Assembly: GCA_045596905.1 (NCBI GenBank)
Contig: JAZODG010000016.1
Coordinates: 1-59,184 of the forward strand
Direction of reading: 5' to 3'
DNA length: 59,184 nt
Origin: Clostridia bacterium
GTDB lineage: Bacteria > Bacillota > Clostridia > Christensenellales > UBA1242
Shown: in pieces, positions 1 through 59,184 of the stretch
How positions within the stretch are numbered: position 1 is the first letter of the stretch
How the letters are laid out: the number at the start of each line of letters is the position of its first letter
Notes under the pieces: model-generated
Databases searched by the model: none
The model's input: only the letters and a program-made list of their open reading frames with translations
Told to the model about the DNA's origin: nothing
Translations under genes and position numbers: made by a program

Positions 1-1799
1 AACATCAAGATATAATTTTATATGGTTCAAAAGAACGAATCCCAATGAGAATAAGAGAATTTGGTTCTCATCGTTGTAGAAACGTGCTCCAAAAATTTGT
101 CGGAGTAATTCCGTTTTTAATGAAACATTACAATGTTGAAAGCGAATATTGGAAAGCCGAAATAGAAAAATATATGGTCACAACTCCTTGTGAAAAATGT
201 GGTGGTGCAAGGCTTAAGCCATTTCCACTTGCAGTTAGAATAAACGGAGTAAATATCTACGAGTTTTGTTTAATGCCGATTGATAAAGCGTATGAATTTG
301 TGACTGATTTATATTTAGTTTTATCAGATTTCCAGATGAAAATTGGCAAACAAATCCTTGATGAAATCCGTGCAAGATTGAAGTTCTTGCTTGATGTCGG
401 GTTATCCTACTTGAACCTTGCAAGAACTGCAGGAACTCTTTCTGGTGGTGAAGCTCAAAGAATTCGACTTGCAACACAAATTGGTAGTGGTTTGATGGGG
501 GTTTTGTATATTCTTGATGAGCCAAGTATTGGCTTACACCCTAGAGACACACAAAAATTGATTGCAACACTTCAAAGACTTCGTGATTTGGGCAATAGTG
601 TGCTAGTTGTTGAACACGATGAAGAAACAATCAGAACAGCTGACTATGTTATTGATGTTGGTCCAAAGGCTGGGGTGCATGGTGGCAGAATAATTGCAAC
701 TGGATCACCAAATGAAATTGCTAATTGTGAAAATTCACTCACTGGTGCTTATTTATCGGGAAGAAGAGAGATTAAAATTCCTGAAAAAAGAAGACCTATG
801 TCAGACATAACACTTGAAATTATCGGCGCTAGACAGAATAACTTGAAAAATATTGACGTTAAAATTCCACTTGGAAGGTTTGTTGCTGTTACTGGTGTTT
901 CAGGTAGTGGAAAGTCTAGTTTGATTAATGAAATACTTTATCCAGCAGTTGCAAATAGAATAAATAAGTCAAATTTGCAAGAAGGTTTATATAGTGAGAT
1001 TAGGGGTGTTGAGAATATTGATAAGGTTGTTGTTATTGATCAAAGCCCAATTGGACGAACCCCACGAAGCAATCCTGTAACATATACTGGCGTATTTTCT
1101 GCAATTAGAGATCTTTATGCTGCTTGTCCTGAATCAAAATCAAAGGGATATTTGGCAGGCAGGTTCTCATTTAATGTTAAAGGTGGCAGATGTGAAGCTT
1201 GTGCTGGTGATGGTGTAATCAAGATTGAGATGCATTTCTTGCCAGATGTTTATGTTACATGTGATGAATGTAAGGGGAAAAGATACAATAAAAACACACT
1301 TGAAGTTAAGTATAAAGGCAAAACAATTAGTGATGTTTTGAATATGACAGTAGAAGATGCACTTGAATTTTTCTATAATATTCCATCAATAAAAAACAAA
1401 TTGCAAACTCTTTATGACGTCGGCTTAGGCTATATCACTCTTGGTCAATCTGCAACAACACTTTCAGGTGGCGAAGCTCAGAGAGTTAAACTTGCAACAG
1501 AACTTGCAAAGCGTTCAACAGGTAAGACATTGTATATTTTAGATGAGCCTACAACAGGTTTGCATACATATGATGTTGAAAAACTAACAGCTATTTTAGA
1601 TAGGCTTGTTGCCAGTGGCAATAGCGTTATTGTTATTGAACATAACACAGATATCATGAAAATTGCTGATTATATCATTGATATTGGCCCTGAAGGTGGC
1701 GATAAAGGTGGAACTATTGTTGCAACTGGAACGCCAGAAGACATTGTTAAGTGCAAAAACTCATATACAGGTGCAGCATTGAAAAATATTTTGAAATGA
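1..1799 (+). CDS. uvrA: Excinuclease ABC subunit A, C-terminal part (5' end outside window)
   Basis: [26 protein letters not shown] Walker A, Cys zinc fingers and a second [12 protein letters not shown]; the frame is open from base 3 ([14 protein letters not shown]...) upstream of the ATG at 45. Confidence 0.97.
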
Positions 1800-1859
1800 T
1801 ATTGAAATTGATATAAAACTATGGTATAATTTTATTATCATAACTATTAGGGAGTTTTT

Positions 1860-2885
1860 ATGAAAAGGATTATATCAATTATTTTGATTGTTTTATGCCT
1901 TGCAGGTATTGGCGTTGGTTGTTATTTCATTTTTAGAAAAAACAATGTTGATTCCATTGAAGTTGTAGGTGATATGCAAACAATTTACTTTGTGAACGAA
2001 ACCACTGATGTTAAGTTTAATCAATCAAAATTAAAAGTTACATATAAAGACGGAACATCAAAATTATTTGATCTCAGCTATGATTTGGTTAAGGTTAAAA
2101 ACTTTAGCACTTCTGTTGCAAACGATGGATTAATGAAGATTGTGTATAAGTCACACGAAATCGATATTAGATATCAAGTTGTTTACAGTGGTTTATATTA
2201 TTTGAAAACCATTGAATCTTCAAACGTTGTTGGTTCATCTGTTAATAGTTCAGAAAGCAATTATGTTGCTGGGCTCAATGAATCAACCGGAACAGATAAG
2301 ACCACAGCTATTGAAATGATTTATTTCTATAGTGATGGCTGTTGCGATTATTATACAAGAACATCTTCAACATCAGCATGGTATATGGATGATGGTCACT
2401 GTGATAATACATTTAACTATACAATCGTTGGAAACAAGATTATTGCAAATCTTGGAGCAGAAAAGAAATATGAAATCACAGCAAGTTTCTCATCAGAAGG
2501 TGTGTTGTCACTCAATAATGTTGAATGTGAATATTTTGATGAAAACCACACAGATTTCTTAAAATCAAAAACAGAAAGAACTTTTGCTTTCTATGAAATG
2601 AAAACAGAAAGAGTTGTTGATACAGTTAGTGTTAGTGGACATAGCTCATTAAGTCCTGTTCAATTTGAAGTTAGTGATACTTATGAATCAAGTGGAAAGA
2701 AATTGGTTTTGAAAGTTGATTATAAAAATGACAACTTCTTAAAGACTGTTTACGTAAGATTCCACACATCAATGCTTATTGAAAAACAAGGCTTTAATAC
2801 AAATTCAGTTGTTATTTCAGCAATTGCTGCAAGAGCATTCTATAAGTCAGTTGGTTTCAATATCTATTATGTTGTAAACGCTTAA
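1860..2885 (+). CDS. Membrane-anchored exported protein, possible bacterial Ig-like module
   Basis: N-terminal TM/signal; 'SIEV...Y.V.E.......KLKVTYKDGTS' resembles Big_3-type repeats; GGGAG RBS. Confidence 0.6.
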   Translation: MKRIISIILIVLCLAGIGVGCYFIFRKNNVDSIEVVGDMQTIYFVNETTDVKFNQSKLKVTYKDGTSKLFDLSYDLVKVKNFSTSVANDGLMKIVYKSHEIDIRYQVVYSGLYYLKTIESSNVVGSSVNSSESNYVAGLNESTGTDKTTAIEMIYFYSDGCCDYYTRTSSTSAWYMDDGHCDNTFNYTIVGNKIIANLGAEKKYEITASFSSEGVLSLNNVECEYFDENHTDFLKSKTERTFAFYEMKTERVVDTVSVSGHSSLSPVQFEVSDTYESSGKKLVLKVDYKNDNFLKTVYVRFHTSMLIEKQGFNTNSVVISAIAARAFYKSVGFNIYYVVNA

Positions 2886-2886
2886 T

Positions 2887-2918
2887 AAAAAATACATACG
2901 GAAGTATGTATTTTTTTT
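2887..2918 (+). terminator. Rho-independent terminator
   Basis: AAAATACATAC-GGAA-GTATGTATTTTTTTT hairpin with U tract. Confidence 0.85.
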
Positions 2919-2941
2919 GTGCTTTTTGAAATCATTTATGT

Positions 2942-3664
2942 ATGGCGATAATGCTTCTAAGGTCTATTATTATTTATATTTGCGTTCTCATTGTTATCAG
3001 GTTAATGGGAAAAAGGCAGGTTGGAGAAATGCAACCGTTTGAATTTGTTATAACTTTAATTATTGCAGATTTGGCGTGTATTCCTATGGCAGAACTATCA
3101 GTGCCAATTGTCCATGGCATTGTTCCAATCATTTCATTATTGATTTTACATTTTCTTATTTGTTTTTTATCAAGAAAATCACATTTTGCCAGATATTTGT
3201 TAACGGGCAAACCTGCAGTTGTGATTAGCCCTAAGGGGATAGACTTTAATGAACTAAAAGAACTAAATATGACTCTTGATGATTTGTTTGAGCTTATGCG
3301 TGGCTGTGACGTGTTCAGAGTCAGTGAAATTGCTTATGCCATTATTGAAACTAATGGAAATTTATGTGTAATCAAGAAAGCTCAGTATGAAAACGTTACA
3401 AGGGAAGACTTAAAGGTCAAAGTCAGTCAAAGTACATTACCAATCAATATAATAATGGACGGCAAAAAGATTGAAGGGAACATTAAGCTTGCAGAGATTA
3501 ATGATGAGTTTATTAAAGAGTGTTTGGTTAAGTCAAATACAAAAAATATAAAAGATATTATCTTAATGACACTTGATGGAAATGGTGAAGTATTTGTTCA
3601 AGAAAGGAACAAAGATGAGTATTATGTTTTTAATATGGATTATAGCGGGGGTGACAAATGGTAA
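2942..3664 (+). CDS. DUF421 (YetF-like) membrane protein
   Basis: RLMGKRQVGEMQPFEFVITLIIA and AIIETNGNL motifs. Confidence 0.9.
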   Translation: MAIMLLRSIIIYICVLIVIRLMGKRQVGEMQPFEFVITLIIADLACIPMAELSVPIVHGIVPIISLLILHFLICFLSRKSHFARYLLTGKPAVVISPKGIDFNELKELNMTLDDLFELMRGCDVFRVSEIAYAIIETNGNLCVIKKAQYENVTREDLKVKVSQSTLPINIIMDGKKIEGNIKLAEINDEFIKECLVKSNTKNIKDIILMTLDGNGEVFVQERNKDEYYVFNMDYSGGDKW

Positions 3665-4053
3665 AAAAGTGGATTACCATGATAGCCTTGTCCATAATCT
3701 TGGTTGCAGGGTGTGTTATTGAATCGATTTATATTAATAGGTCCTTTAACTGGCTTATTAATAGTTTGGAGACTTTGCAGATTGAGCTTAGGGAAAATAA
3801 AGAAAAGTGCGACACTGAAGAGCTTATATATGATGCTAACCAGGTGCATATAAAGTGGGGTGAAAAGACCAAGGTGCTTAAGTGCTTGATTTGGCATAGT
3901 GGTGTCAAAGATGTTGAAACAGGTCTTGCTAGGGTTGCAGTTTATGTTGAAGAGAATGACTACAAAGAAGCATCTGCAGAGCTGGCGTCACTTATTGATT
4001 ATTGTGCACATTATCTTGATGATTTTCATATTTCAGTTGAGAACGTGTTTTAA
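3658..4053 (+). CDS. DUF4363-like protein
   Basis: N-terminal TM, W...H helix pattern, ends 'ISVENVF'; the usual partner of DUF421 genes in Clostridia. Confidence 0.7.
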   Translation: MVKKWITMIALSIILVAGCVIESIYINRSFNWLINSLETLQIELRENKEKCDTEELIYDANQVHIKWGEKTKVLKCLIWHSGVKDVETGLARVAVYVEENDYKEASAELASLIDYCAHYLDDFHISVENVF

Positions 4054-5564
4054 TACGAATGTCTTTTTCTGAACAAAATAACCTTGAAGTTGGCAACATT
4101 AAATATAAGCATAAAGCCTATGGTTATCGCTAATGTTATGATTGATGAGATAAACATTGATATTATATCATTAAAACAAATAAGAGAGTTGATGATATAA
4201 CCAAATGCTGAAGACAATGCAATTATTAATAGAACTGTGAAAAGTGTTTTAAGAAAACTTAGGTCGATAAGTTTTCTTTTTTTGAGCATAAAAGCATTCA
4301 TAATTGCAGAAGTGATTGACATTAAGAAATATCCAACAATAAGGGCGAAAGTTCCAATATATTTTGGTAAAAAGATAATGCATAAAATCAATAGGGCTGA
4401 AGAAACTATATGATTTTTTAGTGACTTGAGTTCCAAACCAACTGCATTCAAAACTGATGAAGTAATTTGTGAAAACCCAAGTGGAATCATGACAATGGTT
4501 GCATATGATAAATAAACACCTGCTTTTGTGTTGCCGAACAAGAATTTACATATTGGCGTGCCAAGAGCCAAAAATACTGGTATTAAAATTGATGAAAAAA
4601 TGAGCGACATTTTGATAGAAAACATAATTTTTGATTTAAGTGAGCCTATATCCTTTATTGTTTCGTTATCAATGTCTTTTGATTGTTCACTTATTGACGG
4701 AACCATTGTTACTGCAAGTGAGCTGATGAGTGTTGAAGGAATCATAATGATTGGAAATGTCATACCCATGATTATTCCAAACTCTGACAAGGCTTCAGAA
4801 CTAGAATAACCATAAAGTTGAAGTCTGATTGGAATGATTATTGCTATGATTGATGATACTATCGAAGAAATCGTTCGAACTGCAGTGATAGGAGTGCTGT
4901 CTTTTGCCAGGGTTTTAAACTGTTGTTTTGGACTAGATAGATTTCCACCAGATTTAAAGTATATAACAATAACCACAATTGAAGATATAACACATGCCAA
5001 CGTTAGAGACAATGCAGTTTTGTTTGTTGGTGAAACGTTGATAAATGTAGCATTAAACAACAAGAATAAAATCAAGATTCTTGAGATTTGTTCAATAAAT
5101 TCGGTTATGCTTATTGCAAAAAATTGTTTTTGTCCCCAAAGTGCGCCCCTTAATACTTCATAAATAGATGAGAAGATTAAGGCAGGAAGCAGAATATATA
5201 TCATTTCAATTGATGCTGTTGATGTAAATATGATATTAAGAAGAGACGGAAATAACAAAAAGATGAGAGAAACAGCAAGACAGATGATTCCTGTGATTAA
5301 AAGTCCCGATGAAACGATTGAACCTATGGATTTTTTGTCATGGTTGTAGGCAAAGTATGATACATTGCGTGATAAAACAACAGGTATGCCACTTGATACA
5401 AATGTCATGAGTACTGCAAAGATGCTCATGGCAACTTGATAGCTTCCAAGAAGTTCGCTGCCAAGTTCACGGGATAAATAAATTTTTAATAAAAAGCCCA
5501 TAGCTCTTGTTGCTACTGAAAAAAAGGTTACACAAAACATTGCTTTAAAGATTTTACTGGTCAT
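4050..5564 (-). CDS. spoVB: SpoVB-like MOP flippase / polysaccharide biosynthesis protein
   Basis: About 14 TM segments; 'TRAMGFLLKIYLSRELGSELLGSYQ', 'SSGIPVVLS', 'EFIEQISRI', 'GMTFPIIMIPS' match the SpoVB pattern. Confidence 0.75.
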   Translation of the reverse strand: MTSKIFKAMFCVTFFSVATRAMGFLLKIYLSRELGSELLGSYQVAMSIFAVLMTFVSSGIPVVLSRNVSYFAYNHDKKSIGSIVSSGLLITGIICLAVSLIFLLFPSLLNIIFTSTASIEMIYILLPALIFSSIYEVLRGALWGQKQFFAISITEFIEQISRILILFLLFNATFINVSPTNKTALSLTLACVISSIVVIVIYFKSGGNLSSPKQQFKTLAKDSTPITAVRTISSIVSSIIAIIIPIRLQLYGYSSSEALSEFGIIMGMTFPIIMIPSTLISSLAVTMVPSISEQSKDIDNETIKDIGSLKSKIMFSIKMSLIFSSILIPVFLALGTPICKFLFGNTKAGVYLSYATIVMIPLGFSQITSSVLNAVGLELKSLKNHIVSSALLILCIIFLPKYIGTFALIVGYFLMSITSAIMNAFMLKKRKLIDLSFLKTLFTVLLIIALSSAFGYIINSLICFNDIISMFISSIITLAITIGFMLIFNVANFKVILFRKRHSY

Positions 5565-5699
5565 AGAAAAATTATATGTGTTTGCGATTGATTTTAGAAT
5601 ATTGACTGACTTTGACCTTTAGAATATTTTTTTTAACTCTTTTTCACATTATTTGCGTTGTAGGGGGAATATAGTATATAATAGAAGCAGAGGTACTTT

Positions 5700-6824
5700 A
5701 TGTTTACTATTAGGAAAATTGAAAAAAGAAAAGATTTAAAGAAGTTTGTGAAATTTCCAACAAATCTTTATAAAGATAATGACAATTATGTTCCACCAAT
5801 GGAATCTGATGAATATAAGATGGCAACAAAAAAGAATGCGCATTACAATGAGTGTTCTCAAGCATACTTTTTAGCAGAAGAAGATGGCAAGGTTGTTGGT
5901 AGAATCGCTGCCGTTGTTGTTTATCCATATAATAATAAAAATAATTGCAAGTACGCAAGATTTACAAGATTTGATGTTATTGATAATAAAGAAATCGCAC
6001 ATGCACTTTTGAAGACTGCTGAAGATTGGGCAAAAGAACAAGGAATGGAATATATTCACGGCCCACTTGGTTATGATGACCTTGAGCGTGAAGGCTTGAT
6101 GGTTGAAGGTTTTGATAAACAAGGTTGTTTTATTACAAGCTATAACGCACCATATTATCAAGAGTTTATTGAAAGTTATGGTTATAAGCCAGATGCAAAG
6201 TGGGTTGAATGGAGATTTCAACTTCCACAAAAGACTGATGAAAGAGTAGAAAGGATTGCTGAAGTTGTTACAAAGAGATACGGATTCCATGAAAAACCAT
6301 ACAAGAACGTGAAGGAACTTATTAAAAAGCATGGCGACGATTTCTTCAACCTGATGGATGAAACATTCGTTAATCTTTATGGAACTTATCCATTTAATGA
6401 TGAACTTCGCAAGCAAACCATTGCAATGTTTAAACTTATCTTAAATAAAAAATATTTATGTTTGGTTTTTGATAAAAATGAAAAGTTAATTGGTTTTGGT
6501 TTGTCATGGCCATCACTTGCAAGAGCTATGAAGGAAACCAACGGAAGAATGTTTCCATTTGGATTTATAAAATGGCTTATTGCGTTAAAGAGACCAAAAG
6601 CCGTTGAGCTTGGAATCATTGCCGTTAAGCAAGAATATCAGAAACTTGGTGTAACAGCGTTTATCATTAAAAATCTTATGGGAAGACTCAATTCAATCAA
6701 AACTGCAAAATATGCTGACACAGGTGTTCAACTTGAAAATAACACAAATGCTATTCGTTCACTTGAAATGTTTGAAAGGGAACTTATCAGAAGAAAGATT
6801 TGTTATATTAAAAAATTAAAATAA
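5700..6824 (+). CDS. GNAT-family N-acetyltransferase (YghO-like)
   Basis: FVKFP..LY....YVPP, GRIAA, GPLG, YNAPYY, EYQKLGV and LENN motifs. Confidence 0.8.
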   Translation: MFTIRKIEKRKDLKKFVKFPTNLYKDNDNYVPPMESDEYKMATKKNAHYNECSQAYFLAEEDGKVVGRIAAVVVYPYNNKNNCKYARFTRFDVIDNKEIAHALLKTAEDWAKEQGMEYIHGPLGYDDLEREGLMVEGFDKQGCFITSYNAPYYQEFIESYGYKPDAKWVEWRFQLPQKTDERVERIAEVVTKRYGFHEKPYKNVKELIKKHGDDFFNLMDETFVNLYGTYPFNDELRKQTIAMFKLILNKKYLCLVFDKNEKLIGFGLSWPSLARAMKETNGRMFPFGFIKWLIALKRPKAVELGIIAVKQEYQKLGVTAFIIKNLMGRLNSIKTAKYADTGVQLENNTNAIRSLEMFERELIRRKICYIKKLK

Positions 6825-6886
6825 ACAGTCAACCGACTGTTTATTTTTTTTTTGCACAAAAAAAGAAAGCTTTCGCTTTCTTTTTT
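6822..6886. terminator. Tandem terminator hairpins between convergent genes
   Basis: AAACAGTC-AACC-GACTGTTT followed by T tract, then AAAAAAGAAAGC-TTTC-GCTTTCTTTTTT. Confidence 0.8.
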
Positions 6887-9800
6887 ATAAAATACCATCT
6901 TTGTTTTTGTTTGATAATTCATCAACAGTGTCTCTTTCTTTTGATTTCTTCACTTTGATGATTTCAATGTCTTTTTCATGGTCGTTCTTATATTTCTTAG
7001 CAAATTTGATTGGGTGTTTCTTTAAGATAACAGCAACCAATGCGACAGCCATTGTCAAAACAAGTAACAATGAAGAGAAGATATAGAAGAATGTAGCCCA
7101 GCTTACTGAGTTTTTGTCATCAGCTTCTTCTGTTTCTTCAGTCTTTGTTGATGTAGCTTTTTCATCATAGAACTTCTTGATTGTTGTTTCATTTTGTTCA
7201 GCTACTTCAACGTAGTGGTCAAATTCTTCAGCATTTGGATAAGATACAAATTCAACACCAGCGATAATTGCATATCCTGCACAAGTTTTTGATGTTTTGT
7301 CTGTAGCTTCGCCAATAGAGAAGTCGATAGCAATGTTTGAAACAGCGTCTGTGCTGTTTGTTTTTACCAATACTTCATAGCATACAAATCCATTTTTATC
7401 AGCATTTGTTGCGTCTGTTGTGTTGATATTTGTCCAGCTTGCGCTGAGAGCATTGATTTTGATGTTTAAACCAACTGAATCGCTTTCAAAATCACTTGTT
7501 TTTACATAAATTCTAACGGCTACAAATGAACCTTTTGTAATAGAATTTTTGTATTTTTGTGTGATGAGTTGATAGTCAGATGAATAGCTGTTTGCTAAAA
7601 TCAATACGTTTTCTGAATATGTGTTTTCAAGCTCTTCAGCAGGGATAACAACGTTATTGAGTTCGATATCCTTTGTTCCGAAGTGATAAACATAAGAATT
7701 CTTTGTTTCTTTTGCAGAAGTATGAGAGTTGTCATCTTCTTCAGCACCTAAAACAACTTTGTCAAGGCTTGGAACTGAAACTGTTTTGTCAGAAATTGTT
7801 TTAACTTCTTCTGTGCAGTCTGAGTATTTATATAATCTATAGCTTGTTTTTGTTGAAGCATATGTTGTTGCCATAACAACTTCAACGCCTGAAGCTGTAG
7901 CATTAATCTTGAATGTGTCTTCACCAATTTTTGTTAACTCAGTTGTGAGTTCAGCATCAGAATATAATTTGTAAACATATTTATTTGTTGTTCCATTGAA
8001 TGTTCTGTGAACATAATATGTTGTGTCACTGATTACAACTTCATAAACTTCACCAATATAATATGTTACTTTATCAATTGTTACAGAGTAGGTTGTAACA
8101 GATTCTTTATCGTAATATGTTGCAACTACTGTTCCATTTGAACCAACAGTATAAAGGTTTGTGTTTGTGAGAGTGTGTGTGAATTCTGATTGATCATATG
8201 CAACAGAATCTTCTTTAGAGTTGTTGCTATGAATTGAGAATTGTGGTTCTGTAAAGTTAACAAATCTTGCAGTTTTGATAACTTCATAGATGTTTTCTGT
8301 GTTTGAACTTGTGATGTTTGCATCAGTATAAACTTGATCTTTGATAGCATCATAGGTCTTTGTTGATTTGATGCAAGATACTGACTTAAAGAAGCTTGCG
8401 CCATATGCATCTTCAACACCGATTTCAAGATATACAGATGTTGATGAGCTTGATGTTGCAATATAGTAAGTGTATGTTTGCCAACCAGATTCAATTTCAG
8501 AAGATTCAAGTGTCATACCCATGATATAATATTCGCTTGTAAGTTTTGAGTTAGAGTAGATATTTGAAACTAAAGTTCCATTAAACTCTGGAGTCTTATA
8601 GAACTTGAATGATAATTCATAAACTGAATTAGCTGAAAGTGAAATTGAAGCAGAGTACATTTTGTATGTGCTCTTGTAGTTAGAAATTGTTTCACCAGTG
8701 ATTGCTGTGTAGTTAACTGGAGCATTGATAACATAGATGTTGCTGAATGTGTCAATTCCATCTACAGGTGGTTTTGTTGCGAAGCTTGAGCTAAGTGTTG
8801 CAAAATAGCCTGTGTTTTTAAGTGACATAATACCAGCTTTAACTGATTTTGAGTTGCCACCAACAGCTGTCCAGCTTTCAGCAGTTTTAAGTTCGTTATC
8901 ATTTGGAACATCTCTGTTTGTAACATTGATTAAGTCAAAGTTGCCGTTTGTAACACCAGTTGAGATAAGTGATGAACTTGGGCTTAATGAAAGGGCACAA
9001 GTTTTGTTGTCAGAGTCTGAGCTAGCTGTGTCATAAAGAGCACTTGTGATTCTTTCAATCTTGATGTTGTCAAAGTAAACAGTTGAGTCTTTTCCTGCGC
9101 TTAATACCAAATAACAATCTTGGTCTTTTAATGCGTTACCTTCAACATAAAGGTAAACAGGCATCCAACCATATTCGTTTACAACAGCGTTTGTGTAAGC
9201 TGATGTGTTTGCATCAATAGAAATTGAAGCAGTTCTGAGTGAACCATAGGTTGGTTCATTCTTTGTTTCTTGAACAGAGTTGATGTCAATTTTTGCTTTG
9301 CCATCTTTATCTGGTGAATAAACCCAAACAGTAATCTTTAAGTAATCCATACGTCTAACTGTGAATCTGTTAGATGTTACGCCAAGAGCTGTGTTTGTGT
9401 TTTTGTTTGTAAGTTTTAATGCGAAGTTTTCATCTTGGAAAGGAGATTCAACATAAACAACATCTTTCTTGTCGTCTTTTTTATCTTCTTCAGCTTCTTC
9501 TTCGTCTTCGTCAACTTTGGTTTTTTCAATGATGTTTGTGATTTCAACATCAAGGTCACCATTGTTGTAAGCTTGTCTGAATTGTTCAATAGAGTAGTCA
9601 ATCTTTGAATCACGACTGATGTAATATCTCCACAATGTTGTCATGTTTTCATACATTGTGTAACCAGTTGTGTTTTTGTCAATTTTAGCAAGTGAGTCAC
9701 TGTCTAAAATTGTTTGAAGAGTATCGTCTTCAAAGTTGAACATGTCTTCATCAAACATATCAACTTCAGCTTGTGTTTTGTAATCAAACTTATTTGATGC

Positions 9801-12800
9801 GTTGTATTGAGCATCTGTATCTTTTAATGCGTTAACCAAAATCAATTCGTTGTTGAATTCGTCAGCGTATTTGTTTGGAACTTCAACAGGTTCTGTTTCA
9901 CCAACAGGAATTTCTGTGAGTGGAGTAGATTGAACTTTAACTTCATCGATAGATTTCTTATTAAAGTCGGTTACACCGATATTGATAACTTTGATTTCAT
10001 TGAAGAGTGCAGAACCAGAAACGGTTGGAACAACATAAAGAGTTACTGTTGATTTTAATCTGCCATCGTTCCAGTCTTCAGCGTTGTATGAATAAACATT
10101 GTATTTTTCGTTAGCTGAATCATATGTGTAATATGTTGTTGTTTTGCTATATTCAGTGTTAGCTGCAACAACTTTGTATTCTAACAAACTTGTTTTTGAA
10201 CCAGCAATGCTTGTTTTGTTTCCAAGATAGAAGTAAAGGTTAGCTTTTGATGCTGAAACAGAGTCAGTTGAAATAAACATATAATATTGTTGCCAAGCAC
10301 CGTTTGTGCTGATTTTTTCAATTGCAATTTCTGACATTACATTTGAAGAATCTTTCAAGTATACAGATGCTTCAACGTTGATTGAAGTGTTTGCATAGAA
10401 TGAAATAGCATAATAGCTGTTTGCTGCAAGAGAAAGTTCAGGTGAAACATAATAATATGTTGAGTTCTTTGTTGTGTTTGTTTCAGTTGTTGTTGTGATT
10501 CTCTTGTAGTATTTGTCAACGCCAGCTTCATAGTTGATAGGGTCTGCGTTGGTGATTAATTCAAATACTTTCTTATCGAATCCAGCTGCATTTGTGTCGA
10601 TATCATTTGCTGTGCAAACAACTTTTCTTGGAGTTTCAGAAGAAAGATATTTGTAATATAATTTTGTGTTGCTTGTTGAATAGTTGGTGTCATATGATCC
10701 AAGCAATTTGTAATATGTTGCATTGTCCTTAAGTTCACTTGATGAAATAGGAATATAAGATTTTGGACCATAGCTTGTTTTGTCTGTGTTTGTAACGTTG
10801 TCATCAACTATATAAAGAGCATTTGTTCCTGTGAGCAAGTTTTGAACGAATACGTTTTCATTCTTATAATAGAGTGTGAAGTTTGCATCGTAGTTAGCAT
10901 CGTCCTCAACAATAATAGAGTAGTCAGCAAGTTCAGATGACTTGATAACTTTGTATCCCTTTGTTGTGTAGATTGCAAGTTGTTCTTCTGAAATTGTTTC
11001 ATTGTCATTCAAAACATAAACTTGGCTTGTGATTGGCGCTCTATCATATCTATAATAAAGGTTATAGTGTTTGTTGTAGTTAGCGTCACCTTCAGCAACA
11101 GGGTTGAAGTTTACATATTCTGATTTAAGGTAGTTTGTTGAAATAATTTCAAAGTTAAGAGTTTCATAGATAGCCGATTCTTTTGCGTCAACATTGTCGT
11201 CAACAACATAAAGAATTGGCTTTGAAACTTGAGCGTGTTTATAGTATAAAGCATAGTTTTCTTCTGAAAGATCTGTGTCTTCATAACGATAAACAGGAGC
11301 TGAAACAAAGTATTTTTTAGCTTCATCAAGTTGTTCTTGAGTTAAAACTTCAATGCCTTTTGATGTGAGAGTTGCGTCGTCGCCACCGTCTAAGGCAATA
11401 CCATAAAGGTTTCCATCATAAGTTGTTGCAGGTACCATGCCTGTTTTGTAGTTAACTTCAGCATCAGTAACTGTTTCATAAGTTGATGTGTAGGTTGTTT
11501 TTGTTTCTGTGAAATATTCTTTGGTTCTTTCAAAGTATAATTCATAGTCATTTCTAAAATAGTTTGATGAAGATTCAATCTTGATATAGTCATGTTCGTT
11601 GATGTTAACACCTTCAACAATATATGGATATGTTGGGTAAGAAGTGTTGAAAGCTTCAAGTTTTGTTGAATCAACATAAACCTTATATGTTACTGTTGAA
11701 TTAAACTTTAAGTAAAGCTTGCTAACGCCAGATGGGGCAAACAATTCAACGAATTTTTCAAAGCTATAATTTTTGTTGTAAAGTGAGTTATTGTAAACTG
11801 ACTTGAAGTAAAGCTCATCATTTTCATAAGGAACTTGAATGTAAAGTGATTTTTCTTCACCATTTATGATACCTTTAAGGCTGTTTATGTCTTCAGATGT
11901 AATATGGTTGTAGTGAAGAGAAGAGATTGTGTCAAGTTCTGCAGTTGTTGGAGTGTCATCTAAAACATATACCAAATATTTTGAGTTTGATTGAGCATAT
12001 GGATTTTTTGTGTATTTGTAATATGTTTGAAGGTTGCCTGTGCCGATGTAACCAAAATCTGTTGTTTTTGTGATTGGGTAATAGTACATAAGGTCAGCAT
12101 CTTCTTTAGCAACTGTTGTTGTGAAATATTCTGAGTTGTTTGTATAAGCAGGGTTAGAAGCAATATTTGTTAAGTTTCCAAAATAGAAAACTTCTGTCTT
12201 TGCAATATTGTTAACACTTTTTTCTACAAAGTTTGCATCAGTTGTAATTTTGTAATAGCTTGTGTATGACTTGTCTGTGTAGTTGTAGTTAAGGAATGTT
12301 GGAGCTTCTTTTGCAATGATTGCTGCAACGTTTACGTTTTGAGTTGTGCCGTCATGAGAAACGATTGCAACTTCTTTTGCAATTTCAGAATCAAGACGCT
12401 CTTTCACTTTATTGTAAGCGACACTCTTGTCATAGAATTGTTCGTTTGTTGTGTCAGCTGTGAGACCGTCGTCTGCAGGGAAGTCACCATAAGTTCCTTT
12501 GCCATCAACTTGACGATAGATAAAGTCAAAGAATCTTTGATAGAATTCTGTTTTTGTTTCACAAAGTTTTGGAACTGAATTTGCTGCATCTGTTGCTTGC
12601 ATATCATTCATAGCAAAATATTCAACGAAATCTCTGATTGTTTTTTGAGCAGGGTATTCTGTCTTTTTGAGTTCGTAGAATTTTGAAACAGTTGGAGTAT
12701 CAGCTGCGTCAAAATGTTCGCTTAAGAATTTAGCAACTTGTTCAGTGTAGTCAGCCTTATCTGTAACATAGTATTCTGCAAAGAATCTGTCAGCATATTT

Positions 12801-13103
12801 TGTGAAGAGTGGGGTGAATGCACCGTTGTAATATTCAAGCAAATTAAATTTATTGTTGCTGGTTGAAACATAGTTTGTTAAACCAGAAGGATAGTTTGCT
12901 GTGAACTTGTCAGAAGTTGTTGTTGATGTTGTTGGATAGTAAACATACTTTTGTTCTGACTTGTAAGCATTTGCACTCTTGTTTAAATGGTTTGACACTG
13001 CAAGAATTGGAGTTGAGTTAAATGTAAGTGTCAACAAAATAGCAAGACAAATACTTGCAAATGACTTTTTGTTTTTTTCTTTTCTGTATAATTTATTTTT
13101 CAT
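6885..13103 (-). CDS. Giant (about 2,072 aa) surface protein with signal peptide, Tyr-rich repeats, CBM-like modules and C-terminal TM anchor
   Basis: AGGTGG RBS precedes the ATG at 13103; N-terminal signal; C-terminal TM (WATFFYIFSSLLLVLTMAVALVAVIL) with Lys-rich tail; internal repeats. Confidence 0.85.
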   Translation of the reverse strand: MKNKLYRKEKNKKSFASICLAILLTLTFNSTPILAVSNHLNKSANAYKSEQKYVYYPTTSTTTSDKFTANYPSGLTNYVSTSNNKFNLLEYYNGAFTPLFTKYADRFFAEYYVTDKADYTEQVAKFLSEHFDAADTPTVSKFYELKKTEYPAQKTIRDFVEYFAMNDMQATDAANSVPKLCETKTEFYQRFFDFIYRQVDGKGTYGDFPADDGLTADTTNEQFYDKSVAYNKVKERLDSEIAKEVAIVSHDGTTQNVNVAAIIAKEAPTFLNYNYTDKSYTSYYKITTDANFVEKSVNNIAKTEVFYFGNLTNIASNPAYTNNSEYFTTTVAKEDADLMYYYPITKTTDFGYIGTGNLQTYYKYTKNPYAQSNSKYLVYVLDDTPTTAELDTISSLHYNHITSEDINSLKGIINGEEKSLYIQVPYENDELYFKSVYNNSLYNKNYSFEKFVELFAPSGVSKLYLKFNSTVTYKVYVDSTKLEAFNTSYPTYPYIVEGVNINEHDYIKIESSSNYFRNDYELYFERTKEYFTETKTTYTSTYETVTDAEVNYKTGMVPATTYDGNLYGIALDGGDDATLTSKGIEVLTQEQLDEAKKYFVSAPVYRYEDTDLSEENYALYYKHAQVSKPILYVVDDNVDAKESAIYETLNFEIISTNYLKSEYVNFNPVAEGDANYNKHYNLYYRYDRAPITSQVYVLNDNETISEEQLAIYTTKGYKVIKSSELADYSIIVEDDANYDANFTLYYKNENVFVQNLLTGTNALYIVDDNVTNTDKTSYGPKSYIPISSSELKDNATYYKLLGSYDTNYSTSNTKLYYKYLSSETPRKVVCTANDIDTNAAGFDKKVFELITNADPINYEAGVDKYYKRITTTTETNTTKNSTYYYVSPELSLAANSYYAISFYANTSINVEASVYLKDSSNVMSEIAIEKISTNGAWQQYYMFISTDSVSASKANLYFYLGNKTSIAGSKTSLLEYKVVAANTEYSKTTTYYTYDSANEKYNVYSYNAEDWNDGRLKSTVTLYVVPTVSGSALFNEIKVINIGVTDFNKKSIDEVKVQSTPLTEIPVGETEPVEVPNKYADEFNNELILVNALKDTDAQYNASNKFDYKTQAEVDMFDEDMFNFEDDTLQTILDSDSLAKIDKNTTGYTMYENMTTLWRYYISRDSKIDYSIEQFRQAYNNGDLDVEITNIIEKTKVDEDEEEAEEDKKDDKKDVVYVESPFQDENFALKLTNKNTNTALGVTSNRFTVRRMDYLKITVWVYSPDKDGKAKIDINSVQETKNEPTYGSLRTASISIDANTSAYTNAVVNEYGWMPVYLYVEGNALKDQDCYLVLSAGKDSTVYFDNIKIERITSALYDTASSDSDNKTCALSLSPSSSLISTGVTNGNFDLINVTNRDVPNDNELKTAESWTAVGGNSKSVKAGIMSLKNTGYFATLSSSFATKPPVDGIDTFSNIYVINAPVNYTAITGETISNYKSTYKMYSASISLSANSVYELSFKFYKTPEFNGTLVSNIYSNSKLTSEYYIMGMTLESSEIESGWQTYTYYIATSSSSTSVYLEIGVEDAYGASFFKSVSCIKSTKTYDAIKDQVYTDANITSSNTENIYEVIKTARFVNFTEPQFSIHSNNSKEDSVAYDQSEFTHTLTNTNLYTVGSNGTVVATYYDKESVTTYSVTIDKVTYYIGEVYEVVISDTTYYVHRTFNGTTNKYVYKLYSDAELTTELTKIGEDTFKINATASGVEVVMATTYASTKTSYRLYKYSDCTEEVKTISDKTVSVPSLDKVVLGAEEDDNSHTSAKETKNSYVYHFGTKDIELNNVVIPAEELENTYSENVLILANSYSSDYQLITQKYKNSITKGSFVAVRIYVKTSDFESDSVGLNIKINALSASWTNINTTDATNADKNGFVCYEVLVKTNSTDAVSNIAIDFSIGEATDKTSKTCAGYAIIAGVEFVSYPNAEEFDHYVEVAEQNETTIKKFYDEKATSTKTEETEEADDKNSVSWATFFYIFSSLLLVLTMAVALVAVILKKHPIKFAKKYKNDHEKDIEIIKVKKSKERDTVDELSNKNKDGIL

Positions 13104-13254
13104 ATAAACCACCTAATTTAGCATTATTTATAAAACCATTACAATTTTAGTATATTTCGAAGAAAAAATCAACCTTTTCCTGAAAAAACCCCATAAAATA
13201 CTTTTATGACAATATAAGTTAACATAAATAATAAATATCAATAAAAAACGTGCA

Positions 13255-13283
13255 GAATAAATGTTCAGCTTAAACACATACTA
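13255..13283 (+). promoter_or_regulatory. Putative sigma-G-type promoter
   Basis: GAATA-N17-CATACTA ending 5 nt before the ATG at 13289; no SD present. Confidence 0.45.
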
Positions 13284-13288
13284 CTAGC

Positions 13289-13660
13289 ATGAAAAAACCG
13301 AAAAAAAAGGAAGTGTTTTTGTTGTGCTTAGCAGGACTATTTTCAGGTGTAGTTAATGGTTTTTTTGGAGCCGGTTCAGGACTAATTTTAGTTCCACTCA
13401 TAAAAATTATTTACAAATTAGATGAAAAACAAACCCATGCAACAACACTTGTTTGTGTTATGTTTTCATGTCTATTTTCGTCGGTGGTTTATCTAGTAAA
13501 CAAGCAGGTTGATTTTGGATTGATTTTGTGGTGTTTGATTGGAAGCGTTATTGGTGGAGTAACGGGAACGGTGTGTTTAAAAAAACTAAAAAATAAGATT
13601 ATTGATTTGATATTTTCAATTGTTTTGATTGGTGCAGGAGTTGTTATGATTCTTGTATAA
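13289..13660 (+). CDS. Half-size TauE/SafE family membrane protein
   Basis: GLFSGVVNGFFGAGSGLILVP and AHAT-like (THATT) motifs. Confidence 0.85.
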   Translation: MKKPKKKEVFLLCLAGLFSGVVNGFFGAGSGLILVPLIKIIYKLDEKQTHATTLVCVMFSCLFSSVVYLVNKQVDFGLILWCLIGSVIGGVTGTVCLKKLKNKIIDLIFSIVLIGAGVVMILV

Positions 13661-13724
13661 AAACGCAAAATAGATTCAAAATAAATGAAAAAACATATAA
13701 AAACACGCAAAAAGGAGAAATATT

Positions 13725-14105
13725 TTGCATTTTTTATTTTTGGTTATAGCTGGTATAGTGTCTGGAATTTTTGCTGGAATGGGTATGGGTGGTGGAACTT
13801 TTTTGGTTCCTATTTTAAGCGTGATATTTGGATATGAGCAAATTATTTGCCAATCAACCAATGTGATTTGTTTTGTTTTTTTGGCTGTAATATGTGCTGT
13901 GATTTACACCAAAAATAAGCTTGTAAATTTTTATGTTGTTTTGTGTGTTTGCATTCCATCGATTTTGATTTCTGTTATCTGCACTGTTTTTGCACTTAAA
14001 ATTAAGTCGTCAATTTTGCATACAATTTTCGCTTGTTTCGTCATTGGAATAGGTGTGTATTTTTTGGTTCAAAATGTCGTTTCTCTGATTAAGAAAAAGA
14101 GATAA
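13725..14105 (+). CDS. Half-size TauE/SafE family membrane protein
   Basis: GIVSGIFAGMGMGGGTFLVP, Q..Q.TN; TTG start after AAGGAG. Confidence 0.85.
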   Translation: MHFLFLVIAGIVSGIFAGMGMGGGTFLVPILSVIFGYEQIICQSTNVICFVFLAVICAVIYTKNKLVNFYVVLCVCIPSILISVICTVFALKIKSSILHTIFACFVIGIGVYFLVQNVVSLIKKKR

Positions 14106-14189
14106 AATATCCTAATAGCCCCTTTTTCGTTTTACTTTATATTATTTTTTTGATAATATATTAATGTATAATATTATAGGGGTTTAATC

Positions 14190-15509
14190 GTGGGATTTGT
14201 TGGATTTAGAGGGATTTATCCTTTTATGAAAAAAATGACCGTTGGGTCAGACTTAAAACAGCTTAAGCCTGTTAGTTTTTATAACGTGCCACTTAAGGTT
14301 CAGAACATCGTTGAGTCTGAGCCTGTTGTTGCTGTCGGCGACACTGTTAAACAAGGAACTTTGCTTGCAAAACCTGCAGGTAAGGTTGGCATTAATATTT
14401 ATTCACCGGTTGAAGGTAAAATTTTGAACATCGTTAAAAAGATGACTTCCTTTGGTGAATATGCAAAGCACGTGCTTATCATGAGAACTGAAAAGGAAGA
14501 AGATGCATCAGTTGAACTTCCTGCACTTGAGTCAATGAGTGATATGAACCTTATTGCAAGACTTCGTGATGCAGGTATTGTTGACCATGTGCTTAATATT
14601 CCAGCACATTTGAAATATTCTTATATCGGGGCAAGGTCATACAAACACTTGCTTGTTTTGCTTGATTCAACAGACCCAAATAATTCTGCTTATCAAACAA
14701 TCACAGAGTTTAGAATGGAAGAGGTTGTTAACGGTGCAAAATATTTCATGAACATAACAGGTGTTTCAAATGTTACATTTGTTTTCACTGAAGCAAACTT
14801 TAAGTTAGCAAACAGACTCAAAAAACATATTCAAGAATCTAAGAAAGATTATGATTTCAAGATTAAGTTTTTGCCAAACAAATATCCTTTTGATAATCCA
14901 CATATCTTGGCAAAAGTTATTTTGAGAAAAAATATCAATGAAGATAGTTCGTTCTTGAAAGAAGGTATTGCAATTGAAACAGCTGAGTCATGCTATAACT
15001 TTTGTCGTGCTGTTGAATTTAATAAGCCGGTTATCAGCAAAGTTATTACTGTTGATGGAACAAATATTTTAAGACCTGGAAACTACATTGTGCCAAACGG
15101 AATGTCTTATCAAAATGTTATTGATGAAGCCGGTATTGATAATTTAGAAACAAAGTCACAGCTTATTGATGGAAATATTCTTTCAGGAACTGCTCAATAT
15201 AGCATGGAACTTTCAATTTCATTGTTAACACAAACATTGCTTCTCATGAAGCATGATATTCTTCAAGATTTTAAAGAGAGTCCTTGTATTTCATGTGGCA
15301 AGTGCGTTTCTGTTTGTCCAATGTTCTTGAACCCTACAAGACTTGATGAAACATATCAAAGTGAAGATTATGAAAAACTTGAAAAATTAAACATACATTC
15401 ATGCATTGAATGTGGTTGCTGTTCATATGTTTGTCCGTCAAAGAGATTTTTGACTCAAAGAATTGCTGCCGGAAAGCGTTTTGATAGAGAAAGAAGGAAT
15501 AGGGGGTAG
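14190..15509 (+). CDS. rnfC: RnfC-like subunit (divergent)
   Basis: N-terminal 'V.VGD.VK.G.LLA...IYSPVEGKI', KYP, SLBB region and two intact [4Fe-4S] motifs (CISCGKCVSVCP, CIECGCCSYVCP); Gly-rich FMN/NADH loop missing. Confidence 0.85.
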   Translation: MGFVGFRGIYPFMKKMTVGSDLKQLKPVSFYNVPLKVQNIVESEPVVAVGDTVKQGTLLAKPAGKVGINIYSPVEGKILNIVKKMTSFGEYAKHVLIMRTEKEEDASVELPALESMSDMNLIARLRDAGIVDHVLNIPAHLKYSYIGARSYKHLLVLLDSTDPNNSAYQTITEFRMEEVVNGAKYFMNITGVSNVTFVFTEANFKLANRLKKHIQESKKDYDFKIKFLPNKYPFDNPHILAKVILRKNINEDSSFLKEGIAIETAESCYNFCRAVEFNKPVISKVITVDGTNILRPGNYIVPNGMSYQNVIDEAGIDNLETKSQLIDGNILSGTAQYSMELSISLLTQTLLLMKHDILQDFKESPCISCGKCVSVCPMFLNPTRLDETYQSEDYEKLEKLNIHSCIECGCCSYVCPSKRFLTQRIAAGKRFDRERRNRG

Positions 15510-15511
15510 GT

Positions 15512-16441
15512 ATGGATAAATTTGTAGTTTCTTATGCTCCATTTGCAAGATCTGATAATGACACTAACAAAATGTTTTTGTATATTGCATGTGTGCTAAT
15601 ACTTCCTGCTATTTACGGTATGATGTTCTTTGGTGTGCAGGCATTGTTTGTGCTTTTGGTATCAATCATTGCATGTCTTATTTCAGAAATGTTCTATAAC
15701 TTTTTAACAAAAGGGCTCATGTCTGTTCAAGGTGCTTCAACAATTGTTACTGGTTTAATTTTAGGCTTGACCATGCCTGTAAATATGCCAATTGGGATTG
15801 TTGGTCTGAGTGCATTCATTGCAGTGTTTATCACAAAAATGGCGTTTGGTGGACTTGGTAAAAATAAGCTTAACCCAGCACTTGTTGGTCGTCTTTTTGC
15901 TGGTTTCTTCTCATCATTCATGGCAACAAACTTTTATAGTTTGGTTCACAAGGGTGAAGTTTTAGTTTCATTGTCACAAGGGGGAACCAACACCATCACA
16001 AATCTTCTTGCTGGAAATGCCGTTGGTGGAATTGGAACAACCAGTATATTGCTTATTTTGCTAGGCCTTGCATTTTTGATTTATTCTGAAGTTTTGGATT
16101 GGAAGATTCCAACCCTTGCAATTTTATCTTATCTTTTTGCTGCTGTTGCCGTTGCTGGTGTTGAATCTGCAGTGCTTAACTTGTGTTCAGGTTCGTTTGT
16201 ATTTGTGGCTTGCTTTATGATGACTGATCCAAACACTTCACCAAATTCATTTATTGGAAAGGTGATTTATTCTGTAGCATTTGGTGCACTTTCTGCTGTG
16301 GTATGGAACCTTGGGTATCTTGGAGAAGATACTGTTTTTGTTGTGGCTCTCATTGTTAACTTGTTTGTTCCTGCTCTTGATAAGTATTTGATTTTCAATC
16401 ATAAACCATTAGGGGGTTATAGAAATGCACATAAAAACTAA
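15512..16441 (+). CDS. rnfD: RnfD-like membrane subunit (divergent)
   Basis: FGGLGKNKLNPALVGR and FMMTDPNTSP; no (S/T)GATP flavinylation motif. Confidence 0.88.
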   Translation: MDKFVVSYAPFARSDNDTNKMFLYIACVLILPAIYGMMFFGVQALFVLLVSIIACLISEMFYNFLTKGLMSVQGASTIVTGLILGLTMPVNMPIGIVGLSAFIAVFITKMAFGGLGKNKLNPALVGRLFAGFFSSFMATNFYSLVHKGEVLVSLSQGGTNTITNLLAGNAVGGIGTTSILLILLGLAFLIYSEVLDWKIPTLAILSYLFAAVAVAGVESAVLNLCSGSFVFVACFMMTDPNTSPNSFIGKVIYSVAFGALSAVVWNLGYLGEDTVFVVALIVNLFVPALDKYLIFNHKPLGGYRNAHKN

Positions 16442-17306
16442 TGTCGAATTAAGTTCTGTTCAAATTGCTATTTTAGCAATCTGTCCACTTATCACAGTTG
16501 TTGGCACTGTTATTGATGCGCTTTATTTTATGGCTGGAACTGCAATTTGCTTGTTGATTTCACAGCTGTTTTGCTGGATATTCAATAAGTATATGGGCAA
16601 CGCCGTGAAGATTTTTGTGTGCGCATTAACTTCTTCATTTGTGGTGGTTATGGGTTCATATGTTGCAAGAGAAATCTTTAGTTTAACACTCAACGAAAAT
16701 ATTTACTTTATTATTTTCTCATCAGTTGTTATGAGCTCTGACTTTATTTATTTCAGACACAAAGCTGCTATCAATCACACAATTATAAACTTTATTAAAG
16801 TTGTTTTAATCTATTCATTAATCTTATTTGTTTTTGCTTTATTAAAAGAATTTTTAACACTTGGAACAGTGTTTGCTGCTAAACTTTTTGGATATGATGG
16901 CTATGGATTTTTTGATACAGTTGCATCTGATTTCTTGCTTCTTGGTATGCTTTGTGTGTTGTTTGATATCTTATTTAGATGGATTGATAAACAACTTGAA
17001 AACAAGAGCATCAAATATCAAAAATATATCAAAACAATTAGAGATGAAAAGGCTTTCCAATATGATTCATTGCGTAGACAAAACTTGCTTGTAAATGATA
17101 TTGAAATCAATAATATGAATGCTAAAGAAGCAGAAAAAATCATTCAAAAAACTTCAGAAAATGAAACAATCACTTCAGTTGAAGAAGTTTTGAATGAAGA
17201 AACTCATGACGAAGTTGCTGAACTTGAAGCAAAAGAAGAGCAAGAAGAAAAGAAAAATGAAATGAAGAAGTCTAAAAAATCTGGCAAAAAGGGAGGTAAG
17301 TCATAA
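16425..17306 (+). CDS. rnfE: RnfE-like membrane subunit with charged C-terminal extension
   Basis: LAICPLITV, KEFLTLGT, position in operon. Confidence 0.75.
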   Translation: MHIKTNVELSSVQIAILAICPLITVVGTVIDALYFMAGTAICLLISQLFCWIFNKYMGNAVKIFVCALTSSFVVVMGSYVAREIFSLTLNENIYFIIFSSVVMSSDFIYFRHKAAINHTIINFIKVVLIYSLILFVFALLKEFLTLGTVFAAKLFGYDGYGFFDTVASDFLLLGMLCVLFDILFRWIDKQLENKSIKYQKYIKTIRDEKAFQYDSLRRQNLLVNDIEINNMNAKEAEKIIQKTSENETITSVEEVLNEETHDEVAELEAKEEQEEKKNEMKKSKKSGKKGGKS

Positions 17307-17884
17307 TGTTTGATGTTTTACTTTCATCGCTTGTTAATGTCGGAGTTGAGTCAAATATAGTTGCAGGAAATGGTGCTGGACCACTTATTTTTACAAGAGA
17401 AAAACAATATGGAATGTTTAGATATCTCAGCATTTTGTTCTTGATTTTGGGTGTATGCTTGTGTTCAGTTGCAATGTACTTTTTAGAAAAATTTGTTCTA
17501 ACAAAATTTGACTTATTAGAATTTAAAATTTGTATTGTTGTGTTGCTTGCTGGTTTATATAACTTGCTTGTTACATTCATTTGGAAAAAATCTTCATATT
17601 TTGGAAGATATTTGTATGCATCATCATGTGGTTATGCGTTTGATTTGGTGTTTACAGTTTATGTTGTCATGACCATGAATATGGCTTTAGAAATAGCTCC
17701 ATTTTTGATGGGCTTGGTTGCAATCGCCATCGTTCTTTTGATTATGAATGTGGTTGTTGGTATCTTTGTTGATAGCATTAATAGGTCAAGTTTGAATGTT
17801 AATTTCAGAAATATTTCAGCAAGATTGTTCTTGTTTGCTATCATTGCAATGTTACTTTATTATCTTAAGTTTATTGTAGCGTAA
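17306..17884 (+). CDS. rnfA: RnfA-like membrane subunit (divergent)
   Basis: 192 aa, 6 TM, between rnfE and rnfB; the canonical GLCP and TNC Cys motifs are absent. Confidence 0.6.
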   Translation: MFDVLLSSLVNVGVESNIVAGNGAGPLIFTREKQYGMFRYLSILFLILGVCLCSVAMYFLEKFVLTKFDLLEFKICIVVLLAGLYNLLVTFIWKKSSYFGRYLYASSCGYAFDLVFTVYVVMTMNMALEIAPFLMGLVAIAIVLLIMNVVVGIFVDSINRSSLNVNFRNISARLFLFAIIAMLLYYLKFIVA

Positions 17885-17894
17885 GGAGAAAATT

Positions 17895-18680
17895 ATGTTA
17901 AAAATGATTATTTTTTCTGTAGCTTTTGTGTTTGTGCTTCTGACCACTGTTGTGGTGTCAATGCTTGTTAGCAAAAGCAGGAAATTAAACAAGGTTGCAG
18001 AACTAATTAGAGAGCTTTTGCCGGGACTTAATTGTGGTCAATGTGGAAGACAAACCTGTGCTAAGTTTGCAGTTGAGATTTCAAAAGGTAAGACAAGTGT
18101 AAACGAATGTCCTTATACTGTTGGAACCAAAAATTATAAAAGAATCCGTCAAATTGCAAAAAAAGAAAGAAAGGTTATGTTTGACACGGTTGCATTTGTA
18201 AAGTGTAAAGGTGGAAGAGATTGTCAAAATAAGTTTGATTATCATGGTGACCAATCTTGTGCATCAAAAGATATTTTGCATAGTGGTGAAAAGGCTTGTC
18301 CTTATGCTTGTCTTGGTTGTGGAGATTGTGCAAAAGCCTGTGTTTATGGTGCAATTTCAATCTCTGATAAGGGTTGTGCTGTAGTGGACCCAATCAAGTG
18401 TACGGGTTGTGGAGAATGCACATTTGCGTGTCCAAACAAATTAATTTCACTTATTCCTAGCAACAAGTATGTTGAAGTTGTTTGTAAAAACAGTTCAGAC
18501 GATTCAACCATAACTAGAAACTGTTCTGTGTCATGCAATCACTGTGAAGCATGTGTTGTTGCGTGTCCATATGGTGCAATTCAAATGGTTGGTGGACTTC
18601 CTAATATTGATATGTCAAAATGTAGGAAGTGTGGAAAGTGTGTTGCAGCTTGTCCAAACCATGTTATATCAAGAATTTAG
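17895..18680 (+). CDS. rnfB: RnfB polyferredoxin subunit
   Basis: LPGLNCGQCG...C...CP, AFVKCKGG, CLGCGDC and several CxxCxxCxxxCP motifs. Confidence 0.92.
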   Translation: MLKMIIFSVAFVFVLLTTVVVSMLVSKSRKLNKVAELIRELLPGLNCGQCGRQTCAKFAVEISKGKTSVNECPYTVGTKNYKRIRQIAKKERKVMFDTVAFVKCKGGRDCQNKFDYHGDQSCASKDILHSGEKACPYACLGCGDCAKACVYGAISISDKGCAVVDPIKCTGCGECTFACPNKLISLIPSNKYVEVVCKNSSDDSTITRNCSVSCNHCEACVVACPYGAIQMVGGLPNIDMSKCRKCGKCVAACPNHVISRI

Positions 18681-18839
18681 ATTAAAATTGTCAAATGAAA
18701 AAATTTAATTTTTAGAGTTATAATTTTTTCATATAATGTTTTAATAAATAAAAATTATCTTTATATTCATATACATTTTTAAGTGTTTGTGATATAATAT
18801 CATCATAGTATTATTGTTTAAGTTTACAAGGAGTTTTTT

Positions 18840-20360
18840 ATGGATAAAATAGCTGTTGTTGTTGTTGAGACCTATACTGCAAAGTTGGTGATTGCCAACG
18901 TTGTTCAAGACAGTTTCTTTTCTATCTGCGATGTTGAAACAGAAACAATCCATGCTGGTTTGGAGATGGATGAAGACCATTTCTTAAAGAAAAATCAAAT
19001 TGCTGAAGTTATTAATATTTTAAAGAATTACAGAAAAATCTGTGATATGTATGCAGTAACAAAAACTATTGCAGTTGCAAGTTTTATCAAAGATTCAAAA
19101 CCAATGAATATTTATAGTTTCTTTGATGAAGTGTTTGTTACATGTGGTTTTAGATTCTCATTGCTTTCTGCAGAAGAACAAAACACTGCAATCTATACTG
19201 GTATCATGAATAGTTATGATATTCCAAAGGGTGTTATTGTTAGCGTTGGTGCAGACAATATTCATATTGTTCATTACAATAGAAGAAATATCCTTAATCA
19301 AGCGTATATTCCAGTTGGACCAAGAACTCTTATTAATATGTATCAAATTGATAAGCTTGGAAAAGATGAAGTTTTTGAAAAGGTTGAAAAATATATCAAA
19401 TCTCAGCTTTCAGACTTTGAATGGCTTAAGACAATTGAACCTGAATATACATTTGTTGGTTGTGGTTCTTATTTTGAAGACCTTTCAACAATGGATAGAA
19501 TCTATAAGAAATATGCACTTGATAAAGATGATGGTTATGTGTTCCAAAGCGAAGATGTTGCTTATATTTTAAATCAAATCAAAGCGCTTACACTTAATGA
19601 AAATAAGAAGCTTAAAAACCTTCATGAAGGCAGAGCAGACGTGTTTGCATATGCTGTTCAAATCATGAAAACAATTGTTGAAGAAGTTGGAAAAGAAACA
19701 ATCACAATTTCAACAAGATCTATGATTGAAGGTTTCTTGTTTAATAGTGTTACACCAACAACAATTGAAAAACCAAATTCTGATATCTTAGGTTTTTCTG
19801 TTATGGCTCAAACAGCAGAGTATGAAGCTGATTCAACAAAACATAACGAACAAGTTTACAACTTATCAATGCTTTTGTTTAAACAATTAAGAGTTTTGCA
19901 TAAGTTGCCAAGGGGTTATGTGAAAGTTTTGAGAGTTGCATCATATATGCATGATGTTGGTAAGAGAATAAGTTATCATAGACATGCAAATCACTCATTT
20001 GAAGTTATCTTGAATAGTGAAATCTATGGTTTAACACACCGTGAACTTATTTTGGCAAGCTTTGTTGCATCACTTCACTCAGGTGGTGAAATCAAAATGA
20101 GTGAGTGGGCAAAATATAATGGTATTTTGACAGTTGAAGATGTTGATGCTGTTAAGAAACTTGGTGTTATTTTGAGACTTGCTGAATGTTTTGACAGAAC
20201 GAAAAATAGTGTTATTTGTGATATCAATTGTGATATCTTGGGTGACTCAGTTATTATGAAAACAATCACTGTTGATGATGCATCATTTGAAATTCAACGT
20301 GGTATGGAAGTTGGCCGTGATTTTGAAAAGGTATTCCACAAGAAAATTGAAATTTTATAA
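18840..20360 (+). CDS. Ppx/GppA-family protein with C-terminal HD domain (ASKHA motifs degenerate)
   Basis: Ppx layout (GRADV, MIEGFLF, HDVGKRISYHRHANHS, GLTHRE); DxGSNS and DIGGGSTE motifs lost. Confidence 0.8.
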   Translation: MDKIAVVVVETYTAKLVIANVVQDSFFSICDVETETIHAGLEMDEDHFLKKNQIAEVINILKNYRKICDMYAVTKTIAVASFIKDSKPMNIYSFFDEVFVTCGFRFSLLSAEEQNTAIYTGIMNSYDIPKGVIVSVGADNIHIVHYNRRNILNQAYIPVGPRTLINMYQIDKLGKDEVFEKVEKYIKSQLSDFEWLKTIEPEYTFVGCGSYFEDLSTMDRIYKKYALDKDDGYVFQSEDVAYILNQIKALTLNENKKLKNLHEGRADVFAYAVQIMKTIVEEVGKETITISTRSMIEGFLFNSVTPTTIEKPNSDILGFSVMAQTAEYEADSTKHNEQVYNLSMLLFKQLRVLHKLPRGYVKVLRVASYMHDVGKRISYHRHANHSFEVILNSEIYGLTHRELILASFVASLHSGGEIKMSEWAKYNGILTVEDVDAVKKLGVILRLAECFDRTKNSVICDINCDILGDSVIMKTITVDDASFEIQRGMEVGRDFEKVFHKKIEIL

Positions 20361-20364
20361 TAAG

Positions 20365-20397
20365 AAAAAGGAAGGTTTTAAACCTTCCTTTTTTTGA
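20365..20397. terminator. Bidirectional terminator
   Basis: AAAAGGAAGGTTT-T-AAACCTTCCTTTTTTT between convergent genes. Confidence 0.85.
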
Positions 20398-20406
20398 TTA
20401 CATAAA

Positions 20407-21042
20407 TTATTGAATAATGAATGTTGCCACTTGTTCAAGTTCAACATTAACCATAAGTGGTGTTTCAACTTTGTTTCCAGATTCATCAAAGTAGAAATAT
20501 TGAATTTGCAAAACATGATTTCCATCTTCATTAACAAAAATGTTCTTTATAAAACTGAAATCGAAGTGTTCAGTATCAACCTTAACAAAATCACCAAATT
20601 CGTTTTGAGTGAAACAGGTGAATGTTGGGTTTTCATTTGAACCAGAAACAGAAATAAAATATTCATTTGTGCTGCTGTATGTGAAGTTGTCAATAATGAA
20701 TGTGTTAAAATTCTGTTTTGCTAAACAACTAAATACGCCGTTCATGTCTCTTGTATTAAAGAATGCTAAAACAGCATCTTTATTTTCATATGACAAATCA
20801 GCAAAAGATGGTGTTTTATTATATGAACAAATAACGTGCAAATTGTTTGTAATCATTCCTACATTGTCAGCTGTGTCATCTTTTTCAGAATCAATAACAA
20901 TGTTTTCAGTTGTTGGAATGTTTGTTGAGCCAACAAGTTGTTCAGAATTGTCTTTTTTGCAACCAACCAATGTGAATGCTGCCATTGATAACATGAAAAC
21001 AAATATCAATGATTTCATAATAAATTTATTAATATGTTTCAT
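20407..21042 (-). CDS. Hypothetical lipoprotein
   Basis: Signal peptide with lipobox LVGC. Confidence 0.7.
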   Translation of the reverse strand: MKHINKFIMKSLIFVFMLSMAAFTLVGCKKDNSEQLVGSTNIPTTENIVIDSEKDDTADNVGMITNNLHVICSYNKTPSFADLSYENKDAVLAFFNTRDMNGVFSCLAKQNFNTFIIDNFTYSSTNEYFISVSGSNENPTFTCFTQNEFGDFVKVDTEHFDFSFIKNIFVNEDGNHVLQIQYFYFDESGNKVETPLMVNVELEQVATFIIQ

Positions 21043-21055
21043 AACTAATATACCT

Positions 21056-21769
21056 TTAACCTAAATTTGAATTTGGGATTGTGTTTTGTGGAACATCAAT
21101 CATTTCATAAATATATGTTACAGAATATAATTCAAGACTTGGATTTTTTGTGCTGAAAACATGTTCTGTTATGTATAGTTTTGTTTTTGATGAGTTTGAA
21201 TCAGTGTATCCAGCAGGGAATAAGTTGTAACCAGTATTTGAGATTTCATACAAATAATCTTGACCGTCTTGACGGGTGATTAAGTTGCCACTCAAATCTT
21301 CAACATAAAGATATGATCTATTGTCATTGCCATAGAAATATCCAACTTCTTGAACACCGAAGTATTTTACACTTCTTGAGTATTGACCGTCAACAATAGA
21401 GATTGTTTCTCTTTTTGTTTTTCTGGTCTTTTCTAAGTTAATTTGATAAACAAATCCGTTATAGTCATTTGAACCACAGAGATATAATACTTGTTCTTTT
21501 GTAAGTTCTGGGTTGAAATTAATTGCTAGAACGGAACTGTATTTATAGTTTCCGTTGTAGTTGGACGAATGTTCAAGGTTTGTCCAGCTATTAAAAATAT
21601 CTAAGTCAAGACGTTCATTTGTATTTAAAACATTTGAAGCTTGATTATCAACCGATGGGGTGTCTTTCTTTTTATTTCGAATGACGAAAAAGCTTGTAAT
21701 AGCTGTTGCTACAAGCACGACTACAATTATTGGAATTAAAATTCGTTTTAATTTCTTCTTTCCTTCCAT
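21056..21769 (-). CDS. Hypothetical membrane-anchored protein
   Basis: GGGAG RBS, basic N-terminus with one TM segment. Confidence 0.65.
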   Translation of the reverse strand: MEGKKKLKRILIPIIVVVLVATAITSFFVIRNKKKDTPSVDNQASNVLNTNERLDLDIFNSWTNLEHSSNYNGNYKYSSVLAINFNPELTKEQVLYLCGSNDYNGFVYQINLEKTRKTKRETISIVDGQYSRSVKYFGVQEVGYFYGNDNRSYLYVEDLSGNLITRQDGQDYLYEISNTGYNLFPAGYTDSNSSKTKLYITEHVFSTKNPSLELYSVTYIYEMIDVPQNTIPNSNLG

Positions 21770-21890
21770 AATTATTACTCCCTTATACTAAACCGAAATA
21801 TAACATACGTAGTCAGTTTAGTGTTATTATTATAATACTAAAAGAGTAATTTGTCAATAGGGGTCAGAAGATTAAATTTAGCGCAAAAAA

Positions 21891-22898
21891 CTATAAATTT
21901 TTCATGATTTTATGCAATAATTGTGGATATTTGATTAATTCACCAATTCCAATGATGTGAACTTGGTCGTTTGAAGTGGTGATTGAATCGAAAGAAGTTT
22001 TGTCTTGCATGAACTTCTCAAGACCGGTGATGCTTGACAGACTTCCATAATAATATATGCCGTTGTAGCGCAAATCGTTAATGATTTCTGGTGTACATGT
22101 TTTTATGATTGAATTTACAACATCAGCTATTTTTGAATAATAGTAGTTGATGATAGGGTAAAGTTCTTTCGATGAAATTGTGATTGATTCAGATTTGTTT
22201 GTTGTTGGATTGTAACCGTCAATGTTTATTGTTGCTTGATAGTTTTCAAATAGCGAACAAATTTCATATTTAATTTGATATGCTTGGTCAACACCTATAA
22301 CAACGTTATAATTTTCTAGGATATATTTTTTAATGGCAGAAGCAATCATTGCGCCACCAATTGAAATATTGTAGCCCTGTAACACTGTGCAGTTTGAAAT
22401 AATGGCTATGCTGGTTACATTTCCACCCATATTAACAATCATGTAGGCTTTTTCGCTTTGAATATCAATGCCATTTCCAACAGCGTAACACAATACGTCA
22501 GGAACTAAGACAACGTCTGAAATACCAGATTTGAAACAGGTAATTTCAAAGGTCTTTTTTTCTTCTGGAGTAAGTCCGATTGGAGTGCATAAAATAGCTT
22601 TGATATTTTGACCAAAAGTTCTATTTGGGAATACTTTTTTCATAAAATATTTTAGCATAGGAACAGCAAGGTCTTCATACTGAATTGTGCTATTGACGAT
22701 AGGAGAGTAAACAATAACTCCATGTGGTGGACGTTCTTTTAAACGTCTTGCTTCGTCACCGATTGCATAAGCATCTTTATGCTTTGGATTTGTTGGCATG
22801 GCAATCATGCTTGCTTCTTTCAAAACAATGCCGTTTCCGGATTTGTAGATGGTTGTGTGGATTGAACCTAGCTTCAATCCAATATAGTGTGTTGACAT
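21891..22898 (-). CDS. MreB/Mbl-like actin homologue (divergent)
   Basis: GAGGTG RBS before the ATG at 22898; 'GIVLKEAS', 'AIGDEA', 'P.GLT..EK', 'IGG..I..AI..YI...YN..IG...A..IK' follow the MreB pattern. Confidence 0.8.
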   Translation of the reverse strand: MSTHYIGLKLGSIHTTIYKSGNGIVLKEASMIAMPTNPKHKDAYAIGDEARRLKERPPHGVIVYSPIVNSTIQYEDLAVPMLKYFMKKVFPNRTFGQNIKAILCTPIGLTPEEKKTFEITCFKSGISDVVLVPDVLCYAVGNGIDIQSEKAYMIVNMGGNVTSIAIISNCTVLQGYNISIGGAMIASAIKKYILENYNVVIGVDQAYQIKYEICSLFENYQATINIDGYNPTTNKSESITISSKELYPIINYYYSKIADVVNSIIKTCTPEIINDLRYNGIYYYGSLSSITGLEKFMQDKTSFDSITTSNDQVHIIGIGELIKYPQLLHKIMKNL

Positions 22899-23118
22899 AA
22901 TTTCACCTCTAGTTAAATTATATAACATTTTTAAAATTATGCCAAACAATTATTTGAACATTATTTTATAGTAAGTTTAGTGTTAAAAATAAAAGAAAAG
23001 ATACTATTTAACCAATCAAAAATAATTAATTTATAAAAATTATTCAAAAATACACATGATGCAAAATTAAATTAAAAGAGTTGAAATATCGCTATTATGT
23101 TGTGTAAATGTTGATTTT

Positions 23119-23961
23119 ATGAAGAGAATAAAAAGTATATTAAGTAGGGTATTGGGCATAAGAAAATATATCAAAATTGATTTTTCATTTTTGATTATTT
23201 TTATACTTGCGTTGGTTTTGAATGAGCTGGTTTTTTATTTATTGTTTGTAATATTTATTTTGTTGCATGAGCTTGCACATTTTGTTGTTGCAAAAAAACT
23301 TGGGTATATGCCAGATAAAGTGAAGTTAACTTTTTTTGGAGCGTCACTTGAAGGGTTTGATGATTTTATTTTTTCAGATGAAATAAAGGTTGTTTTGGCT
23401 GGTCCGATTTTTAATTTTTTTGTATGTGTTTTTTGCTATTTAATGTTCTGGTTTTTTCCTGAATCTTATATTTATTTAAGTGATGTTTTGATGGTTAATA
23501 TGGCAATTTTTTTGTTTAATATTTTGCCGATTTTTCCACTTGATTTTGGAAGGTTTATTCTGGCTTGTTTATCTATTAAGCATGATAGAAAAAATGCGTT
23601 AAAAACCACAAAATACATATCTTTTGCAGTAATTGTGTTTTTAATTTGCGTTTTTATTCTTTCCTTTTTCTTTGAGTATAATTTTGCATTTGGGTGCGTT
23701 TGTTTGCATTTATTGTTATTGTTTTTTGACTCATCAAAAGGTGCTTCTTATAAGCGAAGTATTTTTATTAAAAACAAACACAAATTTTTGAAAAAAGGAC
23801 TGCCTGAAAGAGTGTTTTATTTTGACAAAAACGTTTCGCATTTTGCATTGCTAAAAAAGATAGATTCAAGCAGCATTGCAAAGTTTATTTTTCTTGATGA
23901 GAATAATAGAGTAGTTTCGACAATGCTTGAAAGTGAACTTCTAGAAGAATTTGGCTTATAA
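23119..23961 (+). CDS. spoIVFB: M50 site-2 protease, SpoIVFB-like
   Basis: HELAH, LAGP and FNILPIFPLDFGR; location upstream of rplU. Confidence 0.75.
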   Translation: MKRIKSILSRVLGIRKYIKIDFSFLIIFILALVLNELVFYLLFVIFILLHELAHFVVAKKLGYMPDKVKLTFFGASLEGFDDFIFSDEIKVVLAGPIFNFFVCVFCYLMFWFFPESYIYLSDVLMVNMAIFLFNILPIFPLDFGRFILACLSIKHDRKNALKTTKYISFAVIVFLICVFILSFFFEYNFAFGCVCLHLLLLFFDSSKGASYKRSIFIKNKHKFLKKGLPERVFYFDKNVSHFALLKKIDSSSIAKFIFLDENNRVVSTMLESELLEEFGL

Positions 23962-23980
23962 TAATATTTATTATAAATAC

Positions 23981-24009
23981 TTGACAAAATTTGCCTTTGG
24001 TGGTATTTT
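23981..24009 (+). promoter_or_regulatory. Sigma-A promoter of the rplU operon
   Basis: TTGACA-N17-TATTTT with extended TG. Confidence 0.7.
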
Positions 24010-24011
24010 AT

Positions 24012-24096
24012 TAGCGTGCCACTTACAAAAGGTATTTTTTTATGTCTAAAAGTCAGGCTTGCCTGCACCTTCGTAGTGAGACTGGAGAGAGGAGGA
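24012..24096 (+). ncRNA. Probable L21 ribosomal protein leader
   Basis: Structured 5' UTR (CACTTACAAAAGGT pairs with ACCTTCGTAGTG; CAGGCTTGCCTG) directly upstream of rplU. Confidence 0.55.
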
Positions 24097-24104
24097 AATG
24101 TATA

Positions 24105-24410
24105 ATGTACGCAATTGTTGAAGTTGGTGGAAAACAATACAAAGTTGAACCAAACACTTACTTTAAAACAGAAAAGATTGATGCTAACGTTGGCGACAAA
24201 GTTGAACTTCCATGTTTGCTTGTAGCTGATGGCGACAAAGTTACAATCGCTTCTGGTAATGCTAAAAAGGCAGTTGCTGTTTGCGAAGTTCTTGAATTCG
24301 GAAAAGAATCAAAAGTTGTAGTTTATAAATACAAAGCTAAAAAGAACGTTCGTAGAAAGCAAGGTCATCGTCAACCATACACAAAATTGAAAGTTGTTTC
24401 AATTGGTTAA
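24105..24410 (+). CDS. rplU: 50S ribosomal protein L21
   Basis: MYAIVEVGGKQYKV...GHRQPYT; GGAGG RBS places the start at 24105. Confidence 0.97.
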   Translation: MYAIVEVGGKQYKVEPNTYFKTEKIDANVGDKVELPCLLVADGDKVTIASGNAKKAVAVCEVLEFGKESKVVVYKYKAKKNVRRKQGHRQPYTKLKVVSIG

Positions 24411-24432
24411 TAATTTAGTGAGATGACAGTTT

Positions 24433-24768
24433 ATGACAAAAGTTAATATTTTTAGAAAAGATAACAAAATTTTCGAAGTAGAGTGTGATGGTCACACAAA
24501 CTACGGAGAAAAGGGTGAAGATATAGTTTGTGCGTCACTTTCAAGTATTGTTCAAACTGCAGTATTGGGACTTCTCATGATTGCAGAACTTGAGCTTCCA
24601 ATGAAGAGAGATGATGAACAAGGCTATTTGAAATTCACATTACCTGAAAAACTTAGTGAGAAACAAGAAATTCAAGCAGCTGCTATTCTTGATACAATGC
24701 TTTGTGGAATTTCAGATCTTTATGAAAGTTTTTCTGATTATATAGAATTGGAGGTAAAAAACTTATGA
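24433..24768 (+). CDS. prp: Ribosomal-processing cysteine protease Prp (YsxB)
   Basis: GH...G.DIVCASLS, located between rplU and rpmA. Confidence 0.92.
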
Positions 24769-25052
24769 CAATGTTTATGAATATCCAATTATTTGCACAC
24801 CACAAAGGTGGTGGTTCTGTTAAGAACGGCCGTGATTCAAACGCTCAAAGACTTGGCGTTAAGAAATATTCTGGCGAAACAGTTAAAGGTGGAAATATTA
24901 TCGTTCGTCAAAGAGGAACTAACGTTCACCCAGGTGAAAATGTTGGTATTGGTGATGATGATACACTTTATGCAAAAATTGAAGGTGTTGTTAAATTTGA
25001 AAAATTTGGCAAGAACAAGAAAAGAGTTTCTGTTGTTCCTGCAGACAAATAA
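24765..25052 (+). CDS. rpmA: 50S ribosomal protein L27 with Prp-cleaved N-terminal extension
   Basis: [33 protein letters not shown]. Confidence 0.97.
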
Positions 25053-25057
25053 ATTTT

Positions 25058-25084
25058 TAGATGGCGTTATGCCATCTTTTTTTG
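25058..25084 (+). terminator. Rho-independent terminator
   Basis: AGATGGC-GTTAT-GCCATCT followed by T tract. Confidence 0.85.
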
Positions 25085-25166
25085 TGTAATTTAATTTTTT
25101 TCAATAAAATTTAGTTGTGATTTTTGGTGTTTGATGATATGCTATTTGTTGTAAGGAGTAGATATT

Positions 25167-25562
25167 ATGAAAAATCGTATTGTTAACATTTTAAACCAAG
25201 CTAAATCATTCTATTTCGCAACTGTTGAAGGTGATCAACCAAGAGTTAGACCTTATAACGTTGCTGTTGAGTTTGAAGATAAGGTTTATTTTTATACAAA
25301 CAATCACACACATGCTTTCAAACAAATTGCTGTGAATCCAAAGATTGAACTTTGTGCACCAATCAGTGAAGAGAGATGGCTCCGTATTAGTGGAAAGGTT
25401 GTTTATGATTATAGACCTGAAGTTAAAAAGGCAGTTTTAGATGCACATCCAGAACTTCGTACAATGTATCATGAAGATGATAAGATTTTTGAAGTGTTCT
25501 ATTTGAGCAATATGGCTGCAACTATTCACTCTCTTCATTCTGAACCAGAAGTTATTTGTTAG
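25167..25562 (+). CDS. Pyridoxamine 5'-phosphate oxidase-like (NimC/NimA-type) protein
   Basis: FATVEGDQPRVRP, QI..NPKIELC, WLRISG. Confidence 0.85.
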   Translation: MKNRIVNILNQAKSFYFATVEGDQPRVRPYNVAVEFEDKVYFYTNNHTHAFKQIAVNPKIELCAPISEERWLRISGKVVYDYRPEVKKAVLDAHPELRTMYHEDDKIFEVFYLSNMAATIHSLHSEPEVIC

Positions 25563-25568
25563 GCAAAA

Positions 25569-25598
25569 GAAAAATAAGGGCGTCGCCCTTATTTTTTT
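25569..25598. terminator. Bidirectional terminator
   Basis: AAAAATAAGGGC-GTC-GCCCTTATTTTTTT. Confidence 0.8.
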
Positions 25599-26428
25599 GT
25601 GTCATTTTTGCTTCTTTCATAATAAAAAAGATATTGTTGGGCAAGCCCGGAATACTGACCAAATTGGTCTTCAAAGTATTTTTGTATTTCCGGTCTTGTT
25701 CTTTTTTCTTTTGAAAAGTGATTGTAATACACTTGTTCAAGCCATGTGTCAACAGGGAATTTTTCATTTCGTCCAAAACCAAACAATAAAATGCAACTTG
25801 CAACTTTTGGTCCGATGCCTTTGAGTGATAAAAGATAATTGTAAAGGTTGTCTGTGCTTAATTTTGATATTTCGTTTAAGTCAACGTTTAAAAGAGTAGT
25901 TGAAAGTTCTTTTAAGAACTTGTCACGATATCCTGCGCCAAGTGATGAGTAGAATGAAAGTGGAGCATTTGCAAGCTCTTCAATGGTTGGAAAGTGCTTT
26001 GGATTGTTTGGTGACTTTGAAAGCTCACAAAGTCGTTCAATGATTTGTTTGATTCTTTTTATATTGTTGTTTTGAGAGATTGTGAATGAAAAAATCATTT
26101 CAAGTGGATCAGCCTTTAAAATTCTGATTCCGTGACCAAACTCAATCATGGGTTTTAAAATATCAAATTTAGATAAATATTGTTTTGCGATATTATAGTC
26201 GGTTTTAAGGTCAAAATAGTTAACGAAATATTCGGTGTCATCGCAGGTAATTTCATAAGTTAAAGGGGTTTCGGTGATTGTTGCTTTGTGGCTATTTGAT
26301 AAAACAAAATAATCGCCAGATTCATTTTTTCCAAATCTAAAAACCTGTCCACATTCCAAAATGTGTTCAGGGTTAAACTGTGATTTGTCAAAGACTATAA
26401 TTTTGTTGTTTTCTATTTTATATATCAT
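25589..26428 (-). CDS. ogg: 8-oxoguanine DNA glycosylase (Ogg1/AlkA family)
   Basis: CGQVFR, SQNNNIKRI, HhH motif LKGIGPKVASC, FPVDTW, GLAQQYLF; likely leaderless start at 26428. Confidence 0.9.
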   Translation of the reverse strand: MIYKIENNKIIVFDKSQFNPEHILECGQVFRFGKNESGDYFVLSNSHKATITETPLTYEITCDDTEYFVNYFDLKTDYNIAKQYLSKFDILKPMIEFGHGIRILKADPLEMIFSFTISQNNNIKRIKQIIERLCELSKSPNNPKHFPTIEELANAPLSFYSSLGAGYRDKFLKELSTTLLNVDLNEISKLSTDNLYNYLLSLKGIGPKVASCILLFGFGRNEKFPVDTWLEQVYYNHFSKEKRTRPEIQKYFEDQFGQYSGLAQQYLFYYERSKNDTKK

Positions 26429-26434
26429 AAATAT

Positions 26435-26463
26435 ATTATACAAATCTTGTGTGATATAAGCAA
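26435..26463 (-). promoter_or_regulatory. Sigma-A promoter giving a leaderless ogg mRNA
   Basis: TTGCTT-N17-TATAAT-N6-ATG on the minus strand. Confidence 0.6.
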
Positions 26464-26516
26464 ATATTTATTGTTTTAAAATTTTAATTGTGTTATCATT
26501 TAAGTAAGGTGATATT

Positions 26517-27119
26517 ATGTGGTTTGTATTTTCAAAATTTAAAGCAAAAAAATGGTTAAAATGCTCTTATAAAAAGAGATTTAAGGTATTTGAAGCAGTT
26601 GAGAAAAAGGTGGCAAAAAACTTAAAAATTGCACCTGTTAAACTTGAGCTTCGTTATGATGATAATTGGCATTGTTTTGGGTCTTATACAACTGAATCTG
26701 GAAAAGCTAGAATCGTTTTAAATTCGCTTCTTTTAGAAGATGTGAGACTTAGATTTCATGCGCTTGAAACAATTGCTCATGAAACCCGTCATGCATATCA
26801 GTTTAATCTTGTTTCAAGAAAGCTCAGATGGTATGAATTTAAGGCAAAGCGTTGGCAGAGAAACTTGCAAGGTTATTTTTCATCAAAAAATGACACTTTG
26901 ATGTATAATAACCAGTCAGTTGAAAGAGACGCACAAAAATATTCAATCAAGTTTTTGAAAAAACATTCTTATCCAGGTGATAGAGATTATGAAAGAACCT
27001 TGAGAGTTGTTGTGGATAGATATGAACAAGCAGATGAAGATGCCAGAAAAGAATATGGTTTGTTTTATAAGCTTAAAATTGAAAACAATATAAAAAACAA
27101 AATCAAAAAAGGTTATTAA
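26517..27119 (+). CDS. Basic HExxH zinc-metallopeptidase-like protein
   Basis: TIAHETRHAYQ and a downstream Y.NQ.VE.DA third ligand. Confidence 0.7.
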   Translation: MWFVFSKFKAKKWLKCSYKKRFKVFEAVEKKVAKNLKIAPVKLELRYDDNWHCFGSYTTESGKARIVLNSLLLEDVRLRFHALETIAHETRHAYQFNLVSRKLRWYEFKAKRWQRNLQGYFSSKNDTLMYNNQSVERDAQKYSIKFLKKHSYPGDRDYERTLRVVVDRYEQADEDARKEYGLFYKLKIENNIKNKIKKGY

Positions 27120-27223
27120 TAATCGAATCATTTAAGTTATATTGTTATAATTAAAATTTTACATTCAGTATTGATTTTTATTAGACTATATGATATAATT
27201 TTAGTAGTTGGGGGGAATATTTT

Positions 27224-28420
27224 ATGTTTCTTTGTGGTCTAAATTTATCATCGGGTATGATTATTGGACTTGCAGTTGGTGCTGTGGTTCTGATTTCACT
27301 TATGATTATCATGCTTGTGCTTGTGCCATTTAAGTTGTGGTTCAGAGCGTTGGTTTCATCTGCTCACATTTCAATGGTTAGACTCATTGGTATGAAGCTT
27401 AGAAAAGTTGATTGTCAGCTCATAACATTAAATTATATCACTGCAAGAAAAGCCGGCTTAAAAATTACTGTAGACGAACTTGAAACTCACTATATGGCTG
27501 GTGGTAATGTTGAAAATGTTGTTAAAGCTTTGGCAGCTGCGTTTTCAGCTAATATTGATTTAACTGTTCAAAAAGCAAAGGCGATTGACCTTGCTGGACG
27601 TGATGTTTATGAAGCTGTTAGAAATACTGTCGTTCCAAAAATTATTGAAACTCCTGAAATTTCAGCTGTTGCAAAAGACGGTATTGAACTTATTGTTAAA
27701 GCAAAAGTTACTGTTATTTCAAACATGTTGATGCAGATTTCCGGTGCTGGTGAAGATACAATTATTGCACGTGTTGGTGAAGGTATTGTCACAACTGTAG
27801 GTTCAACAGATTCACACAAAATGATTCTTGAAAGCCCAGAGCTTATTTCGTCAACCGTTCTTGAGAAAGGACTTGACAGGGGCACAGCATACTATATTTC
27901 ATCACTTGATATTGCAGATATTGACGTTGGAAGAAATATTGACGCTGAACTTAATATTGCAAAAGCTGAAGCTGAAAAGAGAATTGCTCAAGCAAAAGCT
28001 GAGGAAAGAAAGAGTATGGCTATTGCTGCTGAAAACGAAATGAAGGCAAGAGTTCAAGAAATGAGAGCTGAAGTTGTTAGAGCTGAAGCAGAAGTGCCTA
28101 AAGCACTTGCAAAAGCTCTTTCAATGGGTAAGATTTCTGTTAATGATTATTATGAAATGCAAAATATTAAAGCAGACACTGCAATGAGAAATTCTTTGAG
28201 TAAGTCAGAAGAAGAAAAGGCTGAAAAGATTTCTGAAAGAAAGTCAGCTCCAAGCGAATCAAGAATTCCAACACCTATGGGTGGTGGATTTGGTGGATAT
28301 TCTGGTCCAATGGCTCCAACACAAGCTCCACCACCAGCAAACTCACTTGCTGCTAGATTTGCGGCTCTTGCTGCTGCTCAACGTAAGAATAACAATAACA
28401 ACGATAATAATGATAAGTAG
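27224..28420 (+). CDS. floA: Flotillin-like protein FloA (YqfA)
   Basis: LETHYMAGGNV, AIDLAGRDV, ARVGEGIVTTVGS, AQAKAEER, ADTAMR. Confidence 0.93.
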   Translation: MFLCGLNLSSGMIIGLAVGAVVLISLMIIMLVLVPFKLWFRALVSSAHISMVRLIGMKLRKVDCQLITLNYITARKAGLKITVDELETHYMAGGNVENVVKALAAAFSANIDLTVQKAKAIDLAGRDVYEAVRNTVVPKIIETPEISAVAKDGIELIVKAKVTVISNMLMQISGAGEDTIIARVGEGIVTTVGSTDSHKMILESPELISSTVLEKGLDRGTAYYISSLDIADIDVGRNIDAELNIAKAEAEKRIAQAKAEERKSMAIAAENEMKARVQEMRAEVVRAEAEVPKALAKALSMGKISVNDYYEMQNIKADTAMRNSLSKSEEEKAEKISERKSAPSESRIPTPMGGGFGGYSGPMAPTQAPPPANSLAARFAALAAAQRKNNNNNDNNDK

Positions 28421-28430
28421 GTGAAAAACC

Positions 28431-29270
28431 ATGTTAGCATTTTTATATACTAATCCAATGGTTGTTATCTTTATTGTTTTGGTTATTGTGCTTATAATGA
28501 TGTATTATTATTTCAAGTCGCTTTCTGTTAAAGGAAAAACGAAAGAAGATAAGAAAGAAAAGGTTGAGCAAAAAACTGAAGAACCAAAAGAAGAAACATC
28601 TGAAGAAGTTAAACCTGAAGAACCTGAAAAAGTGGAGCAGGAAGAAATAAAAGAAGAGCCTGAGTCAACTGTTGGAAGGGGTGGAAAAAAGTCTAGAGTA
28701 ACTCAAATTTACCGAAGACCAGTTCAAAAATCTGAAACAGAAACCTCTGAAAATGTAGAAGAAAAAGGTGACTATCAAGCAGATTTTGTGGATATTTCAA
28801 AAAATGTTTCAAAGTTCAAAACATTAAAGCAAGAAGATTTTGGAGAAACGCAAGAAGAACCTATTGTTGATGAATATGGCTTTGTTGCTGAAACAAAAGA
28901 AGGCTGTGACTTTTGTGAAGATAAGGTGAAACATTTTGACCATTCAAGAAGACTATCAAAGTTTGTTAAAGATAATAATTTTGATGGAATGTTTGGGTCG
29001 CACTTATCTGATTATTATATGTTTGGTGATAATATTGATAAGCATTTAAATTTAACCGAAGAAAATTTATCTCACTTATATGAAAAGGCAAACAAAACAA
29101 TAGAAAATAGTGAAAAAAGACTTACTTCTGACACTATTAGAGAAACTATTGCAGAAGCGATTGTTGAATCAGATCAAGAAGTTGTACAAAACGAAGACAT
29201 ATCTTCAAAGGTGGATTTGAGAAATATTGTCTTAACTGACTCTATAATGAATAGAAAAAAGAAAAAATAA
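28431..29270 (+). CDS. Hypothetical membrane-anchored acidic protein
   Basis: One N-terminal TM and an E/K-rich linker; directly downstream of floA. Confidence 0.7.
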   Translation: MLAFLYTNPMVVIFIVLVIVLIMMYYYFKSLSVKGKTKEDKKEKVEQKTEEPKEETSEEVKPEEPEKVEQEEIKEEPESTVGRGGKKSRVTQIYRRPVQKSETETSENVEEKGDYQADFVDISKNVSKFKTLKQEDFGETQEEPIVDEYGFVAETKEGCDFCEDKVKHFDHSRRLSKFVKDNNFDGMFGSHLSDYYMFGDNIDKHLNLTEENLSHLYEKANKTIENSEKRLTSDTIRETIAEAIVESDQEVVQNEDISSKVDLRNIVLTDSIMNRKKKK

Positions 29271-29371
29271 GCACACAAATGCGTTTTTGTGTGCTTTTTA
29301 TATGGCTATCATATTGACAATTTGTTGTTATTATAGTATAATTATTACAGTAAAAAATAAGGGGTAAAACA

Positions 29372-30298
29372 ATGAGTTTAATTAAGATTAAAATTAAAGA
29401 TATAAAAGATTTTTTAAAGGTTAACTCTTCAATTCAAATGCCGATGATTTCAAAGGCTAAGAATGGAGACTTTTTAGCAAGCGGAGAATATGTTGATGTT
29501 CATTCATATAAAGAATATCAAGACCAAGTTAAGTTATATCAAGAATTCATTGAATACTTAGAATATAAATATAATGCAGAAGTTCCAAAAATGTTTAAGG
29601 CTGCATTAACAAAAGTTCTTATCTTGAAAAATGAAGGTTTGACATCAAAAAGACTTCATTCAAAAGAAGTGACAAAATCTCAATATGAAAGTTTCACTGA
29701 AGAAGATTATTTGAGAACACTTAACTTTATTTCAAAAGCTGCTTTAGAAAAGAGATTGTTGAAACCTGCAAGAGCCATCAAAGATATTACAACTAAAAAA
29801 GACGGTTCAATGCGTCACACTCTTGGAACCAAGTATGTTTTGCCGCTCATTAGTGAAAACGGTGTTATGGTAAAAAGAAGAGGTGATGTAAGGGGTCAAT
29901 TCCAAGCAAGCACAGTTACATTATCTTATACTGAAGCTCAAGAAGTTAAACAAGCTATGCTTGATGAAGCTGAACAAGCTGGTGCTGGCGAAGAAGTTAA
30001 AAAATTGATTGAAGATATTTTTGAACTTGCCGCTTCTATTGGTGAAAAAGACAAAGCTAACACAATTAATAATTTGTCTATGGAATTAAGAAAGACTTTA
30101 GTTGCAAAATGTACAGAACTCTTTGGTGTTGACCTTGCAAGATATGAAAACGCTAACAGACAAGCTGAAGATGGCGACACACAAAACAAAGAAGATGATA
30201 TTATTGAATTTGACGTTAATGAGATTGAAATGATTATGAAGAATGGAAAGCTTATCATTAAAAGAATTCAAAAAGAAGACGAAAAAGAAAATGGTTAA
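29372..30298 (+). CDS. Hypothetical protein
   Basis: 308-aa ORF with AAGGGG RBS, an upstream TTGACA promoter box and a downstream terminator. Confidence 0.75.
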   Translation: MSLIKIKIKDIKDFLKVNSSIQMPMISKAKNGDFLASGEYVDVHSYKEYQDQVKLYQEFIEYLEYKYNAEVPKMFKAALTKVLILKNEGLTSKRLHSKEVTKSQYESFTEEDYLRTLNFISKAALEKRLLKPARAIKDITTKKDGSMRHTLGTKYVLPLISENGVMVKRRGDVRGQFQASTVTLSYTEAQEVKQAMLDEAEQAGAGEEVKKLIEDIFELAASIGEKDKANTINNLSMELRKTLVAKCTELFGVDLARYENANRQAEDGDTQNKEDDIIEFDVNEIEMIMKNGKLIIKRIQKEDEKENG

Positions 30299-30438
30299 TA
30301 AAGAAAAGATGTGAGAAATCACATCTTTTTTTGTTGTAAAAAATATTTCATTGTGAAATATTATATAAAAATAAAAAACGCAAAACACGAATAATTATTA
30401 TAAAATATCGCAAAACTATTGAAATATAAGGAGAAATT

Positions 30439-30981
30439 ATGAAAAAGATATTAAAATTAATAAGTATGTGTTGTGTTGCGCTATTGATTGGTATTAGCTT
30501 TGTTGCGTGTGGTGAAACAAAAGATTGCAGTGTTGCTGAAAAGGTGTCGCTTGCAACAACCACTCTTGGAGAAGTTGAGTTTGAAAACTCTGAAAATGTT
30601 AAATTAGAGCAAGACTGTGATAAGGTGACTATTTCAGGTGAGATTGATGCAATGTCTACTGCACAAGTGGCAGAGTTTGGAAAAGAAGATGTTTCACATG
30701 TGGTTGTTTTGAAATATTTGTTTGATAAAGAAAGAACAATCTCTTCTTTTGAAATTAAAGGTGAGACAACAAAAGTTTATTCAACTGATAATACCGATGA
30801 AAATTATGTTGGTTCAATAACAGACCTTTTGGATAGTGAATCAGATGAAGATGCATATTGCTTTTTGATATTGTCAGCAAACACTAAAGACTATACTTTA
30901 ACTTCAAAATATTCTGACGATACAACTTCTGTTATTAATGTTTCAATCACAGCAACTCTTCTTGATGCAAAATCTGAATAA
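30439..30981 (+). CDS. Hypothetical acidic lipoprotein
   Basis: AAGGAG RBS, lipobox FVAC. Confidence 0.75.
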   Translation: MKKILKLISMCCVALLIGISFVACGETKDCSVAEKVSLATTTLGEVEFENSENVKLEQDCDKVTISGEIDAMSTAQVAEFGKEDVSHVVVLKYLFDKERTISSFEIKGETTKVYSTDNTDENYVGSITDLLDSESDEDAYCFLILSANTKDYTLTSKYSDDTTSVINVSITATLLDAKSE

Positions 30982-31056
30982 ATAAAAGAGACAAATCGTC
31001 TCTTTTTTATTTTATATTTTATAAAATTTTGATATACTAATATTAGGTGAAAAATT

Positions 31057-33594
31057 ATGTCAGATAAATTAGTTATTATTGATGGAAACAGTATTTTTTA
31101 TAGGTCGTTTTATGCGCTTCCGTTGCTTTCAAATTCTGAAGGCGAATATTCGAATGCTGTTTATGGTTTTGCAATTCAAGTTATAAATATTATTCAAAAC
31201 ATTAATCCAAAATATATGGTTGTTGCTTTTGATGTTTCAAAAAAGACTTTTAGAAATGAAATGTTTGATGGATATAAGGCAACAAGAAAACCTATGCCAG
31301 ATGAACTCAGAAGTCAGATTGAACCACTCAAAAAGATGCTTAAGCTTATGGGTATTTCTATTGCTGAAAAAGAAGGTATTGAAGGCGATGATGTTATTGG
31401 TATTTTATCAAAGAAATTTTTGAATACTGAAACAATTATTGTTACTGGAGATAGAGATTCTTTTCAGTTGGTTGATGACACGACTTCGGTCTACTTTACT
31501 AAAAAAGGAACCAGTGATGTTAAGATTATGAATACAAAAACATTGCTTGAAGAATATGGTGTAACTCCAACTCAATTTATTGATTTGAAGGGTCTTCAAG
31601 GAGACACTGCTGATAACATTCCTGGGGTTGCAGGTGTGGGTCCAAAAACAGCAACTGACCTTATCTTAAAATATGGTTCAATTGAGTCTATTTATGAGCA
31701 TATTGATGAGATTTCTGGAAAGCTAAAAGATAAACTTGTTGAAGGAAAAGACATGGCGTTTTTATCAAAAAAACTTGCCACAATTTTGACTCAAGGCGAT
31801 ATTGATTTGAAGCTTGATGAATGTAAATTTGATTATCCATTTTCGTCAGCAGTTTACGAATATTTTAAAAAATATGAGTTTAAAACATTGCTTAAAAATC
31901 AAAAGAACTTTAATATGGCGATGGGTGAAAAAGAAGAAAATTTATCTGATAGTGTTGTAATAAAAAACGCAAATGATTTATCGGTTTTAGTGAAAAATAT
32001 TGAAAATATTGGCAAATTTGCATATTTTTTGCGTTTAGATGGGGTTTCTCTTGCTTACAACAATACTGAGCATTTTGTGTCTCTTTCACATGATTTGTTC
32101 TGCGAAGGGTTTAATGAAAGTGAGTTTTTTGAAATAGTTAAACCACTGTTTGAAAATGAGTCTGTTTTGAAGATTTGTTTCGATTCAAAACAAGATATGT
32201 ACTTTTTGAAAAACTTTAAAATCAAGCTTAAAAATTACTTTGATATTTCAATTGCAAAATACCTTGTTGATGGTGTTCCTGTTGATAAAATTGAAGACGT
32301 ATTTTTTGAAAAAAATCCAAATAATATTGCTTCAAGAATCATGAGTTTTTATGAAGAGTATTTGGTTAAAATTAAAGAGAATAATTTAGAGTTTTTGTTC
32401 TATCAGGTTGAAAACAGATTGTCAGAAGTTTTGTTCACAATGGAAGAGTCTGGCTTTAAAATTGATGAAGAAGTTTTAAATGAACTTAGGAAAAAATATG
32501 AAACAGAACTTGGAAATTTAGAACAAAAAATATATGAGATTGCCGGTGAGCAATTTAATATAAATTCACCAAAACAATTAGCTGCAATTTTGTATGATAA
32601 ACTTGGTTTGTCACATAACAAAAAACAGACAACAAGTGCAGAGCATTTGCAAGAGATTGAAAACGAACATGAGATTGTTAAGTACGTTTTGAGATATAGA
32701 AAAGTTGCAAAGTTTTTGAGCACTTATATTGTTGGAATCTTTCCACATCTTGATTCAAATCATTTTGTGCATACATACTTTAAACAAACGTTCACAACAA
32801 CTGGAAGATTGTCTTCAACTGAACCAAATTTGCAAAATATTCCAATCAGGTCAGACGAAAGCAAGGAAATCAGAAGCATGTTTGTTGCATCTGATGAAAA
32901 CCATGTTTTGATTGATGCAGACTATTCACAAATTGAGCTTAGACTTTTGGCGCATATGTCAGAAGATAAGTTGTTTGTTGAAGCGTTCAACAAGAACGAA
33001 GATATTCACACAAAAACAGCAAGTTCTGTTTTAGGTGTTCCTGAAGAGCTTGTTACAAAAGAGATGAGAAGAATTGCCAAGATTGTTAACTTTGGTATTA
33101 TTTACGGAATCAGTGAGTATGGTTTGGCAGATGATTTGAAAATAACACCAAAAGAAGCAAGGGATTATATTAAAAATTATTATCTCAAACACACAGCCGT
33201 TCAAGAATTTATGAATAAGGCTATTTTAATGGCTAGAGAAACAGGCAAGGCGACAACGTTGTTTGGCAGAACAAGAAAAATGTTTGATATTAACGCATCA
33301 AACTTTATGGTGCGTTCACGTGCTGAGAGAGCAAGTCAAAATATGCCACTTCAGGGCACTGCTGCTGACATTGTGAAAATTGCAATGGTTAACACATATG
33401 ATGCGTTAAAGCGTGGAGGATTTAAGGCGAAACTTATTATGCAAGTGCATGATGAACTTATCATAGACTGTCCGGCAGAAGAAGCTGAAGATGTTAAAAA
33501 GCTTTTAAAAGATGAAATGGAAAATGTGTGTGAACTTAAAGTTCCACTTGTTGTTGATGTTACTTCAAGCTATAGATGGAGTGACGGTCACTAA
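31057..33594 (+). CDS. polA: DNA polymerase I
   Basis: IIDGNS, 5'-3' exonuclease domain, TGRLSSTEPNLQNIP, DYSQIELR, QVHDEL. Confidence 0.98.
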   Translation: MSDKLVIIDGNSIFYRSFYALPLLSNSEGEYSNAVYGFAIQVINIIQNINPKYMVVAFDVSKKTFRNEMFDGYKATRKPMPDELRSQIEPLKKMLKLMGISIAEKEGIEGDDVIGILSKKFLNTETIIVTGDRDSFQLVDDTTSVYFTKKGTSDVKIMNTKTLLEEYGVTPTQFIDLKGLQGDTADNIPGVAGVGPKTATDLILKYGSIESIYEHIDEISGKLKDKLVEGKDMAFLSKKLATILTQGDIDLKLDECKFDYPFSSAVYEYFKKYEFKTLLKNQKNFNMAMGEKEENLSDSVVIKNANDLSVLVKNIENIGKFAYFLRLDGVSLAYNNTEHFVSLSHDLFCEGFNESEFFEIVKPLFENESVLKICFDSKQDMYFLKNFKIKLKNYFDISIAKYLVDGVPVDKIEDVFFEKNPNNIASRIMSFYEEYLVKIKENNLEFLFYQVENRLSEVLFTMEESGFKIDEEVLNELRKKYETELGNLEQKIYEIAGEQFNINSPKQLAAILYDKLGLSHNKKQTTSAEHLQEIENEHEIVKYVLRYRKVAKFLSTYIVGIFPHLDSNHFVHTYFKQTFTTTGRLSSTEPNLQNIPIRSDESKEIRSMFVASDENHVLIDADYSQIELRLLAHMSEDKLFVEAFNKNEDIHTKTASSVLGVPEELVTKEMRRIAKIVNFGIIYGISEYGLADDLKITPKEARDYIKNYYLKHTAVQEFMNKAILMARETGKATTLFGRTRKMFDINASNFMVRSRAERASQNMPLQGTAADIVKIAMVNTYDALKRGGFKAKLIMQVHDELIIDCPAEEAEDVKKLLKDEMENVCELKVPLVVDVTSSYRWSDGH

Positions 33595-33623
33595 ATTTAA
33601 AATAAATAACATATACTATCTGT

Positions 33624-34151
33624 ATGAAAAAGAAAATCTTTGTTTTATTTGCAGTGGTATGTGTTATTTTTTTTGTGTTAATTTTGGTCTTAAATGTTTT
33701 TGTCTTTCCAAGAAAGTATAAAAATTATGTGGTGGCATATTCAGAAGAATATGGTCTTGAAACTTCGCTTGTTTATGCGATGATTAAAGCAGAAAGTGAT
33801 TTTGATAAAAATGCTGTGTCTCCGTCGGGGGCTCTGGGACTTATGCAGTTGTTGCCGTCAACGGCAAAGTGGATTGCTGAAGAGCTGGGAGAGTTTTATG
33901 AAGACAGTTTTATGTTTAATGAAGATGTGAATATAAGGTATGGTTGTTTTTATTTAAAATATTTGTTTGATAAGTTTGGTGACACTGACACAGTTATTTG
34001 CGCATATAACGCAGGAGAAACAAAGGTTCGTGAGTGGTTTGAGAACGGGAGAGTTGTTATAGATAAAATTGATTATTTGGAGACGAAAACCTACTTAAAA
34101 AGAGTGAAGGGGTTTTATAACATTTACAAAAATGAATATTTGTATATTTAA
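33624..34151 (+). CDS. Lytic transglycosylase (SLT domain)
   Basis: IKAES, GALGLMQL, AYNAG, ET..Y. Confidence 0.92.
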   Translation: MKKKIFVLFAVVCVIFFVLILVLNVFVFPRKYKNYVVAYSEEYGLETSLVYAMIKAESDFDKNAVSPSGALGLMQLLPSTAKWIAEELGEFYEDSFMFNEDVNIRYGCFYLKYLFDKFGDTDTVICAYNAGETKVREWFENGRVVIDKIDYLETKTYLKRVKGFYNIYKNEYLYI

Positions 34152-34221
34152 TTGATTAATCGTCCTTGACATGTTTTTGCTTTTTCTTGTATAATTGTTT
34201 TATAGTATAAGAGAGGTTTTT

Positions 34222-34587
34222 ATGGAAGATATTTATTCATTTGTTGTTGATGCTGAAACTTTTGGCAAGGTTGTTGATGGAAAAAAGAATGTCCATTTGA
34301 GAATCAATAGTCCAAAACATAAGGTTTATGCTGTGGGAAATAGGATTACTTTTATAAAGACTCAAGAAGAAGGTGAAACTGAAAAACAAGTTCAAAATGC
34401 AGAAATTGAATCGTTATTGTATTTTGGAGATATCATGGAATCGGTTGAAACCCTAGGAAAAGAGAGATGTGGCTTTAAACCTGGTGCAACTTTTGATAAG
34501 GCTTCAGATACTTTTTTGGCTGGTGAATCTGTTGAAAGTATGGAAAAATACGGAATTGTTGCGCTTGTGTTTAAATTAGTTGATTAA
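34222..34587 (+). CDS. ASCH/PUA-like domain protein
   Basis: F..V..GKK....R.N, GNRITF, EKYGIVAL; GAGG RBS before 34222. Confidence 0.6.
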   Translation: MEDIYSFVVDAETFGKVVDGKKNVHLRINSPKHKVYAVGNRITFIKTQEEGETEKQVQNAEIESLLYFGDIMESVETLGKERCGFKPGATFDKASDTFLAGESVESMEKYGIVALVFKLVD

Positions 34588-34612
34588 TTTTTAAATTTTT
34601 TTGAAAAAATAC

Positions 34613-34641
34613 TAGACAAATTTCAAATTTAGGGTTATACT
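34613..34641 (+). promoter_or_regulatory. Sigma-A promoter of tRNA-Leu
   Basis: TAGACA-N17-TATACT. Confidence 0.7.
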
Positions 34642-34676
34642 TAGTTACGTAATTTGAAAAAATTACAACTCCCTTT

Positions 34677-34760
34677 GCGAGGATGGCGGAATGGCAGACG
34701 CGATCGTTTAAGGGGCGGTTTCCGAAAGGAGTGAGGGTTCGACCCCCTTTCCTCGCACCA
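34677..34760 (+). tRNA. tRNA-Leu (anticodon AAG)
   Basis: Acceptor GCGAGGA/TCCTCGC plus ACCA, anticodon stem ATCGT/GCGGT around loop TT-AAG-GG, long variable arm, GGTTCGA T-loop. Confidence 0.9.
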
Positions 34761-34761
34761 A

Positions 34762-34791
34762 AAGGCGAATCCAGCAGGGTTCGCTTTTTTA
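34762..34791 (+). terminator. Terminator after tRNA-Leu
   Basis: GCGAATCC-AGCA-GGGTTCGC followed by T tract. Confidence 0.75.
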
Positions 34792-34804
34792 TTTAATTTA
34801 GGAG

Positions 34805-35005
34805 ATGCTTATGGATAAACAAAATTTTGATGTTTATGCTGTACCAAAAAAGTCTGCGTATGTTTTGACAAAAGAGCAACTTAAAGAGCTTGAAAGTGGC
34901 AAAGATAGAACTAGGGCAATCAGACAAAGAAATGCTGAGACTTTTAGAAAAATCAATCTTCGTGTTACAGATGAAACAGAACAAGGATATGAACCTGGAG
35001 AGTAA
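34805..35005 (+). CDS. Small hypothetical protein
   Basis: AGGAG RBS and a downstream terminator AAAAAGACCTTT/AAAGGTCTTTTTT. Confidence 0.6.
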   Translation: MLMDKQNFDVYAVPKKSAYVLTKEQLKELESGKDRTRAIRQRNAETFRKINLRVTDETEQGYEPGE

Positions 35006-35116
35006 GAAAAAGACCTTTTTAAAGGTCTTTTTTGTTTTTTTGAACGAATAGCGTTATGTTTTGTTTGATAAAAGAAAATTAAATGTGTTATACTAACAAT
35101 ATATAAGGGGAATTAT

Positions 35117-35743
35117 ATGATTTCTAAAAAAGGTTTATTGATAATCTATTCGGGACCAAGTGGTGTTGGCAAGGGTACGATTAGAGAAAAAGTTTTTAAT
35201 AAGTTTAAAGACAGATTGTTCTATTCTGTTTCAATGACAACAAGAGCTCCAAGAGAAGGCGAAGTTGACGGAGTTGATTATTATTTTGTTTCAAAAGAAG
35301 AGTTTGAAAAGCAAATCGAAGCAGGAAACCTTTTAGAGTATGCTGAGTTTGTTGGAAATTATTATGGAACTCCAAAAGACAAGGTTGAAGAGAAACTTGC
35401 AGAAGGCTATGATGTTATGCTTGAAATTGAAGTTGACGGGGCGACTCAAGTTAAACAAAAGGTGAAAGATGCGATTTCAATTTTTGTTGTGCCACCATCA
35501 ATGGAAATTTTAGAAGCTAGACTTAAAGGCAGAAAAACAGAAGATGAATTTGTGATTAACAAAAGACTTGAAAAAGCCAGAAAAGAAATTGTTTTGGCAG
35601 GGCTTTATGACTATGTTGTTGTTAATGACGATATTGAAGAAGCAACTGAAGAAGTTGTGTCAATCTTAAGGTCAGGACATTTGAAAACTCCATATTCAAT
35701 TCCTGAATACTGCAAAAAACTAATGAAAAATATTAAGGGGTAG
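35117..35743 (+). CDS. gmk: Guanylate kinase
   Basis: SGPSGVGKGT, SMTTRAPREGEVDGVDYYF, GNYYGT. Confidence 0.97.
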   Translation: MISKKGLLIIYSGPSGVGKGTIREKVFNKFKDRLFYSVSMTTRAPREGEVDGVDYYFVSKEEFEKQIEAGNLLEYAEFVGNYYGTPKDKVEEKLAEGYDVMLEIEVDGATQVKQKVKDAISIFVVPPSMEILEARLKGRKTEDEFVINKRLEKARKEIVLAGLYDYVVVNDDIEEATEEVVSILRSGHLKTPYSIPEYCKKLMKNIKG

Positions 35744-35748
35744 TGATT

Positions 35749-36636
35749 ATGCCTAAAGGTAATGAAAAGTATAGTGCTTATTATAATGTTGAGCCTAAAG
35801 ATTATAGTGTTGAGTTTTCGCAATTTTTAAATAAGTTTGAAGACCCAAAAGGTAAAGTTGATGATATGGAGCTTTCTGATAAAGAACAAAAATGTTGGAC
35901 TGCTCTTAAAGAATATCAAAAGGAAAATGGTGGAGAAGAAAACACTCAAAGTGTTGATATGGATAACGTTCAGTTTAAGTATATAGTTAATCATCCAACT
36001 TATACTTCAATGATAAAGAATGTTGCTGCACTTGGAGTTGAAAATTGTGGTTATCCGTCATTTCAATTTACTGCATTTGATAAAAATAATATGGCGTGGA
36101 TTAATTCGATAAAGGCTGAGGCTAGCACATTAGGTGAGATTTTGGATAAGGCTCAAGAAGAACTTGATAAAAAAGAAGGCAAGAATAAAGACGAAGATAA
36201 TCCTGAGAATCAAAAAGAAGGCGAAAAAGAAACTGAAGGTAAAGAAGAAGGTAAGGAAGATAAACCAAAGGAAAAACAGACTGTTTGGGGTATTTTGGTT
36301 ACTAAGGCTAGAGAATCAAATGAAAAGGCTATGGGAATCTTCCATGATAAAGGTGATGCAACTTCAAGAAGAGCCTTTAAACCAGAAGTTGAGAAAGTTG
36401 ATGAAAATGAGCTTGAAAGCGATGAAATAACAGTTGAAATTGAAGAAGTTGAAAGTGAAAATCAAGGTGTTCATATTGACATGGATGTTATTGAGCAAGA
36501 AAGAGAAGCAGCTGGTTTAGTTGAAAAAGAACCAGAAACCTTGACTAATTTTAGAGCTCAAGACGAAGAAGGAATGTCACTTGAGCAAGAACAAATGGAA
36601 CAAATGTCAGAACGTGCTATGAGCATAGATGATTAA
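35749..36636 (+). CDS. Hypothetical, highly acidic protein
   Basis: Long E/K-rich ORF immediately after gmk; AAGGGG RBS. Confidence 0.7.
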   Translation: MPKGNEKYSAYYNVEPKDYSVEFSQFLNKFEDPKGKVDDMELSDKEQKCWTALKEYQKENGGEENTQSVDMDNVQFKYIVNHPTYTSMIKNVAALGVENCGYPSFQFTAFDKNNMAWINSIKAEASTLGEILDKAQEELDKKEGKNKDEDNPENQKEGEKETEGKEEGKEDKPKEKQTVWGILVTKARESNEKAMGIFHDKGDATSRRAFKPEVEKVDENELESDEITVEIEEVESENQGVHIDMDVIEQEREAAGLVEKEPETLTNFRAQDEEGMSLEQEQMEQMSERAMSIDD

Positions 36637-36649
36637 AAATAAAGGTGTC

Positions 36650-37594
36650 ATGAAGAAGTTTAAGAAGATTTTAAGTTTAATATTTATTCTTCCTGTTATG
36701 CTGTTTATGTGTGCGTGTGGGGCAAATGATGGTGATGTTGATGACGGTGCAAGTCAAACGACGCCACCTGCAACAGTAGCGCCTGAACAAGAACAACAGG
36801 AAGTTATACCATCACTATCAAATAGTGATGCCTTTTTGTTGGCGTTTAATTTGATTGAAGACTTTAAAGATGGTTATGAAGCAGATGATGAACTTAAAAA
36901 CACATATCTAGCTACCGTGGAAAACTGTGTGACAATACTAAAAACAAGTTCAGAGATTGAAGGTTTAACTTCAGGTTCTTGTGCTGCTGGAAATGATGTT
37001 GAAGTTGATGATATTGACACGGACTTAAATCATGTTGAAAAGATTTTGTATACAGATAAGTCAACGCTTGAAAAGGTTGATGTTAAGCTTCAGCTTATGT
37101 TTGGATATGATGCAAAAAATATTAACTTGTCATATAAGTTTATGTTTTTTGAAATGAGTGTGGATAAAAGAACAAACAGTTTCACATTTAACGCATACAC
37201 AGAAAACTCTATAGAAAAGAGTTCAATTGATTCAACTGGTAGTTTTGAATTTTGCAAGATAACTGGTGTGCTTGGTGATGAAGGAATGGTTGATTCAATC
37301 GATGTTTACTATTTTGACCGTAACACAAAAATTGAAGAAGTTTCAATTAATACAATAAACAACAACTATATCAAAAATTTTGAAGGTGTTCAGTATAAAA
37401 ACGGACAAGAAAATGTGTATTATTTATCATCACAAAGTGATGTAAGTATGGCAAATACATCTTCACATCAATCATTAACTGCAAGAGAAGTTGCACTTGT
37501 TTCGGTTTCTCAATATAGACAGTTTAAGTATAACGGAGCAATTGGAAGACTTCAAAACGCAAGTGAACTTTTGGTTCCTTTGATTGCTGATTGA
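36650..37594 (+). CDS. Hypothetical lipoprotein
   Basis: AAAGGTG RBS, MKKFKK signal peptide with lipobox-like MCAC. Confidence 0.7.
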   Translation: MKKFKKILSLIFILPVMLFMCACGANDGDVDDGASQTTPPATVAPEQEQQEVIPSLSNSDAFLLAFNLIEDFKDGYEADDELKNTYLATVENCVTILKTSSEIEGLTSGSCAAGNDVEVDDIDTDLNHVEKILYTDKSTLEKVDVKLQLMFGYDAKNINLSYKFMFFEMSVDKRTNSFTFNAYTENSIEKSSIDSTGSFEFCKITGVLGDEGMVDSIDVYYFDRNTKIEEVSINTINNNYIKNFEGVQYKNGQENVYYLSSQSDVSMANTSSHQSLTAREVALVSVSQYRQFKYNGAIGRLQNASELLVPLIAD

Positions 37595-37614
37595 TGATTA
37601 ATATGATTATATTC

Positions 37615-37643
37615 TTGACAAAAATTGTTTGCTGGAGTAATAT
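37615..37643 (+). promoter_or_regulatory. Sigma-A promoter for the leader peptide and MetRS-like gene
   Basis: TTGACA-N17-TAATAT; the expected +1 falls on or next to the A of the leader ATG (37650). Confidence 0.7.
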
Positions 37644-37649
37644 AGGGGT

Positions 37650-37685
37650 ATGGAAATTAGAGTAAATCAACAACAACAAAACTAG
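37650..37685 (+). CDS. Putative attenuator leader peptide MEIRVNQQQQN
   Basis: ATG GAA ATT AGA GTA AAT CAA CAA CAA CAA AAC TAG; the Gln run pairs with the antiterminator strand. Confidence 0.7.
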   Translation: MEIRVNQQQQN

Positions 37686-37775
37686 TTATGTGTGATGTTT
37701 GTCACACAAGCTTTTTGTTGCTTGTGGTTTTAACTTTTAAATCATCAAGCAATTAGACTTGATGATTTTTTATTT
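37664..37775 (+). promoter_or_regulatory. Ribosome-dependent transcription attenuator
   Basis: Segment 1 (37664-37681) pairs with 2 (37713-37730); 2 alternatively pairs with 3 (37739-37752); 3 pairs with 4 (37758-37768) to form a terminator with U tract. Confidence 0.75.
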
Positions 37776-37787
37776 AAGGAGAGTTTT

Positions 37788-39863
37788 ATGGATAATTCAA
37801 AAATGAGAGAAATCTTAGAAAGAATGAAGGCTAATCGCCCAAAATTTCCAAAGAGAGCAGTTGTTACTGGGGGTATGCCTTATGGCAATAAAGAGCTTCA
37901 TTATGGTCACGTTTGTGGTATGATGGTGTATGCTGACTTTTTTGCTAGATTCTTGAAAGATAAGCTTGGAAAAGAAAATGTTATCTTTGTTTCAGGAACC
38001 GATTGTTATGGCTCACCATCACTTGAAACATATAGAAAATGGACGCAAAATGGCTATGCTGGAACCATTGAAGATATGGTTAAAGAGTTTAATCAAAAGC
38101 ATATAAACACAATTAAAGACTATGAAATTGGTTTTGACTGGTTTGAAGGTTCTGCTATTGGTGAATCAAAAGAGATGCATAAAAAGGTTAGTGAAGAAGT
38201 TTTTGAAATGCTTTATAAAAATGGAACATTATCAAAGCTTTCAACATATCAATTTTATGATTCAAAACTTAACACATTTTTAAATGGTAGACAGGTTGTT
38301 GGGAAGTGTCCAATTGATGGTTGTAAGAGTGAAAAAGGATATGCTGATGAATGCGACCTTGGACATCAATATTTGCCAGAACAATTGATTGACCCAGTGT
38401 CAACACTTTCAGGAACAAAGCCAGAACTTAAAAAGATTGAAAACTGGTATTTCAATTTGCAAAACTACACAGACCTTTTGAAAGAATGGATTGATAAGCT
38501 TGATAAAGAAACACCAACAAGAGATTTCGTTTTGAAAGAAATCAAAGAGTTTTTGAAAAAGCCTGAAATCTATATTAAAAAAGATTATATGGAAGCGTTT
38601 GAAAAAATTGAAAATGAACTTCCACATTTTGAAAAGGTTGAAGATAAGAGCAAGGCAAGTTTTGTTATTATTTTTGATAGTTTAGCAGATAGAGAAAAAG
38701 CTTGTGAAATATTGTCAGGCAAAGGAACACCAGAGTGGGAAAAGAGTGAAGTGGCTCCAGAAGATAAAGTGGAAGCAACAACAACTGGTGCAATAAGATA
38801 TAGAACAGGAAAAACTCTTGTTCCATTCAGACTTTCAGGTAATATTTCATGGGGTGTGCCAGTTCCAGAAAAAGAAGGTCTTGATGGACTCACATTCTAT
38901 TGTTGGCCAGAATCTCTCTGGGCGCCAATTTCATTTACAAGAACATATTTAAAACATTATGGTTATGATGATGAAGAATGGAAAAAATACTGGTGCAGTA
39001 AAGATGCAAAAGTTTACCAAGTTCTTGGTGAAGATAATATTTATTTCTATGGTCCTGCGCAACATGCAATGTGGCTTGCAACTCAAAAAGGTGAGCCAAC
39101 AGTTGATGTTCCAGAAGGTGATTTGCAAATCAGTCAACTCATAGTTAACAAACATTCATTGTTTATGGGTAACAAGGCAAGTTCATCAGGTAGCATTAAG
39201 CCACCAATGGCAGATGAACTTTTGAATCATTATACACATGAACAACTACGTGCACACTTCTTGGCACTTAGTGTTGGAAATACATCATCATCATTTAATC
39301 CAAAAGTTTATAATCCAGATGCTGATCCAAATGAAGTTGATCCAGTTGTTAAAGATGGAAACCTTTTAACAAATGTTTATAACAGAGCACTTCGTACAAT
39401 TTTCTATACATGGCAAAAGGACTTTGATGGAGTTGTTCCATATGGTGAAGTTGCAGAAGAAATTTTAAACGAATGTGAAATGTCAATTTTGAAGTTTGAA
39501 AAATGTATGATGGAAAACAAGTTCCATATGTGTATGTATGAACTTGATAGTTTCCTTAGAAACATTAACAAATATTGGACAAAGAATTTTGTTCAAGATG
39601 ACAAAGAGAAAGAAAAAGAGTGTATTGTTAACACTCTTCACTACATTAAAGTTGCTATGGTTATGCTCCACTCAGTTGCTCCAAAAGGTATTGAAAACTT
39701 GGCTGAATATCTTGGTGTTGATGAGTCAATTTTTAACTGGGATAGATGCAATGAAGTTATCTATAACTGGTTTGAATCAAAAGAAAATCATAAACCAAAA
39801 TTTATTGAAGCTAAATTTGACTTTTTTAAAAAGCACCCAAGTCAATTTGAAAATAATGATTAA
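37788..39863 (+). CDS. MetRS-fold class I aminoacyl-tRNA synthetase paralogue (specificity uncertain)
   Basis: PYGN..LHYGH (HIGH), Zn knuckle CPIDGC...EC, WGVPVP, KASSS (KMSKS-like), helical anticodon domain; Met-pocket residues altered. Confidence 0.85.
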   Translation: MDNSKMREILERMKANRPKFPKRAVVTGGMPYGNKELHYGHVCGMMVYADFFARFLKDKLGKENVIFVSGTDCYGSPSLETYRKWTQNGYAGTIEDMVKEFNQKHINTIKDYEIGFDWFEGSAIGESKEMHKKVSEEVFEMLYKNGTLSKLSTYQFYDSKLNTFLNGRQVVGKCPIDGCKSEKGYADECDLGHQYLPEQLIDPVSTLSGTKPELKKIENWYFNLQNYTDLLKEWIDKLDKETPTRDFVLKEIKEFLKKPEIYIKKDYMEAFEKIENELPHFEKVEDKSKASFVIIFDSLADREKACEILSGKGTPEWEKSEVAPEDKVEATTTGAIRYRTGKTLVPFRLSGNISWGVPVPEKEGLDGLTFYCWPESLWAPISFTRTYLKHYGYDDEEWKKYWCSKDAKVYQVLGEDNIYFYGPAQHAMWLATQKGEPTVDVPEGDLQISQLIVNKHSLFMGNKASSSGSIKPPMADELLNHYTHEQLRAHFLALSVGNTSSSFNPKVYNPDADPNEVDPVVKDGNLLTNVYNRALRTIFYTWQKDFDGVVPYGEVAEEILNECEMSILKFEKCMMENKFHMCMYELDSFLRNINKYWTKNFVQDDKEKEKECIVNTLHYIKVAMVMLHSVAPKGIENLAEYLGVDESIFNWDRCNEVIYNWFESKENHKPKFIEAKFDFFKKHPSQFENND

Positions 39864-39899
39864 AAAATCGCAATTTTGCGATTTTTTTTGTGAAAAAGA

Positions 39900-40421
39900 T
39901 TAAAAATTCAGCAAAACAATGCCTAAATTGAGATAAAGAGCATAAATTAGCCATAGTGTATAAACATTAAAAATTATGCCTGCTGGAAGGTTTGTGATAA
40001 AATATCGATACATGACAACACAAGCTGAAGCCACCACAAATAGCAACCAAATACATGATACAATTGGCAAGTCTAATCTAAAGAAAAAGAGTGGCCACAA
40101 AACATTAAAGAACATGTGGATAAAATATAAAATCAGGTTTAGTTTTCTTGCGTCAGATTTTATTTCTTTGTCACGCCACATCAAAAATGTTGATACACCA
40201 ATAGCCACGTATATTATTGACCAACAAATTGGAAAGACAATTTTTGGTGCTGTTGCAGGTGGCATTTTGTAGTTTTGAAAGTTGAACATTTTGCCACCAA
40301 GCAAGGTTGCAAGACCACCAAGAAGAAGTGTTCCACCAATAAACAGCAGGGCATCAATCCACCACTTGTGTCGTATGAAAATGTTATCTTGTTTTTTTGA
40401 AATATTTGTTTTTGTTGTCAT
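39900..40421 (-). CDS. tspO: TspO/MBR family protein
   Basis: PP..P...FPICWSIIY, N.LWP.FFF, Y.LW..YA.YLN. Confidence 0.9.
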   Translation of the reverse strand: MTTKTNISKKQDNIFIRHKWWIDALLFIGGTLLLGGLATLLGGKMFNFQNYKMPPATAPKIVFPICWSIIYVAIGVSTFLMWRDKEIKSDARKLNLILYFIHMFFNVLWPLFFFRLDLPIVSCIWLLFVVASACVVMYRYFITNLPAGIIFNVYTLWLIYALYLNLGIVLLNF

Positions 40422-40546
40422 GATATTCTCCTAAATAATTATTATCCTCTAAAAATTTTATTATACCTTTTATTTAGGTTAATTCATTGACAAAAATTAA
40501 GTATATCATTTATAATAGTGACGAAAATATTTAAAGAGGATTTGAA

Positions 40547-42118
40547 ATGATTAATGTTAATAATGTAAGACTACAATTTGGTGGTCGTGTTCTTTTTGAA
40601 GACGTTAACCTTAAGTTTGAAGAAGGAAATTGTTATGGTATTATCGGTGCAAACGGTGCAGGTAAGTCAACATTCTTAAAACTTATTACAAAACAAATTG
40701 AACCAAGCTCAGGTGATATTGTTATTGATAAAGGTAAACGTTTGAGTTTCTTGGTGCAAGACCAAAAGGCTTGGGACGACTATACTGTTTTATCAACTGT
40801 TATGCATGGTCACGAAAGACTTATGAATATCATGGAAGAAAAAGATGCGCTTTATGCAAAAGCAAACTTTACTGAAGCTGATGGTATTCGTGCAGGTGAA
40901 CTTGAAAATGAGTTTTGGGAACTCAATGGTTATGAAGCTGAAAGTGAAGCTCAAAACCTTTTAAACGAACTTGGTATTGGTGAAGAATTTTTCACTGTTA
41001 TGATGAGAGATGTTGACCCTAAAATTAAGGTTAAGGTTCTTTTGGCAAAGGCTCTTTTCATGAATCCAGACATTTTGATTCTTGACGAACCTACAAATAA
41101 CCTTGACGCAAAAACTGTTAACTGGCTTGAAAACTTCTTGATTGAGTTTGAAAACATGGTTATCGTTGTTTCACACAACAGATATTTCTTAAACAAAATT
41201 TGTACACATATTTGTGACATTGACTTTGGAAAGATTGAAATGTTTGTTGGTAACTATGACTTCTGGTATGAAACCAGTCAGCTCCTTCAAAGACAAGCTA
41301 AAGAACAAAACAAAAGAGCAGAACAAAGAGCAAAAGAACTTAAAGAGTTTATTGCTAGATTTGCTGCAAATGCTTCAAAGAGCAAACAAGCAACAAGCAG
41401 AAAGAAAGAACTTGAAAAACTTGAGTTTGTTGACATGAAGCCAAGCTCTAGAAAATATCCTTATGTTGATTTCAAACCAAACAGAGAAGTTGGAAATGAA
41501 ATTTTGAGAGTTGACAAACTTACAAAAAATGGATTCTTTAACGATATTTCATTTACTGTGAACAAAGGCGATAAGATTGCATTTATTTGTCAAAACGCAA
41601 ATGTTATTACAATGTTGTTTAAAATATTGATGGGCGAAGATTCTGCTGATAGTGGTACATTTGAATGGGGTTCAACTGTTACAACAGGATATCTTCCTGA
41701 AAACAATGACGCATATTTCAAAGATTGTGGTGTGTCACTTGTTGATTGGCTTGCACAATATTCAGAAGATAAAGACCAAACATTCCTTCGTAGCTGGCTT
41801 GGAAGAATGCTTTTCTCAGGTGAAGAAGCTAAAAAGAAAGCAAACTGTATTTCAGGTGGTGAAAAGGTTAGATGTATGCTTGCTAGAGCTATGCTTTCAG
41901 GTGCAAACGTTCTTATTTTTGATGAACCAACAAACCATCTTGACCTTGAAAGTATAACAAGTCTTAACAAGGGTATGATTAACTATAAGTCTCCAATCTT
42001 GTTTACTAGCCAAGACCACGAACTTTTGCAAACTGTTGCGAATAGAATTATTGAAATTGACAAAACTATAATTTATGACAAATCTATTACATATAACAAT
42101 TATTTAGGTTTAGATTAA
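40547..42118 (+). CDS. ABC-F ribosome-associated ATPase (YbiT/YkpA-like)
   Basis: Two NBDs (GANGAGKST, LDEPTNNLD, SGGEKVRCML, DEPTNHLD), linker ANASKSKQATSR, no TM segments. Confidence 0.93.
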   Translation: MINVNNVRLQFGGRVLFEDVNLKFEEGNCYGIIGANGAGKSTFLKLITKQIEPSSGDIVIDKGKRLSFLVQDQKAWDDYTVLSTVMHGHERLMNIMEEKDALYAKANFTEADGIRAGELENEFWELNGYEAESEAQNLLNELGIGEEFFTVMMRDVDPKIKVKVLLAKALFMNPDILILDEPTNNLDAKTVNWLENFLIEFENMVIVVSHNRYFLNKICTHICDIDFGKIEMFVGNYDFWYETSQLLQRQAKEQNKRAEQRAKELKEFIARFAANASKSKQATSRKKELEKLEFVDMKPSSRKYPYVDFKPNREVGNEILRVDKLTKNGFFNDISFTVNKGDKIAFICQNANVITMLFKILMGEDSADSGTFEWGSTVTTGYLPENNDAYFKDCGVSLVDWLAQYSEDKDQTFLRSWLGRMLFSGEEAKKKANCISGGEKVRCMLARAMLSGANVLIFDEPTNHLDLESITSLNKGMINYKSPILFTSQDHELLQTVANRIIEIDKTIIYDKSITYNNYLGLD

Positions 42119-42186
42119 AAATCATTTTGATGAAAAGGGGTTTTTGCCCCTTTTCAAAAAAAATGTAAAAAAATAAAAATTTTTTG

Positions 42187-42215
42187 TTGACAAACCAGCC
42201 AAACTAGTGTATATT
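42187..42215 (+). promoter_or_regulatory. Sigma-A promoter of the tRNA cluster
   Basis: TTGACA-N17-TATATT with an upstream A/T-rich UP element. Confidence 0.75.
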
Positions 42216-42245
42216 AGTGTCGTTAGTTTGATGCAACCAACGTAG

Positions 42246-42322
42246 CGGGGTATAGCGCAGTTTGGTAGCGCGCGCGGTTTGGGTCCGTGAGGTCGTGAGT
42301 TCGAGTCTCGCTACCCCGACCA
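42246..42322 (+). tRNA. tRNA-Pro (TGG)
   Basis: Cloverleaf, loop TT-TGG-GT, CCA encoded. Confidence 0.95.
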
Positions 42323-42342
42323 TAGTTGCAATCAAAATAATT

Positions 42343-42419
42343 GGGCCTTTAGCTCAGTTGGTTAGAGCGACCGGCTCATAACCGGTTGGTCCGCGGTTCA
42401 AGTCCGTGAAGGCCCACCA
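42343..42419 (+). tRNA. tRNA-Ile2 (CAT, lysidine type)
   Basis: CAT anticodon with GGGCCTT acceptor typical of Ile2 rather than Met or fMet. Confidence 0.8.
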
Positions 42420-42440
42420 AACATTTTAATAAGCCTATTT

Positions 42441-42517
42441 GGCCCGGTAGCTCAGTTGGTTAGAGCGCCAGCCTGTCACGCTGGAGGTCGACGGTTCGAG
42501 CCCGTTTCGGGTCGCCA
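42441..42517 (+). tRNA. tRNA-Asp (GTC)
   Basis: Loop CT-GTC-AC, GCCA end. Confidence 0.95.
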
Positions 42518-42554
42518 TATTGTTTTCACTTATTTCAATGAAAAAAATAAGTAT

Positions 42555-42630
42555 GCCTCGGTAGCTCAGTCGGTAGAGCATGAGACTGAAAATCTCAGTG
42601 TCGGTGGTTCGATTCCGCCCCGCGGCACCA
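42555..42630 (+). tRNA. tRNA-Phe (GAA)
   Basis: Loop CT-GAA-AA, ACCA end. Confidence 0.95.
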
Positions 42631-42634
42631 AGAT

Positions 42635-42709
42635 GCTGGTGTGGCTCAATGGTAGAGCAGCTGATTTGTAATCAGCCGGTTGTTGGTTCGATTCCGACCA
42701 CCAGCTCCA
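42635..42709 (+). tRNA. tRNA-Thr (TGT)
   Basis: Loop TT-TGT-AA, TCCA end. Confidence 0.95.
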
Positions 42710-42771
42710 TAATGTTACTTTTAAGCAAGTGAGAAATCACTTGCTTAAAAAAAACATAAAAATCTTAATAT

Positions 42772-42857
42772 GGGAGGATTGCAGAGCGGCCAAATGCAAC
42801 GGACTGTAAATCCGTCGTCTTTCGACTTCAGTGGTTCGAATCCACTTCCTCCCACCA
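42772..42857 (+). tRNA. tRNA-Tyr (GTA)
   Basis: Loop CT-GTA-AA, long variable arm, ACCA end. Confidence 0.95.
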
Positions 42858-42886
42858 AAAAGACCATAGCAATATGGTCTTTTTTA
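42858..42886 (+). terminator. Terminator after the tRNA cluster
   Basis: AAAAGACCATA-GCAA-TATGGTCTTTTTT. Confidence 0.85.
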
Positions 42887-43028
42887 TTGTTTTTTATTTT
42901 ATAAGATGTATTTTAACCTGCGTACTAGCAGGTTATTTTTTTAATAAATATTTATAAAATATTTATTTTATGGGGTGATTGTTTGACCTTGGTGAAATAA
43001 TTGATTAAAATTGATATAAGAGGACTTT

Positions 43029-43496
43029 ATGAATAGAATTTATTGTGCTATTGGCAAGATTGTTGAAGTGACTCAATTTATTGAAGTTAAACTTGGTGAC
43101 ATTTGTGAAAAAAGCGAAATCATTAAAGAGTTTGCTAGACATGTGAAAATGACTAAGGAAGATTATGCTCAGATTGAAAATGATGCCAGTTATATAAAAG
43201 ACAAAATGACAACTATGACATTTGGTGCTCTTATTGGTGTTATTTATGAGTCAAAGAGTTTGAGTTATGACGAAATCACAGAACTTAAAACACTCTTAGA
43301 GAAAAGAAACTATTTTACTCATGAGTACTTCAAATACACTTCATTTGAAAATGCAAAAGAAGATGAAATTGTTGAAGAGTTTGAAGCTTTGAAAGAGTAT
43401 TTATCAAAACTTAAAAGGTTTTTAAACAGACTTGAAATTATTTATGCAGGTCAGACAGAAAGACTTGATTATTTGATTGCTAAGAATAATTTATAG
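43029..43496 (+). CDS. Hypothetical helical protein
   Basis: GAGGA RBS; contains 'TFGALI...KRNYFTHEYF' (RNxxxH, HEPN-like spacing). Confidence 0.65.
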   Translation: MNRIYCAIGKIVEVTQFIEVKLGDICEKSEIIKEFARHVKMTKEDYAQIENDASYIKDKMTTMTFGALIGVIYESKSLSYDEITELKTLLEKRNYFTHEYFKYTSFENAKEDEIVEEFEALKEYLSKLKRFLNRLEIIYAGQTERLDYLIAKNNL

Positions 43497-43506
43497 GGGA
43501 ATGATT

Positions 43507-43869
43507 ATGGCAAAGGTTGACGTGTCTTTGGTTGATAAGTTTAAAAAACTTGAAACTGAGATTCTTGATATTTTGAAGGAAAATAATATTGATTTTGATG
43601 AGTCTGTTAATGATAAGACTCTCAAGGCTATGCTTAAAAAATATATTTCAAATGTTAGAAAGGTTGAAAAACTCTTTGAAGAATATGAAGAAGTTGCACA
43701 AAAGATTGAAGATCTTTCAGCTGATTCAAAACAAAAGGCAGCAGTTGATGAAGCTGTTGTTAATTTGAGAGAAGACGCTGTGCAAGAAACTGTTGAAGTT
43801 GAACATGTGGGCAATAAGATTATTGTTAAGAGAAAAAAGAAAGTTAATGGTGTTGAAAGACAAATTTAA
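43507..43869 (+). CDS. Hypothetical coiled-coil protein
   Basis: AGGGGA RBS, charged helical sequence. Confidence 0.65.
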   Translation: MAKVDVSLVDKFKKLETEILDILKENNIDFDESVNDKTLKAMLKKYISNVRKVEKLFEEYEEVAQKIEDLSADSKQKAAVDEAVVNLREDAVQETVEVEHVGNKIIVKRKKKVNGVERQI

Positions 43870-43925
43870 AATTTGTTTGTAATTTTAGCACACTGTGTGC
43901 TATACTTTAAAAGGAAGGCGAAAGA

Positions 43926-44732
43926 ATGGAGTATACCGTTGAGCAGTTAGATGAAAAACTGAATAGACTTATTGCAATCTTATGCGAAGACGAAGAAATT
44001 GATATTAATAAATTCAAGCTTGATGAAATGGATATTGGAACAAAAAGAATCATCTTTAGGGGATTATCGAACCAAAGACAACCAAGTCCACTTTCTTCTG
44101 AATTTATGCGACTTCAAGATGAGATTTTATCTTTTGAGAGAGACCATAAGATTATTGTTGATGTAAACAAACTTGCATATACAAACAATATGTCAATTTT
44201 TATGGGTGATATCACAACACTTCGTGCTGATGCTATTGTTAATGCTGCAAACCCAAGAATGCTTGGAAGTTTTGACCCTTGTGATTCATCAATTGACAAC
44301 GTTATCATGTCGGCAGGTGGGCTTCAAATTAGACAAGAGCTTAATTATCTAATGTCAAAACAAGGTCATCAAGAACCAAACGGAAGAGCAAAGTTAACAA
44401 AAGGCTATAACCTTCCAGCAAACTACATCATTCATACTGTTGGACCAATAATCTTTGATAGGGTTTCATATCATGATAAAATTGACCTTGCAAACTGCTA
44501 TAAGTCATGTTTGGAACTTGCTGTTCAAAATGGGTTTAAAAATATTGTTTTTTGTTGTATTGCAACAGGAACATTTAAGTTTCCAAGAGATTTGGGCTCA
44601 AAGATAGCAGTTACAACTGTTTCTAATTGGCTAAAAGAAAACAATTATCCAATTAAGGTTGTATTTTGTGTATACAATGACCACGACAGAAAACTTTATG
44701 AAGAGAAGTTTAAAGAACTAAATTTAATTTAA
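43926..44732 (+). CDS. Macrodomain protein (protein-ADP-ribose hydrolase type)
   Basis: GDITTL.ADAIVNAAN, GYNLPA..IIHTVGP, FCCIATG.F.FP. Confidence 0.9.
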   Translation: MEYTVEQLDEKLNRLIAILCEDEEIDINKFKLDEMDIGTKRIIFRGLSNQRQPSPLSSEFMRLQDEILSFERDHKIIVDVNKLAYTNNMSIFMGDITTLRADAIVNAANPRMLGSFDPCDSSIDNVIMSAGGLQIRQELNYLMSKQGHQEPNGRAKLTKGYNLPANYIIHTVGPIIFDRVSYHDKIDLANCYKSCLELAVQNGFKNIVFCCIATGTFKFPRDLGSKIAVTTVSNWLKENNYPIKVVFCVYNDHDRKLYEEKFKELNLI

Positions 44733-44746
44733 AGGATGGGATAATC

Positions 44747-45604
44747 ATGAGCGTATTTTTTACTGATACCGATTGCGAAATGCATTATACAGACGCTGAA
44801 AACCTTGGGATGCAGATTATCAAAATGCCTTATATCTTGAAAGGTGAAGAATCATATTACGACTTCGGAAAAGCTTCAGATATTGAGTCGTTTTATAAAG
44901 ACATGAGAGCTGGTGAAGTTGTTTCAACTGCAGCGCTCAACACAAATGATTATATAAACTATTTTGAGCCAGTGCTTGCTTCTGGTGAAGATATTTTGTA
45001 TGTGCATTTTTCTTCTAATTTGTCATGCACATTCAATTCAATGGATGAAGCTATTAAGATTTTAAAAGAAAAATATCCAGATAGAAAAGTGACAACTTTC
45101 GACACAAAAAATATTAGTCTTGGTGCTGGTATTCAAGCAATTGAAGCTTGTAAACTTCATAATGCTGGCGCAAGTGATGAAGAAGTTGTGGAATTTTTGA
45201 CAGCTTTCAGAGAAAAAATTGGTATTTATTTTTATGTTGAAAGTTTGAAGTATTTAAGAAGAGGTGGCAGAGTTTCTGCAGCTTCAGCTGTTATGGGAAC
45301 ACTTTTGAATATCAAGCCAATTTTGACAGTTGATAATGAAGGAAAGCTTGGTAAACTTGCAACTGTGAAGGGTAGCAAAAAGGCTATTGACTTTTTGTAT
45401 GAAAGATTTGATAAAGAATATTTGAATGATGAAAAGTATGAACTTTTCATTGTTGACGCATCAAATAAAACTGAAGGTGATAGACTTGCAGAGAAAATCA
45501 GAACTTCAGGAAAAAATGTGTCAATCAGAAGACTTGACGTGGGTCCAGTCATTGGTGCACACGCCGGTCCTGGAACTGTTGGTTTAATATTTGTAAAAGC
45601 TTAA
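44747..45604 (+). CDS. DegV/FakB fatty acid-binding protein
   Basis: FTDT.C, SS.LS.T, L.YLRRGGR, IGAHAGPG. Confidence 0.93.
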   Translation: MSVFFTDTDCEMHYTDAENLGMQIIKMPYILKGEESYYDFGKASDIESFYKDMRAGEVVSTAALNTNDYINYFEPVLASGEDILYVHFSSNLSCTFNSMDEAIKILKEKYPDRKVTTFDTKNISLGAGIQAIEACKLHNAGASDEEVVEFLTAFREKIGIYFYVESLKYLRRGGRVSAASAVMGTLLNIKPILTVDNEGKLGKLATVKGSKKAIDFLYERFDKEYLNDEKYELFIVDASNKTEGDRLAEKIRTSGKNVSIRRLDVGPVIGAHAGPGTVGLIFVKA

Positions 45605-45718
45605 AAAAGGGGGATTTTTGCCCCTTTTTCTATTGCTATTTTGTTGACTTAAAAACATGATTTATTGTATTATTATTAATGTTATCACAATTTTTTTAGA
45701 GAGATTTTGGGGGGCTAA

Positions 45719-46180
45719 ATGGCTAACATTTCAGATACAATAGAACAGTTTATTATGGCGACTCTTGGTGACAATGAGTCTATAGATATTTCAAGAAATT
45801 CACTTGCAGAATACTTTGCTTGTGTGCCAAGTCAAATCAACTATGTGTTGGATACTAGATTCACAGTTGATAGGGGTTTTTTGGTTGAAAGCAAAAGGGG
45901 TGGAAGTGGTTTTATAAAAATAACTAAAATCAAAACACAAAATGAGAATGAATACTTAAATAGCTTGGTTTTAGAGAGTGTTGGAGACGAACTTAATTTA
46001 AGAAGAATGACTCAAATTTTAGACAGACTTGAAAGCAGCGAAATCGTTTCAAACAAAGAAAGAATTTTGATTGAGTCAGCTCTTTCAGAAGACTCTTTAA
46101 TGATGCCATTTACAATTCGTGATAGAATCAGAGCCCAAGCTTTTAAAAACGTATTACTCAGACTTATGGTTAATAACTAA
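45719..46180 (+). CDS. ctsR: Heat-shock repressor CtsR
   Basis: NISD.IE, CVPSQINYVL.TRF, ESKRGGSG. Confidence 0.95.
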   Translation: MANISDTIEQFIMATLGDNESIDISRNSLAEYFACVPSQINYVLDTRFTVDRGFLVESKRGGSGFIKITKIKTQNENEYLNSLVLESVGDELNLRRMTQILDRLESSEIVSNKERILIESALSEDSLMMPFTIRDRIRAQAFKNVLLRLMVNN

Positions 46181-46192
46181 TGGAGAAATAAG

Positions 46193-46537
46193 ATGTTTGA
46201 ATTTGGTGCAAATATTAATAATTTTTCAAATGAAACAGTTGATGAAAAATTCTGCGACAAATGTAGTTCGTCACTTTCTGAAGTTTTGGAGAGTGGTGTT
46301 GTTGGTTGCAGTCATTGTTATGTTGCATTCGAAAATGAGATTAAGAGCTTGATTTTAAACAAACAAGGCAACTTTAATCATGTTGGAAAACTTGCACTCA
46401 AAAGAACATCTAAACTCAAGATTGAAGAAGAGATTAAAAATCTTGAGTCACAAAAGCAAAAAGCAGTTGAAGAAGAAAATTTTATTGTTGCTGAGTCACT
46501 TAAAAATCAAATAGAAAAATTGAAAGGTAGGTTGTAA
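46193..46537 (+). CDS. mcsA: McsA (N-terminally shortened)
   Basis: CDKC...GCSHCY..F, H.GK, C-terminal UVR motif (AVEEENF..A). Confidence 0.85.
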   Translation: MFEFGANINNFSNETVDEKFCDKCSSSLSEVLESGVVGCSHCYVAFENEIKSLILNKQGNFNHVGKLALKRTSKLKIEEEIKNLESQKQKAVEEENFIVAESLKNQIEKLKGRL

Positions 46538-47553
46538 TGAAAGATTATAGCTCAATTGTTATGTCTAGCAGTGTTAAGCTTTTAAGAAACCTATCTGGTT
46601 TTAATTTCCCATCAACGCTTAATCAAACAAGTGGAATGGGTATTAAGGTTTTAAATAAACTTGCTGACAATATATTAAAGATTGATAATGAGTTTAAGAT
46701 TTACAAAATGTCAAGCTTGTCTGAGCTTGATATTAATATCATGCGTGAAAAAGGCTTGATTTCGAATATTTTGGCTGAATCAACCGACTTTGGCGCAGTT
46801 ATTTTGTCTGCAGATGAAGAACTTGCAATCATGCTTAATGAAACCGACCATATTGTTGAAACATACACAAAACAAGGGTTGTCATTGATTCAGGTATATG
46901 ACAAACTTAATGTGGTCGATAATCAAATTTTGTCATCGCTTGATATTGCATATGATGATGCTCTTGGATTTTTGACTTCAAGTTTAAATAAGATTGGTAC
47001 GGGTTTGACTGCAAGCATAAACTTGTTTTTGCCTGCTTTAACAATAACTGGCAAGCTTAAAAATGTTTTATCGGATATATCAAATCAAGGCTTTGAAGTT
47101 CAAACATTAAGCGACAATGTTCAAAGAGTTGGTGACTATGTTTGCACTATTTCAAACAGCCAAACAATAGGAAAAAGAGAATCTGATTTTATTGTTAAGC
47201 TCACTGAAATTTCAATACAAATTAGTGAAATGGAAATTCAAGCTAGAAAAGAGCTTTTGACCATTGGATATAAAGATGATTTGATTGACAGAGTTTATCG
47301 TGCGTGGGGAGTGCTTACAAATTGTTATAAGATAACAGCTCAAGATGCACAAAGATTGTTAAGTGATATAAAAATTGGTTTGGCAATGGACGTTATAAGG
47401 TTTAAAGGAACAGACTTTATTGAAAATCTTATGATTGATATCATGCCATATTCATTAACTAAAATTTCTGATTCAAAGGTGTCTGTTGCAGACCTTGACA
47501 AATATAGAGCAAAGTTTTTGGCAAACATTTTGAAGGCAAGAAGAATAAAATAG
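46537..47553 (+). CDS. mcsB: McsB-like phosphagen-kinase-fold protein (catalytic motifs degenerate)
   Basis: RNL.GF.FP, NETDH, G.LT...IGTGL.AS, ISN.QT.G, RA.G.L; position in the ctsR operon. Confidence 0.85.
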   Translation: MKDYSSIVMSSSVKLLRNLSGFNFPSTLNQTSGMGIKVLNKLADNILKIDNEFKIYKMSSLSELDINIMREKGLISNILAESTDFGAVILSADEELAIMLNETDHIVETYTKQGLSLIQVYDKLNVVDNQILSSLDIAYDDALGFLTSSLNKIGTGLTASINLFLPALTITGKLKNVLSDISNQGFEVQTLSDNVQRVGDYVCTISNSQTIGKRESDFIVKLTEISIQISEMEIQARKELLTIGYKDDLIDRVYRAWGVLTNCYKITAQDAQRLLSDIKIGLAMDVIRFKGTDFIENLMIDIMPYSLTKISDSKVSVADLDKYRAKFLANILKARRIK

Positions 47554-47565
47554 GGAGAAAATTTT

Positions 47566-49977
47566 ATGCAACAACAAGCTCAAATGAAGCGAATGGTTGA
47601 TAATGCAGTTGCATTTGCGAAAGCACTAGGTTCAAGTGTTTTGGAAACAGAACACTTGCTTTATGGTGTGCTTTGTGAAGAAAGTTCTTTGGCAGCGAAA
47701 ACACTTGGCTCCGTGGGTGTTTCAAAATCAACTTATGCAAAAGTTGTCAAAACATATAAAAAGGCAACAGTAAGTGCAAGTGACCAAATTATCTATTCAA
47801 AAAATGTGCAGTTTATTTTATCTAAACTTTATTCAAAAGACGGCGAAAAACAAGCTAATATTGAAGACGTTTTATTTTTCTTGATATCTAAAAAAGAGTT
47901 TAAGTCTTATATTATTTTAGCGTCGATTTTTAAGCTTGACATCTCAAAAATCTGCGCAAAGATTTCTAGTTCTCTGTTGTTATACTCTCAAAAGAAGACC
48001 GAAAAAAAAGTTAGTTACACTGACACGCTTCCTGCAGAGCTTAAAGATTTAGGTTTTGATTTAACAGCAAAAATGGCAAATAGTGATATGCCAAAAATCA
48101 TTGGAAGAGATGAAGAGATTGCTAGAACAATAGAAATACTTTGTAGAAAAACAAAAAACAATCCAATATTGATTGGTGAGCCAGGTGTTGGAAAGTCATC
48201 AATTGTTGAAGGGTTAGCTTTAGGAATTGTTCGTGGAGATGTTCCAGAGATTCTGCACAATAAGATTGTTTTCTCTCTTGACCTTGCATCGCTTATGGCT
48301 GGAACAAAGTTCCGTGGAAGCATGGAGGAAAAACTTAAAAAAGCTATTGATGCGATATTATCAAATCCTGACATTATTGTGTTTATTGATGAAGTTCATA
48401 TGCTTTATCAAGTTGGGAACAAAGAAGGTGAGATTTCGCCATCAGATATATTAAAACCATATCTTGCTAGGGGTGAGATTCGTTGTATTGGTGCAACAAC
48501 CATTAATGAGTATAAAAAGAATATTGAAAAAGACCCAGCACTTGAAAGAAGGTTTCAACCAGTTAGTGTTAAAGAACCAAATGTGAGTGATGCGATTTCA
48601 ATTATAAAAAATATTAGACCATCATATGAAAAATTCCATGGTGTTCAAATTTTAGATGAAGCTGTTGAAGCAGCTGTTAATTTGTCTGTTAGATATATCA
48701 CAAACAGATTTTTGCCAGACAAGGCAATTGACTTGATTGATGAAGCTTGTAGTAAATTAAAGATAAGTTTATCTGAAGCATCAGACGAAGTTAGAACTCT
48801 TAATAAAAAGATTTTGGAACTTGATAGAAGAAAGGCTGAATGCATCAAAGAAGGCAGAGAAGACTTTTTGATGGCAAATAAAATCAACCAAGAAAAAACG
48901 CAAATTTTAAATAAAATCTCAGAAATTCGCTCAAAAGAACTTCAAATCAACGGAAAAATCGCAAATGAGATCACTGCTGAAAATATTAGAGAAGTTGTTT
49001 CTGCTTGGACAAAAATACCTGTAAACAAGCTTTCATCAACTGAAAAAGAAATGCTTGTTAACCTTGAAAACATTATTGGTTCAAGAGTGTTTGGTCAAGA
49101 TGAAGCAGTTTCTGCTATTGCAAATGCAATAAGAAGATCAAGGGCTGATATTAATGATCCAAACAAGCCTATTGGTTCATTCTTGTTTTTGGGTCCAACT
49201 GGTGTTGGAAAAACCGAACTTGCAAAAGCTATTAGTGATGTTATGTTTAACAGTGAAGATGCAATCTTGAGATTTGATATGAGTGAGTTCATGGAGAGTC
49301 ATTCAGTTGCAAGACTTATTGGTGCGCCACCTGGATATGTTGGACATGAAGATGGTGGAGAACTCACTGACGCCGTTAAAAACAATCCTTATTCAGTTGT
49401 GCTTTTTGATGAAATTGAAAAGGCACACCCAGATATCTTTAACATACTTCTTCAGATTTTAGATGAAGGAAGACTTACTGATTCAAAAGGAAAGCTTGTA
49501 AACTTTAGAAATACAATTGTTATTTTGACAAGCAACAATGGTGTGCAAGAACTGATTGCTAGAAGAAAGCAAGAAAAAGCATCGCAATTAGCAACAAAAG
49601 TTTCAACCGATGAATTTTTGATGAATAAACTTCGTGATAAGTTTAAGCCTGAAATATTAAATAGAATCGACCAAATTGTTATTTTTGATACACTTTCAAA
49701 AGAGAGTGTTTTGAAGATTACAAACTTGATGCTTGATTCGTTTGTTAAAAGAGTGGCTAAAAAAGGTATTAGACTTGTTATTACAGACGCATGCAAAAGC
49801 TTGATTTGTGATAAAGGCTATGACGAAGAATATGGTGCAAGACCAATTAAAAAGGTTATTGATAAAGAAATTAAAGACATTTTGGCTAACATGATTATTA
49901 AAGGTGAAATTGGAGAAAATTCAGTTGTGAAAATTGACGCAGCTCAAAATAATTTTATATTTGAGATAATTTGTTAG
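47566..49977 (+). CDS. clpC: ClpC-type AAA+ chaperone
   Basis: GEPGVGKS, RFLPDKAIDLIDEA, short M-domain, GPTGVGKT, GAPPGYVG; last gene of the ctsR operon. Confidence 0.9.
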   Translation: MQQQAQMKRMVDNAVAFAKALGSSVLETEHLLYGVLCEESSLAAKTLGSVGVSKSTYAKVVKTYKKATVSASDQIIYSKNVQFILSKLYSKDGEKQANIEDVLFFLISKKEFKSYIILASIFKLDISKICAKISSSLLLYSQKKTEKKVSYTDTLPAELKDLGFDLTAKMANSDMPKIIGRDEEIARTIEILCRKTKNNPILIGEPGVGKSSIVEGLALGIVRGDVPEILHNKIVFSLDLASLMAGTKFRGSMEEKLKKAIDAILSNPDIIVFIDEVHMLYQVGNKEGEISPSDILKPYLARGEIRCIGATTINEYKKNIEKDPALERRFQPVSVKEPNVSDAISIIKNIRPSYEKFHGVQILDEAVEAAVNLSVRYITNRFLPDKAIDLIDEACSKLKISLSEASDEVRTLNKKILELDRRKAECIKEGREDFLMANKINQEKTQILNKISEIRSKELQINGKIANEITAENIREVVSAWTKIPVNKLSSTEKEMLVNLENIIGSRVFGQDEAVSAIANAIRRSRADINDPNKPIGSFLFLGPTGVGKTELAKAISDVMFNSEDAILRFDMSEFMESHSVARLIGAPPGYVGHEDGGELTDAVKNNPYSVVLFDEIEKAHPDIFNILLQILDEGRLTDSKGKLVNFRNTIVILTSNNGVQELIARRKQEKASQLATKVSTDEFLMNKLRDKFKPEILNRIDQIVIFDTLSKESVLKITNLMLDSFVKRVAKKGIRLVITDACKSLICDKGYDEEYGARPIKKVIDKEIKDILANMIIKGEIGENSVVKIDAAQNNFIFEIIC

Positions 49978-50046
49978 TGAAAAAGTTGTGTTTTATTTAT
50001 TTTTTCGTTTATAATAATAATAGAACAAGTAATGGAGGGTTAGATT

Positions 50047-50574
50047 ATGAAAATTGATATTGTTCAAAGAAATTATATTGCTAGAGATAAACTTATTGAC
50101 TTGATTAACAAAAAACTATCTAAATTTGAGAAATATTTAAGTGATGGCGCTAGTTCAAAGGTTGTTCTTTCTAGAGCTGGAAATCAAGATAAATATAAAA
50201 TGGAAATCACAGTTAAAGACGTTGGTCTTTTTGTGAGAAGTGAAGTTCAATCAGATAACATGTATGTTAACCTTGACACATGTCTTGCTAAAATTGAAAG
50301 ACAAGTTGTTAGAGTTGCTGGAAAGTATAAAGACAGCATCAAGAACGTTGATCCAATGGATTTGTTGTTTGCTGAAACTGTTCCAGAAGTTGAACCTGCA
50401 AAAATTGTTAAGAGAAAAGATTTTGAACTTGACATTTTGTCAGAAGAACAAGCTATTGACCAACTTGAACTTATTGGTAATGACTTTTATATTTATAGAG
50501 ACAATCAAACAAACCTTGTTAATGTTATCTACAAACGTGAAGATGGCAACTATGGTTTAATTGAAACAAGATAG
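50047..50574 (+). CDS. hpf: Long ribosome hibernation promoting factor
   Basis: KIERQ, EEQAIDQLELIGNDF, VIYKR.DGNYGLIE. Confidence 0.92.
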   Translation: MKIDIVQRNYIARDKLIDLINKKLSKFEKYLSDGASSKVVLSRAGNQDKYKMEITVKDVGLFVRSEVQSDNMYVNLDTCLAKIERQVVRVAGKYKDSIKNVDPMDLLFAETVPEVEPAKIVKRKDFELDILSEEQAIDQLELIGNDFYIYRDNQTNLVNVIYKREDGNYGLIETR

Positions 50575-50627
50575 GATTTTTTAAAAGGCATACTGGTTTT
50601 GTATGCCTTTTATTTTTTGGTGTTATT

Positions 50628-51611
50628 ATGAAAAATTATTTAGAAGCAAAAAATTTATGTTATGCGTATTACAAAGAACCTTTGTGTTTAAAAGACGTGT
50701 CATTCAGCCTAAAAAAAGGTGAAAAGTTGCTTGTTTTGGGTGGCGAAGGCATGGGAAAAACAACACTTTTAAAAACTCTTTCAGGTTTTGATGATAAGTT
50801 TTTTGGAGATGTTTTATTTGAAGGTATTTCGGTAAAAAATATTATGGATAAAGACAAGGGTTTTTCTATTATTTTTGAAGAACCAGTTTTGGCAAGGGGT
50901 AGTGTTGAAAAGAATATTGACCTTGCTTGTGATGTTTTATGCACTAAAAAAGATAAGGCTGAAAAAGAACTGCTTTTAAAAGACTTTGGTTTTGAACAAG
51001 ACTTAAAAACCAAAGTAAAAAAGCTTTCGCATATAGAAAAACTCAAGGTTAATTTTGCACGTGTGGAAATCAAACAACCAAGAGTTTTGTTTGTTGACGA
51101 TATCTTTAAAAATGTTAACCCTGAAGATTTTGATGAAATGTTTGGCCTTTTTAATAAAGTGTGCAATGACTCCACAGTTGTTTTTGTGTGCTCAAACAAG
51201 ACACTTAAAAAACATCATCAAATCATCAAAATGTTTAATGCAGATAAAGTGCTTTATCTAAATAACGCCAAAGGAACCGTATTTAACGGATTTAATGACT
51301 TTATTGATAAGAGAATTGACCTTGCTGTTATTGGTTACACAGATGAGTTCAAAGTTATTGAAGGTGCATGCTTTTTGCAAAACGGGGCTTATTTCTTTGT
51401 TGACCACACCGGTTTGCAAGTTAAACTTGATAAACAGTTTAATGAAAAACTTGATGCAATGAAGATTGATGAAATCGAAGGAGTTGATACCGTTTTCGTG
51501 CTAAATAAGGAATATAACATTGATTTAGCGAATAATAACGATGTGAATAAGGCACTGGCAGAAGGCAAACTTGAACTCTTCTTTAAGCTTGACGGTTCAA
51601 GAATCATATAA
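50628..51611 (+). CDS. Degenerate ABC ATP-binding protein (MalK/MsmX-like layout)
   Basis: Walker A GGEGMGKTT present; signature, Walker B Glu and H-loop degenerate. Confidence 0.7.
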   Translation: MKNYLEAKNLCYAYYKEPLCLKDVSFSLKKGEKLLVLGGEGMGKTTLLKTLSGFDDKFFGDVLFEGISVKNIMDKDKGFSIIFEEPVLARGSVEKNIDLACDVLCTKKDKAEKELLLKDFGFEQDLKTKVKKLSHIEKLKVNFARVEIKQPRVLFVDDIFKNVNPEDFDEMFGLFNKVCNDSTVVFVCSNKTLKKHHQIIKMFNADKVLYLNNAKGTVFNGFNDFIDKRIDLAVIGYTDEFKVIEGACFLQNGAYFFVDHTGLQVKLDKQFNEKLDAMKIDEIEGVDTVFVLNKEYNIDLANNNDVNKALAEGKLELFFKLDGSRII

Positions 51612-51683
51612 AATATTACAAAAAACATTGAAATTAGATTTTTTATTTGATATAATAGCAATTGATATTAAAAGGAGAGTTTC

Positions 51684-52097
51684 ATGGACTATTTATCTGG
51701 TAGATCTAACGGTGCAAATAATGACGGAAATGTAGATGTTCATTCTAAGTCGCACAAGAAACAAGAATCAAATTTTGTTAAACTTTCAAAAGCTATGCTT
51801 AATTGCTTAAGCTCTGATGAACACGCGACAATTTCTGAAAAATTCCTTACACCTGAAATTGTGTCTGTAATGCAAGATAAAGAACTTATTGATTGCATTA
51901 ATGCTTTTTTTGCCAATAATCTCAATATTTCTGAAACAAGCAGAAATGCTTTTCTTCACAGAAATACACTTCTTTATCGTATTGAAAAAATTAGTAGAGT
52001 AACTGGTCTCAATATCAGAAATTTTGATGATGCAATGACCTTTAAAATGCTTCTTATTATTTTTGAAAAGATTAATGAGAGATATTGGAGAAAGTAA
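51684..52097 (+). CDS. PucR/CdaR C-terminal HTH protein
   Basis: FF.NNLNISETSRNAFLHRNTLLYRIEKI...TGL. Confidence 0.85.
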   Translation: MDYLSGRSNGANNDGNVDVHSKSHKKQESNFVKLSKAMLNCLSSDEHATISEKFLTPEIVSVMQDKELIDCINAFFANNLNISETSRNAFLHRNTLLYRIEKISRVTGLNIRNFDDAMTFKMLLIIFEKINERYWRK

Positions 52098-52723
52098 TGA
52101 AACAGAATGTTTTGGAAATTATTAAAGCTGTTGATGAACTTTATGAAAATCCAAAATGTGAACTTGTTTTTTCTTCGAATTATGAATTGCTTGTTGCTGT
52201 GATTTTGTCTGCACAATGCACTGATAAAAGAGTTAATCAAGTGACAAGCGAATTATTTAAAGAATATAACACGCCAGAAAAAATGATTAAGCTGTCACAA
52301 GAGGAACTTGAAAAGAAAATCCATTCTTGTGGCTTTTTTCATAACAAGGCAAAACACATTCTTGAGTGTTCAAGAGATTTGATTGATAAGTTCGACGGCA
52401 AAATCCCTTCAGATAAAAAGACTCTTCTTAGTCTTTCAGGGGTTGGTGAGAAAACAGCGAATGTTGTTTTGGCAACTGCTTTTAATGTTCCTGCGATAGC
52501 AGTGGATACACATGTTTTTAGGGTGGCAAACAGACTTGGTCTTGCCAAGTCAAAAGATGTTTTGAAAACACAAAAACAACTTGAAAAGGTTCTTCCTAAA
52601 GATAAATGGATAAAATTTCACTATGCACTTGTGTTGCATGGTAGATATGTTTGTAAGTCACAAAGACCAAACTGCAGTGATTGTGCACTAAATGGTTTGT
52701 GTCAATACAAAAAGAGCAAATAG
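52097..52723 (+). CDS. nth: Endonuclease III
   Basis: LLVAVILSAQCTDKRVN, GVG.KTA, AVDTHV.R, C-terminal [4Fe-4S] Cys motif. Confidence 0.96.
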   Translation: MKQNVLEIIKAVDELYENPKCELVFSSNYELLVAVILSAQCTDKRVNQVTSELFKEYNTPEKMIKLSQEELEKKIHSCGFFHNKAKHILECSRDLIDKFDGKIPSDKKTLLSLSGVGEKTANVVLATAFNVPAIAVDTHVFRVANRLGLAKSKDVLKTQKQLEKVLPKDKWIKFHYALVLHGRYVCKSQRPNCSDCALNGLCQYKKSK

Positions 52724-54007
<1,284 letters not shown>

Positions 54008-54010
54008 TTT

Positions 54011-54304
54011 ATGTTAAATTCAAAACAAAGAGCAAAATTAAGAAGTTATGCTTCTTCAATTGATGCGACTATGATTATTGGAAAAGATGGATTGACAGAT
54101 AATATTTTAGAACAGATTGACAAACAATTATTTTCACATGAAATGGTTAAGGTGTCAGTTTTGGAAGGTGCTGAGGCTACAGCGAAAGATTATTTGAAAG
54201 AAACAGCAGAAAAACTTAAGGCTGAAGAAGTTTGCTCAATCGGAAGAAAATTTGTTGTTTATAAAATGTCTAACAAAAAGGGCATTAAGCATATTGAATT
54301 TTAG
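54011..54304 (+). CDS. yhbY: YhbY/CRM RNA-binding protein
   Basis: L.SKQRA.LR, IGKDG, HE.VKV, IG. Confidence 0.92.
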   Translation: MLNSKQRAKLRSYASSIDATMIIGKDGLTDNILEQIDKQLFSHEMVKVSVLEGAEATAKDYLKETAEKLKAEEVCSIGRKFVVYKMSNKKGIKHIEF

Positions 54305-54313
54305 GAGACTATC

Positions 54314-55045
54314 ATGAAACTTGTTTTGATTGGTGGTGGAAGTTATGGTGCTGGCGAAGACAAAGAATACAACTTAAAACGTATTGATGAAAAAGTTGTT
54401 AAAATGTCTGGCAAGGCGCACCCAAGACTGCTCTTTATAGGGTTTACTATAAAATCGAACTATTACTATTCTTTTATCAAAAAATGCTATATGCAACTTG
54501 GTGTTCAATGTGAGTATTTGCATTATGATGAATTTGAGAACACGAAGACAGTTGATAGCAAGTTTAAGAGAGCTGATATTTTGTATTTGGGTGGTGGAAA
54601 CACTTTGCTTTATATGAATCAAATAAAGAAATATGGGCTTGATAAAAAAATATATGAGCATGCAAATCAAAATAAAGTTATTGTTGGTTTGTCTGCTGGG
54701 TCTATTATCTGCAGTGCTTGTGGTTGTTCAGACTCAAGAAAATATAAAGAACAAATCAAATATACATGTGTTAAAGGTTTATCTTTAATTGATATAGTTT
54801 ATGCGCCACATTATTCTGAGTCAGAAAGACCAAATGATATGGTAAGATTTTTAAAGTATAAACCAAGCAAGACAGCTATTTGTTGTGATGAATGTGCAGC
54901 GCTTGTTGTTGACGGGGAAACATTTGATGTGATAAGTTCAAATGAAAAAGCAAAAACTTTTAAAGTGTTTTATAAAGACAAAAAGCTTGTAACTCAAGAA
55001 CTTGTTTCCGGTGGAAATGTTTTTGACTTAAATAAAAAACAATGA
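54314..55045 (+). CDS. Peptidase E (S51) family protein
   Basis: IGGG, YLGGGNT, GLSAGS nucleophile elbow, PHY. Confidence 0.88.
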   Translation: MKLVLIGGGSYGAGEDKEYNLKRIDEKVVKMSGKAHPRLLFIGFTIKSNYYYSFIKKCYMQLGVQCEYLHYDEFENTKTVDSKFKRADILYLGGGNTLLYMNQIKKYGLDKKIYEHANQNKVIVGLSAGSIICSACGCSDSRKYKEQIKYTCVKGLSLIDIVYAPHYSESERPNDMVRFLKYKPSKTAICCDECAALVVDGETFDVISSNEKAKTFKVFYKDKKLVTQELVSGGNVFDLNKKQ

Positions 55046-55074
55046 TTGACATTGTTATAAGTTTGTGCTAAAAT
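55046..55074 (+). promoter_or_regulatory. Sigma-A promoter of pheST
   Basis: TTGACA-N17-TAAAAT with extended TG. Confidence 0.75.
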
Positions 55075-55087
55075 TTGGCTATGTTTT

Positions 55088-55324
55088 AAAAGCTATGAAG
55101 GTGATTTAGTAGTTTGCAGGAAAGTTTTAGAGAGTCTTGTCTAGGCTGGAAACAAGATAACGGAACTGCAGATGAATTTCGGCACCGGAGCTGGATATAG
55201 AAATATATTTCGCGATAAAGCTGCGTTATGCTTAAATAAGGTGACAAAAATTTGTCATAAAATAAGGTGGTACCACGCAAATCTCTCAGCGTCCTTATGA
55301 TTAAGGACATGGGAGATTTTTTAT
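55088..55324 (+). ncRNA. T-box riboswitch (Phe specifier UUC)
   Basis: AGTA, AGAGA and GGCTGGAA stem I elements, GAAT-TTC specifier at 55178-55180, T-box AAGGTGGTACCACG at 55264-55277, terminator ending GGGAGATTTTTT. Confidence 0.92.
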
Positions 55325-55357
55325 TAAAACGCAAAATAGAACAAAAAGGAGCGAAAA

Positions 55358-56392
55358 ATGGAGTTAGAAATTATAAATAACACCGAAAAAGAGTATGATG
55401 AAGACTCATCAAAAATTGAAAACTTAAATGAATTAGAAAATTTAAGACTTAAGTATTTAGGTAAAAAGGGTATTATTACCGACATTATGGCAAAGTTTAG
55501 AGAAGTTCCACAAGAACAAAAAAGAGAATTTGGTCAAAAGGTTAATGCTCTTAAAAATAAGATTGAAGCATCAATTGAAGAAATCAAAGCAACACTTGCA
55601 CAAAAGGCTATTGATGATGAAATCAAAAATACAAGAGAGTTTGACTATTCTTTGCCAGTTGACACAAAAACTGGTTCATTGAATCCAAGAACAATTATTC
55701 AAAAACAAGTTGTTGATATTTTCAAAAATATGGGATTCATTGTTGAAGATGGTGCTGAAGTTGAAACAGAATATAATAATTTTGAATCAGTAAATGTGCC
55801 AAAAAATCACCCAGCAAGAGATATGCAAGATACTTTCTGGCTTGACAATGGTCAACTTTTGAAAACTCAAACTTCTGCTGCACAAAACAGAATTTTGAGA
55901 GATTATGGTCCAGTATGCAAAGTTATTTTCCCTGGAAGAGTTTTTAGAAATGAACAACTTGATGCTAGACACGAAAATACATTCTTCCAATTAGAAGGTG
56001 TTGTTGTTGGAAAAAATGTTACAGTTGCAAACCTTATTTACTTTGAAAAAGAAATGCTTAAAGCACTCTTTAAAAAGGATATTGAAGTTAGACTTCGTCC
56101 AGGATTCTTCCCATTTACAGAACCAAGCTATGAACTTGATGCAAAATGTCCATTCTGTTCAGGAAGGGGTTGTCACACCTGTGGAAACTCTGGTTGGCTT
56201 GAACTTTGTCCATGTGGTATGATTCATCCAAATGTTTTGAGAATGGGTGGTATTGATCCTGAAGAATACAATGGTTTTGCATTCGGTATGGGTTTTGACA
56301 GACTTGTTATGATTAGAACAGGTCTTGATGATATTAGACATTTAAACAGTAATAATTTAAAGGTTATGAGTCAATTTAAGACAAAAATGTAA
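55358..56392 (+). CDS. pheS: Phenylalanyl-tRNA synthetase alpha subunit
   Basis: HPARDMQDTF, GRVFR, FFPFTEPS, GFAFGMG.DR. Confidence 0.98.
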   Translation: MELEIINNTEKEYDEDSSKIENLNELENLRLKYLGKKGIITDIMAKFREVPQEQKREFGQKVNALKNKIEASIEEIKATLAQKAIDDEIKNTREFDYSLPVDTKTGSLNPRTIIQKQVVDIFKNMGFIVEDGAEVETEYNNFESVNVPKNHPARDMQDTFWLDNGQLLKTQTSAAQNRILRDYGPVCKVIFPGRVFRNEQLDARHENTFFQLEGVVVGKNVTVANLIYFEKEMLKALFKKDIEVRLRPGFFPFTEPSYELDAKCPFCSGRGCHTCGNSGWLELCPCGMIHPNVLRMGGIDPEEYNGFAFGMGFDRLVMIRTGLDDIRHLNSNNLKVMSQFKTKM

Positions 56393-56406
56393 GGAGACAG
56401 AGAAGA

Positions 56407-58782
56407 ATGAAGATTTCATTAAATTGGATAAAAGATTATGTTGATTTATCTGGCATTGAAACAGATGAATTAGTGAAAAGATTCAATCTTTCAACAGCTG
56501 AAATTGAAGGAGTTGAATATAAAGGAAAAGACATTCAAAATGTTGTTTTTGGTAAAGTTTTATCAGTTGAAAATCATCCAGAATCAAATCACTTGCATAT
56601 TTTGAAAGTTGATGTTGGTGATGAACAATTGCAAATTGTTTGTGGCGCTCCAAACGTTAGAGTTGGAATGATTACTGCAGTTTGCAAAGTTGGTGGAAGT
56701 GTTATTGCTGGAAAGATTAAAGTTGGAAAGCTTGTTGGTGTTGAATCACATGGTATGTGTTGCGCTGAAGATGAGCTTGGTATTGGAGCTGATGACACTG
56801 GTATTATGGATATTTTGGAGCCAGTTCAAATTGGACAAAATATCAAAGAAGCTTGGCCTATTGATGACGTTGTTTTAGAAATTGACAACAAATCATTAAC
56901 AAACAGACCTGACCTTTGGGGACACTATGGTTTGGCTAGAGAATTTGCTGCGATTTTTGATAGACCACTTAAGAAAATGCCTATTGCAGACCTATCAGTC
57001 TATAACAATTTGCCAGAAGTAAAGGTTAATATCGAAACAGAAAATTGTTTCAGATACTCAAGTGTATGTGTTGAAAATGTAAACGAAAAGAAATCTCCAA
57101 GAGAAATGGCTATTCGTTTAAACTATGCAGGAATGAGAGATATTAATCTTCTTGCAGACCTTACAAACTATGTTATGCTTGACCTTGGACTTCCAATGCA
57201 CGCATTTGACAACAAGATTGTAAAGGGTATTAATGTTTTGTCATCTGATGGTGAAACAGTGATGACAACACTTGAAGGTGAAGAACATAAGCCACCAAAG
57301 AATGCAACACTTATTTGTGATGAAGCAAAAGAACCTGTTGCTATCGCTGGTGTAAAGGGTGGACTCAAGTCAGGTATTTCAGATGAAACAAATTCAGTTT
57401 TGTTTGAAGCTGCAGTATTTGATTGTGAAAATATTAGAAAGACATCAAGAGCAATTGGTCTTATTACAGACTCATCTCAAAGATATGAAAAATCTCTTGA
57501 CCCAGAACTTACTCCTGTTGCGCTTTCAAGAATTGTGTATTTGCTTCAAGAAATTGATAAGAATGTTAAGGTTTCATCAAGATTGTCAGATTGCTATAAA
57601 AAGAAATATGACAATATTGTTATTGATTTGGACCCTAACTTTATCGGAAAAATTGCTGGTGCAGATATTTCAAAAGAGTTTATTGTAAAAACACTTAAGG
57701 CGCTTGAGTTTGGTGTTGAAGAAGATGGTAAAAACTTAAAGGTTTCAGTTCCATCATTTAGAGCAACAAAAGACGTTTCAATCAAAGAAGATTTGGTTGA
57801 AGAAGTTGCAAGACTTTATGGATATGACAATATCGTTCCAAAGCCACTTGCATTTGATTGTGCTCCACAAAAATTGATTCAATCAATTGAACATGAATAT
57901 GCAGTGAAACTTATGCTTGCAGAAAAATACTGTGCAAACGAAATACATTCATACTTGTGGAACTTTGAAGATTTTAATAAACAAAACAAAATTGATATGA
58001 AGTCATATGTTCATTTGTTAGACTCTTCAAATGCTGGACAAAGTGGAATCAGAAGTGAGCTTTTGCCAACACTCATTAGATGTTTAGATGAAAACAAAAA
58101 CAACTACGAAGATGTTAGAGTGTTTGAAATCGGAAGAGTAGTTTCAGGATTAAACGAAGATAACACTGTTATTGAAAACAAGAAACTTGCTATTTTGTTC
58201 GCTTCACAAAATAAGACAGAATTTGAATTGTTTGAAGAAATGAAAAGGGCAATTGTTGATCTTTCAAAAAATATTGTTGGTGTTGATGTTGCCCTTGAAC
58301 CAGGTGAAACCGTTTCATACATGCATCCAGTAAATTCATTTAGAATCAAATCAAGAATTGCTGATTATGGTTACATGGGTGTGCTTCATCCAGTTGTTAA
58401 AAAATCAATCGACAAGAGATTTAACGTTGTTATGCTTGAAGTTGATTTTGTTGCTTTGGCAGAATCTCCATGTTATGCAAGAAAAATCAAGAGCGTGTCA
58501 AAATATCAAGCAGTTGAAATTGACTATAACATTTTGTGCGATGCAAATATGAAATATATTGAGCTTACAAAATTGCTTTCAAAATTCAAATCTAAAATCA
58601 TGACAGGTTATGAACTTGTTGATATTTATGAAAATAAAGATGTTTTGGGTGATAAAAAATCAGTTACTTTAAGATTTAATTTGGCAAGTTTTGACCACAC
58701 ATTGTCAGGTGAAGAAATTGAAAAGTTTAGAGCAGATTTAGAAGAACATATCAAAAAAGTTGGTCTTGAACTTAGAGTTTAA
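56407..58782 (+). CDS. pheT: Phenylalanyl-tRNA synthetase beta subunit
   Basis: IVCGAPNV, NRPDLWGHYG.ARE, DL.EEVARLYGY, FDX-ACB C-terminus. Confidence 0.97.
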   Translation: MKISLNWIKDYVDLSGIETDELVKRFNLSTAEIEGVEYKGKDIQNVVFGKVLSVENHPESNHLHILKVDVGDEQLQIVCGAPNVRVGMITAVCKVGGSVIAGKIKVGKLVGVESHGMCCAEDELGIGADDTGIMDILEPVQIGQNIKEAWPIDDVVLEIDNKSLTNRPDLWGHYGLAREFAAIFDRPLKKMPIADLSVYNNLPEVKVNIETENCFRYSSVCVENVNEKKSPREMAIRLNYAGMRDINLLADLTNYVMLDLGLPMHAFDNKIVKGINVLSSDGETVMTTLEGEEHKPPKNATLICDEAKEPVAIAGVKGGLKSGISDETNSVLFEAAVFDCENIRKTSRAIGLITDSSQRYEKSLDPELTPVALSRIVYLLQEIDKNVKVSSRLSDCYKKKYDNIVIDLDPNFIGKIAGADISKEFIVKTLKALEFGVEEDGKNLKVSVPSFRATKDVSIKEDLVEEVARLYGYDNIVPKPLAFDCAPQKLIQSIEHEYAVKLMLAEKYCANEIHSYLWNFEDFNKQNKIDMKSYVHLLDSSNAGQSGIRSELLPTLIRCLDENKNNYEDVRVFEIGRVVSGLNEDNTVIENKKLAILFASQNKTEFELFEEMKRAIVDLSKNIVGVDVALEPGETVSYMHPVNSFRIKSRIADYGYMGVLHPVVKKSIDKRFNVVMLEVDFVALAESPCYARKIKSVSKYQAVEIDYNILCDANMKYIELTKLLSKFKSKIMTGYELVDIYENKDVLGDKKSVTLRFNLASFDHTLSGEEIEKFRADLEEHIKKVGLELRV

Positions 58783-58786
58783 ACAT

Positions 58787-58820
58787 AAAATAAGATAGCG
58801 TTTCGCTATCTTATTTTTTT
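58787..58820. terminator. Bidirectional terminator
   Basis: AAAATAAGATAGCG-TTT-CGCTATCTTATTTTTTT. Confidence 0.85.
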
Positions 58821-59184
58821 ATTTCAGATAAAAATTTTTCATCAGAACTTGATGAGTTTTCATTCTTTTTAAATAGGCAAAAAACTGAAAATAATAACAT
58901 GATTGAACCTGTGATTAAATAGAAAAAAGAGAATGGAATAAAGAGTGAAAACAGTAAAAGAGATAGACCAGAAAAGAAGAAATGTTTGAATTGTTTTTTT
59001 GTTAAAATAACTTTTTTTGACATGTAATTTTTTGCTTGATTTTTGAAAGAAATTTTTTGTTTTTCTTCTTTCAAAATTGGAAAGATGTTTTTTTGCTCCA
59101 TTATTTTTGTGATAATGTCAGGAGATAGAAGGTTAATTTTTAAGCTTGTAATTTTGAATAAATTTTCAAACGATTCATCATAAG
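58811..59184 (-). CDS. Hypothetical membrane protein, C-terminal part (5' end outside window)
   Basis: The frame stays open from the Met at 59101 to the window edge (YDESFENLFKITSLK...); two C-terminal TM segments. Confidence 0.6.
   Translation of the reverse strand, partial: YDESFENLFKITSLKINLLSPDIITKIMEQKNIFPILKEEKQKISFKNQAKNYMSKKVILTKKQFKHFFFSGLSLLLFSLFIPFSFFYLITGSIMLLFSVFCLFKKNENSSSSDEKFLSEIKK

Follow-up and report, generated by a model that had tools for sequence, protein, structure and literature searches.

A putative glutamine-codon leader-peptide attenuator upstream of a MetRS-derived candidate glutaminyl-tRNA synthetase in Clostridia

Introduction

Why would a gene that looks like a methionyl-tRNA synthetase (MetRS) be preceded by a short reading frame made largely of glutamine codons? 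The question arises from a locus in the window, the 59,184-nucleotide stretch of Clostridia DNA (contig JAZODG010000016.1) analysed here as a whole. In the trp, his and pheST attenuators of Proteobacteria, a short ORF with tandem cognate codons is followed by segments pairing as 1:2, 2:3 or 3:4 and by an intrinsic terminator, pheST being a synthetase operon under the control of its own cognate codons. Synthetase genes of Clostridia usually use T-boxes, and we know of no described attenuator in which glutamine codons are the ones sensed. Textbook accounts give two routes to Gln-tRNA(Gln), a glutaminyl-tRNA synthetase (GlnRS) or GluRS plus an amidotransferase. The accessible parts of two surveys name the same two routes, have bacteria without GlnRS use GatCAB, and give no class lacking both (PMC3927822, PMC5388404).

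We think it likely that the leader is a ribosome-mediated attenuator which senses Gln-tRNA(Gln) and controls a MetRS-derived enzyme, the latter most likely charging tRNA(Gln) with glutamine directly. The anatomy, conservation, covariation, folds, phyletic pattern, T-boxes and gene neighbourhood described below are observed; there is no biochemical proof.

Results

Anatomy of the leader

A first, sequence-only reading had proposed a TTGACA-N17-TAATAT promoter, an ATG at 37650 and an 11-codon, CAA-rich uORF, and all of these are present (Table 1). The promoter scan scored 37615-37643 at 10/12, and the uORF reads ATG GAA ATT AGA GTA AAT CAA CAA CAA CAA AAC TAG, in a genome that encodes Gln mainly by CAA (5527 CAA vs 869 CAG in long ORFs). 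The placing of the -10 box leads us to infer a transcription start at the A of the uORF's ATG or immediately beside it, the start being unmapped. Immediately 5' of the -10 box, at 12 nt from the uORF start codon, is a conserved GRG purine stretch; it could serve as a distant Shine-Dalgarno on read-through transcripts, and leaderless initiation is therefore unproven.

Table 1. Features of the leader and of the gene that it precedes, in window coordinates.
Feature	Position	Strand	Basis
-35 box TTGACA	37615..37620	+	sequence and promoter scan
-10 box TAATAT	37638..37643	+	spacer of 17 nt to the -35 box, 6 nt to the ATG; sequence and promoter scan
Leader ORF (MEIRVNQQQQN and stop), probably leaderless	37650..37685	+	sequence; orthologous uORFs in 20/20 genus genomes
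Segment 1, anti-antiterminator 5' strand	37659..37682	+	MFE fold; pair counts
Four tandem CAA (Gln) codons, putative sensor and core of segment 1	37668..37679	+	
Nested hairpin TGTGTGAT/GTCACACA, then a U-rich stretch	37689..37708	+	fold; terminator/promoter scan; compensatory changes
Segment 2, core GTTGCTTG at 37717-37724; partner of segment 1 or segment 3	37712..37737	+	
Segment 3, terminator 5' arm AAATCATCAAG plus loop bases CAAT, completing the antiterminator partner CAAGCAAT	37739..37753	+	
Segment 4, terminator 3' arm CTTGATGATTT plus T run	37758..37771	+	fold and terminator scan
Shine-Dalgarno AAGGAGAG of the synthetase gene	37776..37783	+	read from sequence
MetRS-fold class I synthetase paralog (691 aa), candidate glutaminyl-tRNA synthetase	37788..39863	+	Pfam, NCBIfam, motifs, AF2, context

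The same reading had claimed a full 1:2 / 2:3 / 3:4 layout and suggested folding both conformations; the segments are in place and the alternative pairings could be computed. The complement of the CAA run, TTTTGTTGCTTGTGGTTT, lies at 37713-37730. When 37650-37775 is folded without constraint, the minimum free energy (MFE) structure consists of the 1:2 hairpin (37659-37737, which encloses a nested hairpin at 37689-37708) and the 3:4 terminator (37739-37768), at -38.3 kcal/mol (z = -5.11; 0/200 shuffles fold equally well). The terminator stem pairs 37739-37749 with 37758-37768 over 11 bp, with a T run to 37771, and the terminator scan recovered the same hairpin; termination itself is inferred. 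In the alternative 2:3 structure, GTTGCTTG pairs with CAAGCAAT (37746-37753), and this pairing can be extended. With the uORF blocked, the antiterminator fold of the window leader (-23.2 kcal/mol) comes within 0.5 kcal/mol of the terminator fold (-23.7 kcal/mol), the MFE structure combining the terminator with a small hairpin that competes (CACAAGC/GCTTGTG). Across 20 leaders of the genus under the same constraint, the antiterminator equals the terminator fold in 6 and is 0.5-6.3 kcal/mol worse in 14; without the block, the 1:2 + 3:4 fold is favoured over it by 3-15 kcal/mol. Because the antiterminator is not the thermodynamic optimum in 14 of the 20 leaders even with the uORF covered, we infer that the switch must be kinetic.

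A T-box or a known riboswitch was rejected as the element at this site, since no Rfam family matches 37500-37900 and no T-box (RF00230) is found there even at E <= 10. The sole T-box of the window lies at 55086-55299 (Rfam).

The downstream protein

The 691-aa product has PF09334 (213.6 bits) as its sole Pfam domain and falls below every NCBIfam MetRS equivalog cut-off, the best model, NF001100 (cut-off 587), giving 237 bits and TIGR00398 (cut-off 336) giving 187.5. The 691-aa gene is not the housekeeping MetRS; the canonical enzyme is encoded elsewhere in the genome (C47, 726 bits vs a cut-off of 598). All its Pfam and NCBIfam matches are to the MetRS family, with no GluRS/GlnRS catalytic-domain homology (TIGR00440 / PF00749). 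Members of the paralog family group in a single clade (SH-aLRT 100, stem length 1.24; the support comes from a quick tree search). The AF2 model (pLDDT 88) has MetRS structures as its best structural matches, and the full anticodon-binding domain is retained. A PDB sequence search returned Pyrococcus MetRS at E 1e-71, and 9l8v and 9vq4 at E about 1e-15.

The second lysine of the KMSKS motif is normally catalytic. HYGH is present in the paralog; KMSKS is replaced by KASSS or KAASS in 14/14 family members examined (KASSS in the window protein), so that the second lysine is lost, a point against the proposed synthetase function. Given this loss, the paralog may require tRNA to activate its amino acid, by analogy with GlnRS, GluRS and ArgRS. 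Positions 13, 297 and 301 of E. coli MetRS, which we take to line the methionine pocket, as mutant titles also suggest, correspond to M30, N417 and Y421 in the paralog. The residues were mapped through the alignment row of 8bru (by its title, the E. coli MetRS mutant L13M,I297C).

Routes to Gln-tRNA(Gln)

The genome of the window encodes tRNA(Gln) with CUG and UUG anticodons and one GluRS-type enzyme, and in it we found no GlnRS, no gatB and no gatA, nor any GatB/GatE-like match at E <= 0.001 (the PF00749 match was classified in this genome only, not in the remaining genus genomes). Judging by gene content, this genome has no visible route to Gln-tRNA(Gln) other than the paralog, whose charging activity is an inference. 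In a class sample of 200 Clostridia genomes, GlnRS was detected in 2 of the 23 paralog carriers vs 129 of the 177 non-carriers; the Fisher p-value (2.7e-9) overstates the support, kin not being independent. GlnRS and GatB were both absent from six genomes, all of them carriers, and from 0/177 non-carriers. Two genomes of genus g22 have the paralog without GlnRS and two show the reverse. The paralog is also present in cultured Ruminococcus albus 8 and Ruminococcus sp. YRD2003, in which no GlnRS and no gatB were seen. Since some carriers possess GlnRS (the two above) or GatB, and G247 and G248 hold GlnRS, GluRS, GatB and the paralog together, the paralog is in some genomes one route among others, and there it may have a different role. 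Completeness figures do not cover genomes reached through their loci (G041-G045, G245-G249).

GatB is kept by 15/23 carriers in the class sample and by 14/21 genomes of the genus, which leaves room for another view, in which the attenuator works as described and the enzyme puts glutamate or another precursor on tRNA(Gln), a second enzyme finishing the reaction. Helicobacter GluRS2 attaches glutamate to tRNA(Gln), and PDB 9l8v, to go by its title, shows a MetRS-like domain with a bound glutamyl-adenylate analogue. We nevertheless consider this unlikely: (i), the six carriers without GatB are 92.7-100% complete, (ii), the genome of the window has neither GatA nor a GatB/GatE-like match and, (iii), gatCAB directly follows an archaeal-type AspRS-like gene in several genus genomes, which points to a use for Asn. 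Direct charging of tRNA(Gln) with glutamine remains the preferred reading.

T-boxes and gene neighbourhood

In ten loci from other lineages, the paralog is directly preceded by a T-box with a Gln specifier, CAG in five and CAA in five. Eight of these ten T-boxes have a UGGC bulge, which fits G73 of tRNA(Gln); the tRNA(Met) and tRNA(Glu) of the window genome have A73. At least L055 and L072 are monocistronic. The initial reading had proposed that Gln-tRNA(Gln) is the species sensed and that the 'MetRS' does not behave as one; T-boxes of this specificity on the same gene family support it, the response to glutamine being inferred in each case.

A T-box core, searched with a loose pattern that admits the core GGTGGCAAC, was found in 7 of the 74 loci (among L039-L118) with at least 300 nt upstream, and the other 67, the large majority, lack both this core and a Gln leader. 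At L102 and L112 the specifier is GAC (Asp), which would contradict glutamine if aspS did not lie directly downstream; the upstream element therefore does not always name the substrate of the paralog. The MFE fold gave no information on stem I of L102. At L062 a gap of 310 nt, with no gene detected in it, separates the end of the T-box from the ORF, a spacing that remains unexplained.

Of the carriers sampled, 9/22 have gltX immediately 5' of the paralog, and 22/80 other loci have it somewhere in their flanks. Canonical glnS occupies the equivalent position beside gltX in related genomes.

Conservation of the leader

All 20 gene-carrying genomes of the genus have the whole arrangement in front of the ortholog (protein identity 79-94%). 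Each has TTGACA, 17-18 nt, a -10 box, 6-7 nt and an ATG, and the distance from TTGACA to the ATG is equal in 20/20 (computed for 18 genomes; L012 and L022 were judged by eye). The uORFs have 10-13 codons, always in frame with QQQ(Q); their N-terminal codons vary, the three or four Gln codons are invariant, with synonymous CAG in two genomes, and the stop comes one codon past the Gln run in 19/20 and immediately past it in 1/20. The spacing from ATG to Gln run is 18, 21 or 24 nt, always a multiple of three.

Nine pairs between the CAA run and segment 2 are kept in 20/20, TTTTGTTGCTTGT of segment 2 being invariant. The antiterminator core (8 bp, 2:3) can pair in every genome (160/160 cells), and the CAAC/CAAT loop bases of segment 3 are conserved though the terminator does not need them. 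Over the 20 leaders, 80.7% of cells are paired vs 36-47% in slid controls, and 17 pairs are changed on both sides, which only 1/500 shuffles matched. The terminator has compensatory changes at 5/11 pairs, with 91.8% of its cells paired.

These data also bear on the view that the leader is an untranslated RNA switch or a constitutive terminator, whose Gln codons are kept only as a hairpin strand. It can appeal to the CAA run and its partner, both so invariant that their pairing shows no covariation. It does not account for an ATG that keeps a distance of 6-7 nt to the -10 box in 20/20, a spacing to the Gln codons that stays in frame despite free sequence change, an in-frame stop within one codon of the run, or loop bases that complete CAAGCAAC and are conserved for the alternative pairing; no Rfam riboswitch match supports it either, and Gln-specifier T-boxes occupy the same position in other lineages. 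We regard it as quite improbable. The comparison, which the sequence-only reading had suggested in asking whether Gln uORFs or Gln T-boxes with covarying stems occur upstream of homologues, found the Gln uORF throughout the genus, covariation in the terminator and nested hairpin, and Gln T-boxes elsewhere. The fixed ATG spacing, kept frame and invariant Gln codons uphold the proposal of a translated, probably leaderless poly-Gln leader, the start site, ribosome occupancy and translation being inferred.

Outside the genus, among the 80 loci from GTDB species representatives (L039-L118), at least three tandem Gln codons in a leader-like position occur only at L039-L041, which come from the same genomes as L023-L025. 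A candidate at L070 was discarded, its CAACAGCAA, 338 nt upstream, falling within coding sequence. No leader-like Gln run occurring elsewhere among these loci, the Gln-codon attenuator is specific to the genus.

Discussion

The paralog is most likely a GlnRS, its substrates being inferred, that replaces the canonical enzyme in many Clostridia. That it is instead a second divergent MetRS (inhibitor-resistant or stress-induced) or a tRNA-independent activating enzyme, with a merely regulatory link to glutamine, is very improbable, for the MetRS fold and best sequence matches, the well-known resistant synthetase paralogs (available part of PMC5388404) and the non-Met specificity of hydrazine synthetase MetRS-like domains (available part of PMC12376268) have to be set against scores far under every MetRS equivalog cut-off, the residues M30, N417 and Y421, a complete anticodon-binding domain with no cupin, and a GlnRS/GatB phyletic complementarity, Gln T-boxes and gltX adjacency that it leaves unexplained.

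With moderate confidence, we further propose that the MetRS-derived clade constitutes a third, unrecognised route, a direct glutaminyl-tRNA synthetase that displaced GlnRS beside gltX many times and is the sole route where GlnRS and GatCAB are absent, Ruminococcus albus included, and that the leader described here is the first glutamine-specific leader-peptide attenuator. Neither known route is visible in 6/200 sampled Clostridia and two cultured Ruminococcus strains, all of which have the MetRS-like gene. The product proposed is that of canonical GlnRS and of GluRS plus GatCAB, and the paralog adjoins gltX as glnS does; unlike canonical GlnRS, which derives from GluRS (PF00749), it belongs to the MetRS family (PF09334). 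If it is a true GlnRS, an aminoacyl-tRNA synthetase serving a standard amino acid would have arisen anew, class I LysRS being a case comparable in kind, and nature would offer an example of how a pocket for Met was adapted to Gln and a reader of the CAU anticodon to CUG/UUG. It would also correct the labels 'methionine--tRNA ligase' and 'class I tRNA ligase family protein' under which the family is currently annotated in hundreds of gut and rumen genomes. The enzyme claim is directly testable with the proteins of cultured rumen bacteria. In a literature search that did not reach most subscription journals or the T-box specifier tables (TBDB, PMC2494555), no account was found of a GlnRS derived from MetRS, an attenuator with Gln codons, or bacteria that lack GlnRS as well as GatCAB. 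The available part of the work on hydrazine synthetases (PyrN, PDB 9l8v) describes a MetRS fold tuned to non-Met amino acids, Glu among them, in cupin fusions that form N-N bonds of natural products (PMC12376268); the re-tuning beyond Met proposed for the paralog would be alike, although the paralog has no cupin and keeps its anticodon-binding domain complete.

The proposed attenuator would add glutamine, and a synthetase gene of Clostridia, to the reach of leader-peptide attenuation, and with the Gln T-boxes it would label the substrate of the enzyme cleanly at the level of regulation. It resembles the trp, his and pheST attenuators in its tandem-codon ORF, its four segments and its intrinsic terminator before the gene, and differs from these proteobacterial systems in its Clostridia host, its Gln coding, its apparent lack of a 5' UTR, and Gln codons that are themselves the pairing strand, with the stop one codon later. 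Like a T-box leader, it would sense tRNA charging and antiterminate before a synthetase gene, and T-boxes with CAA or CAG specifiers stand at this very position in ten related loci; unlike a T-box, which binds uncharged tRNA directly, it would sense charged tRNA via the ribosome. Leaderless short ORFs rich in the codons of one amino acid also attenuate downstream genes in mycobacteria, where, as far as the accessible part of the report goes, polycysteine ORFs control cysteine operons (bioRxiv 10.1101/834739); there the phylum and the amino acid are different, and the targets are biosynthesis genes rather than a synthetase.

A sequence of events may be suggested, in which uORF translation, stalling, the start site, the kinetic choice of fold and the substrates of the enzyme are all inferred, without experimental support. 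Transcription would begin at or beside the A of the uORF ATG, and a ribosome would translate the 11-codon leader. Were Gln-tRNA(Gln) scarce, the ribosome would stall on the CAA run, itself segment 1, leaving segment 2 (GTTGCTTG) free to pair with segment 3 (CAAGCAAT) once the latter is made; no terminator would then form, and RNA polymerase would read into the gene. Were Gln-tRNA(Gln) plentiful, or the leader untranslated, segments 1 and 2 would pair and the 3:4 terminator would stop transcription. The nested hairpin at 37689-37708 possibly acts as a pause hairpin, an inference, and three of its pairs have undergone compensatory change (alignment columns 50-64, 51-63 and 52-62).

We consider it likely, in the absence of an experiment of any kind, that the leader of the 691-codon MetRS-like gene is an attenuator that senses Gln-tRNA(Gln) and that this gene, hereafter the paralog, encodes a glutaminyl-tRNA synthetase derived from MetRS.

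The leader and its conservation

The sequence-only reading had described a promoter, a short upstream ORF (uORF) rich in Gln codons, pairing segments and a U-tailed terminator in front of this gene, and all of them are present when positions 37400-38100 are read directly (see table). The promoter matches 10 of 12 positions in a promoter scan and a terminator scan recovers the same 37739-37768 hairpin. In the unconstrained fold of 37650-37775, the CAA run is paired with 37712-37737 in a long hairpin (37659-37737), inside which sits a small one (37689-37708); the terminator forms 3' of them. This fold has -38.3 kcal/mol vs -21.2 +/- 3.3 for shuffles (z = -5.11; 0 of 200 shuffles were as good). 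The leader has no Rfam match, either by gathering score or with E <= 10, and a T-box identity is ruled out for it.

Features of the leader (positions in the window)
Feature	Position	Remark
-35 box TTGACA	37615-37620	read in the 37400-38100 sequence
-10 box TAATAT	37638-37643	17-nt spacer after the -35 box
uORF ATG	37650	six bases past the -10 box
uORF ATG GAA ATT AGA GTA AAT CAA CAA CAA CAA AAC TAG (MEIRVNQQQQN*)	37650-37685	
TTTTGTTGCTTGTGGTTT	37713-37730	
Terminator hairpin AAATCATCAAG / CTTGATGATTT	37739-37749 / 37758-37768	T run to 37771
AAGGAGAG, preceding the ATG of the 691-codon ORF	ATG at 37788	

The paralog was found in 19 of the 20 other genomes of the genus (79-94% identity), the exception being an 80%-complete genome, and searches of four other genera in the same family did not recover it. 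We compared the 320 nt located 5' of the gene in 20 genomes, including G000, the genome that contains the window. All the leaders share the plan TTGACA, 17-18 nt, -10 hexamer, 6-7 nt, ATG. The uORFs are 10-13 codons long and their N-terminal codons vary freely (MEIRVN, MKNIFVKG, MVIMFKNA, MIKLVKA and others), but every one of them leads in frame into a run of Gln codons, three in 16 genomes and four in 4, located 18, 21 or 24 nt from the ATG in 20/20 leaders; two genomes use CAG CAA CAA. The stop lies one codon past the Gln run in 19 genomes and immediately after it in one.

In the alignment of these leaders, 80.7% of the cells are paired by the proposed structure vs 36-47% when the partners are slid by 1-3 columns. 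Changes on both sides occur in 17 pairs, a count matched by only one of 500 shuffles, and compensatory pairs include five of the 11 pairs of the terminator and three of the nested hairpin. The nine core pairs that join the Gln codons (segment 1) to TTGTTGCTTG (segment 2) are kept in all 20 leaders, and the antiterminator core (2:3), GTTGCTTG with CAAGCAAC/T, is paired in 160/160 cells. The terminator-loop bases CAAC/CAAT are conserved yet dispensable for the terminator (3:4), which argues for the alternative, antiterminator pairing. The 1:2 / 2:3 / 3:4 layout inferred from one sequence holds in the 20 leaders of the genus; the Gln-codon uORF that was to be sought upstream of homologues is there in each of them, and their stems covary. 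Judged on sequence, the element qualifies on every count as a leader-peptide attenuator; its translation and its response are inferred.

The start of transcription is less certain. A purine stretch (GGAG, GGGG, GAGAG or GTG; GRG) abuts the -10 hexamer in the 20 leaders (37631-37637 in the window; L010-L028 in the other genomes), with the ATG of the uORF 12-13 nt further on. Two roles are conceivable for this stretch, that of a promoter element and that of a distant Shine-Dalgarno when transcription reads through from the gene that ends at 37594; given this second possibility a start site at or near the ATG is unproven. A co-directional pair of ORFs, 297 and 321 aa long (35743-37594) and neither with a Pfam or NCBIfam match, lies immediately 5' of the leader and no terminator is predicted between the 321-aa ORF and the leader promoter.

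Folding and proposed switch mechanism

Forcing the antiterminator costs 3-15 kcal/mol over the free fold (1:2 + 3:4) in the 20 leaders. When a ribosome was mimicked by making the uORF up to its stop unavailable, the antiterminator drew level with the most stable fold in 6 leaders but remained 0.5-6.3 kcal/mol worse in 14. In G000, its competitor was a small hairpin, CACAAGC/GCTTGTG, together with the terminator (-23.7 vs -23.2 for the antiterminator). The two conformations expected from the sequence-only reading are supported, with one refinement: in 14 of 20 leaders the 2:3 pairing is not energetically the best, so that the choice of fold must be kinetic, segment 3 being transcribed before segment 4.

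In the trp leader, a ribosome at the stop masks segment 2. Here, a ribosome at the uORF stop would disrupt the nested hairpin at its 5' arm and free CACAAGC to capture segment 2, and by analogy with trp this capture would favour termination. The most economical reading is that when Gln-tRNA(Gln) is low the element raises synthesis of the paralog through the ribosome reading the CAA codons, both translation and response being inferred. As an RNA device it would work like the trp, his and pheST attenuators. A further parallel is found in mycobacteria, where leaderless uORFs rich in cysteine codons (polycysteine) are reported (10.1101/834739).

The 691-aa protein

Pfam assigns the protein to the MetRS catalytic family (PF09334, 213.6 bits). 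It misses all the NCBIfam MetRS equivalogs widely (best 237 bits vs a cut-off of 587) and so does not count as a functional-MetRS equivalog. The regular MetRS of G000 (1.13 Mb, 48 contigs, 92.7% complete) is encoded on contig C47 (726 bits vs 598). The early suspicion that the 'MetRS' of the window does not behave as one is supported. An AF2 model (pLDDT 88, pTM 0.89; disorder only at 313-334) finds MetRS structures as its best matches (TM to target 0.76-0.85), and the profile alignment extends through the MetRS anticodon-binding domain. HYGH is retained, and KMSKS is replaced by KASSS or KAASS in 14/14 diverse family members examined. The family motif WPESLW arises from a three-residue insert, and the anticodon loop is shortened. 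In the profile alignment, the sequence of the E. coli L13M,I297C mutant (8bru) served as the reference for numbering: positions 13, 297 and 301 of E. coli MetRS, which we take to line the methionine pocket, map to M30, N417 and Y421. A canonical GlnRS identity was rejected, as was a hydrazine-synthetase MetRS-like domain (no cupin).

In a quick tree only, the family forms one clade (SH-aLRT 100, stem of 1.24 changes per column) whose sister is a small KMSKS-bearing group, also under the MetRS cut-offs. These sister proteins (P0149, P0163, P0171 and P0185; 311-391 bits vs the equivalog cut-off of 587) are 27-31% identical to the family, have the inserted domain in common with it, and also carry the DN..FY motif, in which E. 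coli positions 297 and 301 are N and Y. They, too, may be specific for an amino acid other than Met.

Gln T-boxes and gene neighbourhood

Among 80 public loci, Rfam T-boxes lie immediately 5' of the paralog in four (L048, L055, L062 and L072), with specifier loops GAA-CAG-G (three loci) and GAA-CAG-U (one); L055 and L072 are monocistronic. In a sample of the class, 640 nt upstream of the gene were considered in 22 carriers and 20 were scanned: six have a T-box on the strand of the gene, with scores of 76-103 bits that reach the gathering score in three cases. The standard register GAA-N-codon-G applies to all six, with CAA five times and CAG once. No T-box was found by regular expression, the only search made, at the other two loci. 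The register was calibrated on the pheS T-box of the window, GAA-U-UUC-G (Phe; 55086-55299, 107 bits). The Gln-specifier T-boxes that had been suggested as a check thus exist, at ten loci. Eight of these ten carry a UGGC bulge, which pairs with a G73 discriminator; both tRNA(Gln) of G000 have U1-A72 and G73, and its tRNA(Met), tRNA(fMet), tRNA(Ile-CAU) and tRNA(Glu) have A73. At L062, about 310 nt without an evident ORF (2651-2964) separate the T-box terminator from the paralog start.

Loci L102 and L112 have a short T-box with a GAC specifier (no stem II, under the Rfam gathering score). The paralog is followed there by aspS (L102 1795-5636, 725 bits; L112 2983-6869, 728 bits), so the GAC T-box serves a two-synthetase operon. 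Both genomes are roughly 1 Mb, without GlnRS and GatB.

In 9 of 22 sampled carriers, a GluRS gene on the strand of the paralog ends immediately 5' of it. Among the 80 public loci, 22 have a GluRS gene no more than 3 kb away, those of R. flavefaciens and R. albus among them; gltX and glnS are likewise neighbours in related genomes with a canonical GlnRS.

Distribution of the paralog and routes to Gln-tRNA(Gln)

The class sample comprised 201 Clostridia genomes, evenly chosen and at least 90% complete, of which 200 were cross-tabulated (one was not scored for glnS/gatB), with profile cut-offs of E <= 1e-100 for the paralog family, 1e-60 for glnS and 1e-40 for gatB.

Paralog, GlnRS and GatB in 200 Clostridia genomes
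Paralog	GlnRS	GatB	Genomes
absent	present	absent	49
absent	present	present	80
absent	absent	present	48
absent	absent	absent	0
present	absent	absent	6
present	absent	present	15
present	present	absent	1
present	present	present	1

GlnRS occurs in 2/23 carriers vs 129/177 non-carriers (Fisher p = 2.7e-9, only indicative because kin are not independent), and the genomes with neither known route are all carriers (6/6). The lone genome with all three is in 520 contigs, its paralog with an internal TGA. The exchange is also seen within single genera: g22 has two genomes of each kind (paralog but no GlnRS, GlnRS but no paralog), and in g45 the paralog is in one genome and GlnRS in two. Four genomes (G220, G231, G247 with L048, G248 with L062) combine a canonical GlnRS with a paralog that stands behind a Gln-specifier T-box in 4/4; here it may be an inducible second GlnRS.

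G000 encodes tRNA(Gln) CUG and UUG and three CAU tRNAs. Its only GluRS/GlnRS-family enzyme is of the GluRS type (TIGR00464 288 bits, glnS 30 bits), and searches of G000 found neither gatB nor gatA; AsnRS is present. This GluRS, encoded on the minus strand of contig C40 (about 21.0-22.6 kb), scores at the TIGR00464 cut-off (290) and has an unusual length of 545 aa. The long type is also found alongside the paralog in R. flavefaciens and R. albus (L063 1052-2740; L070 104-2089), and the GluRS of Ruminococcus sp. YRD2003 is standard (482 aa, 491 bits). R. albus 8 and YRD2003 each have a regular MetRS, the paralog and one GluRS; neither yielded a second PF00749 enzyme or a gatB match. gatB is present in R. 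flavefaciens ATCC 19208, which, like strain FD-1, is a cultured carrier of the paralog.

Within the genus, gatA and gatB occur in the same 14 of 21 genomes and are missing from 7, including a 4-contig, 96% complete genome and a 10-contig, 94% complete one. Where present, gatCAB often lies behind an archaeal-type AspRS-like gene, which suggests that it is used for Asn (tRNA-dependent asparagine synthesis). This gene (435-456 aa, about 220 bits to asnS) stands directly before gatA-gatB in G013 (C4 29137-33538), G009 (C30 60323-64785), G002 (C189) and G007 (C43), genomes that also have AsnRS.

A probable glutaminyl-tRNA synthetase of MetRS ancestry

The most economical reading of the family is a glutaminyl-tRNA synthetase of MetRS ancestry because: (i) the leader carries an invariant Gln run, (ii) CAA/CAG T-boxes precede the same family elsewhere, (iii) the gene occupies the usual glnS site, and (iv) all sampled genomes without a known route carry it. 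Points (i) and (ii) also uphold Gln-tRNA(Gln) as the sensed species, and two unrelated sensors of tRNA(Gln) charging, a CAA-reading ribosome in the genus and T-boxes elsewhere, appear from sequence to control one family. Both catalysis and the expression response are inferred, without experiment. Further reservations, beside the unproven start site, are that the second KMSKS lysine is lost and that many carriers keep GatCAB. This last point fits a GluRS2-like paralog, possibly placing Glu onto tRNA(Gln) where GatCAB exists, but such a role fails to explain the six carriers without GatB.

A glutaminyl-tRNA synthetase of this kind may be a new origin of an aminoacyl-tRNA synthetase. Surveys describe bacteria without GlnRS as using GatCAB and list no class lacking both (PMC3927822, PMC5388404, PMC2494555). 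Full-text searches, which did not cover subscription journals and supplements, returned no description of the family or of a Gln attenuator.

Other features of the window

At 40487-42118, a 523-aa ATPase of the ABC-F family (NF011646 592 bits, under the cut-off of 762) stands behind a perfect promoter, TTGACA-18-TATAAT (12 of 12), and six tRNA genes (Pro, Met, Asp, Phe, Thr, Tyr) are clustered at 42246-42857.
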